From Vitrella brassicaformis CCMP3155 (lineage: Eukaryota; Protista; Chromerida), in the NCBI GenBank assembly GCA_001179505.1, contig CDMY01000419.1, positions 1 to 64,000 of the forward strand: a stretch of 64,000 nucleotides of DNA, written 5' to 3'. The notes beneath the pieces were generated by a model. It searched no databases, was not told where the DNA came from, and saw only the letters and a list, made by a program, of their open reading frames with translations. Of this stretch, positions 1-64,000 are shown one piece after another; positions within the stretch are counted from its first letter, which is position 1, and every line of letters starts with the position of its first letter. A program made the position numbers and the translations under genes.

Positions 1-274
1 AAAAGCACTCTTACTCTGGGACTTACCGCCCAGCAGATCCTCTATTCAGCTAACTACAGGAAAGGTCCTCACCGGCCTTTTCGCACAACAGGGACGGTGG
101 AGATCTGAAAAAAGGTTTTGAAAGGCGAGCTCAACTTTGAAAGCTCGCGCAGAAAGGGAAAAGAGGGATGGCAGAGGCATGGGCGGAAAGCATGCAGTGC
201 CTTTGCCAAGCGACCTGCCACACACTGACTACTCATGGGCTCTTGTCGAGACAACTTGCCGCAGCCCTGCAAGC

Positions 275-1187
275 ATGAACGGGCCACAACACTTCCCGTC
301 TGTCGGTGAGTGACCACAGTAGAGCACCAAGCACACGAATAGGACAAGAGAGGAGCTCCTCATGACGGTTTTTTCGCTTCTGCCAGACGATTCGCATTAC
401 GAGGTACTGGAGTCGATTCCATACAACGAACTGCCCGACTGGTGGGCCACACACAGGCGGAGAGGCCGCGGCGTCACTCTTTGTTGAGTGGTGGTTTCTC
501 TTGCCCCTCTATGTGGCATGCAGGATACCCACGTGTTCCATCAACCACTGTGTAGGGAGCAGAAGAGCAGGGCAATGAATGGGGTCAACAGCCCCTCTCT
601 TTTCGCGTTGTGTTGTGGTGTGTGTGCCTGATCAGATTCCCAAGACGCCCGTGATCACTCCACGTAAGTCAATCTCTGCCAAGCCACACGCATGTCAGAT
701 GTGTGTGCGCATGCGCACGTGCTTGGTTTCTCTTCTACAGGGGGCCGCGTGTACGACTACTCCGCCATATTTGCATACCTGTGCCACTACGGCCAGTCGC
801 CGGTGAGTGAACAGAGAACCGACAGAAAAGACCCCGCCCCACCTTGTTTGTCTCCTCTTTGCTCTGCAGGTGAGCAGGCGGCGCACCAACCCAGCAGATC
901 TGTTTCCGGACCGCACCTGCATCGCGGTGCTCGAGGGCTACGCGCAGGAGGTCAAGATGAAGCGCGAGGCCGAGAGCAAGGGCGACAAGCCGCCACTGCC
1001 ACGCAAGCGGCGGAAACGCATCATCTACTACGACAGGTTCCTGCGCGACGGGCCGTTCCGGGACTTCATTGTCTGGGACGTGTGCCTGGCTGCGGCGTTT
1101 GGGCTGGGTGTGCTGCTGGGCAGCGGGGTCATCCAGAGATGGATTGGCAAGCGGCTGGGCGGCGTGAGCCGCCACACAAGCCAGTGA
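275..1187 (+). CDS. U-box domain protein with C-terminal hydrophobic tail (putative tail-anchored E3 ligase), ~6 exons
   Basis: Spliced exons 275-307, 387-456, 524-551, 636-663, 741-802, 870-1187 join in frame to give PTCSINHCIPKTPVITPRGRVYDYSAIFAYLCHYGQSPVSRRRTNPADLFPDRTCIAVLEGY, which fits the U-box pattern CPI..LM.DPVIT.SG.TYE..AI..WL...P.T...L...DL.PN. Followed by FIVWDVCLAAAFGLGVLLGSGVI. The model needs a GC-AG intron at 457-523; the 3' end could extend via a GTGAGC donor at ~1165. Confidence 0.7.
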
Positions 1188-2050
1188 ATAATAGGCAAGT
1201 CAGTATGTGAGGGAGTGAGTGACAGTGTAGCTGGGTAGATGGATGCATGGATGGATGGATGGATGGGTAGGCCGCCAAGGCGTGCGAGAGTGACTGAAGG
1301 TCGGTTTTTCGGTTTGTCTAGTTCTTGGATGGTTCTTGCGCCCCCTCCCCTCCCCCTCTCTTTCCGCCTTCCTTCCTGCCTACCTGCAGTGGTGCATCTG
1401 AGAGGAGTTGGCACGCCTGTGTGTGGGAGAGGCGGGTGCAGTGGCTGGCGGTGACGCTCGCAGTGAAACACATGTACAGACAGGATGATTAAGTACTTAC
1501 TTAGTCAACTGATGGCAAGACAGTCGGAGCAAAGAATATGCATTGCGGCTCATTCAAGGAAGAGCAGTGCATGTGCCCGTCATCTCTTTTATCTGCCGTC
1601 CATCCGTGTAGCTGGTGTGTGATAGTGAGCGTCATCCAATCGTTCTCCTTCATCCATCCATCCATCCATCCATCCATTCGCTTTACAATTGGTACGAGAA
1701 GATGCAGGTAGGCACCACACACCCAACAGCACAGCACAGCACAGCGATAAAGCAGCCAGGGGAAGAGTCGGATGATCAGGCATTGCGCCACAACCACCGA
1801 GACCAGGAAAACCTCCTGTTTGCCTCCTGTGGAAAGGCAGCCGCCACACTGTAGCACCCGAACATGGCATCCAAAGTGCCGCCTTCTTCTGACGTGTCAC
1901 GCCCCAGACGTCTTCGTCCTGTACAGGAAGCCGCAAACGGCTCCGGCGGAAAAGTCGAGACGCCCCCACGCGAGCTGTGAAAAGAGACATTGAAAAGAAG
2001 CTTCAAGTCGTAGTTCAAGTCTCTCCTCGTTTAAAGCAGCCTTTCGTCAC

Positions 2051-3280
2051 GATGTCGCCCCATCATTGTGTTGTTTTGGCGTCCTTCCACGTGCTGACAT
2101 TGCTGGGCTGCCTTCCGGTGACTCTGGGCTGGCGCCACGATGTCTCCTTCGGCATGAGCATTGCCAACGCCGGCCGCCGTGACGGCTTCCTTCACCAGCA
2201 CACTTCTCTTCGCACGGATGATGTTCCTGATATTCTACTCGGTGCGAGCAAACAGCCATTCCATCGGCTTCGGTCATGCATGCATGCAATGCTTTCAATT
2301 GAATGCTTTTGATGTGCAGGATGCCACGCGCCCATTCACGGCCTCGGGCAACATGCAGAGTATGACATGGAGTCCGGCCTCCCGAAGGGGGAGCAAAGGG
2401 AGCTGCAGTATCTCTTCAAGAAACTCACCCCTCCTCTGCATGTTGGGTATGCTCCGTGTGCGTGTTACCGTGCGTGTTGACATGCTTTGCATGCACTCGG
2501 ATGCGTCTCCAATGCGTTGTCCACAGGAACGTTGAGGATCTTCTCAAGTCGGTTGCGTTCATCGACTGGGACGGGAATGTGAAGCTGCCGCGCAGGCTGA
2601 GGGCATACTCGGCAGACGAGAAAGTGGTGCAGTTTGAGACGGCAGACAACGACGTCGTCAAAGATGCTAACGGTGAGCATTCGGTGAGTTGACCTGTACC
2701 CTCATATGAATATCGATATGCGAACTCGCTCATCAGACTGGGACAAATCATCATCGAGATATGGTGATGAGTTTACCTGGTCTGACCTGGAGAGATTCCC
2801 CCTGCCCGACTTCTGGCAGCTCGACCTCACTAAAACTCAGCAGGTGGGTGTACTATCGGGTCAAAAAACAGTGCCCACACTTTGACTGAACATCTCTCTC
2901 CCATGAATGCATGCAGGTGAAATCTGCCAACTCGAAACTCGGACTGCCACTCAACCACTTCAAGCTCATCGTACTTGTATACTGCCCTCAGGTCTGAGAC
3001 TGAGTAAAATAGACATTGCACCTATGTAATGTTTCTTCTCGTATTGATAGTTGGCAGGACCTCTTCTGGAATATCATGCCGTATCAGTTGAATAACACGA
3101 GGATCTCAGACGCAGACATGAAAAAGTACGTACTGCCGAAGTACAAGATCAAGACGTCTTTCTGGCAAAACATGCATTCGCTCCTCGCCCCGGTAATATA
3201 TGCTAGGAGTGCGGCAACGATTCGCCTTTCTCTCCATGAAACCTTCTTCTCCCTCTCTCTTTCTGCAACTTTGTCTCTCT

Positions 3281-3311
<31 letters not shown>

Positions 3312-3632
3312 GCTGTAATGTGCAACAGGGCGGTATGACCGTCGTCAACAACGTTCCGGTATGTGATCATTGAATGAACGAGCATTCATGTGGCCCACGG
3401 GCGGTCTGTTTTTCAGTCTTTCTTCGAGGGCCATCCATGCAAGTGTGAGGACCCACTTTTCCGGGGCACGGTATGTTTGCCCCAGAAAAGCCTCCCAGTG
3501 GATCTCTGTTTCCTCAAAAAAGATCAAACTAAAAGCCTCCTCTTCGAACACTTCATCGAGCTTACCAAAAATGAGACAGGACTCCAACTCACGACACAAG
3601 CGTTTTTCAACAGTAAAGGTGTGATCGGATAA
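2051..3632 (+). CDS. Secreted hypothetical protein, multi-exon
   Basis: Signal-peptide-like start MSPHHCVVLASFHVLTLLGCLPVTLG, then exons bounded by canonical splice sites (RNVEDLLKSVAFIDWDGNVKLPRRL; WDKSSSRYGDEFTWSDLERFPLPDFWQ; WQDLFWNIMPYQLNN; SFFEGHPCKCEDPLF). No family recognised. Confidence 0.5.
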
Positions 3633-4044
3633 ACGAAATATATGTACCACAACTCTTCAATTGAGACCAATAGATTGAGACTGAGTTATGCGGTGATTTT
3701 TGTGTGTTTTGTTTGCAGGAAACATGGGCGTCGGATTGCAGCGGATGCCATTAGAGTGATTTCTCTCTGAAGCAGCCGGGCGTTTTTTTTTCTTTTTTCT
3801 CGCTTTCGTGATGGTGTGATGACGGGCGCTGTCTGTTTGTCTGTCTATCTGATCTTTAGCTGCCAGTCTGATGGTGTTCCGCTAATAAGCAGTGATAGAT
3901 CTGCCGCACCATCACTGGCTGGTGGGGTGAAGGTGTTGGCGGATTTGCCCACACCCCCAGATCCCTTCCGCCTTTCGACTGCCTGTCTGTCTGTTTGTCT
4001 GTATGCGTGGCCCGTCCGCACGTGCATGACCAGGGATGACGAAT

Positions 4045-4691
4045 TTATATAAATGGAAGACTAGACACCGAAACGCATACATTCAGAGACACATACAGAA
4101 AAAGCAATATCTGGTGCAATTGATATGGTGTCTCAAGGAGCTCAAGTAAGTCGCCTGCGCTAGGCCCTTCGATCTCCTCGTCACACCAACGAGGAATATC
4201 ACAGCCACAAACCTGAACGTCATCATCCCTCAAAACGAAAAGGGATGATTAGGTCACGGCGTCACGCATGACGACCTGCATAAGGAGCACATAACAGGGC
4301 GTGTCTACGCCACCCATGGGCGACTGGAGCAATGAGCCCCCCCGCTGTGGACGGACCAATTTTGTGTTTGGTGGGTGGATGCGTTTTTGGTCTTTCCTCA
4401 GGCTGTGTGTGTGTTCTCTCTCTCCGTCCCCTCCAGTGATGTCTAGAGAGGCGTAGTGCACATCTGTGGCCTTCTTGTTTTATCGCTGCATACATTTAGA
4501 TTAGGTCTGTGGCGGCTTTTTATGGTTGAGTCTGTTTGTCCCCGTGTGTCCGTGCACCTTCGTGTGCCTGCCTGCGCAGACAGACCTGATGGAAGGATCA
4601 AACTCTCGAAGTTCTCAAGATTCGCTGAATAGACAGGCAAGAGCACAGAGGGCTGCATGATGCGAAGGCGCAAGGGATCGATAGGCACACA

Positions 4692-4725
<34 letters not shown>

Positions 4726-5683
4726 CGTGACAAGTCAGTGGAAAATTGGCTGGCTACAGGCCCATCCCAACACACACACACACACATACAGACAGACAGA
4801 CAGACAGACAGACAGAGAGAGAGACAAAGGCACACACGAATGAGACAGGGAGACACTCGAACATTATCACACACAAATCTCATACACTCTCACGCACAGA
4901 AAGAGACCACCCCACAATTGCCACCCCATATTCATTCATGGAAGGCAGGCATCATCTCCAAAACACACGCAAAAACCAACAGTCTTTGTGTCTCCTCATC
5001 TTGACTGACCTGCCTAGGCCTTCCCCCGGCCCCTCCTCAGATGCATGGGTATGCTCCTTGGAGACGCACACCCATGCAGATAAGAGGAGGCGAGACACGA
5101 CAACACTAGAAGTGCCTGTCTGTCATTCGACGCACAAGTGGCCACCGACCAGCTAAAGCCTTGACTCTCATCCACTGCGGAAGCATTCAGACCAGTGCTC
5201 CATAGCCCATCTGTGCATGGCTTCGCGCCCTGCTGACCGGCTGGCTAAAAGATGACCGCGGCGTCCACAGAACGAAGTAGTTACCATCCCGCATGCAGAG
5301 GCGGTGGCTTGATTGTCGTCATCTGCTACCCGCCGCGCCCCTCCTCGTCTACGTCGCCTGCAAACACAATAAAACGAACACACACACACACACACATACA
5401 CACACGGAGAGAGAGAGAGAGAGAGAGTGTGTGTGTGCAGTGAGGCAATGATGGTGTGCCCGTGTCGCATTGATTTGTGTGTGGTGTGCCCCCATCGTCA
5501 TCGGCATCGTCCGCCATGCTGCACTCACCGGACACAGAGCTGTATGGTGCAAATGGCTGTATTGTGTGTTTGCTTGCCGACAACTATGAGCCGATAGATG
5601 GCTTGGACGTACGAAAACTCAGTCGCTCCGCCCAGTCGAACGAACGCGGTCGAAGCGGGCTGCCGATGAACTGGTGGTGACAT
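4045..5683 (-). CDS. Possible multi-exon hypothetical protein
   Basis: Short protein-like blocks between microsatellite introns (ANLENFESLILPS at ~4586-4626; DIPRWCDEEIEGPSAGDLLELLETPYQL at ~4115-4200; ATG at 5683). I could not assemble a unique model. Confidence 0.25.
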
Positions 5684-5990
5684 ATTGGTAGTATATTACA
5701 TATTGTCAAGACATCAGACTATGCATACACAAATCGGTCTTTCCGTGTCTCTCTGTGTGTATGTGTATGTGGGGCGTTCTCTACAGATGCATCAAGTAAC
5801 GATCGTGAAGTGATGAAATCGCATGCTCGCACTCGAACAAACATTGATGGCGTTCCAAAAATAAATAGATGTCGTCACTAGCTAGGCCAATCAAGGACAT
5901 GCTCACACACAAGATATGTCTCACAGCTCCCGCATCCATCCCACCAGCTGAAGCTGCACATCGATTACATCCAATCGGTCGATCAGCCAT

Positions 5991-7042
5991 CTATGCCACA
6001 TCCAGCGTATTGCAACACCCGCACAGAGGACCAGCATGAGAAGCATATGCATCGGCAGCACCAGTCTTAATGCCACCAGAAGGAGAGACCGGCCCGTCAG
6101 TGATATGAGGGGCGTCCACGGGGGCTTGTGCAGGGATGCTCGACCGTCGGGTGAGGCCGCTGTCGATCGGTTTAAGCCTCAAAGCTTGATCGACACCATC
6201 GACCTGGTGTGTGCCATAGAATGCGTTGACCGCCGTCGCCGATGCCCTTGGCTTGTTTGCCACCTCTTCATCTACCCTCGCACATTCGTCGCCATCATCG
6301 TGTCTCAACAACAACGTGTCTCCTTCTTCGGACGAAGCCTCAATATCATTTCTCGCCGACGCTCTCTCGCCGTCCCCCATTTCGATCCCCGACGGCTGCC
6401 GCATCTCATGAGAATTCTCATGGGCCAAAGCATTAGCCTCCATGTCGATTTTCTCCGTCTTTTCCTCGCGGTCACCATCTCCATCTGTCTCTTCCACCAT
6501 ATAGCCAAGCGTGCTTCCCTCAGTGCCAGGTTGGTCAGCCCTCCGACGGGAAACCGACAATCGCCGCCATACCCTTACCATGACAGAGCCACCTTTGTCG
6601 AGAGCGCCGCCTTTATCGCGAGCGCCTTGTTTACGCATAGAAATGAGACACGGGTTGTTGTGTAAGGTGACGGCCAGCCACAATCGATTCCGCACACGAA
6701 CATGTCGGGATCGAGATGCGTCCGTTGAGGGGACAGTCATGGTTGCGTCGTGGACGGTATCGTTGATGCACGTTAGGGCACAACGATAGGTGGGGTTGAA
6801 TTCCTCGTAGCACAATGTGCAGGCCGCCAGAAAGGCCTGGTGGGCAGCTGCAGATATGAGTGCACAGAGAAAATACCGTCGCCATGTGAACAATTACGTA
6901 TCCGTTCTTACAGTCAAGTGCAGCTGCAATGATGGGCGTTTTGTCGAAACTGAAACAGAAGAGCATCCCCGACACGGCGACCGTTACCACGCGAGTGACT
7001 CCCAATACAATGCCGAGAGGAAGGTTGACCAGCACCTGAATG

Positions 7043-7074
<32 letters not shown>

Positions 7075-10000
7075 TCAATGTGGGTCATTTTTAGATTCTT
7101 CCGTCTCGTCCCACACATACCATCAAGTCCACAAACGCATGAAACCACGCCGGTCGCGAGACATGAGCGCCTGATGGGCTGACCACTCGCTTAAACAGCG
7201 CTGCTACCAGCACCAGCTGGATGAAATAGAGTGTGATCAGGCCAAGAACATAGTTTCTGTATTCAACCATGGCTGCCAATATAAGCTTCTGGGCAAAGTA
7301 GAGGGTGATCGCGATCAGTGACAAGAAGGCCACGATGAACTCGGATATATAAAAGGCCATTGTCACGACCACAAAAGTTATCCCCAGCAGTTTTGTCCCG
7401 ACTAATAGGTGAGACACCACTTTCACCTCTCGCTCTGGGACACCAGCAGGAACAGCAGCCGGATGCCTCCGGCGATAAAGCTGCTGCATTTCCTGGGTGC
7501 GGATGGCGAGGGTGCCTTTGATGAGCCGCAGCATCGTGCGTCTATAGCCCTGCAGAATCCGCCAAAGCACAAGGCCGGAAGCACCGACGCCGACGGAAAT
7601 CCTGCGCATAGACAATTAAATCATATCAGCAAACGTGTAGATCGAGCATGAATGCGCCTTACGAAATATAGAGCATGACTGTCATGAAGTCGACAAAGTC
7701 AACGAGACGGGAAGCATACTGCAACGCCCACTCTGCTATGTCATCTAGATTAAAGATTTTGTCTGCGTCAGGATATAGACCCCGAAACACTGAGCACACA
7801 CACGAGAGACAGACATGATGTGTTGACACATGCATTCGTCATGATTACGGGTTTCAGCAAGCCGTTTAGCCTTCTCTTTATCATCATGGCCGAGATCGAC
7901 AGTCTCGAGTTGGTCGGACACCAGCATGTACTTGGAGCTAATGAAGATGCCCTGGTGAATGGCCGTGCGTATAGTCCAGGAGAGGGAAAAGGCGACGACT
8001 AGCAGAAAGAAAGTCGGAGTGTGCATTGGGATTGGAGGGGGCGGCAAAGCTGCTCCCTCTTGACCAGTCGGAACACCTCTGATGCGCCGCCGTACATAGT
8101 TACGGCACGAGACCTCCATATTGGCAAAGAACCAAGCCATGGTCGGATTAAACAGCGCCGTCAGGAGCACGAGGACGACATAGACCCCTCCCATAAATAA
8201 TGTGGTCGACGCTAGCATGACGTATGCGAGGGAGTAGAATGGCGCCAACTCTATGTCTCCTACTGCGAAGGGCCGGAGAAACGCTGAGACGTCCACCTGG
8301 AAGAAAAAGAGATAAATCATGCCCAGGGTGAGGACATAGAATATCCGTGGCGTGTAGATGTTGTTGGAGATGTTCATAAGAAGAGCCACAGAGAAGATGA
8401 CAGAGAAGAAGATCTGTCATGTGTGTGGAGAAGATGACAGAGAAGATCACCGAAGTTGAAGGCATCATGTGTGTGCACCAGCATGGCGAAATCGACGCTT
8501 CGGTGAAAGGAGGCATCGACGTGGCGAGTAAGCTGGCTCGTTAGGAGGTTGTGCCTCCATATGTCAAAAAGTGACCAGAGAAAGATCTACGTGAGCGCAC
8601 GCAGACAGAAGAAGAGACAGAGACATGCCTACTTCTGTCGTCTGTTGTGTATATATCCTACGATGAACAAGAGTATGCTGGTCCATCTGCTTTTTGTCCT
8701 TGTGCCACAAAGGTCCAAAAATACATACCCTGAGAAGACCGCAGACATACAGATACACAGACATGGGTCAATGCAGTGGCTCTCGCTTACGGTAGTTTGT
8801 GAACTTCAATCGTTCTTGGCTGTCACGACGGCAGCAGCGGCAAGCCAGACGATGGCGAAAGCAGTGACATACCAACAGACACATGTCGGTGAAACATACA
8901 GCAGGCGGGACGACATATCTGCTTCTCTCTTGAACAGTATCACAGGAGCGCGAAACTTGCAAGAGCTGGAAAGCCCGTCGAAAACAGCGCCGAATGACCG
9001 TGCGATCGTCTTGTGTAGCATCGTCATCGCTGCGATTAGGCCGTTGCTGTACCCCAGCAGTGTAGAGAGGGTAGTGTAGATCGATGCATCTCGTGATCAG
9101 CGAAGGCAGCGCTTTCTTTGCGACCATCCAGGCGAGAATTCTATGCGTGGAAAAAGCCAGAGCACCACAAAGGATGCCAAAGAAAATGAAGAAGGTCAGG
9201 ACGCCCTCCGTAGTAATCTTCAGCCCATATAACTCTTCGCTCTTGGTTAGCCACTTCACACCAGCCCTGAAAGCTTTAAGAGCCGCCTCCAGTGCCTTGA
9301 GAAGCACAGCATAGTCGACTATGTTGCCGTTCAATAGCGCTTCAAGGCCGTAATGGCTCAGGAGTATGTTCGTCAGGTGAGCGGCCTCCCCACTTTTGTC
9401 AGGCTCGTTCGAGAGCGGCTCTAATTCTTGGAGAGCGCCGTGGAGTTCGCTGGCAAGGGTGTGCGCGTCGGTGCCAGGCTCTTCGGATTTGAGGATCTCC
9501 GTCAGCGTTTTGTTGAGAAGAATGAAAACAGTGTCCGCAGAGTCATTCTGAGAGAGCAGGAGGGGGCCAAGGCCGCCAGCCAAGCTGTCTAGAGAAGAAT
9601 TCGTCGCCGGCGACGTCACATTGTCCAGCAAAACGCCTTCCAGCAGCTGCGCAGCTTGTGCAGAATTGATCGAATGCGAAATAAGCCTCCTTCTGCCATC
9701 GAATTCGGCCGGCATGATGTATTCGTGCAGAAGACTCACAGCCATAATGATGAAGTCACAGTTCCTGCAGCTCTTCTCCTCGTGGAAAAAGCTGAGCACA
9801 GCAATATTGAGAACAACGCTGAGGTGCTGCGCCGCCGTGGCATCAAGAAGAAGTGCCTCCAGGCTGTCGAAGAGAGCCCTGATTGCCATCCTTGTGCCGC
9901 CAGATGTTGTCCCGTCCACGAAAGGGCAGGAAGGCAGCAGTAGAGTAGGCAGATGGCCGATGAATGTATCAGCACCATGCTGCCACGTCGTGACATCCTC

Positions 10001-10961
10001 AAGAGCAGATGGCAGGAGAAATGCCGCAAGGCCCGCTGGCGAGGAAAGATGACTCCGCGCATCAGCAATGGCATTTACCACGGGACGGAACAGAGCCCTC
10101 ACCGCCTCTTCGGGTTTGGTCACACTGTGAGACATGATGAATAGCCTCCATTTTTCCAGCAAGGCTCTCACGGCAATCTCGCCGAGAAAATGTTTGTCAC
10201 CAGGTGCCAAGCTCATCTTGAAGACCACATGAAGGACCGAAAAAAAGTCTTGAGCCATGAGAGCTTCAATTGATGGTGCGCTGTCAAATGCGTCGGTAAA
10301 GGTCGAGGCCAGACCGTGGACGGCTATCGCGACAAGATCCGACTCGGCCTCTACACCGGTCACAGCCATCACAACGGTCCTCAGTATGTCGATCACCGTC
10401 AGTTCAAGCTCCTGTTGATCACCGGCATCATCGAGAAGAGCTCTCTTGACCAATAAACGTGTGTGGGTGTCAATAATAGCGCCGAAGGCAGCGAGAGCGA
10501 CAGCAGAAGAGGCGTTGTGACAGTCGTCGATTGTCCTCGTGTCCTCGAAAGCAACCGTGAAGAGCTTGGAAAGGTTTTCGACCGCGGTGTTGTTGATCCG
10601 CTGCATCGTTGTGTTGTCCAGAAAGGGTCTCGAGAGAGCGTTGAAGGACGGCGGGAGCAACCCACGAGCCATCGCAGCATCAGTCACATCATCAGCTGGT
10701 GCCGTGGTACTGTTGACCGTCGTATTGAGGAGGTCAAGTAGGAGGAAGGAATGAGCACGGTCCGTCTCATCTGCCAGAAGAGTCCCAAAAATGCGGTCAA
10801 GAAGAGCAAACAGGCTCCGATCACTGTTGCAACATATCTGAGGAGGAGAAAGGGAAGACGCCAAAGGGACTGTCACAGCTCACTTTGATATTGTTGCGTA
10901 CCTCTCTTGCGCATGTCAACAAGAGAATGGCAGGTATAAGTAAAGCACTTCGTCTTAACAT
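5991..10961 (-). CDS. STRA6-like: STRA6/RBP-receptor-like polytopic membrane protein with signal peptide and large N-terminal ectodomain (10 exons, 1461 aa)
   Basis: Exons 10961-10902, 10837-8900, 8819-8791, 8729-8633, 8586-8479, 8413-7849, 7789-7663, 7601-7121, 7035-6912, 6847-5991 all have GT-AG borders with consistent phase and total 4386 nt. Motifs YISISVGVGASGLVLWRILQGYRRTMLRLIKG, WFHAFVDLMVLVNLPLGIVLGVTRVV...DKT, LDSAHQAF...EEFNP and RVRNRLWLAVTLHNNPCLISMRK occur in the same order as the remembered STRA6/RBPR2 blocks. Confidence 0.8.
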
Positions 10962-11721
10962 CGTCGCCGCGTGGGAGAAGACGCCTAATGCGGACAAAAG
11001 AGATGCTTGTGTGACAATGATGAGGGCTCTCACCTGAGTGTTTCTCACACGAAGGGAGAGAGCGGTCTCATGAATTCACGGCCCCCACTTTTGGCCCCCA
11101 CGAGCGGAAACGCAAGCTTCGCATGAGCCTCCCTCCTCCGGTACCGAGCCCGATGGCAACTGCCGCACTATCGCCTGGTCACGACACCATCGACAAAGAC
11201 ACGACGTTGGAGGGGAAGGGGGAGAGACACAGAGGCTGCATTCCCAGGTTTCATGCCAACAGGATGGCGGGGTGGTGGATGGAGACTAACCGTGTGCACG
11301 AGAAACACAGGGACGACTTCAAGAAGCGTTGAGTGAATTGACTGACTTGAGGAGGTCTGCAAGTGCACTTGGAAGATGATACGATAAGTTGGTCCACACA
11401 CATGAGGCAGGCAGCGATTAGGACAAAGACCCATCCATCACACACACGCACACACACATGCACAGCAAGAATGCGATAGATAAAAGGTGGCGGAAAAAGG
11501 CGTTAACGGGCAGGCAGGCTGATGTGCGGAAAAGTGAGTTGGAGCCACGTCTTTCGTTGGCTCGTTCACACTTGCAGACGGATACACACACACACACACA
11601 CACACATGTGCAATAATGAATGGCGATCTGTACAGACACTCTCAAAGTGAGGCAATGAGAGTGAGAGAGAGGAGACAGTACTAGTAGTTTACCAGCCTGC
11701 CTGCCTGCGACCTTCACACCT

Positions 11722-11830
11722 ACATGTATGCGCATATGCACGTATATGTACGTATATGCATGTGTCTTTATATATGTATATGTGTATGTGTATGTGTGTA
11801 CATATATATGTGTATGTATATGCTTTGTAT
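11722..11830. repeat. AT-rich (TATG/TA)n low-complexity tract
   Basis: Run of tatatgtatatgtgtatgtg-type units in an otherwise GC-rich window. Confidence 0.8.
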
Positions 11831-11935
11831 CTATCGACAAGATGACTGACTGACAACGATACAAATCAGACAAACGGGACGGAAGGAGGGTAAGAAGCTC
11901 ACACAAATCTCTCTCACTGCTGTACACTGTACACA

Positions 11936-11990
11936 CGCATCGCATCCATCCCATCGCATCGCATCGCATCGCATCGCGTCGCATCGCATC
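11936..11990. repeat. (CGCAT)n pentanucleotide microsatellite
   Basis: About 10 imperfect catcg units; source of the artefactual MRCDAMRCDA ORFs. Confidence 0.85.
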
Positions 11991-12183
11991 GGTACGATAC
12001 ATACGCACACCACACACACACTGCGCCGCATTCGGCCATTCATTTGGCGGTTGGTGGGTAGCTGGCCCTTACAGCCTTCCCTCGCACGCAGCCAGGCGCA
12101 CAGGGAGGGAAGGGGAGGCCACACCGCACCACACAATTGCCTTCCTTTGAACACGGCCGATCGATTGGTCGATCGATGGACAT

Positions 12184-13851
12184 TCAGAGGTCGTTGTCAC
12201 TGCAGCGTGGCTTGCCAGCGGTTGCTGCGGGATGGTACGTGCAGAAGTGCTGGTCCACCGAGGAATACAGCTGGCAATCGCCGCTTGGCAGATGGTTGAA
12301 CCACACGCAGCCATGCGTTGACTTGCAGCTGACACAAACAGCCAGACAGACAGACAAGACACAATGGTGCGGGGTTCCGTTGTGTGTAGTTGGATGCTTA
12401 CATGTTCTGGCATTGGTCTGCGCTGTCCACTTGCCGTCTGCTGTGCATCTGGCGTCCGGGGCACTTTTTGTTGAGCACATGGCAGCTGCGCCGGCACATG
12501 ACGAAGGAGCTGCACTGCACAAACGACGTGCTACACACGGTGAAGTACTCGGGGGCATCATACAACATACACTGCAGCCACACACACACAGCATCACAGA
12601 CACACAAAGCCAAAGACTCGTAGGGTCACTCTGTCTTTCCCCCTCCCTCCCTCCCAGGTTCACCTGAGGGGGCTGTGCGTCGCCATAAGGTGGGTCATAG
12701 ACTCTCAGCTCGAAGGCCTTGCACCGCTGGTCGTCGTGGCATGCAGCCTGGCACTGGTAGTACCCCTGGCTGCCGTACTCGCCGGCCCCCGACACCTGGA
12801 ACTCCACCAGCGTCGTGTCGGCCACCAGGCCGAAGTCAAGCACCGACCAGATGCCCCTCGCGGCCTCGCGGGCACCGGGGAAAGACGGAGAGCAGAACTT
12901 GTTCACGGGGAAGGGGGGAGCTGGCACACAACACAAGATATGCCAGACAGAGAATCAGACAGAAGGACAGACAGACAGACCGACAGACAGATGCAATCTA
13001 CACGCACACCCAGCCAGACGTACCAGTGTTTTGTCTGGTGCATTGGCTTGGTTTAGGTCCCGACACCTTGTCCTTGCAGCAGCCCCTCTCCCCCTGACGC
13101 CGCGCGCCCCTCGGTGCGTCCTTTCCCTTGAGCGAGCACCCCCACTCAGGCCCATAGCTCCAGTGGAAACAGCCGCTGGTGCTTTCGCACTCCTTGGAGC
13201 ATGCCTCCGCTGACTGGATGTGAGGCAGGTCGTGGAAGCCGTTCTTGCGGGGGAGATCGTGACCGAGATAGTCAATGCCCCACCGCCAACACGCAGCTGC
13301 ACATAGACAGACAGGCAGACAGACAGGCAGACAGACAGGCAGACAGACAGATGCCGACAATGGCACACGTGTGTCTGTCTGTTGAGGGTGTGTGCTGATT
13401 ATGTGCTCACCCCCTTGAGCGCAGTTGTAGCTGTCGTGTGTGCCTGACACCATGGCGGCCTTCCTGAGGGGGTAGTCCCTCAGCTGCAGGTCCCAGCCCA
13501 TCAGCACACAGCCAGTCTCGGGACTCCACGCCCACCGGGAGGCGCCGGGCGTCTCACGGGCAGCCATGCTGATCAATACGACAGGCAGATGCAGCCACAC
13601 ACCCGTTCGTCCACTCTACGCGTGTCTGTGTGTGTGTGTGTGTATGATTACCTGCATAGGCTTGGACTGGTGGCCTGTTTTGCCAGAGGGGCGTGCAGCT
13701 CGTCTCCCTCGAACTGCCGCACTCCCCACTCCCAGCAGCTGGACAGCTGCAGACGCCGACTCTTGTGGCCAATATCTGCCTGCCTTCGCAGCACCACCTG
13801 GGCATCAGCAGCAGCCACCAACAGCACCAGGGCCGCCAGAAAGGTCAGCAT
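12184..13851 (-). CDS. Secreted PAN/apple-domain protein (3-4 domains)
   Basis: Signal peptide MLTFLAALVLLVAAADA; apple motifs CWRWGIDYLGHDL...QSAEACSKECESTSGCFHWSY...GCSLK, YQCQAACHDDQRCKAFEL...CMLY, VDSADQCQNMCKSTHGCVWFNHLPSGDCQLY; GT-AG exons. No C-terminal TM segment. Confidence 0.85.
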
Positions 13852-14378
13852 CAGCAGACAAGTGATTGTGGAGGGACAGATAGGGGCTGGACGGAAAGGG
13901 GTGAGATCAGGTCAGTCAAGGCTCTGCTATACAAACAGTACACTACAGTCACAGATATTCAAACAGATCTAGGATGACCTTCGTCCGTAACAGACAAGAG
14001 AGAGACCTTCTCTCAAAAACAACTCGACGACTGCCGGTGGCTGTGGTCCGCTGCTTCCTCGGCGGCCGCTGCTAACCGACTGTCATTTTCTGACGCACGT
14101 CAAATCCGAGCTTGTCGCGACGTCGAGATTCGGCTCGCAAAAGGGCTCCGTACAGCTCGCACTTTGTAGACAAACCTGACGAAGAGAGTGTGAACAATGG
14201 CAGCAAAAGGAGATGAACGGCCTCCCGGCGTCGTCCAGGTCGTCCCTTTCCTGACGGCAGAAGAAGCGCCGCAGTAGACAAAGTCGTCTCTCAAGAGGCA
14301 GCGGAGTCGGTCAATCAGCCTCTCCAGACTCCCCCCTCCCTCCCCCCTCCCCCCTCTGTGCGTCCCTCTGGTAGCGCG

Positions 14379-16811
14379 ATGGATCCGTCGAGCGACTGTA
14401 TGATCCCGCCGCGCCTGCCGTGGGTTCACCAGCACGTGCAGATGGCCCCGCCGATATTCCTGGTGTTTTGGGGCTTCAGCACGGCGGTCACGCTGGTCGT
14501 GACGGTGGCCACGGTGCGATCGGTCTGGCGGCACTTCCTCGCCGGGGACAAGCTGCGGCAGCTCAAGGGGCTGGTGTTCATTCCCACCCATGCCAGGCTG
14601 CATATGCAGATTCTCGTGCTCTTCCCCATTCTCTCGATAACCTCCTGGTCGGTGCAGGCCTTTCCACCACACATACACACATACAGAGTGATATATGCGT
14701 GTGTGTGTGCGTGTGTTGTGCGTGAATGGTTGTCTGTCTGTCTTGTCTGTCAGGTTATCGCTGTTGATAATCCGTCAGGCGCTTTTATTGGAGCTGCTGG
14801 CGTACCTGTACAACATGGCGTGTCTCTTCTGGTTTTTTGAGCTGCTCGTGGAGCTCATGGGCGGCCCGGAGAGGGCGCTGGACCTGCTGCGCAAGGAGCC
14901 GCCTTTCAGGATCTACCAAGTGCCCCCGCTCATGTGCTGGAACGTGTTCGCCAGAAAACGGTTGGTCTGGAAAAATTAATTGTCAATCACCCAACCAACC
15001 ACAATGACCGACCGCTGGCTGTGTGTCTCTCTGTGTCTGTGCTTAAGGCATTTTGACCTGACGGACTTCCGCGTGACACGTTTCCTGCTGTGTCAGTACG
15101 CCATAGTGGGCCCGTTCATAGCGGTGACGGACGCGCTGAACGAGAGCTACTTTGACATCCTCCACTACGTCAGGATCCTGGTGACCCTCTTCTGCATGTG
15201 GGGCCTGGTGATGGTCTTCAAGGCGTCCAAGAGCTTGCTCAAGGAGTATCGGACACTGCAGAAATATGTCGTCATACAGGTGGGTGTGTGGGACACGAGT
15301 GTTGTCTTGAGATCTCACTGTGCACGTGATGTGTGTGGTGGTGCAGGTGACGGTGTTTCTGGTGAACTTCACGTCGATAATCCTTCGCCACCTCATACCG
15401 GGACACAACCGCGTCTACGACCAGGTAGGGTAGGCACACGCGCACGCAACACACGTAGGTGTCCTTCCTTGTCCATCCATCCATCCGGCTATTGATTGGT
15501 CCATCCATTGGTTCATTGGTATGTCAGTCTGTGATGAGCGAGGCGTGGGTGCATTTTATCTTCTCGGTGTCGATGCTGCCCCTCACTCTCATCGCCATCA
15601 ACGCATACCGAGTCGAGGACCTCTGGCTGCGCGAGAAGAGAGTACATGGGTGCGCACACACACACACAGCCAGCGCCCATTTTCTCTTGGCATTTCGATG
15701 CATCCATCCGTGTGTTGTCAGGCTGGATTGGCTGCAGACAGATGCGGACGGCGGGTCGCCTCCCTTGCCCGACGACGACATGTTCGCCAGAGAGGCGTTC
15801 CCCGGAGAGGAGGGCAAAGACAGCAGCAACAGGAACAACAATACCACCAGCTGTCCTGACGAGGTCTTCTCAGACACCGATTACGACGACAGACAGCCGC
15901 CTGCAGATGTGGTCAGTGAGAACCCATAAGATGCCATCCATCCATCCATCTGTGTGTGTGTGTGTGTGTGTGTGTTGTGTGTGTCTGACAGAGGAGCAAT
16001 GGGGCGATGGAGACGGTGTACGCCCCGAGCAACTACGGCGACGACCGTGCAGACTTCTTGAGCCCGTCGATCTCGCCCGTTTCCCGCAACACCACCACAC
16101 CCCGCGTCAATCATCACAAGGAGAGAGAGCCCATCTTCCTCCCTGGCGCAAGCCACACCACCAATGCCGACGACACTGAAGTACGCAAATGGGAAATGAC
16201 AACGCCCGGAATGTGTCTGTATCTGTCTGGATGGATGGGTGTGGGTGCAGGGGTGTTCTGATTGTGGAGGTCAGGAGGACAGCAGCAGCCCCGCCAGCGG
16301 AGCGACCATCTCGCCAAAACGGATTCGCCATCGACCACACAGAGACCACCACACACACACACACCCCCGCACCACCCATCCCCAGCCCCCCCAGGCACAC
16401 AGCCAGCACGGCGGCCACGACCATGACACCTCCCCCTTGAACGATGCCGCCGCCAGCAGCCATTCCTCCGGGCCTCCCAGGGCCGCCACCTCATGTATGG
16501 GAGCGGGTGATGAAGGCCCACATGTGCACGGGCATCATCACCACCATTTATCGGGAGTGGTGCCCTCCCTCCGCCGAATCCTGACGGCGCCTGAGAGGGA
16601 GAGCGACCCCCATCCCCACCACCACCCCCACCTTCACCACACCTGTGTGCAGCCCCACTCCCACCCCCCATTAGCTTACCAGCATCTCGGCCAGGGGGAG
16701 TCGCCCCGCAACGACGGTAGCAGTGACATGGTCTGTGTGGGCATACCACGACGGACATTGGGTGATGGTGACGGTGATGGCGAGGGTAGGGGAGGGGAGG
16801 GGGAGGTCTAG
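14379..16811 (+). CDS. Organic solute transporter alpha / TMEM184-like (Solute_trans_a) 7-TM protein with long His-rich C-tail
   Basis: Spliced sequence ILVLFPILSITSW|LSLLIIRQALLLELLAYLYNMACLFWFFELLVELMGG...PPLMCW...CQYAIVGPF...LFCMWGLVMVFKASKSLLKEYRTLQKYVVIQ matches the OST-alpha pattern (P+.S..S, Y....++.F..L+..++GG, P...C, Q+.++.P, K+..++). Confidence 0.8.
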
Positions 16812-17605
16812 CGCACAGAGAGGAGGCGTGTGGGGGGTCTTGTGCGAGTGTGTGTGTGTGTGTGTTCGCTTTTTTGATGGACCATGCATGAATGACCGTC
16901 ATCATAGCAGTGTCTCTCTCTCGGTTTGATGGCACGGTGGTGTCCGTGGCGTCCGTGGCGTGTTTATGCGTTGGCGAGGGACACAGATGAATGAGGGTTT
17001 TGCTCGATTATTTCCTCCTCCTTCTCCTCCTATCTATCTACTATATGCCTGTCTGTGTATCTTGATTGATGATGGGATAGGATAGCTCCTGCTCTTGCTG
17101 CTGCTGTCCACTTTGTCATGTCCATATGTGTGCGCTGCGCCTGTGTGTGTGTTGGTTTGGCTTTGTTGATCGATCCAATGGGATGCCCAAAAACAGAAGT
17201 AATGAATCTGCGTAGCGTAGCCGGTGTAGCTGGCAGTGTCTGTGTTGGGCGACTGTGTGGGTGGGAGGGTGATGCGTGTACAGATAGCAGATATCATTTG
17301 TACCTGTCTGATGGACTGACTCGTCAGGTGCGGTGCCATGTCATGTCATGTGTGCAGATTCCTTCACTCTCTCATCCGCTCGGTCAACCGACATGTACTT
17401 CACGTGATGGCATCTTTGGACAGTTCGTCCGGCTCCACATCACATGACATCACATCACATCGCATCACACCGCATCACACAGCCAAAACTCCCTCCCTCT
17501 GTCTGGGATATCTTACACACACATACACGCACCTCTCTCTCTCTCTCTCTCGTGTGTGGGTGTGGTCTATCCACCCACTCTTCCTTCCAGCCATCCATCC
17601 TTCAG

Positions 17606-20600
17606 TCAGTGTGTCCTGATCCCCACCGCCCCCTTGAAAGCGCTGTCCATGACCTCTGACAACGTCGGATGCGTGTGCACCTGAGCAATCAACGACACAC
17701 CCACCACAACACAACACAACACACCACACGATAAGCTGTAGCCTTCCTTAAGCTTCTCTCTCATGATATGGTGTCGGTGTCGGTGACCGCACTGACTGAC
17801 CATGTAAGAGAGCTCGCGGACGGTTTGTCCAGCCGCCACGGCGTTGGCGCACTCCTGGATGAGGTCGCTGGCGTGCAGACCGATGACGTGCACACCCAAA
17901 ATCTCCTCCGTGTCCTTCCGGAACAGCACCTTGGCGATCCCGTCGCCCTCACCCTCTGCCAGTGCCTTCGAGTTGGCCCTAAATGATCGCATGACGCTCG
18001 CCTCTTTCTTCTGTGTGTGTGCTCGTTCGTGTGCGGCGTGTGGGGGTTGCCTGACTGACCTGAAGTGTCCGGTGGATTTGCCGAGCTCGAACCCCTCAGC
18101 CTTGGCTTTGTCCTTGGCCTGGTCCTCATTCAACCCTTCACACACATACACACACACAATCAGGTGCGCACAATACACACGACCATCTGTCCGTCTGTCT
18201 GTCTGTCTGTCTGTGTTACTGTGTGTGGGCGGTTGTCTGACCGACGAATGCGATCTCCGGGTGTGTGAAGCATGCTGCCGGGACGGCATTGTGGTTGACG
18301 GCATGGGGGCGCCCAATGATGTTCTCGACCGCTGATATGCCTGAGTGCACCAGACAGACACATAATACGCCAAACCTCACACGTGTCGTGTCGGCGATTG
18401 CTTGGTGTGCCCTGCCTGGATCTGTAGTGCTGTGTGTGTATGTTTGCACCTTACCTTGTGCGGAAGCAGCGTGTGCGAGCATCATCTTGCCGTTTGCGTC
18501 GCCGATGCAGTACAGATTGGGCACCACCTCCACACCTACACACACATGGGGTGTGTCGTGTCCCCACACCACACCACACACCCAGACCAGACGATAGTTA
18601 GATACCTACGGGCAGTTGTCAACCTATCCACGTGTTGGTACCTTCTTTCTTGGTGAGCACCCGCATCCTTTCGTCCACCTGACACACACACATCGACACA
18701 CGCGTGGGATGCGATGTGATGGACGGCCTGGCCTGCAGATTCGAGTCAGTCACTTGCTGACCGGCACGAACCCCCTGTCCATCTCGACGCCGACGTTCTC
18801 GAGACCACACTCCTGGCCAGCCAACACACAACACAACACAGCAGACAGAGGGACGGAGGATGAGGCAGGTATGTACTTCCTTCCTGCCGTCTGTCTCAGA
18901 TAGATGTAGGCGTCGCGTACCTTGGTGTTGGGCACTCTGCCAGTCGCCACCAGGCAGGCATCGACCTCCAGGGTCTCAACCTAGAGTGAAGCGCACATAG
19001 AGCACAGTGCAGTGTCTCTATGGCCGGATGACAGTCACTCATTGGCTGTTTTGCTCCTTACGTGTTCCTTGGTGTTTGCGTCGATCATCTTGATGGTCAC
19101 CGGCTTCTCACCTGTGAGCGACAGACACCACAAGTAAGTGGACGGACGCGTGTGCCTTCACTTCACTATCATATGGCTGGCTGGCTGGATGGCTGCCTGG
19201 CATGTCAGCTTACCGGGGATGCCTGGGGTGACCTCCGACGCAAACACGCCCGTGCGGTAGTCGATGGACCGCGGACGGATCAGCAACCTATATATGTGCA
19301 GTGCACATCAATCACATGAAGGAAGTTTGTTGTGCGAACGTTGTTTGCCGATGAGCCGCTGGCTGGTCCAAGGCTTGCCTCTCCGCCAGCCTGGCGATTT
19401 CTGGGTCAAAGGTGGGCATAATGCGGTCCAGCGCCTCAATGAACGTCACCTCAGAGCCTGCCGGCAGCAAACACAGACGAACAAACAGATAGATAGATAG
19501 ATTTTGTGTGTAACCTGCCGCCCTGGCGACCCACCGAGAGCGGTGAATACGTCTGAGAACTCGAGACCGATATATCCGCTGCCCACGATGGCCAGCCACT
19601 CGGGCACGCTGTCGAGCCTGAGGCCACCGTCGCTCGTGAAGACAGTCTTCTCGTCCACCTCTATGCCCCGCGGCACAAAGGGCAGCGACCCTGGCGCCAG
19701 GATGATGTCCTTGGCGCGGACCACACGGCTCCCCGCCTGCACCTCATGTGGACCCTTCACAGAGCCCTTCTCGGGAATGACCTCCACACCGAGACCTGAT
19801 GGATGGCGGTGCAGATGAGTGAGATGCGTGGATGGATGGTGTTGGTGCCTTCCTTGTGTGTTGTGTTGGTGGGATACATGCATACCTGTGAGTGAGTTTT
19901 CGAGCCCTGACCGCACCTTGGCCGCCAGATTCTTAGCGTGGTCGGCGATCGCCTGCCTGAAAGGCAACCAATGAAATGAACCAATAGGGCACGAGAGAAA
20001 CAAAGTAACCCATTCGCTCGCTGATGGTGCTGATGGTGGGTGCTTGTTGTGTTGACACAAACAGACAGACCCACTCACTCGCTCAACTGACCTGTCGTAT
20101 TTGACGTTGTCTACGGTGACCCCCAGGGCCTTGAGGTGGTGCGCATTCCGCAGCTCACGCACACGACCGGATGCAGCCAACAGAGCCTTCGATGGCACAC
20201 AACCTGATATACAGACCTATGTGGTGTGCTCTGTCTGTCACTGATTGCAGTGAGTGCACTGGTTGGCCGTGTGGTGAGTGAGTGGATGTGTGGGCCTGCC
20301 TGGCTGCCTACCTCTGTTAACGCATGTGCCGCCCACATCCCCACCAGTCAGAATAGCGGTCTTCAGACCTTTGCCCACTGCAGTCAGTGCACACACACCA
20401 ACACACATCCAATCAAGAGCTCAGCGTCCTTCGTGCAAGCACTGATTGTGCGCACGTCCTCTGTCTGTGTGTGTACCTTACCGGCGTGCAGCGCTGCCCC
20501 GTGGCCCCCGACTCCACAGCCGATAATCACCAGGTCGTAGTCATAATTATCTCCCGCCATCCACAGCCCTCCCTGCAGCACACCACAAAACAGCCGCAAC

Positions 20601-20834
20601 TCATTCAGAAGACAGGAATGCGTCGGCAGCTGTGTGTTGCGCCTCAGTGCTCACCGCTGGCCGAACGCGAAAGACCATTGCCTGTTGTGGGTGTGCTTGT
20701 AATGATGATGGCCGCCTTGAAAGGAGAGATTGGCGTCTGATGAACGGAGCTGTCGACGAAAGATGGAAGCCCGCCACGGCACACAACCATGATCCCAGAA
20801 GGGCAGCCAACAGCAACACTGCTGAGCGACTCAT
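17606..20834 (-). CDS. lpdA: Plastid-targeted dihydrolipoamide dehydrogenase (E3 of plastid PDH), multi-exon
   Basis: [21 protein letters not shown] (FAD), GGTCVNR|GCVPSKALL redox disulfide, [15 protein letters not shown] (NAD), [28 protein letters not shown]; leader [22 protein letters not shown]|FHLSS followed by an R/S-rich transit peptide. Confidence 0.97.
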
Positions 20835-21092
20835 TGCGCGCCTTTGCCTCTGTAGAACTTCACCCATCTCGTTGTCCCGCAGCTGCTGGCGGAATGCCCC
20901 GCTCCTCTGACCACTGCGGCGATGCAGATCTGACGAAAGCTGCTCGAGCTACGGATGCGAGCTTGAAATGAGTCGTCAGCGAGAGAAGCGCATCACAACG
21001 GACTCTTCTACCCTTCTCAACTCGCTACTTTTCTTGCTGCATATCTTTTTCCAGCGTTTTTCGTTCAAGATCTGCCGCTCCCTCCGACCGAG

Positions 21093-23282
21093 ATGTTCGC
21101 CACCCTGATGATGCTCATCCTGGCGGCGCTGCTCGTCACCGAACGGTCCCTGGTGGCTGCTGCAGTGTGCTCTTGGCAGGTACGTACGTCCGTGGCTCAC
21201 GTCACACCACAAAAGTCGATGGAACTACAGTACACCCATTGTTTGGTCTGGTTGGTGATCGCGATGATGGGCACTCAATCACCTCCCATCGTACCAACCA
21301 GGGTGAGGGAGGGAGCTGCACTGTGGACTACCCGCGAGCCAAGGGCGACAGGCAGAGGTGCAAGTACCCTCTCGTGTGCGACGCACTGCCCGGCGCTGAG
21401 GCTGGTCAGTCAGTCAGAGACGTCCAGAGACAAACAAAACATGTTCGTGAGTGAGTATGGTTGCATGTGGCTGTCGCTGCTTGGTTGGTTGGTTGGTCAG
21501 GGAGGTGTGTGTTGCCCCACACGCGTAAGGTGGGGGAGTCCTGCACTGTCGGCGGGGTGCATGGCCTCTGTGACAGGCAGTCATACTGCGCCCCTGACGA
21601 TGGTACGTTAAATGACCGATCCACACACACCCACACACACCTCACCGCACACACCCACCCACCCACCTGGCTGGCTGGCTGGTGGTCCCTCAGGTGTCAT
21701 TCCCTCGATGCCTGAAGGGTCTCCTCAGCAAGTGGGCCCCCCACCACCTCCACCTCCCGCCCCCAAGAACGGCACGTGCGCGGCCAAGCAGGCCACAGGC
21801 TCGCCATGCGACCCCAGGGTGGGGGCGGCATGCGACACGGACAGGTGCCTGCCGCCCAGCTTCGCTTCGGCAGACCCCTCCACAGCCGTGTAAGCTAAGC
21901 TGCAACATAAGATAGAGATGTCCACAATGGGGATGTCCTCCACGGCTGTATGCCTTTGTGCCAGGTGTGTGGATCGGTTTGTCGGCTGGGGCGAGGCGTG
22001 CAACGAGTTGGACCGGCTGTGCAATGCGGCGTGCGGCACTTGTGTTGAGGGAGCATGCAAGCCGCACGAGTCAGGACTCGCCATGCCTGAGGTGCCACCA
22101 CCCCCACCACTGCCCACTGCCGGTGATGGTGGTGATGGTGCGGCCAACGGACCCCCTCCTCCACCACTGGGTCCTCTTGACAGTATGACGTGTGCCGACG
22201 TCTGTTGCCCTGAGGTGGGTGGGTGACACACACCACTGCACACGACAAAGTGACACCACAGGGCGCATGAGCATCCTTCTCTCCCTGTCTGTATGTCAGG
22301 GGACGTATTGCGTGACACCGCAGGACAGCGATTGTAGCAAGTCGAAGGCCTCTGGTGAGGAGTGCTCTGGCGAGAGCCCCGGCGAGTGCGAGGCCGGCAC
22401 CCAGTGCTACAGGGGCAAATGCACTGGTACGTACTAATGTGGATGGATCGGCGGCGTGCGATCCATCCATCTGTGGCATTCATTTGTGTGTTTGTGTTTG
22501 TGTTTGGCTGCCTGCGTGCCGTGCAGAGATCTTTGGTGTGGATGCGTCGGTGGCGGCCATTCCCATCTCGCCCACAGCTCCCATGGTGTGCCTGCCCTGG
22601 CAGCCCGCAGAGATCGACCAAAGACGTAAGTGACCCTCCCTCCCTCCCTCCCTCCCTCCCAACACACCCCCCACACACCAGTCAACATCCATCTGGTCGT
22701 TGTCTGTCTACTCTACGGGCAGGGGGGTCGGCGCGTTGCGCCAAGGTGCAGGGCCGGTCGTGCGAGTCCGATGAGGACTGCCCTGGCCTGGGCGTCGGGG
22801 GCTACTGCGACTGCGAGACAAACACCTGCCACATCGATCCTTTCCCTGACTGTCTGGCCGAGTTCCGCAAGTATTTCGTCAACGCAGGTGTGTCGCCGTA
22901 CGCCAACTTCGCTGACTACGAAGAGGAGTACCGAAACTGGTGAGCGCGTGGATTGGCAGCTGTCTGTGTGTAGGTGTTGGTGCAGCCGCGTGTGTCCTGT
23001 TTGTTTGTTTGTCTGTCTGTGTGCGTGCAGGCTGTGCTGCATGTCCAAGAATGGGTTTGGCGAGAAGGAGTACATCGACTGGGAGGCCGTTCGGGGGGCG
23101 CCGGCGGGGTCTCTCTTCACCAGCCAATTCACATGTGAGCCAGAAAGGGAGGGAGAATGGCTGGCAGCAAACAAAAGGCTGCATCTTGCTCGTCTGTGCT
23201 TGTCTGTCTGTCTGTCTGTATTATGTCAGGTGAGAGTCGAAGCCGAAGGCGCCTCGGAGGGAAGCCCCTGCTTCACTCCTGA
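21093..23282 (+). CDS. Secreted Cys-rich, poly-Pro-containing protein (EB/Dickkopf-like small Cys modules)
   Basis: Signal peptide MFATLMMLILAALLVTERSLVAA; repeated modules such as KVGESCTVGGVHGLCDRQSYC, VGWGEACNELDRLCNAACGTCVEGAC, SGEECSGESPGECEAGTQCYRGKC, QGRSCESDEDC; two PPPPP linkers; ~10 GT-AG exons. Confidence 0.7.
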
Positions 23283-23389
23283 TCGAAGCATGCAAGACAC
23301 GACACGCGATCGCATGTTTGTCTGTATGTCTGTATGTATCTGCCTCCTGCGGCCCTTCCCCTCTTTAGTCCACTCACCAGGCAGCAACC

Positions 23390-23416
23390 CATGCATGCAT
23401 GCATGCATGCATGCAT
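23390..23416. repeat. (ATGC)n palindromic tetranucleotide repeat
   Basis: catgcatgcatgcatgcatgcatgcat in the 3' flank of the Cys-rich gene. Confidence 0.85.
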
Positions 23417-24316
23417 TTCTGTCTGTCTGTTTGTCTGTGGGCGCTTTCTCTTTTTTGCCCCTCTCTCCCTCCCTCTCAGTGCATGTCGGTTGATTGATCC
23501 ATGCGCGGTGCGGTGTGTGGCGCGGTCATTTTGTGTGTCCTGTGGGTGGTTTTGAGTGCTGTGCTGAGGCGGGGCACCAATTAGAATGGTGTGCATCAAT
23601 CAAGGCACTTTTGTAAATCGACTTTTGTAGATAATGGTGCCAGAGAAGGCCGAGAAGTGGGTGGTGAATGTGTGGCGTGCGGCATGGATGGATGGGTGGA
23701 TAGATGGACACCCCATCATTAAATGTAGCAATGGCATGACTTCAAAACCTTCAAACCTTCACACCTACCTCACCAACAAGCAGCCTTCTCCCCCATCCCC
23801 TCACACACACGCTAACACAGACGACGAACGCCACACATGAATATGGAAAACAAAAATGATTCATGGACTGATCTGGTCCGGTTGGCTGCTCGTGGCACTT
23901 GACAGAGCCAGAGAGAGAGGGAGGGAGGGAGGGAGACACATACATGCGGGCCCCATCCATCCATTCATCCATCCATCCATCCAACGCACAGCATACATGA
24001 CAGACACATCCACCTGTTGGTGTGTTGCATCGCTTGTTGGTGGATGCAGGTCATTTGTCCACACATTTGTACTTTGGTGTACAAATGAGAGAGGAGACAT
24101 TCACGTCCTCTCGCCTCACATTTGTCACCCCTCAGGGTGTTGTAGGCAAAAAATATTCCAACGTCGGTTGAGCATCACACTTTAAGAGGAAGACTCAGAA
24201 ATAATTTGTCTTTCGTAAGGAGAAGAAGCAGGGGAAGAAGATAGCGAGTGTCGGATTTCTTCTATGCGCTCATTCATCTGCCACATTGCTGCACACATAG
24301 AACATCAGTGAGAGCA

Positions 24317-27300
24317 TCAGTGAGATGGGTAGAGTTTGATGTTCTCACTTGTCATCACATCTTGCATTGTGGCCTTTCTTCCATCCACCTCTCGACACCA
24401 CTTGTCAACAGTAGCGGCCATTGCTGCATCTGGTTCTTTGTCACCCTGCACATGTAGCCGCCTTTCCAGACGCTTCTCCTCCGCTTCAACTGTGGCCTGA
24501 AGTACCATAACCAGCGTAAGTGGAATTTCAAAGGTGTCCCTTACGTTCATCTCAAACACCAGGTCACACACTATAATGAAACCGATGACTACGATCGCGC
24601 TGAGGACTCCGATAGGCAGTACACAAGGAAGGGCCATGAAGAAGCCTATTTTTTCCACCACTGTTCCGCCCTTTTCTGTCAGTAGTATTCCGAGCCATTC
24701 GAAGGGAATGGCAATGAGGAACACAGGTGTGAAGGCGACGATATATGTGACAAACTCGAGAATACAGAGGACGGCCACAAGGGAAAATCCAAGGATCCTC
24801 AAACATGTGGTTTCATCCACAGCCGAGATACGGTACATAAGGGAGCGAGCGGGTGCTAGCAGAAAAAGGCCTGCATACAAGAAATGTCCTGCTGGGCTTT
24901 GTGATATCCACACGTACTTATCAGGGAGAATGGAGGTGGAATTCGCTCATAGGTCGGCATATAGAGATACTCATTAAGAAGGCGGAGCCGCAGCATGCTG
25001 CAAGCGATGAACAGATTCATGTTGTGTCTCTATATGTCTCGATCTCGTTTTTGGGGTTGACTAACTGGTAGTGTGCATGTTGACTTGACTCGATGGCATC
25101 CCAAGTGAATGCCTGATATCACAGATCATCGATGCTCGCGTTGTGTCAGCTTATTCTTCCCTATCTTCTTCCCTACCATGATAGCTATTAAGAGATTGAG
25201 CTATAAGTAGGGGAGCACAAAGAGATGATCCGAAGATGAAAATCTGCTTTTAACCACCTCTGCGTACATCTTACCAGGATGATGGATAAAAGAATGACGT
25301 AAAGGATCAGAAGAATAGGAATGAGAAGATGTTCATCCTGAATGGCACTATCTAACGGTTCCTGTCCAGAGAAACAAGACGTCTCCTCTCTCATCGTAGA
25401 ATTAAGACATCTTCTTACTTGGAATTCCCCCAATCCACCATAGAATAGCGTTAGGATGGCTTGTCCGTAAGTCCCAAATACTCACTCTCGTCTGTCGCGA
25501 GTGTCATCACTGTAGCCGCAAAGGCCAGCAAGACGTATACGTAGAGGAGTAGAAATATCGATCTGCAGTGCACAAACAGAATGCACACGTACAGGCTCTG
25601 CTTACACAACTGGTCAGAACATCATAGTAGTACATGTCTGCAAGCATGCGTATTACAGCCCTGAATCACAAATAATCATCACGGATAAGACAGAAATTGA
25701 TGCATTCTTCCTTACAAGATGAGTGGCCCAGTTGTAGAGTTGAGGGTGGCAATTTGGAGAAATCTCGTGGTGAACAATAGACCGACGAGTGACAGTGAAG
25801 CAGTGATTGCCTCAGATGGTGCTCTGGAAAAATGCAATGCGACGAATGAAATGACCGCAAGAGAACTCGCGAGGTCAAGGTAATTCCTGAATGCCGCATG
25901 CAAAGCAAGTCAACATCTGCGCATGATGAATAAAAGCATGCCTCACCAATATTCCCCCCAGTAGCGCCACCCCAAACGAAACATCTATCGCCAAAAAGGT
26001 TCAAAACGTGAATTCCCTGTACTTGTTCTTTTACTTTCTCACCTGCATGATCTCCTGTGCGATGTAACCACCGCCCATTGTCACAATGGCCCACAGCCAA
26101 ATCCATCCTTTAGACTGGATCTCATCGCCGTAGCTAGACGAGATCTCATACACATTAACATACGCGAATACACATCCGATCCTGAACAAAACAAGCTGGT
26201 CGATTCATTGCTGACATTTACTTGCCTCCTTACATAACGGCCATCATAATAAATCTGCTGATGAAAGCAAGTTGTGGCGATAGAGCCACTCGAAATCCCC
26301 AATCCTGCATGAAAGTCACTATTCCTTCCAATCCACTAGGGTCTCTTGTCTCCTGCAGACACAATCATTACAACATAAGAGGAAAGGCAGCTTTTCGCCC
26401 ACATCAAGCCAACTCACGGATTCATGGACGTAAAGATACGGCTCCTTCCAGCGTTCACGAGTTAACTCAATAACCTTTGCTGTAACAAACACGCAGCAGC
26501 TCGCTTCAGGCGGAAAAGAGAAAGAGAGATGTGTTTACCTTCTGCGACTGTCTGGAGAGACTCCGAGGAATCCATCAGATGAAAGAGGTCCAGTAAATCG
26601 TCATGTGTCCATTCTTTGTTGGTATCCGCAATCGACGTGGCAGCAAATGCATCAAGCCAGTCGCCAATCTCTTCTATCGCTCTGCACACAAGTGCGCACA
26701 GGTGCAGACAAAGACGCAGCACAGCCTGCCTTCTGCGTACTTTGTGTGTGAGTCCTTGTTTCGAGATGACATGTCGCTGCGATACGCAGAGAGAAGATGG
26801 AGTGCGGTGAGGGTAACGTCGTTGGGGTCAGTATGCTTCAGCGACTAAACAAGAGCCTTCTTCAGGAATGGAAGGTTTGACATTAGATTGTGAAGGTGTC
26901 ACACAGGGCGATTCGATGGCGATGTTCGTCTACGCCTGCGGCAGCCTTCCCCTCATCCATGCCCTGCGGGCTGCCTGCGCTGAGGAGGGATATGAGATGC
27001 CGTCGAGTGGGGCATGGGATGAGTCAGGCAGCGATGGGTCTGGGTCAGACATGGACGAGAACGAAAACGCGCCATCAGAAGCGCAAGAGAGGCCAGAAGA
27101 AGCCAGTGACACGCCACCAGAAGCAGAGGGGGATGGTGCGGGTGTATGTGTGTGTTCTGATGTAGAAGGTGTTGGAGTTGGTGAGGAGGAGAGTTTGTCG
27201 GCCTCGTCAGCCCCGTCGGCCTCTTCATCTAGCGCTTCGCTGCGGCAGTGCTGGTATGCGGATGACTCGTCGGCGCTCGGCAAACTTCACGGCATCCTCG

Positions 27301-29267
27301 TGTGGTTTCGAGCCCTGCGTCGCATCGGTCCCTCATACGGCTATCACCCAGAGACCGCCAAGTCCTTCCTCGTCGTCAAACCCGAGCTCGAGCAGATCGC
27401 AAGGGAACTCTTCGAGCCCGAGGGGGTGCAGATCGTCACGGGCAAGAGGTTCCTGGGCGGCTACGTGGGCGATGAGGGGGGAAGGGCGGCGTTCCTCTGC
27501 GAGAAGGTCGAGGGGTGGGTGCGCGGCGTGCGCGCGCTCACGTCTGCTGCCCGCAACTTCCCACACACGGCCCACGCGGCAATGACGAGGTCTCTGCAGA
27601 TGGAGTGGGACTACGTCTTTCGTGTCGTGCTCACCGACGAGTGCGCTCTCAGCCCCCTCCGCGAGGCCATCGCCAAGGAGCTGCTGCCGGCCCTCCTCGG
27701 CGGCCCTGTGACGCCGTCCGAGGTCGACCTGATGCTGCTGCCTGCCCGGCATGGCGGCACCGGCATACGTGACCCTCTCGACCGTGCCGCAGCCGCCTAC
27801 CCCGCTTCCCGCGCGAGCACCAAGGTGGTCTCCAAGTCCGTCCAAGGCAAGGCTCCGTTCCACCCTGGCGACCATCGTGCCACCATCCGCCACGCCCTCA
27901 CCCGGAGCAAGCAGCAGCAGGACGTCGCCCACAAGACCAAGAGGGAGGCCGCCCTGCCGCACATCGACCGCCGGCGCCATCGCGTCCTCTCCCGCAGCGC
28001 CGAGTATAAGACGTCCGGCTGGCTGACCACCCTCCCGTCGACAGACAACAACACTGGTCTTGATGCTGCGGAGTTTCGAGATGCCCTCAACATGCGTTAC
28101 GGCCGTCACCCCCCCGGCCTCGCTGCACGCTGCGACCACTGCAACCAGCCCCTCACCGTCGACCATGCGCTGTGCTGCAAGCGGTACGGCCTGGTGATTC
28201 GTCGCCACGACGAGCTGCGGGACACTTTTGCCGAGCTGATTGGGATGGCGTGGGGGGACGCTGGTGTGCGTCGGGAGGTGGTGTTGAAGGAGGGAGAGGA
28301 GGNNNNNNNNNNNNNNNNNNNNNNNNNNNNNNNNNNNNNNNNNNNNNNNNNNNNNNNNNNNNNNNNNNNNNNNNNNNNNNNNNNNNNNNNNNNNNNNNNN
28401 NNNNNNNNNNNNNNNNNNNNNNNNNNNNNNNNNNNNNNNNNNNNNNNNNNNNNNNNNNNNNNNNNNNNNNNNNNNNNNNNNNNNNNNNNNNNNNNNNNNN
28501 NNNNNNNNNNNNNNNNNNNNNNNNNNNNNNNNNNNNNNNNNNNNNNNNNNNNNNNNNNNNNNNNNNNNNNNNNNNNNNNNNNNNNNNNNNNNNNNNNNNN
28601 NNGTCTGCAACTCCCGCGTGACCTTCTGCCCTCTGGTGGTGACGTGTGACGGTGTGTGGGGACACGATGCCAACGTGTTCATCGCCCACATGGCTCATGC
28701 GCTGTTGGAGAAGGAGGGGTGGAAGGGTCGGGGGTTCAGTCATGTGTCTGGATGGATTCGCTCTCGCTTGTCTATCGCCCTCGCGCGTGCGACTAGCTTC
28801 TGTCTGCGTGGGGGAGGGAGGGGAGGGTTTGCGGGACTGGGGTGTGCTGATGGGGCGGGGATTGATCCCTCCTCCCCTTGAGCCTGTTTGAGTCTGCGTG
28901 CTGATGGGACTGTATTTGTATGAGTATCACGGACACACAGACGAGTGTTACGGTTAATGACAGTTTTCACTCACTGGCATGACCACGTCAGGGCTCGTGA
29001 TGGGCTCTACTGAGGACTTGCGACTGTGATGCTCCACAGAGGTCGGGGAGGCTGGTTTCTGTCATTGAAGTGCCAGGAATGTACCGGAAGGCGTGTACGG
29101 GAGGATGTGCTTACCGAGCCGTCAGCGGGTTTGCTGTCCCCTTTTCCTGGCCCATTTCTCCACGCACGATGAAGAAGACTGTTGAGATCAGTCAGGCTAA
29201 CTCTGCCGCTGAGCTGTGAGGCGACCGCCAAGGTCTGACGACGTGAGGAACGTCGCCTCTCCGCCAT
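24317..29267 (-). CDS. TRP-family cation channel (TRPC-like pre-S1 region, no ankyrin repeats seen)
   Basis: Spliced motifs: DVTLTALHLLSAYR...IEEIGDWLDAFA (TRPC pre-S1-like), AQEIMQ (S2), NYLDLASSL (S3), RFLQIATLNSTTGPLIL|AVIRMLADM (S4-S5), YGQAILTLFYGGLGE (pore), LNLLIAIM (S6), ERIPPPFSLI. Exons 1-2 (29267-29115, 29058-28975) join exon 3 (starts 26844) in phase 0. Confidence 0.85.
26868..28881 (+). mobile_element. 5'-truncated CRE-clade-like non-LTR retrotransposon (RT + CCHC zinc knuckle + restriction-like endonuclease), antisense within the TRP gene
   Basis: EGVTQGDSMAM, QCWYADD, IGPSYGYHPETAKS, GKRFLGG, LLPARHGGTGIRDP; RCDHC...DHALCC...RRHDELRD; after the gap TFCPLVVTCDGVWG...WIRSRLSIALARATSFCLRG. 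Intronless, open frame up to the gap; no poly(A) or target-site duplication seen. Confidence 0.9.
28303..28602. other. Assembly gap (300 N)
   Basis: Run of N inside the retroelement; it hides the expected endonuclease catalytic core and explains the apparent frame change. Confidence 1.
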
Positions 29268-29370
29268 CGGTGGGGGTGGGCTGCACGGACAACTAAAAAC
29301 GCAGAATGGTCCGTTCTGCTGTCGGTCACTTGTGAGGGGGGGGAGGGGGAGAAGGCCCCAAGGACCAGGG

Positions 29371-29390
29371 TCAAGGGTTTACAAACCCTA
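29371..29390. promoter_or_regulatory. Palindromic AGGGTTT-ac-AAACCCT (telo-box-like) element in the 136-bp TRP/RCC1 divergent spacer
   Basis: Inverted repeat seen directly; the same TCAAGGGTTT 10-mer recurs at 59551-59560 upstream of the SET-MYND gene. Confidence 0.35.
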
Positions 29391-29403
29391 CCTGCTCGGT
29401 CCG

Positions 29404-32170
29404 ATGGACTTTCGAGTGGACTTTCGGCTTGTGGCTTGGGGCGCCAACAACAGCAGCGAAGTGCCGGCGGCAAGATCGTCTACAGAACCCGCGCCAAGGT
29501 TGACTCAGACCACTCATGGCGCAGCATCCAGCTCTGCAAGGCACCACAAAGGCAGCACCGGCAGCAGAGGCATCCAGGAGGTGCAGCTGCCGCCATGCGG
29601 CAATGATCAACAAGGCTCTGGAGGGCCCAAGAGCGTCGCTGCTGGGCGGTGCCATGTGTGTGTGGCGATGGCTGATGGGAGCCTCTGGGCGTGCGGGAAG
29701 GGCATCTACGGTACACACGTCATTGAAGAGGGAAGATTACAACGACTGCAATCATCCGAGCTCATCTGCACGTGTCTGTGTTGGTGGTCTCCTGTGTGGC
29801 CGTCCGTGTTGGTGCATGGCATGCAGGTCAGCTGGGTGTGAGGGAGCACCAGCAGGTCACGCACTTCACTCAGGTCTGGCTGACTGAGCCGGGCTCGAGC
29901 TCGGTGGCCACCGGCCGATTGCTCGTCAAGCAAGTCGCATGCTCCGACTACCATACACTGTAGGCACGCGACTGGGCGGGACGTCAGTGGGGTGGGCCCC
30001 GCTTGCCCTCTCCATGTCATGAGTGCACTCATCGTGTCCTGTCATGTCCTGTTGCGGTTTTCCTTGTGTGTGTGTGCAGAGCGTTGACAGAGGGCGGCAA
30101 GGTCTTCACCTGGGGCAGCAATTCAAACGCCAAACTGGGCCACCCCGGTGGGTCGCCAGGAGAGAACGGCCTATATATGCATCTTTTTTTTTCTTGCTGG
30201 TCTGTCTGTGTTTCATTCAGTGCGTCTGTCGCCCCGATATGACGGCTGCTCGCAGCCCACACTGGTCACCACTCTGGCCGACCAGGTCGGGTCGGAGAAA
30301 ATGGACAAGCGGAACCTGAAGTTCATTCTGCCCCTTGTTTGTGCCAGTCGATAGCCGTAGCATCGATTGCCTGTGGCGACGCACACTCGGTGGCACTCGC
30401 TGAGAATGGAAAGGTAGGTACGGACACAGAAAGAGACAGTGTCGGTCGATGCTTCGTTCGCATGACTGGACGCCTATGTGTGCAGGTGTGGTCCTGGGGG
30501 TGCACGCGCAACGGTTCCCTCAACTACGGGCAGTGTGGCCACAACAGTCACACCAAACCCACACACACGCCTACACCCATACAAGTAACCACGAAACCAC
30601 ACACACGAGAAGACACTCACGCCCCGATGCACCCACCATCTCCATACATCCCTCTCTCTGTCCATCCATCAGGCCCTGGCATCTTCGGGCATCTGCATCC
30701 GCAGCATATCGTGCGGCGCCTTCCACACTCTAGCGATAGACGCCGAGGGCCGGGTCTACAGCTGGGGGGCGGGTGAGTATGGGGAGCTGGGATTGGGCGA
30801 TTTCCGTCATCGTGCGTCGCCGGTGCGTGTGGAGGCCTTCCTGGACCCGGTGAGGGAGAGGAGGGGCGAGAGGGGCAGGGGGGCGTCGTTGCGGTCTGTC
30901 AAGGGCAGGGCCACCGTCAGAGAGGTACGCTTGGGGCCTGTGTGGGTTTGTTGTGTGGTGGAGAAATGGATTGTCTGTCTGTCGTGTGTGTGTCATCAGG
31001 AGGCGCCTGTAGTGGTGTCTGTGTCTGGCGGTGGGCGGCACACTCTCATGCTGACAGCTGACGGTGACGTCTACGCATGCGGATACAATCAGCACGGCCA
31101 GTGTGGCAGCGGCAACACAGAGAACCTGTGCTACCCTCTGCGCATCGAGAGCTTCGTCACCTCCTCCCGACCCCCCTCACCCTTCTCCCTCTCTCGCCCG
31201 CCCAGCACTCGCAATTCACCCCAGCTGCCCAGGCCGCTCACGAGCGACACCGCCAAGAGGGAAAGGGGGGAGGACACGCACCGGGCGGCACACACGATGG
31301 CCCAGGTGGTTGCGTGTTGGAGCCACTCGCTGTTCCTGACATCCGACGGACGAGCACTTGCATGCGGGATGGGTGAGAGATGCACAGATAATGAATGACC
31401 TGCAACATTATGGATCTGAATGTGGATTTTCAGGTCGCAATGGCGAGCTGGGCAGAGACGACATCAGGTCCCGCGTGAGGCCCACCGAGGTCCCGATGCA
31501 TGGCTTCCCATCTCTCCGAGTCGACCAGCTGTGGGGCGGCGGCATGAAGAGCTTCGCCCTCCTGGTCCCCGCCAACGCCAACGCCCCTCCGCCCCCGTTG
31601 ACCTATCCCCCACCCATCGCACCTTCCACCAGCCCTCGTCCCAAGGACGGCACGTCGCTGCACAGGCAGCTCGATGCCTGCAGCCAGACGGAGAGCCTCC
31701 CGCTGCCCTCAAGCAGGGTGGAGGTGGGGTCGCGTCATGTGGAGTTTGTGCATCGGTTTGTGAGGTTTGAGGTGGCTAGAGGCGAGTGGGAAGGGGAAAG
31801 CGGGCGGACAGTGCTGCAGGAGAAGATCGACACGTTTACACAGGTGGGCGTGAAGAGCCAGTCGTCATGTGTGATTCCATTGCCCATTTGCTGCCCGCAG
31901 GATGTTGCTACCCGTGACTCACCCCCGGCGTTGGTGAAGCTGGTAGCTGCCGAGCCCTCCTCAACGTCAGAAGACGATCCCAGTCCGAGTACGGCCTCCC
32001 TCACCCTGCAGCTCATCACCAGACACCGCCCGCAGACACACCTTTCCGTGTCGGCCGTGGCGCAGGTGTTTAGCGAGTGTCTAGGGGATAGCCTGGTGTC
32101 TCAGCCGAGGTGGTATGAAATATTGCCGGAGGGGGAGGGGGAGGGCAGTAAGACCAGGGCCCAGGGGTGA
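29404..32170 (+). CDS. RCC1-repeat protein, multi-exon
   Basis: VAAGRCHVCVAMADGSLWACG, ALTEGGKVFTWGSNSNAKLG, IACGDAHSVALAENG, ISCGAFHTLAIDAEGRVYSWGAGEYGELGLG, VSGGGRHTLMLTADGDVYACGYNQHGQCG, VVACWSHSLFLTSDGRALACG. Confidence 0.9.
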
Positions 32171-32813
32171 GGGAGATGAAAGAAGACTGACCATGTTGGT
32201 GTGCATACGAGGGAATCGCTGTGTTTATATCCATCTCGCTGGGTGTGTGGTTTTTCCATTCTTGCGGTCTCCACGTGTGTATGCGTCTTTTGGGTGTGTG
32301 GTGTGAGGGACCGCGCATACTTGATACAATACCACGAATGTGTGTGTGCATGGAAACACGAGTCCAAACCCTTCAAACCTTCATATACCTACCCCAGAAA
32401 CTCGTCTCACCAGGACGTGCTAACACAGGCGACGAACGTGACACATGAATCGACACAACAAAAAATGTACGGCCACCCCTGTAGCTGAGTGGGTGCTCCT
32501 GGCGCTTGAAAGAGCCAGCCCCTGCACCTGCAACATCTCTGTGTGTGCTGTGCTGGCCGCAACGTATGCTTGCTCTGACTTGTGTATGAAACAAGAAAGA
32601 CACAGACAGACAGACACAGAAGGTACGAAGGACGGAGGAACGGAGGAACGGAAAGAGGGATGGAGGGAGAAGGCGGAGGGAGGGAGACACGCACACGCAG
32701 CCCAGGCCCCACCCAGCCATCCATCCATCCATCAATCCAACGCACATGCATTCACACATAGCCGACACACTCACCGAGACACACACTTTGTAAGTGACAC
32801 GATGCTCATTCGT

Positions 32814-35800
32814 TCATTCTGCTACCGATGACGAGAGGGCCACATCCACAGTGCCAGTGCCACTGGGCTGGCCCGCAACATCACCATGAGGGCTGTGGTT
32901 GTCACCGTCGTGTTCGCTGCTGACCGTCACCTCGTATCGCCGCTTGGACGACTGGCCAGGGCGATGCGCATGAACGTGGCCCTTGGGCGTCTGGTGCACA
33001 CCTTCTTCTACTTGGTGGGGCAGAAAGGCACACTCTGGAACGAACACGGCAAACGCACACACAGGTGCGGTGCCGATTCATGTGTGTTGGTCGCGCCATG
33101 TGCCTGTCGTGTCTCGCTTGCCTGGAGAGTTTTCTCTGCTGAGATGCCTCACGCCAGGGTTGGCTGTGTCTCCTTGACAGCTCTCGCCAGCCTCGGTGGT
33201 CGACCCGCCCTTGGCGAGCTGGCCGACCGTCCCATTCCCATCGGTGGATCCGTCGTCCTTGCAATTGGCAGCTGGAGGAGCGGCGGCCTCGCGAGGCAAC
33301 GCCAGGGGAGGCATCGACAGGAAGCTTGGCTGGGGATCGTCGTGAGCGATTCTGCAGTCGATGGCGAATAGAGTGTCCTCCATGAGAGCGGCGAGGGACT
33401 GGTCGGCTCGGAGGGGGCTGTTGGGGTTTTGCAACAGATCCAGCACCTCCTAATGAACGGCGTCCAGTCCACACAGACAGACAAGGATGAGAGCGAGCAG
33501 CCCATGGGCATCACGTCTTCCTTTCGTCTCACTCACTTTGCAGACGCCTCTGATGTCCCTGGTTTCCAGCTGCCCCTTTGCTGCGTTGATGGTGTCCTCA
33601 TGTATGACGGCCTCCACCATGACGGCGGGCAGCGGTGGACCCTCCAGCCGGGGCGCCTTGCTCAGACACAAGAGCTCTTGCAGGCGATACAAGAGCTACA
33701 CACACACACACACACACACACGGACACGGGTCCATCCATATATTGCCGTGTGTTGTGTCTGTCTCGCCCTCCCTGTCCGAGTACTCACCTCTTTCTCTAC
33801 TTCCACCATCTCTATCGACGCATTCGTTGGCGAGGCCGCGGTGGCTTCCGAGTTGGGAGACTTGTGCCCTCCGCCGATCGCCATCTGCTGCTTCACCCTG
33901 TCCCAGTTTCCGACGCCGCCAGGTGGTGATCCACGCCGCGAAGACACGGGCGATGGGCTCTGCCCGGCGGGGATGGTGGGCAGTGCGATGGACGCGCTGG
34001 TGGCCTCGTGGATGGCGGTGGGTAGCCGGGGGAAGGCCAGCTTTATGTGGATGGACGGTTGGTCCGAAGGCAGCGGGGTGGCCGCACCACTGTCGGTGGG
34101 CGTCAGCTCCACCAGATTGCCAACCTGAAACAGAGAGACACGCATGCCCATGTGCATATTGACGAGGCACAGAGGGAGACGTGAGAGGGGGCGTACCTTG
34201 CTGGAGAGTTTCTTGATGGTGCTGGTGAGGAGCTTCAAATCCTTCCTGTTGTACTCGTCCTTGCCCTGCCGATACGCCAACAACCTGCATGGCCATCCAT
34301 GACGCACATAAGAGCCACACCGATCCATATGCACACGACACGCGGCGAGTACACCACACCCGATGAAGTCCAACCTACCTCATGAGGAAGACCTCGTCGA
34401 CATCCTCGTGTGCGAGTTTGACTGCGGCTCTTCTGGCGAGTATGTTGAAGATGGTTCCCAGCACCATCATGCCACCTCCGATGACGAATATGGCGGGGAT
34501 CCAGCTGAGGCCGCCCTCGTCCACCAGGGGAAACGATACTGCTGTGCATATGTACGCGACCACCGCACTGCACAGAAATATCCACGCGCGACGCTGCAGA
34601 GAAGCAGAGAGACAGACCGCACACAGTGTGTGTGGCCGTGTGGGAGTGTGTTTCTGTTTGTGTTGTTACGGACGGTGCTTCTGCGTATGAGTGCGTGTGC
34701 CCTCTCGCCCTTGGTTTCGTCCAGAAGGCTCTCGAGCGGCCGGGGACCAGGGAAGTGGTCCAGCAGAGTGCGCCAGTAGTGCTCCCTGTCCCCCACACAC
34801 AAGAACACACCACACGACATGCCGTGTCCTGTCTGCACTGATCTGCTCACTGTGGTGTGAATGCTTTGAATGGCATTCTGAATAGGCCGGTAAGGGGGTC
34901 TTCGAATGGCTTGCCGAGCAGGAACTGCTGCAGCGCCTTCTTGATCTTACGGTCGGCTTCCTCCGCATTCCTATCGACCCAAGCACCTTGTTCTCCTCTC
35001 CCGTGTATATGTGTATGTGAATCCTTGGGGTGGGTGGTTAAGTCACCTGAATGGCCATGTGTAGTATTTGACGGCGAATGAGACAAGTGCCAGCACTGTG
35101 GGGATGTAGACGAAGAAGGCACGGATCAGAAATACCACCCAAGCACTCTGCTCCTGGGAGACGCCGTCCTGATGGGTGGATGGATAGATGACACACATAC
35201 GTCGACCAAACACGACACACAAACATGGTGCGTGCCTGCACCTTTGAGGCCTTGAATCCTGCGGCGGCGATGACAGCTATTGGGAATGCCTGTGCGGGAA
35301 CGGCGACGATCTTGGGCACGAATGAGCTGAACATCGTGAACGACGCCTCGTTGCGAACACCCGCCCTGCATGCACGTCCATGCAGATGTAAGGAGACGTG
35401 TGGGTGTTGCTGGCGTGTGTGTGTATGTGCTGACCGGAGTTCATCGTAGTCGATGGTGAGCCCGAGAATGTTATCGGTGAGGAAGACGGCCCCGATGGGG
35501 AAGCCGTTGATCAGCGATATGCCTACGTGATGAAATGATATACATCCAAGCAACCCGTCTGTCTATCTGTACACTGCGCTCCCTGCCCTGCCATACTCGC
35601 TCACCGACAGTGAGCCATTGGTCCCCGCTGCCGACGAAGATGAGCAGGCCGTTGGTCTGACATACATTAGATCAGTCAGTCACGCACACGTGAATGTGTC
35701 AGAAGCCTGTTGGTTGCAACCAACAAGTCGTAGCTACCAGCGCATTCAGCAGGTTTGTTGCCTGAGTGCACCAGTGCGGTAGTATGATAGATAGATAGAT

Positions 35801-38800
35801 AGATATCCATAAATCGTACCATCCTTTGTTTACCTGCCATGCTGTGATGTCGCCGAAGCGCCGGGCGATCAAATGCCTGCATCCATTCATTGAGTGCAGT
35901 GTGTTGGCGGCTGGGCAACAAGGAGATTGCAGCGTGGAGTGAGTGACCGAGCCGACCAGAGTGGCATAGCGATTAATGCACCAAGGAGGAGGGAGCACAG
36001 CGCCATACCTATCGAGACACACATAACCGACGGCATTGATGCTTGAGGGGAGAGAGGGCACCAAATTGGATGGTATCTGTCTTTGTACCAAGGAGTATTT
36101 GCGAGTCGCATTCCTTTTCGTCGTCGATGGTTCGTTCGTCGGTGGGGTCGTAGTCCTCGCACACCACATGGACAGCGAAGTAGGGCATCATGGTCGCCAA
36201 CAGAGATAGCAGAGTCGTGTCCAACACCCACGGGATGATCATTGTCCTGCCCACAGTCAGTCAGTCAATCAGTCAGTCAGTCACACAGAGAGCAAGTGAA
36301 GCAAGCAGAGAAGGGGACACACCCACTCACTGTGCGACCTGAAAGGTCGGTTCTCGAGCACTCCTAATAGGGTCGGCACAATAATGTCGATCTTGCTCAT
36401 GCGAGGCGCGGAGACCTTATCTCCAGCACCAGCATGTTCGGGAGACGGGCGCTCCTTCTGGTCCTTGAAGCCCTCGTCCCACATGACCATCGGCTTGCTC
36501 TGCTGCTGGGGCGGCTTGTCACTGATGCTGCGCTGCCCGGGCACTATTGACGTGTCCCCGACTGGCTGCATCCCCGCACTTGGAACGTCGTCGAGTCTGT
36601 CACACACCGACCAGACACACACAAGGGATGATCTGTGTCTGTCTGTCTGTCTGTCTGTGTGTCTTTTTTCTCACTTGGCGGCTTCGCTGACGGTGAGGGA
36701 AATGCGCTCTTCCAAAACCCCGTCTAGATGGACAGCGGCATCAGCATCGACGATGGCGGTGATTGCACGCGATGGGGTCTCCCGGGTTTCGGGACCAGTG
36801 GCGGTGTTGCCGAGGAGATGGGCCGACTGTGACTTCCTGACCTGCTTTGGGTTGGCGAACCCCTTGACAGTCTTGAATCTGTAGTATCATGTACCGTGAG
36901 ACATGCACCATTTACTTGGTGATTGTTCCTTCGTTCGTTCGTTCGTCGGTCATCCATATTATCTGTGTGTGTGCCTACCTGTATTCCTCTTCCCCCTCTG
37001 GATTTTCTCTCAAAAGGTACACACATAGCAGCTGCACACGCAGACAAACAAGCTGACAACCCCTCCGTGTGTATATGTATGTGTGTATGTGTTTGTAGGC
37101 TCCCTGACCATCGCACAAAGGAAGTAGACTGAGAAGCTGATGCCCACAATGGAGAACGACAGCCAGATGTCTTGCTGACATCACACACGCACGCACGAAC
37201 AGACACAGACACAAACCAATCACGGCATGGACAGAAGTAGAAGGTCGGGCACGCAGATATACCTGGAGGCAATTGTCTTGGTACTCTTCCAGTTCGCAGT
37301 CTTCCTGAGCACTCCTCTGCACGGCTGAGCCGTTGGACGCAGCCTGGAAAAACTCCTCATCACACTCTAGACACAAACACACCGACAAACATAGCGCGGC
37401 AGATTGCGGGTGGACCGGGGAATGCATCAATCGCCCACCGACCTGAGACATCACATGGTCTGGCCCGCTTGACAGCTATCTCGGCCACCACCGGCAGCAC
37501 AGCGGCACCCAGCATTCCTGAGTGATTGATTGATGTAATAAACCCACCCAGACACGGGCAAATGTCTCAGCACAAACCACATGCCCGATTCATTACCGAT
37601 CATGGCGAATGCCTTGTTGACAAAAAACAGCTCGCGACGGGCACGCTGACTGAGTGCACGAGACAGAGCAAAGACACTTTCCGCCTCCCAACGCTTTTGC
37701 TGCGTCATTGGTGTTTCGATTAACTGACCTGGTCGTGATTTCCTGCCCCAGAGCGTTGTGTGGGACGTTCGTCAGCGTGTCAGCAAGGAAAAACAATATG
37801 TACAAAACGCCAAACCAGAGGCCTGAAACAAATCGATGGCCTCTTTGCCTGTCTGTCTGTGTGCTGGCTGAGCGTATGCCGCTCCGACCGATTTCCGGTC
37901 TGTCAATGAGTGTCGACCACGGCGTGCAGAGCAGGGACAGCAGCAACGCATAGAAGAAGCAGCCCACAAACATGAAGGGCCTCCTGCGACCCCAACGAGT
38001 GTGAGCAGAATCAGTAATGCTCGCCTGACACACAATCACGCGTATAACGGCATCGCATTCATGGCTTGTACCCTGCGCACCATTAATGGGTCGGTGAGCA
38101 CGTCGATTGATCGCCCAGCAGCCACAAAGAAAGCCAGGATGGCCAATGTCGCCTGGGATGTGGTGAGACATCATATTATCAATTTACAGACGAACATGTG
38201 TGTGTGCGTACCCCCAGTTTTTCGTATCGAGTCAACATGTGAACTCTGGTGGGGAGACGAGAACGGCAGGCGAATACCAACGCGCATACAAGAAACGGGT
38301 ATCATTTGTGGATGTGTGTATGTGGAAGGTCAAACACGAGAGCTGCTTACACAACCAGCAGGTTGACTGGACCGGTCTTTGCCAGCTCGGGCAAACCTGG
38401 AGAGAGAATGACGGCCGTCACACTCACACATGTCTCATCGCCGGCGGTACACCCTACCGTAGGCAATCTTCTTGTAAAATGGAATCGATCCTCTTGGGTC
38501 ACTGTTCACAAAGATACCCTGTTTCCGCTCCTGCAGATAACGAATGTCATTCATCGCCCCACAGCCGGCCCGTGCCACTCCCTCTGGCGCTCACTCACTC
38601 ACCTTGAGTCTCTGTTTGAGCAATTTCCATCTCGCCTGGCCCCTTTCCGATATCACAGACGGGCTACCGCCCCAAAATTTGCTCAGCTCTCTTCTTTTAT
38701 GAGCGAGCCGAGGGCTCTCCTGCACCAGCTCGAGCACGTAGGCCTTTTGGGGCTCGAAAATAAAGATCTCCGGGTCGACCGGCGTGGCCAATGTCTCGCC

Positions 38801-39451
38801 CTCCATCTGAGCAGATATATCGGCGACATGCGATGTGTTTCCTGCAGCAGCTGGCTACCTTGAGGGTGAACGACACTGATTCCGGGAGTCCCCTCTCTTT
38901 AAGAATCCGCAGACAGGCGGCTCTTACCAACTCTACCTCATTTTGGATACCGAATGGCATAATCTGGCCACAACAACAGCACACACAGTCAGTCTAAGGC
39001 CCCACAAGACAGCAGTGATCGATCAGACGACCTCTTTGTGTCTTTCTCCCAAATAAATCAATGTGTACCTTTACGGACAGAGACAGAGAGGATAGCGGCG
39101 CACGAACGCATGCAGCCCGAATTCGTTTGTTGACTTACTGCGGCCCGCTTGGGGCAGCGGTCGGCGGGCTTGTATGGGGTCTGCCGACAGGTGCCGTCAG
39201 CAATCTCCTGCGCCTGGTTGGACCGGCGGGGGTCGTGGGGGAGTGCTGTACGTGCAAATTGGGAGGTTCGCACTGCCCGGCCGTCGAACCTTTGTTCGTT
39301 GGGGATGTTTTTGCCTGAATGACAAATCATGAAGCAGCGTGTTGAGGGTATGAAGCCAGAGGAGATGGTACAGCGGAGTTACCTTACTCATCGGATTCCG
39401 TTCTGGCGTTGCTTTTGACGCCTCCTCATGCGCGTTCGGCGGCTGCTGCAT
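32814..39451 (-). CDS. MFS_2 (GPH/MFSD2-like) transporter with long N- and C-terminal extensions, many exons
   Basis: IPFYKKIAYG, AGRSIDVLTDPLM|ASITDSAHTRWGRRRPF, LADTLTNVPHNALGQEIT, AVFLTDNIL, SFVPKIVAVPAQAFPIAVIAAAGF, VVFLIRAFFVYIP. Start and end points are the least certain part. Confidence 0.85.
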
Positions 39452-39541
39452 CGTTCGAACTGGACCAGAGACTCTTGTAGATTCGGTTGGCTTCGATTAA
39501 TTCATCACCCTCTCCTCGCCCTGAGCCTGCGAGCTACCCCC

Positions 39542-42500
39542 ATGAGCCCCCACTTCCGGGCAATGGCTTCGCGCCATTTTGAACGACGCCGGAACGTCAA
39601 CGACGCCACCACTCCTGTGCACAAACGTCGGGCTCGTTCTGAAAAGGTTCCGAAGGAAGGCCGCGTTTTCCTCAGTGGGCGGGATGCTTGTTGTACTCGT
39701 CTTGGTGCTCAACGCAGGTTTGGATAGAATCCGATGAAAATGATGAACTCAACCGTGATGAGAAGATCCATCGCAAAATGGTCGATACACGATTGGTCGT
39801 GGGAGTGTCACTTGCCAAAGACTTTTCTTTCCTCCTCCTGACATGCCTTCAGGTCAGAGACATCATGCGGCTGGAGCAAGATGACTACTCAGTAAGCCAA
39901 GGATGACCAACAGACTTGCTTTGTCCTGCTACACTACTTCGGTTTTAGCGCCAGGAATCCTTCGAGAGTGCTGTGAGACAACAAGCTGACGAGGAGCCGA
40001 CATCACTATCGCCCGTTGTCAAGGTCAAGGGTCATGAAGGCGCACACGCTGCATCAACAAAAGCCGTCCCCGTACCGAGTGGATCAGCAGTGCGATTTGA
40101 TTTGGCGGGCTTTGCAAAGCCTCCCGCGAATGACACATGCTCTCCAAAGACCGCACGAACGGAGACGACGGACTCGAGCAAGAGGACGTCTGTCAGCAGC
40201 GTGGGACTCGAGCTTTATTCAGGAAATCTGTCAGACGTCGTCTCAGCTGCTCTTCTTATGACATGGACGTTCCTGGCTATCGTCGGCATCGTGGTGGAGC
40301 AGATTGAAGAAAAGCTGCCCGAGTTGTGGGACAAGCGAGGCGGAAACTTGTTCTTTTCCATAGAACGATACCTATCCAAATACTATGATGTTTCCAACAA
40401 CTATCGCTGGATAGAGCAGCCGGATTGGCCGGCAATCCTGCGTGGCTCGGTGTGGTCAATTCTTAGTTTTCTGTGTTTTTTCACTCTGGTTTCCCAAACG
40501 CTCTTCTGGCGCAAGCAGGTTGCCATCGCCATCGAGAGCAGAGTAAGGCGGGTGAGAGCGAGGGCCCCACTGCGACTATTATTTTCTGCGCTGATTGTTG
40601 CAGATCAATGCTTACGTCCTGAATCGGCAGCGGAAAGCCATTCTGCGGAGCACACAAAGGAGAATCCCTCTTGCCGAGGACGCAAACATGCATAGTGGCA
40701 GCTCGCTGATGGAGAGGCGGTCGCCAAAGAAGGGCAATGCTCACTTGACCAAGGACCCTGTCAGGATCTCTTGCTTCCAGAGACTTAGGTGGCGATTCAG
40801 TATCGCGTGGTTCACGTAAGCATTCGATGTCTCCTCCTGGACTCATCTATGATACATTATGTGTGTGGGTCTGTCTTGGCAGGATGTTAGGGACGACTGG
40901 CAAGGCCTTCTTTTTCTTCTACTTCAACAATGTAGGAGAAGAAATCTCGTTTCTCACTTGCTTTGTTATCGGCCTACTTTTGCTTCTCTTCAGGAGATGC
41001 TCATGCTAGTTTTGCAAGGTTACGATTGCCTTTACCTAGGGGGTTTTGACTTGATCTCTTTTGACGAGGTGCCAGCGGGGCATTCTGGTCAAAGCGACGC
41101 TCGCCGGGCTAATCGCCGTCCACTCACTGATTGTGCTCCTCATCTACCGCAGCCGGCGGCGTGTCCTGGCAATTTTCTTGTCGCTTCCATTCTCAATCGC
41201 CTATGGGCTCCACGACATGTATGGAAAGATAAATAATCATGTGCGCTCATCGATCCTTGTGTCTTTAGACTGCTTAACGTGCACAATGCCAGCTCCACGG
41301 TGGATTGGGGGAATCTATTACACATGAAGACAAAGAAAGGTGTCGTCCTGGCCTTGGCGGCTCTCTACCCCAGCGGCAGCGCATGGTACCGAGTACAGCA
41401 AATCCGTGTACGTGGACACACTAGTTTTCCTTTGTGGCCGCCATCGATGCAGGTGGAAGCTATGGAAGCTCGGATCGATACTGCTTGTCAGGTCGTACGT
41501 CACGTACCGATCACAAAAGAGGGGCGACTCTGTCAAGCAACACACGGCCACTTGGTTGATGCGAATGATCGGGCCGGTGCGACACTGGTGCGCAACCACT
41601 GTTTCGCGCACAATCAGCCGGGCTATGTCTCGCAGCAAGCGAAGCGGGGCCAGCCACATGGACGACGCACAGAATCGTCATCACGACGACAAAATCGCTT
41701 GCGACCAGAATGGAGGCGGCGTGGCCGACTGCCAACAACAACGTGGCGAGGAGGGAGGCGAAAGAACAGCCGGCTCACACGGGATCGATTGCTGCTCCAA
41801 GACTATATCGAAGCTTGAGCTTTCCCTGCGTGGCTGAACGTCAATCGGGAGCTCCACTCAGAAGCGGCAGGGCACACTGCCTAAAGGAGAGCCCTCTCGT
41901 CTCGACTGAGACGCTCAAGGAATGGTGGATCACGTATCGGGCGGCTTATTTGCCTGAGACCCGCCGCTTGTCCTTTCCCTGCTCTCGGCCCCCACAGCCA
42001 GCGGGCGACACGGATATTGAAGAAGACGAGGATACAGAAGACATTGTCAAGGAGAGGGCAGGATGTCTGACAGCTCGGTGCTCGACCTATTGTGCCCAAA
42101 CGAAGGTTCGGTCACAGGCTGCGTCTCTCCGTGGCTGTGCGGGTGACGTTGAGACAGTAGACAGCTGTGTCTTGGAGGTCGAGAGTAACCATGAGGGCCA
42201 AGACGATGCCCTCAACGTGGATGCTGACATCGTCGGCATGTTGCCGCCAAGTCAGCTGATAATGGCGGAAGCCAAACTAAGTGAAAAACTCTCGAGTGAG
42301 GGGTAAGGAAAACAGCACATCTGAAAGACTTGTGATCATCCGTCTGGTCTGGGGTGGCAGCTTTGACATTGACACTCCCAAGAACGTCGAGGAGCAGCTT
42401 GTTCGACAGTGGACGCCTCAAAAGCTTACGCCGGTACTGTTGAGGGGCCTGGCCGCCAAAATGGAAAGCATGAAGACAAACGAAAGGATTCGGTGGTCCG

Positions 42501-44075
42501 TAAGAAGATCACCCGAAGGGTCACAGAAGATGGAAAAAACCTGATTACTGCTCTACGTGTCCCATTTGACGAAGGTATGAGAGGAATGTACTCTTTCCAA
42601 TCCTCTGCTGCTGGGCCGTTGTTACGTGGACCTCCCTTGGCTTTCTCCTTTTCCAACTCGCAAGGGCTGGCACAGGTACAGTGTGACCAATTTGTATCGT
42701 ATGTATTCTCATTGAGTGACTCTCGGGGCAGAATGCTCCAAGGTGAGCGGGTACGAGCATTGTATCCTCAAGACGTATCCACCATTTGGCCCCCGGAGAA
42801 GCCAGGTCAACAAAAACAAAAGAGGAGTACCTCTGCCATGCAACTGGTGGGACAGAGCCAATCATTGACGTGCGATCCCGTGGACGCGCACACTGTCTCC
42901 GTCCGCGTGTGTGTCTGTAGCCGCTACTACTCGGGCGATCGCAGAGAGCAGCTGATATCGAACGAAGCTTTTGCTAGAGGCTTCGAGACATACACGACGA
43001 TCCAGGGCGCTGACCTGACATTTGAGGGGGCACCCGCTTTAGTTAACGCTCTGCAGACGGGAGATGTCGAGAACGTGGACCGCATACCCCCATCGATCGG
43101 CAATCAGCGATTCATGTACAGCAAGCTGTAATTACCAATTCATGCGTACATCTGCCTAATCTCTGCCTGGGCTGCAGGGTTTTCCTGGTGCTCACGTGGT
43201 CCCAGTTGACATCCATTCCCAAAGAAGTCTGCTTATTGTCTAATCTGGTTTACCTCGCCGTCGATTGGTCCAACCTCGATGGGACGACTTTTCCGGACTG
43301 TCTTTGGCTGATGCCCCGGCTGGAGAAGGCCGACTTTTCTTACGGAAACATAGCCGCGCTGCCCAGTTCCCTCGCTGGGTCAACTTCCTTCAAGCATTTC
43401 AGTCTGAGAGGAAATCCAGTACGGGAGACATTGAACAGCTTGCCGAGATACATCCTCTCGTGCTTATTCAATGCAGATATGCCACAACGGATGGATGGAC
43501 GCGGTGTCCGGTGCCGTAGCCGAATTCTTCGACAGGCTCATTTCACCGCCTTGCAGAAGCACAAGTTCTGTGGGCGAAGAGCTGACGGGGACAGAGTGCA
43601 CTCCTGCATGCCGAGTGGTCATTGATTGGTTTGATGCCCTCGACCAAGACCAAAATGGCATACTGTGAGCGCCAGCAATACAAGCCGCTTGTGTCTCATC
43701 GTTGGGTCAAGCAATCATGTGTGTGCCCCTCAGGTGTTGGGACGAAGTCGGTTTGATACTTCAGCGTGAGATCACACTTGCACCGTTGGTATCCATCGTT
43801 AGATTGTCTGCACACATGTACGGTCTTTGTGTGCAGGGACTTCATTGACATATAAACGCTTTTTGAAGCTGCTCAAGACACATCAGCCTTGGACCGCGCC
43901 CTATTATGAGTGTGCGAATTTCAACACGATTGGAATATGGTATGATTGCACTGACGATTTCCATCTATATGTGAGTCCTATCCGTCCGTATCCTATCAGG
44001 ATGACTGGCGGTGAGAGTAACTGTCAGCAGTGCCCCTATGTCCTTCTGCCACTTCTCCCCGTGCCGCTGGGATGA
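39542..44075 (+). pseudogene. TM-LRR gene, tandem copy A; carries two 2-nt frameshifts relative to copy B
   Basis: Collinear with 44833-49447. Relative to copy B, 2 nt are missing at ~41084 (cattctggtc vs cattttttagtc) and at ~41766 (aaagaacagcc vs aaagaaagcagcc). LRR exon QLTSIPKEVCLLSNLVYLAV...FPDCLWLMPRLEKADFSYGNIAALP...FSLRGNP|IC; EF-hand-like DQDQNGIL. Confidence 0.65.
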
Positions 44076-44832
44076 ATGTGCCAGCCTAGAAAGAGTTTCA
44101 TTTGTGGGTTTGTGGATTGCACTTTGGGTGACGCACAAGGATGAGTGCCGGCAGCTAGACAGTAAGGCATTCATCACAATGGTCGCATGTCATGTGTGTG
44201 TCGTGTATACGTAATGTCGGGGACAGGGAGTGTGCTTTCTGTCGGTCAGTAGCTGTTGCGTGGTAGACAAAGCTGCATACGCACAGACAGACGCGTCATC
44301 ACAATTGCGTCATCAGGCGACGGAGAGCTGCGAGTTTATGTGTTTCACACGCACATGATAATGTCACTCATTCATGCTTTCACTCATCATTTGCCTTGTC
44401 TCTCCTCTGCTTCTCTTTCTCTCGCCATGATTTACTGTATTTGTTTTCGTCTCTCGCACCACGAAACCAGTCATATCGTCATGTCATTGCAAGAATCAAT
44501 CAGCGCCACCAGGGCCACATGGACGGGCCCTTCTCGTGCACAGCCATGGCTGCCGCCATTCTGTTTGCGCGCTCAGCCCGGCCCTGCACGGCCCCCGAAG
44601 CCCGTTCTCCTGTTTTCTCTCCAAGAACGGGGGCTTTTCTCCCCGTCGGGCTGGCGGGACTCGCTCGCGTTCCCGAAACGAAATGCAAAGCCCCAATGCA
44701 TGCAAAGCCCCCAAGCTCGCATGCAAGCCCCCACAAGGGAACCGAAGGGAATTGCTAGCTTGGCCCCAATTACGGACGTACGTAAGAGCGTGCCACGCTC
44801 GTGAAACTCGCGAGTCCCGAACAAGCACCACG

Positions 44833-47800
44833 ATGTTGTCCGAAGCCCGCTTTGGAACGGTAAGTCTTCTACACACCAACTGTCCACTGTGGAAACTGCA
44901 GCACTACTCAGGTTTGCCAAGAAGACAGCTGGGTCCATCGGACAATGGTTGGCAGCTTGCTTCTTGCACACGGCAAAGGAAGACCCATGTTTCTTCTCAT
45001 TACTGGCATGCAGGTCAGAGATCTCATGCGGCTGGAGCAAGGGGATGAATTATCAGTGAGCGAACTTCAAGCAATGACCATTCACGAAGAACCGATTTGT
45101 TTTGTCCTGCTACACTTCGACGTTCAGCCCGAGGGATCCCCGGCGGCGGCTCCAGTGAGACAGCACGCTCACAAAGGGCCAACACCAGTGTCGCCGAGAG
45201 GATTGGGGGACGCATTCAAGGTCAAGGGTGATGAAAGCGCACACGCCGCATCAACAAGGGCCGTCACCGTACCGGATGGGTCCGCAATTCGGTTTGATCC
45301 GGCTGGCTTTGCAAAGTTCCGACGTGACACATGCTCTGCAAAGACAGCACGAACGGAGACGACGGATTCGAGCAAAAGGACGTCTGTCAGCAGCGTGGGA
45401 CTCGAGCTTTATTCAGGAAATCTGTCAGACGTCGTCTCAGCTGCTCTTCTTATCACGTGGATGTTCCTAGCTGTGGTCGGCGCTGCATGTGCCCTGCGTG
45501 CCGTCGCCGAGCAATTGGACGAGAAGCTTTCCGAGTTGTGGTAGGAGACCGCTTTTCAAGCGGTTATCTTTTGTATGATGCTCACCGTTGCTTTCAGGGA
45601 CATGCAAGGGACAGACAAGTTCACCTCTTTTGATCACTACCTCTCTGTCAACTATGATGTATCCAGTAACTTTCAATGGGTAATCAAGATGCACGTACTT
45701 ATTGTGCAAAGATGTCTGGCTGATTTGCGATATAGGTGGAGCAACCGAACCCGTCGGCAATCCTTCGTGGCTGCCTCTGGTCCCTTATCAGTCTTCTGTG
45801 TCTCTTCACTCTGGTTGCCCAAACGCTCTTTTGGCGCAAAGAGGTGAACTTTGTCATCGAGAGCAGAGTAAGGCGGGTGAGACCAGGGCCCCACTGCTAC
45901 AGCCGTGAATTGACACTCTCTGCTTGATATGTCGCAGATCAATGCTTACATTCTGAATCGAAAGAGAAAAGTAAGCGATTTTCAAACGAGAAGTTGGTTG
46001 CAAATCAGCGCTGAGGACATGTGTGAAGGCCATTCTGAGGAGCACACGAAGGAAAATCCCACTTGCGGACGGCAACATGCGTAGCGGCAGCTCGCTGATG
46101 GAGAGGCGGTCGCCACAAAAGGGCAGTGCTCACTTGACCGAGCCGCCTGTCAAGGTCTGGTGCCTTCAGAGGCTTAGGTGGCAGTTGAGCATCACATGGT
46201 TCACGTGAGCACCCTATGTCTTTCTTTGGTTTATCAATGATGAATTGCCTTGTGTGGGTGTGTTGGCAGGATGTTAGGCACAACTGGCAAGGCCTTCTTC
46301 TTATTTTACTTTGGAAACGAGATGCTTTTGTTGATTTTGGAAGGCTACAAATGTCTTTACCTCGGTGGTTTCGACTTGGTCTCTTTGGATGAGGTGCCAG
46401 CGGGGCATTTTTTAGTCCAAGCGATGCTCGCCGGGCTGATTGCCGTCCACTCACTTGCTGTGCTCTTTATCTACCGCAGCCGGCGGCGCGTGCTGGCCAT
46501 ATTATCTTCGCTCTGTTTTTCGCTCGCCTATACGCTCCACGACATGTAAAAAGCAGAGCACTTATCAGACTTTTGCATTCGTCAGCTGCTTGCCTTCGTA
46601 TCGTTATGTCTCCAGGCTGCTTAATGTGCACAATGCCAGCTCAACGGTGGATTGGGGGAATATATTATTTTTGAAAACAGACAAGAGTTTCGTGTTGGCT
46701 CTCGCCTCCCTCTACCCAGCCGGCAGCTCATGGTACGTCGTACACCTGGATGTATACACGTGCACGTGTACGTGGACACACTAGTTTTCCTTTGTGGCCG
46801 CCATCGATGCAGGTGGAAGCTATGGAAGCTCGGATCGATACTGCTTGTCAGATCGTACGTTACATACCGATCACAAAAGAGGGGCGACTCTGTCAAGCAA
46901 CACACGGCCACTTGGTTGATGCGAATGATCGGGCCAGTGCGACACTGGTGCGCAACCACTGTTTCTCGCACAATCAGCCGGGCTATGTCTCGCAGCAAGC
47001 GAAGCGGGGCCAGCCACGTGGACGACACAAAAAATCGTCATCACGACGACAAAATCGCTTGCGACCAGAATGGAAGCGGCGTTGCAGACTGCCAACAACA
47101 ACGTGGCGAGGAGGGAGGCGAAAGAAAGCAGCCGGCTCACACGGAATCGCTGGCTGCTCCAAGACTATATCGAAGCTTGAGCTTTCCCTGCGCGGCTGAA
47201 CGTCAATCGGGAGCGCCACTTAGAAGCGGCAGCGCACATTGCCTGAAAGAGAGCCCTCTCGTCTCGAGTGAGACGCTCAAGGAATGGTGGATCACGTATC
47301 GGGCGGCATATTTTCTTGAGACCCGCCGCTTGTCCTTTCCCTGCTCTCGGCTCCCCCAGCCAGCAGGAGACACGGATATTGAAGACGAGGACACAGAAGA
47401 CGACGAGAGCCCACCATGTCGGGAAGAGCGCCTGACAACTCGGTGCTCGACCTATTCTGCCCAAACGAAGGTTCGATCACAGGCTGCGTCTCTCCGTGGC
47501 TGTACAGGTGACGTTGAGACAGTAGACAGCTGTGTCTTGGAGGTCGAGAGGAACCATGAGGGCCAAGACGATGCCCTCAACGTGGATGCCGACATCGTCG
47601 GCATGTTGCCGCCAAGTCAGCTGATAATGGCGGAAGCCAAACTAAGTGAAAAACTCTCGAATGAGGGGTAAGGAAAACAGCACATCTGACAAACTTGTGA
47701 TCATCCGTCTGTTCTGGGGTGGCAGCTTTGACGTTGACACTCCCAAAAACGTCGAAGAGCCGCTTGTTCGACAGTGGACGCCTCAACAGCTTATGCGGAC

Positions 47801-49447
47801 ACTGTTGAGAGGCATGAGCGCGAAAATGGAAGGCGTGAAGACAGGCGAAAGGATTCAGTGGTGCGTAGCAAAATCACCAAAGGTCTATATATAGGGCAAG
47901 AAACAACCAACTTTTCCACATCTCCCATTCACACAGGTGGGAAAGCTACTTTTTCTTCCCCATTCTCTGCTGCTGGGCCATTGTCGTCTGGAGCTTTTTT
48001 GGATTTATCGTTTTCCAGCTGGCAAGGGCTGGCACAGGTAGAAGAGGTGATCAATGTGTATCGTTTGTATTTTCATTGAGTGACTCTCGCGGCCTACAGA
48101 GTGTCCAAGGTGAGCGGGTACGAGCATTGTATCCTCAAGACGTATCCACCATTTGGCCCTCGGCGAAGCCAAGTCAACAAAAGCAAAAGAGGAGTACTGC
48201 CTCTGCCATGCAACTGGTAAGATGATTCGAGCCACTCACTCACATGCGATTCCCTAACCATGCACTGTGTCTCCGTCCGCGTCTGTGTCTGCAGTCGTTA
48301 TTACTCCGGCGACCGCACCGAGCAGCTGATATCGAACGAGGCCTTTTCCCGAGGCTTCGAGATATACACAACGATACAGGGGGCTCATCTCACATTTGAG
48401 GGGGCACCCGCTTTAGTTAACGCTCTGAAGACGGGAAATGTCAAGAACGTGGACCGCATTCCCCCATCGATTGGCAATCAGCGATTCATGTACAGCAAGC
48501 TGTAATTATCGATTTGTGCATACGTCTGTCTAAAACTCTTTCTGTTTCATCGCTCTGCAGGAGGTTCTTTGGGCTCACATGGACTCAGCTGACGTCAATT
48601 CCGGAGGAGGTCTGCCTGTTGTCCAATTTGATTTACCTCGCCATCATTTGGTCCAACCTTGAAACCTTTCCGGACTGCCTTTGGGATATGCCGAAGTTGC
48701 TGAATGCCGATTTTGGCTACGGGAGAATAGCCGCGCTGCCCAAGTCTCTGACTAGGTCAAAACTTCAGCATCTCAGCCTCAGAGGAAATCCAGTACGCGA
48801 GGCATTGAACAACTTTCAGATACATCCTCTCGTGCTCATTCAATACAGATATGCCACAACGGCTGGATGGAGACGACCGGTTTACCCACTGATTTCTTCG
48901 GAAGGCTCAATTCCAAGCCCTGCGGAGATGTCAACTCTTTTGGCATCAGCTCTTATGTCGACGAAGAACCTAGACACGAGTGCGTTTCTGCATGCCGCAT
49001 GGTCACTGATTGGTTTGGTGCCCTCGACCAAGACCAAAATGGCATACTGTGAGCGCCGGCAATGGACGCCGCTTGTGTCTCATTATTTATCGGATCCATT
49101 ATGTGCGTACGCATCAGGTGTTGGGACGAAGTTGGCGTGATGCTGCAAAGTGGGATTCACCTGTGTCATGCATATGAATGCTCATACATGCCTCTTCATG
49201 CAATGCATGCAGGGACTTCGCTGACCTACGAACTGTTTTTGAAGCTCTTGGGGACACATCAGCCCTACTTTCCGTTACAATGCGCTACCTTCTATACGAT
49301 TGGGAAGTGGTACGCCTCATCGACTCTGTGTCACTCAGATGCTTCTATGTGTGTGGATCGGCTCTCAGGTTGACCGGCGGTAAAAGCGACTGTCTCGAGT
49401 GCCCCTATGCAGTCCTTCCGCCACTTCTCCCCATGCCGCATGGATGA
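44833..49447 (+). CDS. Multi-TM protein with C-terminal LRR, EF-hand-like loop and Cys-rich end, tandem copy B
   Basis: Hydrophobic segments (VVSAALLITWMFLAVVGA; CLWSLISLLCLFTLVAQ; MLAGLIAVHSLAVLFIY; FFFPILCCWAIVVWSFFGFIVFQLA), LRRs QLTSIPEEVCLLSNLIYLAIIWSNLETFPDCLWDMPKLLNADFGYGRIAALP, cap LSLRGNP|IC, ALDQDQNGIL. One exon at ~48100 needs a shifted acceptor or has a 1-nt deletion. Confidence 0.75.
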
Positions 49448-49922
49448 ATGCGCCAGCCTAGAAAGAGTGTGTTGTGGGTTGAGGATTGATCGATTAGTGT
49501 GTGGGCACTTTGGGTGACGCACAAGGATGAGTGCTGGCAGCTAGACAGTAAGGCATTCATCATAATTGTCGCATGTCAAGTATGTGTTGTATACGTATGT
49601 ATGTCTATGTCGGGGACAGGTCGGGGACAGGGAGTGTGCTTTCTGTCGGTCAGTAGCTGTTGCGTGGTAGACAAAGCTGCATACGCACAGACAGACGCGT
49701 CATCAGGCCAGACGGAGAGCTGGCAGTTTATGTCTTTCACACTGAAAATGTCCTCTGTCAGCAATCGTCAGAACCATAACACCTTAACACATGTGGATGA
49801 CAGAAGGTCGCATCCCAATCAGCCCCCAGACCCTATTACAACGAACGCTACAAACACATCTATCTCGTTAGCGAATGACCGGAAAAAAAGCCGTGCCTCG
49901 TCGATGTCGATCGTTGGGGCAG

Positions 49923-50853
49923 TCATGCCAAGCCACGGTCCTCCAGCGGGCCTGAAACGCATGCATGCCATTATGGACATCTACCGGTGCGCATGTTTTG
50001 TGCTTTTCCCACTGACTGACCTTCTGGGTCTCTCGATCGCTTTCTGTTGAGTACTGGGGGAATGGCAAGTCCGTCCCCCTGGCAGTTGACGCAAGTTACT
50101 ATTCCCAATCCGTTGCACGTGGGGCACGTGTACCGCCGGCAGTCCTCGTCCGCCTCCTCTATGTTGCCGCCACCCCTCTGCCACACATACACAAGGCACA
50201 CCACACCCACGAATCCTATGAATGAGTCTCCCTCCCACGTTGCGCGTTCCTTCGCACAGATGAATGAAAGAGTCCACGTACGTACCTTCATCAAGACGAA
50301 TCGGTTTCCATGGCAGTTGCCACACACAAGTGCCCCGCTTCCCTTGCCTGGCGGGCAGCAGCAGGCAATTGTTGATGAATGTGTGTTATGGTTCGCACTG
50401 TGGCGCCCTTCTGGTGACTGTCTGCTTACAGAATGCGCAGTTGTCCCGCGACTTGACCTTCTCGGCCTTGAGCATTATGGCCGTCAGCGATCCCGCCACC
50501 CCCACGGAGCCTCCCACCCACGCAGCAGACGCCCCAACGCGACGAATGTCCTCATTCGCCGCTGGATTGATCACCTGCAACCACACCATTGCATGAGAGC
50601 ACACACAGTGAAGACGTGTGTCGGCTTGTCGTCTCACCTCGAGGAAGGCCCAGATGTCTTGCAGGAGGTGCTCAGGGTTCAGGTCAGGTGGGAAGTCGAA
50701 GAGAGAAGCATATCGTCGTGTGGACGAGGCGCCTAGCCTCCGCAAGGGGGAGAGAGTAGAGATCTGTGATCGGCGCACCGCTGGCGGGATGAACGCTGAA
50801 AAGACTGCCGGGAGGATGGAGACGAAACAGACGAGAAGCATGGCTATGTGCAT
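49923..50853 (-). CDS. Plastid-targeted DnaJ-type zinc-finger protein with one TM segment (LQY1/DNAJE-like)
   Basis: Leader MLLVCFVSILPAVFSA|FIPPAVRRSQ; TM VGASAAWVGGSVGVAGSLTAIML; four CxxCxGxG-type repeats CAF|CKGSG, CGNCHGNR, CPTCNGLG, CVNCQGDG. Last exon ambiguous (stop 49923 or 49868). Confidence 0.8.
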
Positions 50854-51038
50854 CGCCAACACTCTCGCAGTGTGTGTGTCGTCCCCTGCGTCTTCCCTTT
50901 TCCACGGCTCACTCTTAGCTCGCAGAGGCGGGCGATCCTTTCTTCTCGAGTGATCTGAGACTTGGCGGCCTCTGAGCACCACTCCGGCACTGCCCAGTAG
51001 AGGTGGCAGCGAACCGGACCGCCAAACTGTGACCGGCG

Positions 51039-51845
51039 ATGGACCATGCCTTCCTCTCCCTCGTCCTCTGCATCGGGATGTTCATCATGGCAGCTCTCAC
51101 GGCACTGGGACACCTCTGCACCGAAGCCCCGTTCGGCAAACTCAGGAAGGAGCGGATCTCTCCCTGGTGGGGACCTCTGCTGCCAGCGGGAATCGCCTGG
51201 TTTCTTTTAGAGGTGCCTAATCTGCTTGGCGCTCTCTCTGTGGCGTTGACCTGCCCGAGGGCCGACTGCCGGCAGCTGACGGTGAATGGCTTCCTGCTGA
51301 TGATGTTCTTGATTCACTATATCAATCGGAGCATCGTCTATCCGCTGCGCACACGGGGAAGGGGGACACCTCTGGCGATTGTGCTGATGGCGATGGGATT
51401 CTGCACATACAACTCGACCATGCAGGCGCACCATCTCTGCTATGTGGCCCGCTTCGACTCAGGGGACGGGGCGGCTCTTTTGCGGCTGATTCTGCTGGTG
51501 GCGGGCTCTCTTCTCTTTCTCATTGGTTTCATCATCAATGTCCAGAGTGACGCTCACCTGATCAACCTGAGGAAAGCCTCCACGTCAGCAGGGGGCCGGC
51601 CTGATGACCATTACACCATGCCCACTGGAGCCTTGTTCGAGTATGTGTCATGCGCCAACTACTTTGGCGAGAGTCTTGAGTGGAGTGGCTATGCACTGGC
51701 GGCCGGCAGCCTCCCCGCCTTGTCATTTGCGGTGTACACGTGGTCCTTTCTTGGCCCTCGGGCGCTGCAGCAACACGGATGGTACCGAGCGAAGTTCGAT
51801 GACTATCCGAAAAGCAGAAAAGCCATAATCCCCTGGCTGCTGTGA
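51039..51845 (+). CDS. DET2: Steroid 5-alpha-reductase (SRD5A/DET2 family), single exon
   Basis: APFGK...WG...AWFLLEVP, HYINRSIVYP, QSDAHLINLRK, YTMPTGALFEYVSCANYFGESLEWSGYA, HGWYRAKFDDYPKSRKAIIPWLL. Confidence 0.93.
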   Translation: MDHAFLSLVLCIGMFIMAALTALGHLCTEAPFGKLRKERISPWWGPLLPAGIAWFLLEVPNLLGALSVALTCPRADCRQLTVNGFLLMMFLIHYINRSIVYPLRTRGRGTPLAIVLMAMGFCTYNSTMQAHHLCYVARFDSGDGAALLRLILLVAGSLLFLIGFIINVQSDAHLINLRKASTSAGGRPDDHYTMPTGALFEYVSCANYFGESLEWSGYALAAGSLPALSFAVYTWSFLGPRALQQHGWYRAKFDDYPKSRKAIIPWLL

Positions 51846-52200
51846 CTCTGTGATGCGGTGTGAATGTGGCCGTCACGGCCGTTTATTGACTGAAATGTGC
51901 ACTGGCGGGCAGGGAGGCAGGCTGGGCTATGACTGTGTTTTGGCTGGGCTGGGCTGTGTCGATAGGAGAGCTCGCACCATACGCTTTAGGATTTATGTGG
52001 ACGATGGTGTAAGATAGCACATGGTTTGGTCGAGTGTCAAGTCACGAATTTGTGAATGCATCAATCATGCACAGCCAAAATTGAAGACGCCCTCGTCCCA
52101 GCCAAAAAGGGCCAATCCTATCCACAAGGAGACCGCGACATTGCCGCTGTTGTGTCACTCATCTCTGCAGCCGCACGAGGCACACTCACCATGAGTCAAC

Positions 52201-53286
52201 TCACCCTCCCTTGCCCTTATCTGACTCATCCCCCTCCCCGTCGACCACCACTGGACTCTCACTCGCACCCGCCGCTTTGTCCCCTCCCACTTTTCGCCGC
52301 TTCAGCTGTTGAGCTTCTTCTCCCGCATTGGGGTCGGGCGCCTTTGTGAAGAAGCTCTTGAATGAATCGGACTGCTGTCGTCTTTTGCCGGCGTTGCGAA
52401 GGGCTTCCAGCAGCTTGTCCATCGAGATGCCCTCGGGCACGTGGCAGCCGTGGATGCCTAGCTTCTTGACGGCGCCATTGACGTTCTGCTGGATGTCTGC
52501 ACACACGCAACCCACACACAGACACACAGAGCTCATGAGTAAGGGCCTATTCTACACGCCCTTCTCTGCGTGCTCCTCTCCCACCGTCGAAGAAGAGCAC
52601 TTCGTGACTCTTGACCTTTGCCTCCTTCATGATGCGCGATATGTGAGTTGTCTTAGGCTCTGCACAGGCAGACGCACAGACACAGGAAGGTCGCCACAGA
52701 TGTGAGAATCGGTATTGGCTGTCCGTCTTTGATCATCTGGCTGACCTCGGTAGTCAATATTGACCAGCTTGGCTTCGAAGAAAGGCGTCAGACCGAATGT
52801 GTCCATGACCCGCTGGCCCACGTTGCGCTTCGTGCAGTGTGACGACACGCCCAAACGGAAGCCCACACTTTGACACACACGCAGGACCCGCACCGTCTCG
52901 GCAAACATGACCAGCTCTCTCCTGCAACGGGGCACACACGCCACGACAGTACTAATCCTCATTTTTGAAGGCCTCCCCGGCCGTCCATGTGAGTGCGCCT
53001 CTCCCCTTACCCTCTACTGTCCTTGATCATCAAGTCGCTCTGGCGGGTAATGGTCCCCTGCATCAGGTGAGCATTACCTGCACCAGGGAAGTGTCCTGCA
53101 TCATATGCAGGAACATGCTCTGGCCTGAATCACGCTGCACCCACCGTCCCATAGAGTCGAGTCGATGTCACAGACAACGACCCGTATGCCTGCGGCGGTC
53201 ATGAGTGCTTGGACTCTCTCCACATCCGCATCAGCACTCGACGTGGCCTCGTGTGGCTGCGGCGCGTCAGCGGCTGACGATGCCAT
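52201..53286 (-). CDS. MDP1: Magnesium-dependent phosphatase 1 (HAD IIIC) with basic/acidic C-tail
   Basis: VVVCDIDSTLWD (DxDxTLW), LGVSSH, VLFFD|DIQQNV...LGIHGCHVPEGIS; tail with QLKRRK. Confidence 0.85.
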
Positions 53287-53634
53287 GAACGACGTACACC
53301 AAGAGGCGGGAAGAAGCGAAGCCTAGATGAATCAACGAACCAGCTACGTGCACAAAGAAGTGAGTGCTGAACAGTAAGAAGTGGGATAGGCTCGTACCTT
53401 CGGCTCTTTGCGCGTCTTCAGGAAGAGATCTGCTCGCTCCCGAGCGCGCAGATCGAAGCGGCGCGTTGAAAGCTGTTGAGGCTGCTGCGCATGTGCTGAG
53501 CCACTTCCAAGCAGGAGCAAGCTGGCATCGATTCCGCGACAAACGGCGAGACGCCGCGGCGGGCAAGTGGGGGCATAAGACGCGGAACTGATAGACGGCC
53601 CTTGGACGATTAAGCCACGACCACAGGCTCCAGG

Positions 53635-55004
53635 ATGGAGCACCCCGACCTCTCTGACTTCAGGTGCTTTGAGTTCATCACACGCACCCGTGCACAACTG
53701 CACTGAACAACACGGGGGTGTCGCAGCATCTGCTTTTCTCCTCTCCCTGTTGTGCAGCCTCTCGGTCGAGTCCGCGAAGGTCATTGATGTGCTGACCAAG
53801 CTCATCAACAACCAGAAGCTCCTGAGCGAACAGAATGCAGACCTGGAGTCCCGACTCAAGGAGCTCGCCAGCAAGTCGGACGAGGCGGCCGAGAAGCTCC
53901 GGGGCTTAGAGGAGGAGAACGGCAGGAAGACCGCCCAGATCGATGAGCTGCAGGGTAAGGTGAGGGCTCTGGAGGACCTGGACCCCAGTGCAGTGGTGGA
54001 GAAGCTCAAGGGCCACGATGAGTCGCTCAAGGCGGCTTTGGAGAAGGTCGATGGGTTCGACGTGCAGCTCAAGGAGCGGTCCAGGGAGTTTGCCGAGCAG
54101 TGCGGAGAGGTGCGCAAGGCGCTGGACAAGACGCGGGAGGTGGCGGGCAAGATGGACTCGGTCGAGAGGAAGTTCAATGACATGGCGACAAGGATGAAGG
54201 ACACCGCAGACAAGGCCGACAAAGCTCTGCAGAAGGTAGGAAGACAGGCGAAAGACACTCGATCGGAAGCAGAAAATGCTCATTTCGACTCTCTCTCTCT
54301 CTGTGTGTGTGTTCGTGTGTGTCTCTGTCCAGGTGGTTGATGTCTCTGACGCGCAAGCGGCGCTTCAGACCGATGTTGACATGAAGTATGAGCGACTGTG
54401 GACCGAGGTGCTCAAGACGCTTGAAAATCTCAACATCACAGAGGTCAAGAATCTTAAGGACACCATCCAGAAGCAGAACGCCGAGGCGGAGCGCCGCATG
54501 CAGAACATGGTCAGCTACTGCCTGGGAGTGCTCGCTAAGGCCTCCACGGACCGATCCAACGTCCAGTTCAAGCGCAAGATGCTCCACGGATGGAGAGAGG
54601 CCACCTGGCTGGCCTCCAGGAGGCGCATGGGCATCGCACTGCTGCACCGGCTGTTCAACCGCCGGAAAAGGGACGTGTTGGCGCGGTGGCGGACGGAACA
54701 TCGGCTGGGTGCGCACGCTGATGGGCTGGACAAGTCTTATGCTGAGAAGCTGATGAAGACGCAGAAGACCATTGCGGACAATATCGATCCGCAGATGCAG
54801 GACATTAAGGTCAGTCACGGGGAGAGAGATGGGATGGCGTGTCTCGTACTGTCGTCGATCGCATGTGTGTTCGTCCGTCAGGATCGTTTGGACGGTTTGG
54901 ACAAGAGCAAGGTTTCACTCGAGCGCATGAACACATCTCTGGAAGGCACAACAAACAAACAAAGAAACCATTCGACCGATGCGCCCACATTCACGCACGA
55001 TCTC

Positions 55005-55035
<31 letters not shown>

Positions 55036-57076
55036 CTTACCGTGTGTCTCAGAGCGCGAGAGAAATTGGGACCAGAAGCTCGCCACGCTGCAGGCAAGGC
55101 TCCGTCACTCCCCTCGCTCACTTTCACTCTGTGGCTGTCTGTGTGTGTGTGTTGGTTCAGGATGTCAAGAACGAGACGGATGAGATCCGCGAGTTGCTGC
55201 AGGAGGTGACTGCGTCCTCCGGCAAGACGGCCGAGGCAAAGGAGGGACTCATGGGTCGACTCATCGCCGCAGAACAGGCTCTCGCTGACATGAAGGAGTC
55301 AATACCGGAATTCGCTAAGGAGAGTAAGCAGCCGACAAGCAACCGAGGAAAGAATGCGTGTTTGTCGCCAATGATTGTTTGTCAGGTGAGATAAAGGATT
55401 TGATGAAGGACATGCTGCTGATATGGAACTCTCTCAAGCAGCTCGATGTCGCCAAGGCGGACAAGAAGGAGCTCGACTCGTACGCCGTGGAGGCCGGTGA
55501 CCGAGATAAGGTGAGACGAAACGGTCCGGCCATTAAAATTATTGATCACTCCGACTGACGTGTTCGCCGCTTGTGTATCCACTGATCCATTCACTCAGGA
55601 GACTCAAGGCCGCCTGGATGGCTTGGAGGGCAACATCGCGGCTGCGCAGGTAGACGGAAAAGACACACGTACACACGCGATCGATCCTGTCTTGGTGGCG
55701 CTATCAGGCCGAGAGTCAGTCTCAGCTAAGCGGTGTGGGGACGAGGCTGCGCGACGTGGAGGGGGCGGCACAGAACACCGACAACAGACTCAGGACACTC
55801 AACCACATGCTCAGGTCAGAAACAGAGAGAGACATTGGCCCTTTTGCATGCTGTGTGTTGCGTCTCTGTGTGTGTGTGTGCAGCTCGCTTCTGCACTTCG
55901 TTGAGGAGATTCTTTGGCGCTTCAGCAACCAGAGAATCGGGGAGGGAGGCGAGATACCCGTAAGCAGCCCTCCACCACACATCACCCATACACAGTCAGA
56001 GCTTCTACAACGGTGTGTGGGGTTGTCTTTGTCCCGCCCAGCCTCCCCCGAAAGTTGTGCGTACGGGAGGTGGCTTCCGTGAGTACCCCCGTCAGCCCCC
56101 GCCCCCTCCCACCCCGCCGCCCGTCCCATTCACCCCCCCGCCCTCACTCGCCACGCGGCCCGTCCTCTCACAACCAACGGGATTCTCAGAAGACACGTAC
56201 ACTCACAGAGACAAACAGACAGACAGACGTGACAGCAAGACCATCCCTCCTGTGTGTTCAGTCACTTTCCGTCGGCCCCTCAGTGGCCAAGCACCAGCAG
56301 CCCCCGCACGTTCGACCCATCGCAGGACCCCGCATCGCAGACACTCAACCAGTGGATACAGGACGCCCGAGACGTGCTCGACATGGCCGCCACACCCACG
56401 CCCGACCCGTCCAGGGGCAGTCCTTCACCCGGACGCATCGGCACAACAGCAAGGGCACCGGCTGGTATGGATGGATGGATGCACTAGTAGCAGCGCTATC
56501 TCAATCTGCTCATCTCTCTGTCTGCGCATTTGTTGCAGGCTCCCACACGACGCCCAGGATCAGGTCGTGGGCCCCGGGAGGCAGCGTGCTCGGGTCGCCA
56601 GCCACTGTCGGCGGCACCACGACCCCTGCACGGCCCTTCCACCCGCCGGGCAACACGCGGCCACTGACCAGACCCACATCAGCCAGAGCGGGGGGAGGCT
56701 TCGTGGCCAATGGCGGTACTGGCGAGCGCCAGTTGCCGCCCCACCACAACCTGCGGAGTCTCCGGCGTGCTGACGAGAGCCGCCAGCAGCAGGGGGGCGG
56801 TGAGGAAGGAAATGGGAAGGAGAGGGAGAGGGAGGGGGCTGCGGGCGTGGCGGTCGTCGGACAGCGCGTGGGCAAGGCTGTGTCAAGGGTGAGTGAGGCA
56901 CATCCATCCGTTCACTCGACCCCTGTATATATGCTTTTGTGTGTGAACAGTCCATCCCGGCGGGTCAGTGGAGCCGGACAGTGAACGTGCCAGTGCCCCA
57001 GCCCACGCCAGTCGAGGACCCTGCCACCAGCTCAACAGCACCAGCAGCAGCCTCGCGAAACGCTACACCTGGTTAA
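53635..57076 (+). CDS. Long coiled-coil protein with Pro-rich disordered C-terminus, multi-exon
   Basis: MEHPDLSDF|SLSVESAKVIDVLTKLINNQKLL followed by several hundred residues of heptad-rich sequence across phase-consistent exons; final exon ends at TAA 57074-57076. Confidence 0.75.
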
Positions 57077-57581
57077 GGCGAGAGACAGGCGCAACGGCCA
57101 AAACGTATCGCACACATATGTATTGGTGTGGCTTCGGGTCTGTCAGGGCCGCGGCGTCGCAGCAGGACTGAAGGGGCGAATGGGGACATAGCAGAGTGAC
57201 GCGCACTCCGCCGCCGGAAACGAGACGAGACATAGGTATGGAGGCGCAGAGGCTTTGTTTGGCAGACAGGCAAAGGTCTGAGCTAATGCATGGATGGATG
57301 GATGGACCGCATGAGTCTCATGGATGGATGGATGCGTGGCGTGAGCTGTATGTGCGCGACGCGTTTCTTGTCCGATGATAAAACTAACTGTATGTGAGCA
57401 ATTGAGTGCTCTGCAGACAATGAGTCTCACAAACACTCAGTACAAACACTCATACATCTTCTTCAACCACTCGAGGACACGAGGAGAATATGTGTAACAG
57501 AAAAATACGGGGCCACACCGAACAAATACCCACACGTATACCCATCCCATCGATCAAACAAGCCAACACGCACATGTACAG

Positions 57582-59467
57582 TCACACGTCTGCCTCGTCA
57601 GTGTGTCTGTCGGTCATGAGCTCATCGGCCATGTCCAGAAATGGCGTGGCCGGGTCGCAGCACACGGCCGAGTGGCACTCCCAATCGGCCTTGCGACACC
57701 CATCACTGCAGTAGCGGACCGTCAGACACACGCCGCACCACCCATCGTCAGATGCCGAACGATCGGCATCAGCCGAGCCAGTCGAAGGCTGACCCATGTC
57801 GGCGTGGCACCGGTGGCAGCGGCTCTCTGTGTCATTCACATAAGCCCTCATGGTGTCGAGCACGTGGCGGCCTTGGTCATTCCAGCAGCTGTCCTCTGTC
57901 AAGGTCAGCATGAAGCGCGTCAGCCGCAAGAGCAGCACCGTGCGATCGTTGACGAAGGCCTCGACGGCATCCCGATACCATTCGCAACAGAAGAGGCCCC
58001 TCTCAAAGACGGGCCGCATGACGTAGCCGGGCGCACGAGCGAGGCCCCATCGGTCCAGCTGCTGTCTTATCCAATCGAGATGGGCCAGGCCGTACGCCGC
58101 AGCGAGACTCTGCTCGCCGGGATCGTTGCTTGTCGCGCGGGCCGACTGATAGTATTCGCTGAGCAGGGCGTTGATGTAGCCGAACAGCCAGTGGTCGGTC
58201 CCCAATGCCTCAACGATGTCGTCACTGAGCTCTGCCAGCTCGTCACATGAAGGCAGACGGCCGTGTTGGAGCCGATCGCTGTGGATGGCCAGTACCCGCT
58301 CACGCAGAGATGACTCACTCGCGAGTGCGGCTGCCAGCTGCTCGGGTGGGTCGTCGTTGCTGAAGGAGTGGCCGCATTCGTTGCAGCGCCACGATGGTGC
58401 AGGGGAGGGGCTGAAGATGACGGTGCCATCGCACAGATTGGAATCCGGGCATGGCAGCAGGCGGCACGTGTCAGGGGCTCTCACACATCGATCACAGTTG
58501 CACAGGAAGCCCCGCTCTTGCTGGATGTGGCGGCGTCTGGCGATGCTGTCCATCCAGAAGACGACGACGTCTTCAGGATACCTGCACACATACACACAGA
58601 GAGAGAGAGATGGACAGAGAAACCCACACCACACGTTGGAACGGATGAGCACCATGAGCCGAGGATTTCGCCAGCTTTGACTGCTCGATAGACGCGGACA
58701 CGAGCTGCATCCAAATTATGAGATGGACCAGCTTTCCACGATCCGAGAGTCAGAGGGCTTGCGTGTGTCTTGTGCTTTTGCTTTATTTCATTCGCACCGA
58801 CCTTTGTCTTTGTCAGGTATGACGGACACACAGGGCGAGCATGAGTGTGGGATCTTGGAGATGTTGTCAAACAACGCGTGGGTGTCGTTGGAATCAGACG
58901 TGATGTACGTGTTCATGTCCTGGACAACCGAGGTCAGACAACACAGCACGACACAGCACAACACACCTCTGTCCGCCCCTGATGCTCGCTGCGCCCCTGA
59001 TTCACCGCTCACCCAAATAGTGATTGCGTCCACCACCTCCTCCCGGCTGAGCAACCCGCCATCCTCCTCACTGCCCTCTCTCGAGCTCATGTACTCGTCG
59101 GCGAGCGACTGCGGCTTGGCCTTCTGGCCGTACTCGGCCGCCATGTCGTGGGCGAGGAACTGACGCCGGAAGAGCTCGTATCTGCCGGGCTGGTCTCGCT
59201 TCAGCTCTTCCACACAGGCAAGTGCCTCCGCTGTGCCGCCTGTGCAGGAGAGGAACGCCTCTTCAAAGATGATGACCTCGCCCTCATCGAGATCCCGGGA
59301 AGCACACAGTACTCGGCCACCTGCATCCACAGCATAGCACAGGTATGATCAGATCAGGCAGCTGAGCTGCATCCACGAGTGCCATCCATCAGCATCTTAC
59401 CGAGCGAGGGCCGCACTTCGACATGGAAGGCAGACGGCGGCTCGTCAGGCGTGACGAAGTGCGACAT
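57582..59467 (-). CDS. SET-domain protein with post-SET Cys cluster and C-terminal MYND finger (SMYD-like)
   Basis: FHVEVRPSLG|GRVLCASRDLDEGEVIIFEE, ISKIPHSCSP, VYRAVKAGE, RRRHIQQERGFLCNCDRC, and RCHRC...WCGVCLTVRYCSDGCRKADWECHSAVC. Confidence 0.85.
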
Positions 59468-60283
59468 CGAATATGAAGGTCTCCTCGGTGCTGGAGAGTA
59501 CGATGATGCTGTGGCGAGAGAGAGTGCCCTGTAACCTCTAGGGTTTCAAGTCAAGGGTTTCAAGAAAGGCACCACCGAAGGGTTAGGCATCGCGCGCTTG
59601 ACATGTGGGTTGGACACCGCCCATCGATCTTGGAAGAGCGAAAACTGTTCGTGGAGGTGCCGTATCCGGTCCCATCTTCCAAGCCACGACAACAACATCT
59701 CTCCCATCGAGGAGGGCTGCCTAATCGGCGCGGACACAACGATTCGGCGAAGGACCTCTCCGGCCACGCAGGGGCTCTTCGTGCCTCCTCCTTGCAGTTT
59801 CTGGTCCTCCGGTGGCGTCTCAGAGGTCTCATCGACGAGTCATCGTGCAGAGGACCTGTTTGGACATCCCAACCCACCCAAACCGTCACTACTCACACGG
59901 CCAAGCGATGCGTCTCGCCTTCCGGTAGGTACCTGGAACAAATGACGGTCATTGTGGGTTCGGGATCTGGACAGATCTGCATGTTGGTGCCTGCCTTTGC
60001 TGGCAGGTAGAGGCGCGTGTGTCCGTTGGGAGTGGAGAGAGCTGTGTGTTGAGGATTGGCACGGCGCCGCCGCCGTGTGTTTGAAGGCAATATAGTCAAG
60101 CTATCAGGAGAGGTGAGTTGGCACATCTGGGAGGGAGGGAAGGGAGAGAGTGAGAGCACACTGGACACCTGCCTGATGGAGAGCAGATTGCATGACTCGA
60201 GTGGCTTCGTCATTCTGTCTGTCCGTGTGTGGTCGTTTGTTCATTCAGGCCAGATAGTCGGTCTGTGCGTGCGGTGCATTGCG

Positions 60284-61018
60284 ATGAGTCTGCCCATCGA
60301 CCACGCATCCCACCCGTCCCTCTCCCCCTCAAGACCACCCCCACTGGCAGTGCCCCCCAAGCCACCCGTGGCGCATCGCCCGATGCCGCCCTTCCCGGCG
60401 GCAGCACTGCACCATCCCGCAATGATGCAGGCGTTTGTGCGGCCTCCACATATGGTGATCCGTGCACCGGGTGGCCTGCCGCATGCCCGTCATCCACACC
60501 CCGCTGCCCGCACTGCGCACCTGCACATGCATCCGCTCGCTGTGCGGGAGGGAGGAGGGGCCAGGAATGGGATCGACACGCCCGGTCAGTCAGAGAGAGA
60601 GAGACGAGTGTCGGGTGGGGTGCAAAGGCAGGTGGTGTTCTTGTGTGTGGTTCAGGTGTGGTGCAGTCTTCTCGTCCTTCGTCTGCGGGGCCGTCACTGC
60701 CCGATGACGATGCATCCGCACCACCATTGTGAGCGCTTCACTCACCGAGACAGACGAGCCAATTGACGGAGGTCGGTTCATTCCTTCCCCTGCCCCCGTT
60801 GTGTGTGCGTGTGTCAGCTCGATTCGCATCGACCCTCTGTCGCCCGGTTTGATTTTGGACAAGCAGCGGATGGCGGAGCAGAAGTTCCTCGAGGACGAAA
60901 TGAAGAGAAGGGAGAAACTGCTCCAGGACCCTGGTGCGTGTGACCGCTCAACAGAGGCAGACACAGCAAGGAGGCCAGCCTTCACGTTCTCTCTGCTGTC
61001 CCTTCATTCCTTCATTCC

Positions 61019-61049
<31 letters not shown>

Positions 61050-63827
61050 AGGCAACATGGTTGATGCACTTCGACGCCGCAAGGCACAGCAGCGCGTCAG
61101 AGAGATCCTCCAGGTGACCATCGACACACACATACAAGAGATACCAGACAGGGACAGGGCAGAGAATGCCGGCCCCATGCTCTGCCTGCCTGTCCATCTC
61201 CTTTTTCCATCAGGAGCAGCAGGTGTACGTGCCGGTGGGCGACTCCGACTGGCAGACCGCCGAGGACACCGTCAACACCCTCCTGCGCGACGGCCGCCTG
61301 CACCGTCTGCACGAGAAGGAGGTCATTCTCAAGCGCATCGCACCCATCCCTAACAACTTCTTCGAACTCCACAAGTGGATTCTACGACGCGACAGCCGCA
61401 GCGGCCCGGTGCTGTTCGTGCAGCACCCAGCGATCGACGACAAGGACACCGACAAGTACGAGCGGCTGTTGGTGGACGATGCGGAGATCAAGGGGCGTGA
61501 CGCGGGCAGCCGCGTGGAGAGCAGGATGGAGCAGACGTTTTACAACGCCCAGGGGGTGCCGCTGCGCGCGGAGGCGTGGAAGAAGCAGCGGCAGGTGTGG
61601 GTCGACGAGGCCGCGGCCGAGGGTTTCGGGGACGACACGCCGTCCACACACAGAACACGGACACAGAAGGTGATGTGAGGGAGAGAAAGGAAAGACCGAT
61701 GTCAGGCAGGTGCTCCCATTATTCACGTGTATCCTTGCTTCAACCTGTGTGTCGTGCAGGAGTCCAAGTTGCAGAATCTGACGGCGTACAACTGCTTTGC
61801 TCTCGAGCGTCGTCCGTTCCTGATGCGGCGGTTCCCTGAGCGGGTGGGGGAGCCGCAGTTCTTCGCAAGAATGCTCGGCGAGGAGTGGAGACAGCTGCCG
61901 CCCGAAGACAGAGAGGTCAGTCACACAGGAGGAGAGCCAGATCTATGACGGGCACTGAGGACGACACAGATGTCTCTGTGTTTCTCTGCGTGTTGTTGCA
62001 GGTGTGGAGTGTTCACGAGCGGTGCAAGGACCGTTTTCGGCTTCAGAGCGTGATGCATCCGGCCGGCAGCCCTCCGCCCGTCCGCTACGCCGTCAGCAGC
62101 AGACGCCCCTCCCACCCCGGCGAGCCCGTCCAGCCATTCGTCATGACCACCACCACAATCAAGCACGAGCAGAGCAGGAGACCGCCGGTCATCGTCAAGA
62201 AGGAAGAAACCGATGAGGAGAAAGCAGACGTCGAGCAAGAGCAAGACCAAGAGCCAGACGCGCAGCAGCAGCAACCACAGCGGGAGCAGGAGCACCAGGC
62301 GGCTGCCGCTGTGGCGGCGGCAGCATCTGCCCCTCTGCCTCAGGAGGTCCTGGAGCCGTTGAGCCACCCGGCCCGCTGGGTGCGGCAGCTGCGCGTGAGG
62401 CCACTACGGCTCGTTCCGAGCGGCAAGGAGGACCTGCTGGAGGTCGATCGCGACTCGGAGGAAGAGGCGGACCTCTCTGACTTCCCAAGATCGGCCGTGC
62501 GGCTGTCCATCTACGACCCCGGCGACGGCCACACACGGCCGGCGCGGCAACAGGGAGACTCACTTTGTGACGAGGACCTGCCCGTGTTGAAGGTGGGTGA
62601 GAGTGTGCAGGTGGCGGTGATGAGTGGCGAGGGTGGGTGGGAGACCGGCTGGGAGGACGGCACCGTGGAGGGCATGGTGCAGCGGGGAAATGGGGAGCCG
62701 ACCGATGTGGCCGTGAGGCTGGACAGCACGGCCACATCCGTCACGCTCCCGACACAGCACTTCATCGAACCGTCGGGTAAGTCGACAGAGACCACCAGCA
62801 GCCAGGCAGGCAGGCAGAAGCGAATGAATGCCCTCATCGATTCTTCTCGTCTGCCTGTCATGATTCAGTTCCAGTCAAGACGGCTCCCGAGTCGCACTTT
62901 CGTCTCCGCCCCCGCGACGCAGAGCCAGACCGCGATCTGTACCCCGGTGCCGTCATCAACCTGCCATTTGCCGCGTCAGGCCCCTCGTGTGATGCCATCG
63001 TGATGGCCCTGCATCGGAAGGAGGGCCGCATGGGATTGCGGTCCGGCAAGGGGTCGACACTGGACCTCCATCGCCTGGCCGACGGGCGCACCGTCGAGAA
63101 CTTCGACCCCGAGACCGTCACTGTGCGCCGGCTGCCCTATGACGTCGAGCTGGGCGGGAGTGGTGGCACTGCGCCGTCCTGGTGGATCATCCCCGACCCA
63201 TTCAGACCTGACATTGTGCCTGCGAGGAAGGTCCCCTTCCGCACAGACGTGCTGCGCAACCCCCCCGTCAGGAGCCTCATCCGCCATCTGTGGAACAACA
63301 GCAAGAAGGCACGCAGACGGCAGCCGGCCAAGAAAGTGCAGTTTGCCCAGCAAGAGGCAGCGTCGAGTGGCGGGGCGGGTGGTGCTGCGGAGGCAGAGCC
63401 GTCTGCTATGGCTGAGGCGACGGGCAAGAAACAGGCCAAGAGGAAGGCCAAAGGGGGCAGCAAGCGCGAAAGGAGCTCCGCCAAGGCCAGAGACAGGCGC
63501 CCAGCCAAACGCGCCAAGGCTGCTGCTGCTGTGCCGCCCAGCACCCCTCCCCCTCCCCCTCCCCCACCTGCCGCTGCTGTTGAGAGCGCGGGCATGGCGT
63601 CGGACCATCACCTGAACAGCCTCGCCCCCCACCACGACACGATGGAGGGCCCACACGCCAGCGCCAGAGAGCATATGCCTGCGAGTGGTGCGGCGATGGA
63701 CGTGGACGATGGAGTGGCCGGACAATATCATCATGGCATGGCGGCAGCGGACGAGATGATGGCTGGCGACGATGATGAGGAGCCTTTCCCGGCACTGCCG
63801 CATCATCAGCTGCATGTCATGCACTAG
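60284..63827 (+). CDS. HMG-box protein with Tudor/SH3-like segments and basic C-terminal region (putative chromatin protein)
   Basis: LTAYNCFALERRPFLMRRFPE...FARMLGEEWRQLPPEDRE|VW (HMG box); LKVGESVQVAV...WEDGTVEG...VAVRLD and LYPGAVINLPF...DAIVMALH (Tudor-like barrels); K/R-rich tail. Start codon uncertain; upstream exons possible from ~59600. Confidence 0.75.
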
Positions 63828-64000
63828 GGCGAAAGGTCGCCACGGAGCAGTGGGCTAGTGTTGCACGTGTCGATGTATGCGGTGCCTAGTGTCAGCTATT
63901 GGTTGGGCGGGGCGGGGCGGCTCCTGTATTTATATCTGTAACATGCTGTGCGCCTCCTGGATGAGCCACGCAGCAATTGATCAATCATGAGTGAGTGAAT

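Follow-up and report, generated by a model that had tools for sequence, protein, structure and literature searches.

The window analysed comprises 64,000 nucleotides from contig CDMY01000419.1 of Vitrella brassicaformis CCMP3155, a chromerid alveolate and free-living photosynthetic cousin of the apicomplexans. On the minus strand, Logan RNA contigs define a gene with nine coding exons at positions 5991-10961, plus a 5'UTR exon. The exon structure is based on Logan contigs of public runs that were placed on positions 5950-11000 of the window. A spliced RNA contig of 5194 nt (run X5) and two partial contigs (X1 and X7) were obtained, with RNA joints at 6847/6912, 7033/7119, 7600/7662, 7789/7849, 8413/8479, 8586/8662, 8728/8790, and 10837/10902. 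Once ambiguities of 1-2 nt at the joints had been resolved, all eight introns displayed GT..AG borders and had lengths of 59-85 nt. The reading frame starts with the ATG at 10961 and ends with a TAG stop codon at 5991-5993; its coding total of 4434 nt corresponds to 1478 amino acids, with 10902-10961 as the coding part of the first exon, 5994-6847 as that of the last, and the exons in between coding throughout. Farther upstream, beyond an intron that begins at approximately 10987, there is an additional 5'UTR exon, an RNA contig having a loose end at 10986, and the 3'UTR extends below 5950. The exons and the protein parts assigned to them are:

10902-10986, minus strand: exon 1, with 5'UTR (10962-10986), ATG (10961), and signal peptide (aa 1-20); from RNA joints, the loose end at 10986, and translation
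8791-10837, minus strand: exon 2, with the ectodomain (aa 21-563, 9209-10837), TM1 (aa 564-586, 9140-9208), and the greater part of the Cys/Arg-rich loop on the cytosolic side (aa 587-717); from RNA joints and translation
8662-8729, minus strand: exon 3, with the end of this loop and the start of TM2; from joints 8586>8662 and 8728>8790 (cut shifted by +1) in RNA contigs X1 and X5
8479-8586, minus strand: exon 4, with TM2 and the TM2-TM3 loop; from RNA joints
7849-8413, minus strand: exon 5, with TM3-TM6 and the beginning of the TM6-TM7 loop, which is extracellular; from RNA joints and hydropathy
7663-7789, minus strand: exon 6, with the remaining TM6-TM7 loop and the start of TM7, the Pfam match beginning at aa 980; from RNA joints and Pfam
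7121-7601, minus strand: exon 7, with TM7, TM8, and TM9, a basic cytosolic loop between TM7 and TM8, and the beginning of the intramembrane helix; from RNA joints
6912-7035, minus strand: exon 8, with most of the long intramembrane helix and the LVNLPLGIVLGVTRVV motif; from Pfam and alignment to the 5SY1 helix
6952-7150, minus strand: intramembrane helix (aa 1143-1180)
5991-6847, minus strand: coding part of exon 9, with block 3, the BP2-like helix, an acidic tail of low complexity (210 aa), and the TAG stop; from Pfam and RNA
approximately 6630-6698, minus strand: BP2-like helix (aa 1244-1266)

The translation of RNA contig ERR558152_15884 was exactly the 1478-aa protein, and the gene product is letter-for-letter identical to database protein P0001 of V. 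brassicaformis CCMP3155. A hydrophobic stretch in an alternative frame at 8809-9096 was rejected, as the long frame of exon 2 is open to 8791 in the RNA contig. An initial annotation, made from the DNA sequence alone, had proposed a membrane core resembling that of the vitamin A receptor STRA6, marked by four ordered sequence blocks that become visible upon splicing. All four blocks occur in the RNA-supported protein:

block 1, YISISVGVGASGLVLWRILQGYRRTMLRLIKG: aa 990-1021, across the exon 6/7 junction
block 2, VSRPAWFHAFVDLMVLVNLPLGIVLGVTRVV..SG..F..DKT: aa 1139-1185, across the exon 7/8 junction
block 3, LDSAHQAFLAAC..CYEEFNP: aa 1192-1212, across the exon 8/9 junction
block 4, RVRNRLWLAVTLHNNPCLISMRK: aa 1244-1266

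The RNA contigs also confirm that the exons are joined as one transcript, three of the blocks spanning RNA-confirmed junctions. The extent originally given for the feature, 5991-8729, coincides exactly with the span between the stop codon and the first base of exon 3, but the gene reaches farther, as far as its ATG at 10961. The eight exons assumed within this extent have to be corrected to seven according to the RNA joints, these being the last seven of the gene. The homology had further been described as invisible in the raw open reading frames, which does not hold: the last exon alone yields a weak match to the Pfam family RBP_receptor (PF14752), and the public record, named 'unnamed protein product [Vitrella brassicaformis CCMP3155]', already has a precomputed PF14752 label attached. 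The UniRef name of P0001, 'Ion transport domain-containing protein', was rejected since an ion-transport domain was not found by Pfam.

In a Pfam search with the whole protein, PF14752 was the sole family matched (27.1 bits, E 2.2e-6), the match covering aa 980-1267 and positions 310-605 of the 605 positions of the profile. Residues 980-1275 scored 30.2 bits (E 2.6e-7, profile 321-605). Both scores exceed the curated gathering score of 25 bits, by a margin of 2-5 bits. The protein was then dissected. Residues 1136-1275, comprising the intramembrane helix and the BP2-like helix, scored 25.4 bits alone; residues 1190-1275 (block 3 and the BP2-like helix) yielded 20.8 bits (E 1.8e-4, profile 531-605), and residues 1136-1200 (intramembrane helix) 11.9 bits (profile 463-503). 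No PF14752 signal was obtained in the dissected search with either aa 975-1060 (block 1) or aa 1055-1140 (TM8-TM9) alone, and TM7-TM9 contributed about 5 bits to the score. Residues 555-985 (TM1-TM6) matched no Pfam family at E <= 10, leaving unmatched the N-terminal half of the profile, to which TM1-TM6, the juxtamembrane helix, and the RBP-binding lid loop belong. Since the sub-region scores concentrate there, the statistically secure homology comprises the last ~140 residues of the core. The proposed STRA6-like membrane core thus stands from the intramembrane helix through the BP2 helix, whereas TM1-TM6 are without a profile match.

When the search was reversed, zebrafish STRA6 (5sy1_A) came first of 177,635 distinct PDB sequences for a two-sequence profile built from the Vitrella C-terminal part (E 0.033), and a longer Vitrella profile matched 5sy1_A at E 0.31. 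The alignment was collinear, pairing zebrafish residues 409-527 with approximately 1063-1183 of Vitrella and residues 602-628 with approximately 1247-1273. In the alignment-free ESM Atlas, the 19 nearest clusters to aa 700-1275 were all STRA6/PF14752 (score 0.93, 212 of 256 features); for aa 700-985, the top 13 were STRA6 clusters at a score of 0.76, which is a sub-threshold lead only. Single-sequence phmmer searches of the PDB sequences with exon pieces and with aa 700-1275 did not find STRA6, and we therefore regard the relationship as remote. Taken together, the Pfam match, the top rank of STRA6 in the reverse search, and the language-model neighbours bear out the initial proposal of a divergent non-animal homologue. 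Judged from its sequence, the protein genuinely belongs to the STRA6/RBP_receptor family over the stretch between TM7 and aa ~1267, though with strong divergence, and homology of this C-terminal module to STRA6 is very probable.

STRA6 has a long horizontal intramembrane helix at its dimer core (PMC5954442), and the BP2 helix forms its main, sub-nanomolar contact with Ca2+-calmodulin (PMC12714816). Zebrafish and sheep STRA6 counterparts were found for blocks 2 and 4, by alignment and from published peptides. Of 36 residues around the intramembrane helix motif LVN...G.VLG..RVV, about one-third were identical to zebrafish STRA6 by hand count. Block 4 corresponds to BP2, for which peptides of zebrafish (600-626) and sheep (625-656) have been quoted (PMC12714816); by hand count it is identical to the zebrafish sequence at 11 of 26 positions and to that of sheep at 11 of 22, and follows the BP2-type pattern R.R....L..TL.NNP.L...RK. 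A counterpart of the calmodulin-binding BP2 helix was accordingly recognised in Vitrella (aa 1244-1266) at the level of sequence only. The intramembrane helix and the BP2 helix are the best-conserved elements.

Hydropathy analysis predicted the signal peptide, TM1 (564-586), TM2-TM6 (718-912), and TM7 (981-1005), followed in the C-terminal part by a pair of long helices (1060-1093, 1099-1130) and by a hydrophobic one of 38 residues (1143-1180). Residue N441, located in the TM8-TM9 loop of zebrafish STRA6 (PMC5954442), aligns to a 5-residue Vitrella loop (aa 1094-1098), which leads to a count of nine TM helices and one intramembrane helix. The loops predicted to face the cytosol are net basic (K+R/D+E: 24/12, 5/2, and 11/3) and the outside parts net acidic (37/68 for the ectodomain and 8/13 for the TM6-TM7 loop), and all ten N-glycosylation sequons of the N-terminal 563 residues are placed outside. 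The predicted N-out topology with nine TM helices, an intramembrane helix, and a cytosolic C-terminus fits the STRA6 layout. A STRA6-like fold over the whole membrane core would be a tentative prediction from this topology. AlphaFold2 models computed from alignments of 2-3 sequences reached a mean pLDDT of 36.2 for aa 555-1275 and 41.0 for aa 885-1275. Both models are too poor to interpret; a Foldseek search of the PDB with the former yielded nothing at E <= 0.001, and 5sy1_A came 12th (E 2.3), a rank without meaning for such a model.

Compared to STRA6 of zebrafish, human, and sheep, the Vitrella protein shares the C-terminal half of the profile (~310-605) and the collinear arrangement of TM8, TM9, and the long intramembrane helix. 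In contrast, identity is ~20% or lower with no pairwise match, the N-terminal TM bundle is unrecognisable, and no similarity was detectable in the region of the RBP-binding lid loop. The protein of this non-animal organism furthermore adds a signal peptide, an ectodomain of ~540 aa, a 131-aa Cys/Arg-rich loop between TM1 and TM2, and the 210-aa acidic tail. The ectodomain is Leu/Ala-rich and helical; no Pfam family was found for it, and its sole relative detected was the Vitrella protein P0004 (42% identity). STRA6L/RBPR2 and the invertebrate RBP_receptor proteins (amphioxus Stra6l, PMC3184775, and rotifer clusters) belong to the same Pfam family, which hence includes, besides vertebrate STRA6, members whose ligand specificity differs or is unknown. 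However, these animal proteins have ~550-830 aa and no large N-terminal ectodomain. As far as can be read from the sequence, the domain architecture is new within the STRA6 family.

P0004 is part of a full-length paralogue on the 101-kb contig CDMY01000362.1 of the same assembly (L001:5365-9980), which is collinear with aa 32-1334. This paralogue has been annotated as two genes, P0004 and P0002, the latter without the TM7 exon (L001:8667-8804). The UniRef name of P0004, 'MMS19...', was rejected as well since Pfam did not find an MMS19 domain. The paralogue displays the same architecture from the signal peptide through the BP2 helix, but its C-terminal tail differs. Besides the ectodomain value given above, identity is 62-65% over aa 977-1194 (TM7 through the intramembrane helix), the most conserved part, and 55% over aa 821-955 (TM6-TM7 loop). 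P0002 independently matched the same region of PF14752 (E 0.002-0.005). When the TM7-TM9 exon was compared by phmmer with 1.84 billion representatives, only the gene itself, P0002, and one spurious repeat protein were returned; at this sensitivity, other alveolates showed no close relative. Word-index searches with the core, the two-sequence profile, and the ectodomain returned Vitrella proteins only, and no relative was found in two metagenome scans.

The explanation that we favour, and consider probable, is a transcribed, type-I-oriented polytopic membrane glycoprotein with a C-terminal STRA6-family part, for which we propose a role in lipophile exchange. Its predicted parts follow in the order signal peptide, N-glycosylated ectodomain, nine TM helices, intramembrane helix, cytosolic helices, and acidic tail. 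By analogy with STRA6, dimers would form through the intramembrane helices, and the BP2-like helix would bind calmodulin. The protein might mediate the energy-independent exchange of a lipophilic small molecule, such as a retinoid, a carotenoid derivative, or a sterol, with the bilayer on one side and an extracellular donor on the other. Soluble RBP4 and the docking lid could plausibly be replaced here by the ectodomain fused to the protein, together with the conserved TM6-TM7 loop. Taken by itself, lipophile exchange is a tentative functional assignment drawn from analogy, and equally tentative is the ancient uptake channel for lipophiles suggested by the initial annotation. The substrate is a guess, because to our knowledge no RBP4-type carrier is known for V. 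brassicaformis.

A STRA6-homologous module might also have been put to another use. The protein could be a surface receptor or an adhesion/signalling protein whose ectodomain senses an external ligand, with its STRA6-type module acting solely as a dimerising, calmodulin-regulated scaffold without lipid transport. Such a role would agree with the lack of a STRA6 counterpart for both the 540-aa ectodomain and the acidic tail, with an N-terminal TM bundle that is not recognisably STRA6-like, and with a conservation peak at the dimer-core and calmodulin helices instead of any known ligand site. However, TM7-TM9, which line the cleft in STRA6, are collinear with STRA6 and best conserved between the paralogues, and Pfam found no signalling domain. 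We regard this alternative as unlikely, although it deserves consideration.

The resemblance itself would be spurious if hydrophobic composition and a short chance motif had lifted an unrelated multi-TM protein past the Pfam threshold, and both the narrow excess of the scores over the cut-off and the marginal E-values of the reverse PDB search (0.033-0.31) are compatible with this. Most of the score (the 20.8 bits of aa 1190-1275) originates, however, from the soluble post-membrane segment with the BP2 helix and not from TM helices. In addition, the matches are collinear in both directions, the paralogue matches the profile in the corresponding region, all neighbours given by the independent language model are STRA6, and the topology agrees; a chance resemblance is thus quite improbable. 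V. brassicaformis was isolated from coral, and the family is otherwise known from animals, which would suit contamination by an animal such as the coral host, or recent transfer from one, as the source of the gene. However, unrelated genes surround it on a Vitrella contig of 81 kb, its introns measure 59-85 nt, the assembly contains a second full-length copy on another contig (101 kb), and the similarity to animal proteins is below what pairwise searches detect. An origin of this kind is highly improbable for what appears to be a native alveolate gene, while an ancient transfer is possible.

The gene is confirmed to be real and transcribed, and its product to be a divergent STRA6-family member from outside the animals. 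A cross-kingdom survey of transportomes listed STRA6 as animal-specific (PMC5977736), and a study on amphioxus found only Stra6l-type genes outside vertebrates (PMC3184775). In the literature that we searched, no paper linked STRA6 to Vitrella, Toxoplasma biology, dinoflagellates, or diatoms, and a non-animal STRA6 relative was mentioned in none. The novelty is tempered by the automatic PF14752 label in public databases. The finding bears on the origin and the minimal core of the STRA6 family: the retention of the dimer-core and calmodulin-binding helices in Vitrella suggests that these form an ancient, mechanistically essential core, and the protein offers an RBP-independent system for asking what this core does. 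More speculatively, and with considerable doubt, STRA6-type calmodulin-gated lipophile exchangers might predate animals. Chromerids would then have kept them as a small family with fused ectodomains, and diatoms possibly have kept them as well; the ancestral substrate could have been an algal carotenoid, retinoid, or sterol, and docking of RBP4 would have come late, in vertebrates, replacing a built-in ectodomain. A tentative lead to a wider distribution in protists is provided by one mostly diatom ESM Atlas cluster of 990 aa, which shares 206 of 256 features with the Vitrella protein.

The 5' end of the STRA6-like gene could be extended using the spliced RNA contig from the public run X5. The contig departs from the genome at window position 10986 and continues with letters matching approximately 11047-11076, indicating that the 5'UTR contains an intron of approximately 60 nt (window ~10987-11046) and that the gene has a tenth, non-coding exon. 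Half of the 85-nt intron 7 (window 7036-7120) consists of an (AC)n microsatellite (7040-7078). As this repeat was passed over in read placement, the joint at intron 7 was deduced from adjacent record coordinates of the same contig. Within exon 2, a second open frame (window 8809-9096) overlaps the Cys/Arg-rich loop region and gives a reading resembling a transmembrane protein (…WYVTAFAIVWLAAAAVVTA…). No splice using this frame occurred in the RNA; the frame probably arose by chance.

The Vitrella paralogue (GCA_001179505.1, contig CDMY01000362.1, here L001:5365-9980) is annotated as two genes encoding proteins of 710 aa (P0004) and 572 aa (P0002). Both models leave out TM2-TM4 (L001:7670-8014), and P0002 additionally lacks the TM7 exon (L001:8667-8804). 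Most likely, P0004 and P0002 represent a single gene that was mis-split in annotation.

Two genes were located upstream of the STRA6-like gene (L002, second coordinates for these neighbours):

window ~12187-13854 (L002:7111-8778), minus strand, immediate neighbour, 400-aa protein with faint PAN-domain matches only
window ~14382-16814 (L002:4151-6583), plus strand, next-but-one gene, 615-aa protein with Pfam Solute_trans_a (PF03619)

We take PF03619 to be the OST-alpha/TMEM184 organic-solute transporter family. The PF03619 and STRA6-like genes, both encoding putative lipophile-handling membrane proteins, lie less than 6 kb apart, a closeness that is probably coincidental.

An unnamed, mostly diatom ESM Atlas cluster (990 aa, 54 proteins) had 206 of 256 language-model features in common with the Vitrella core (score 0.77), and possibly represents a further non-animal branch of the STRA6 family.
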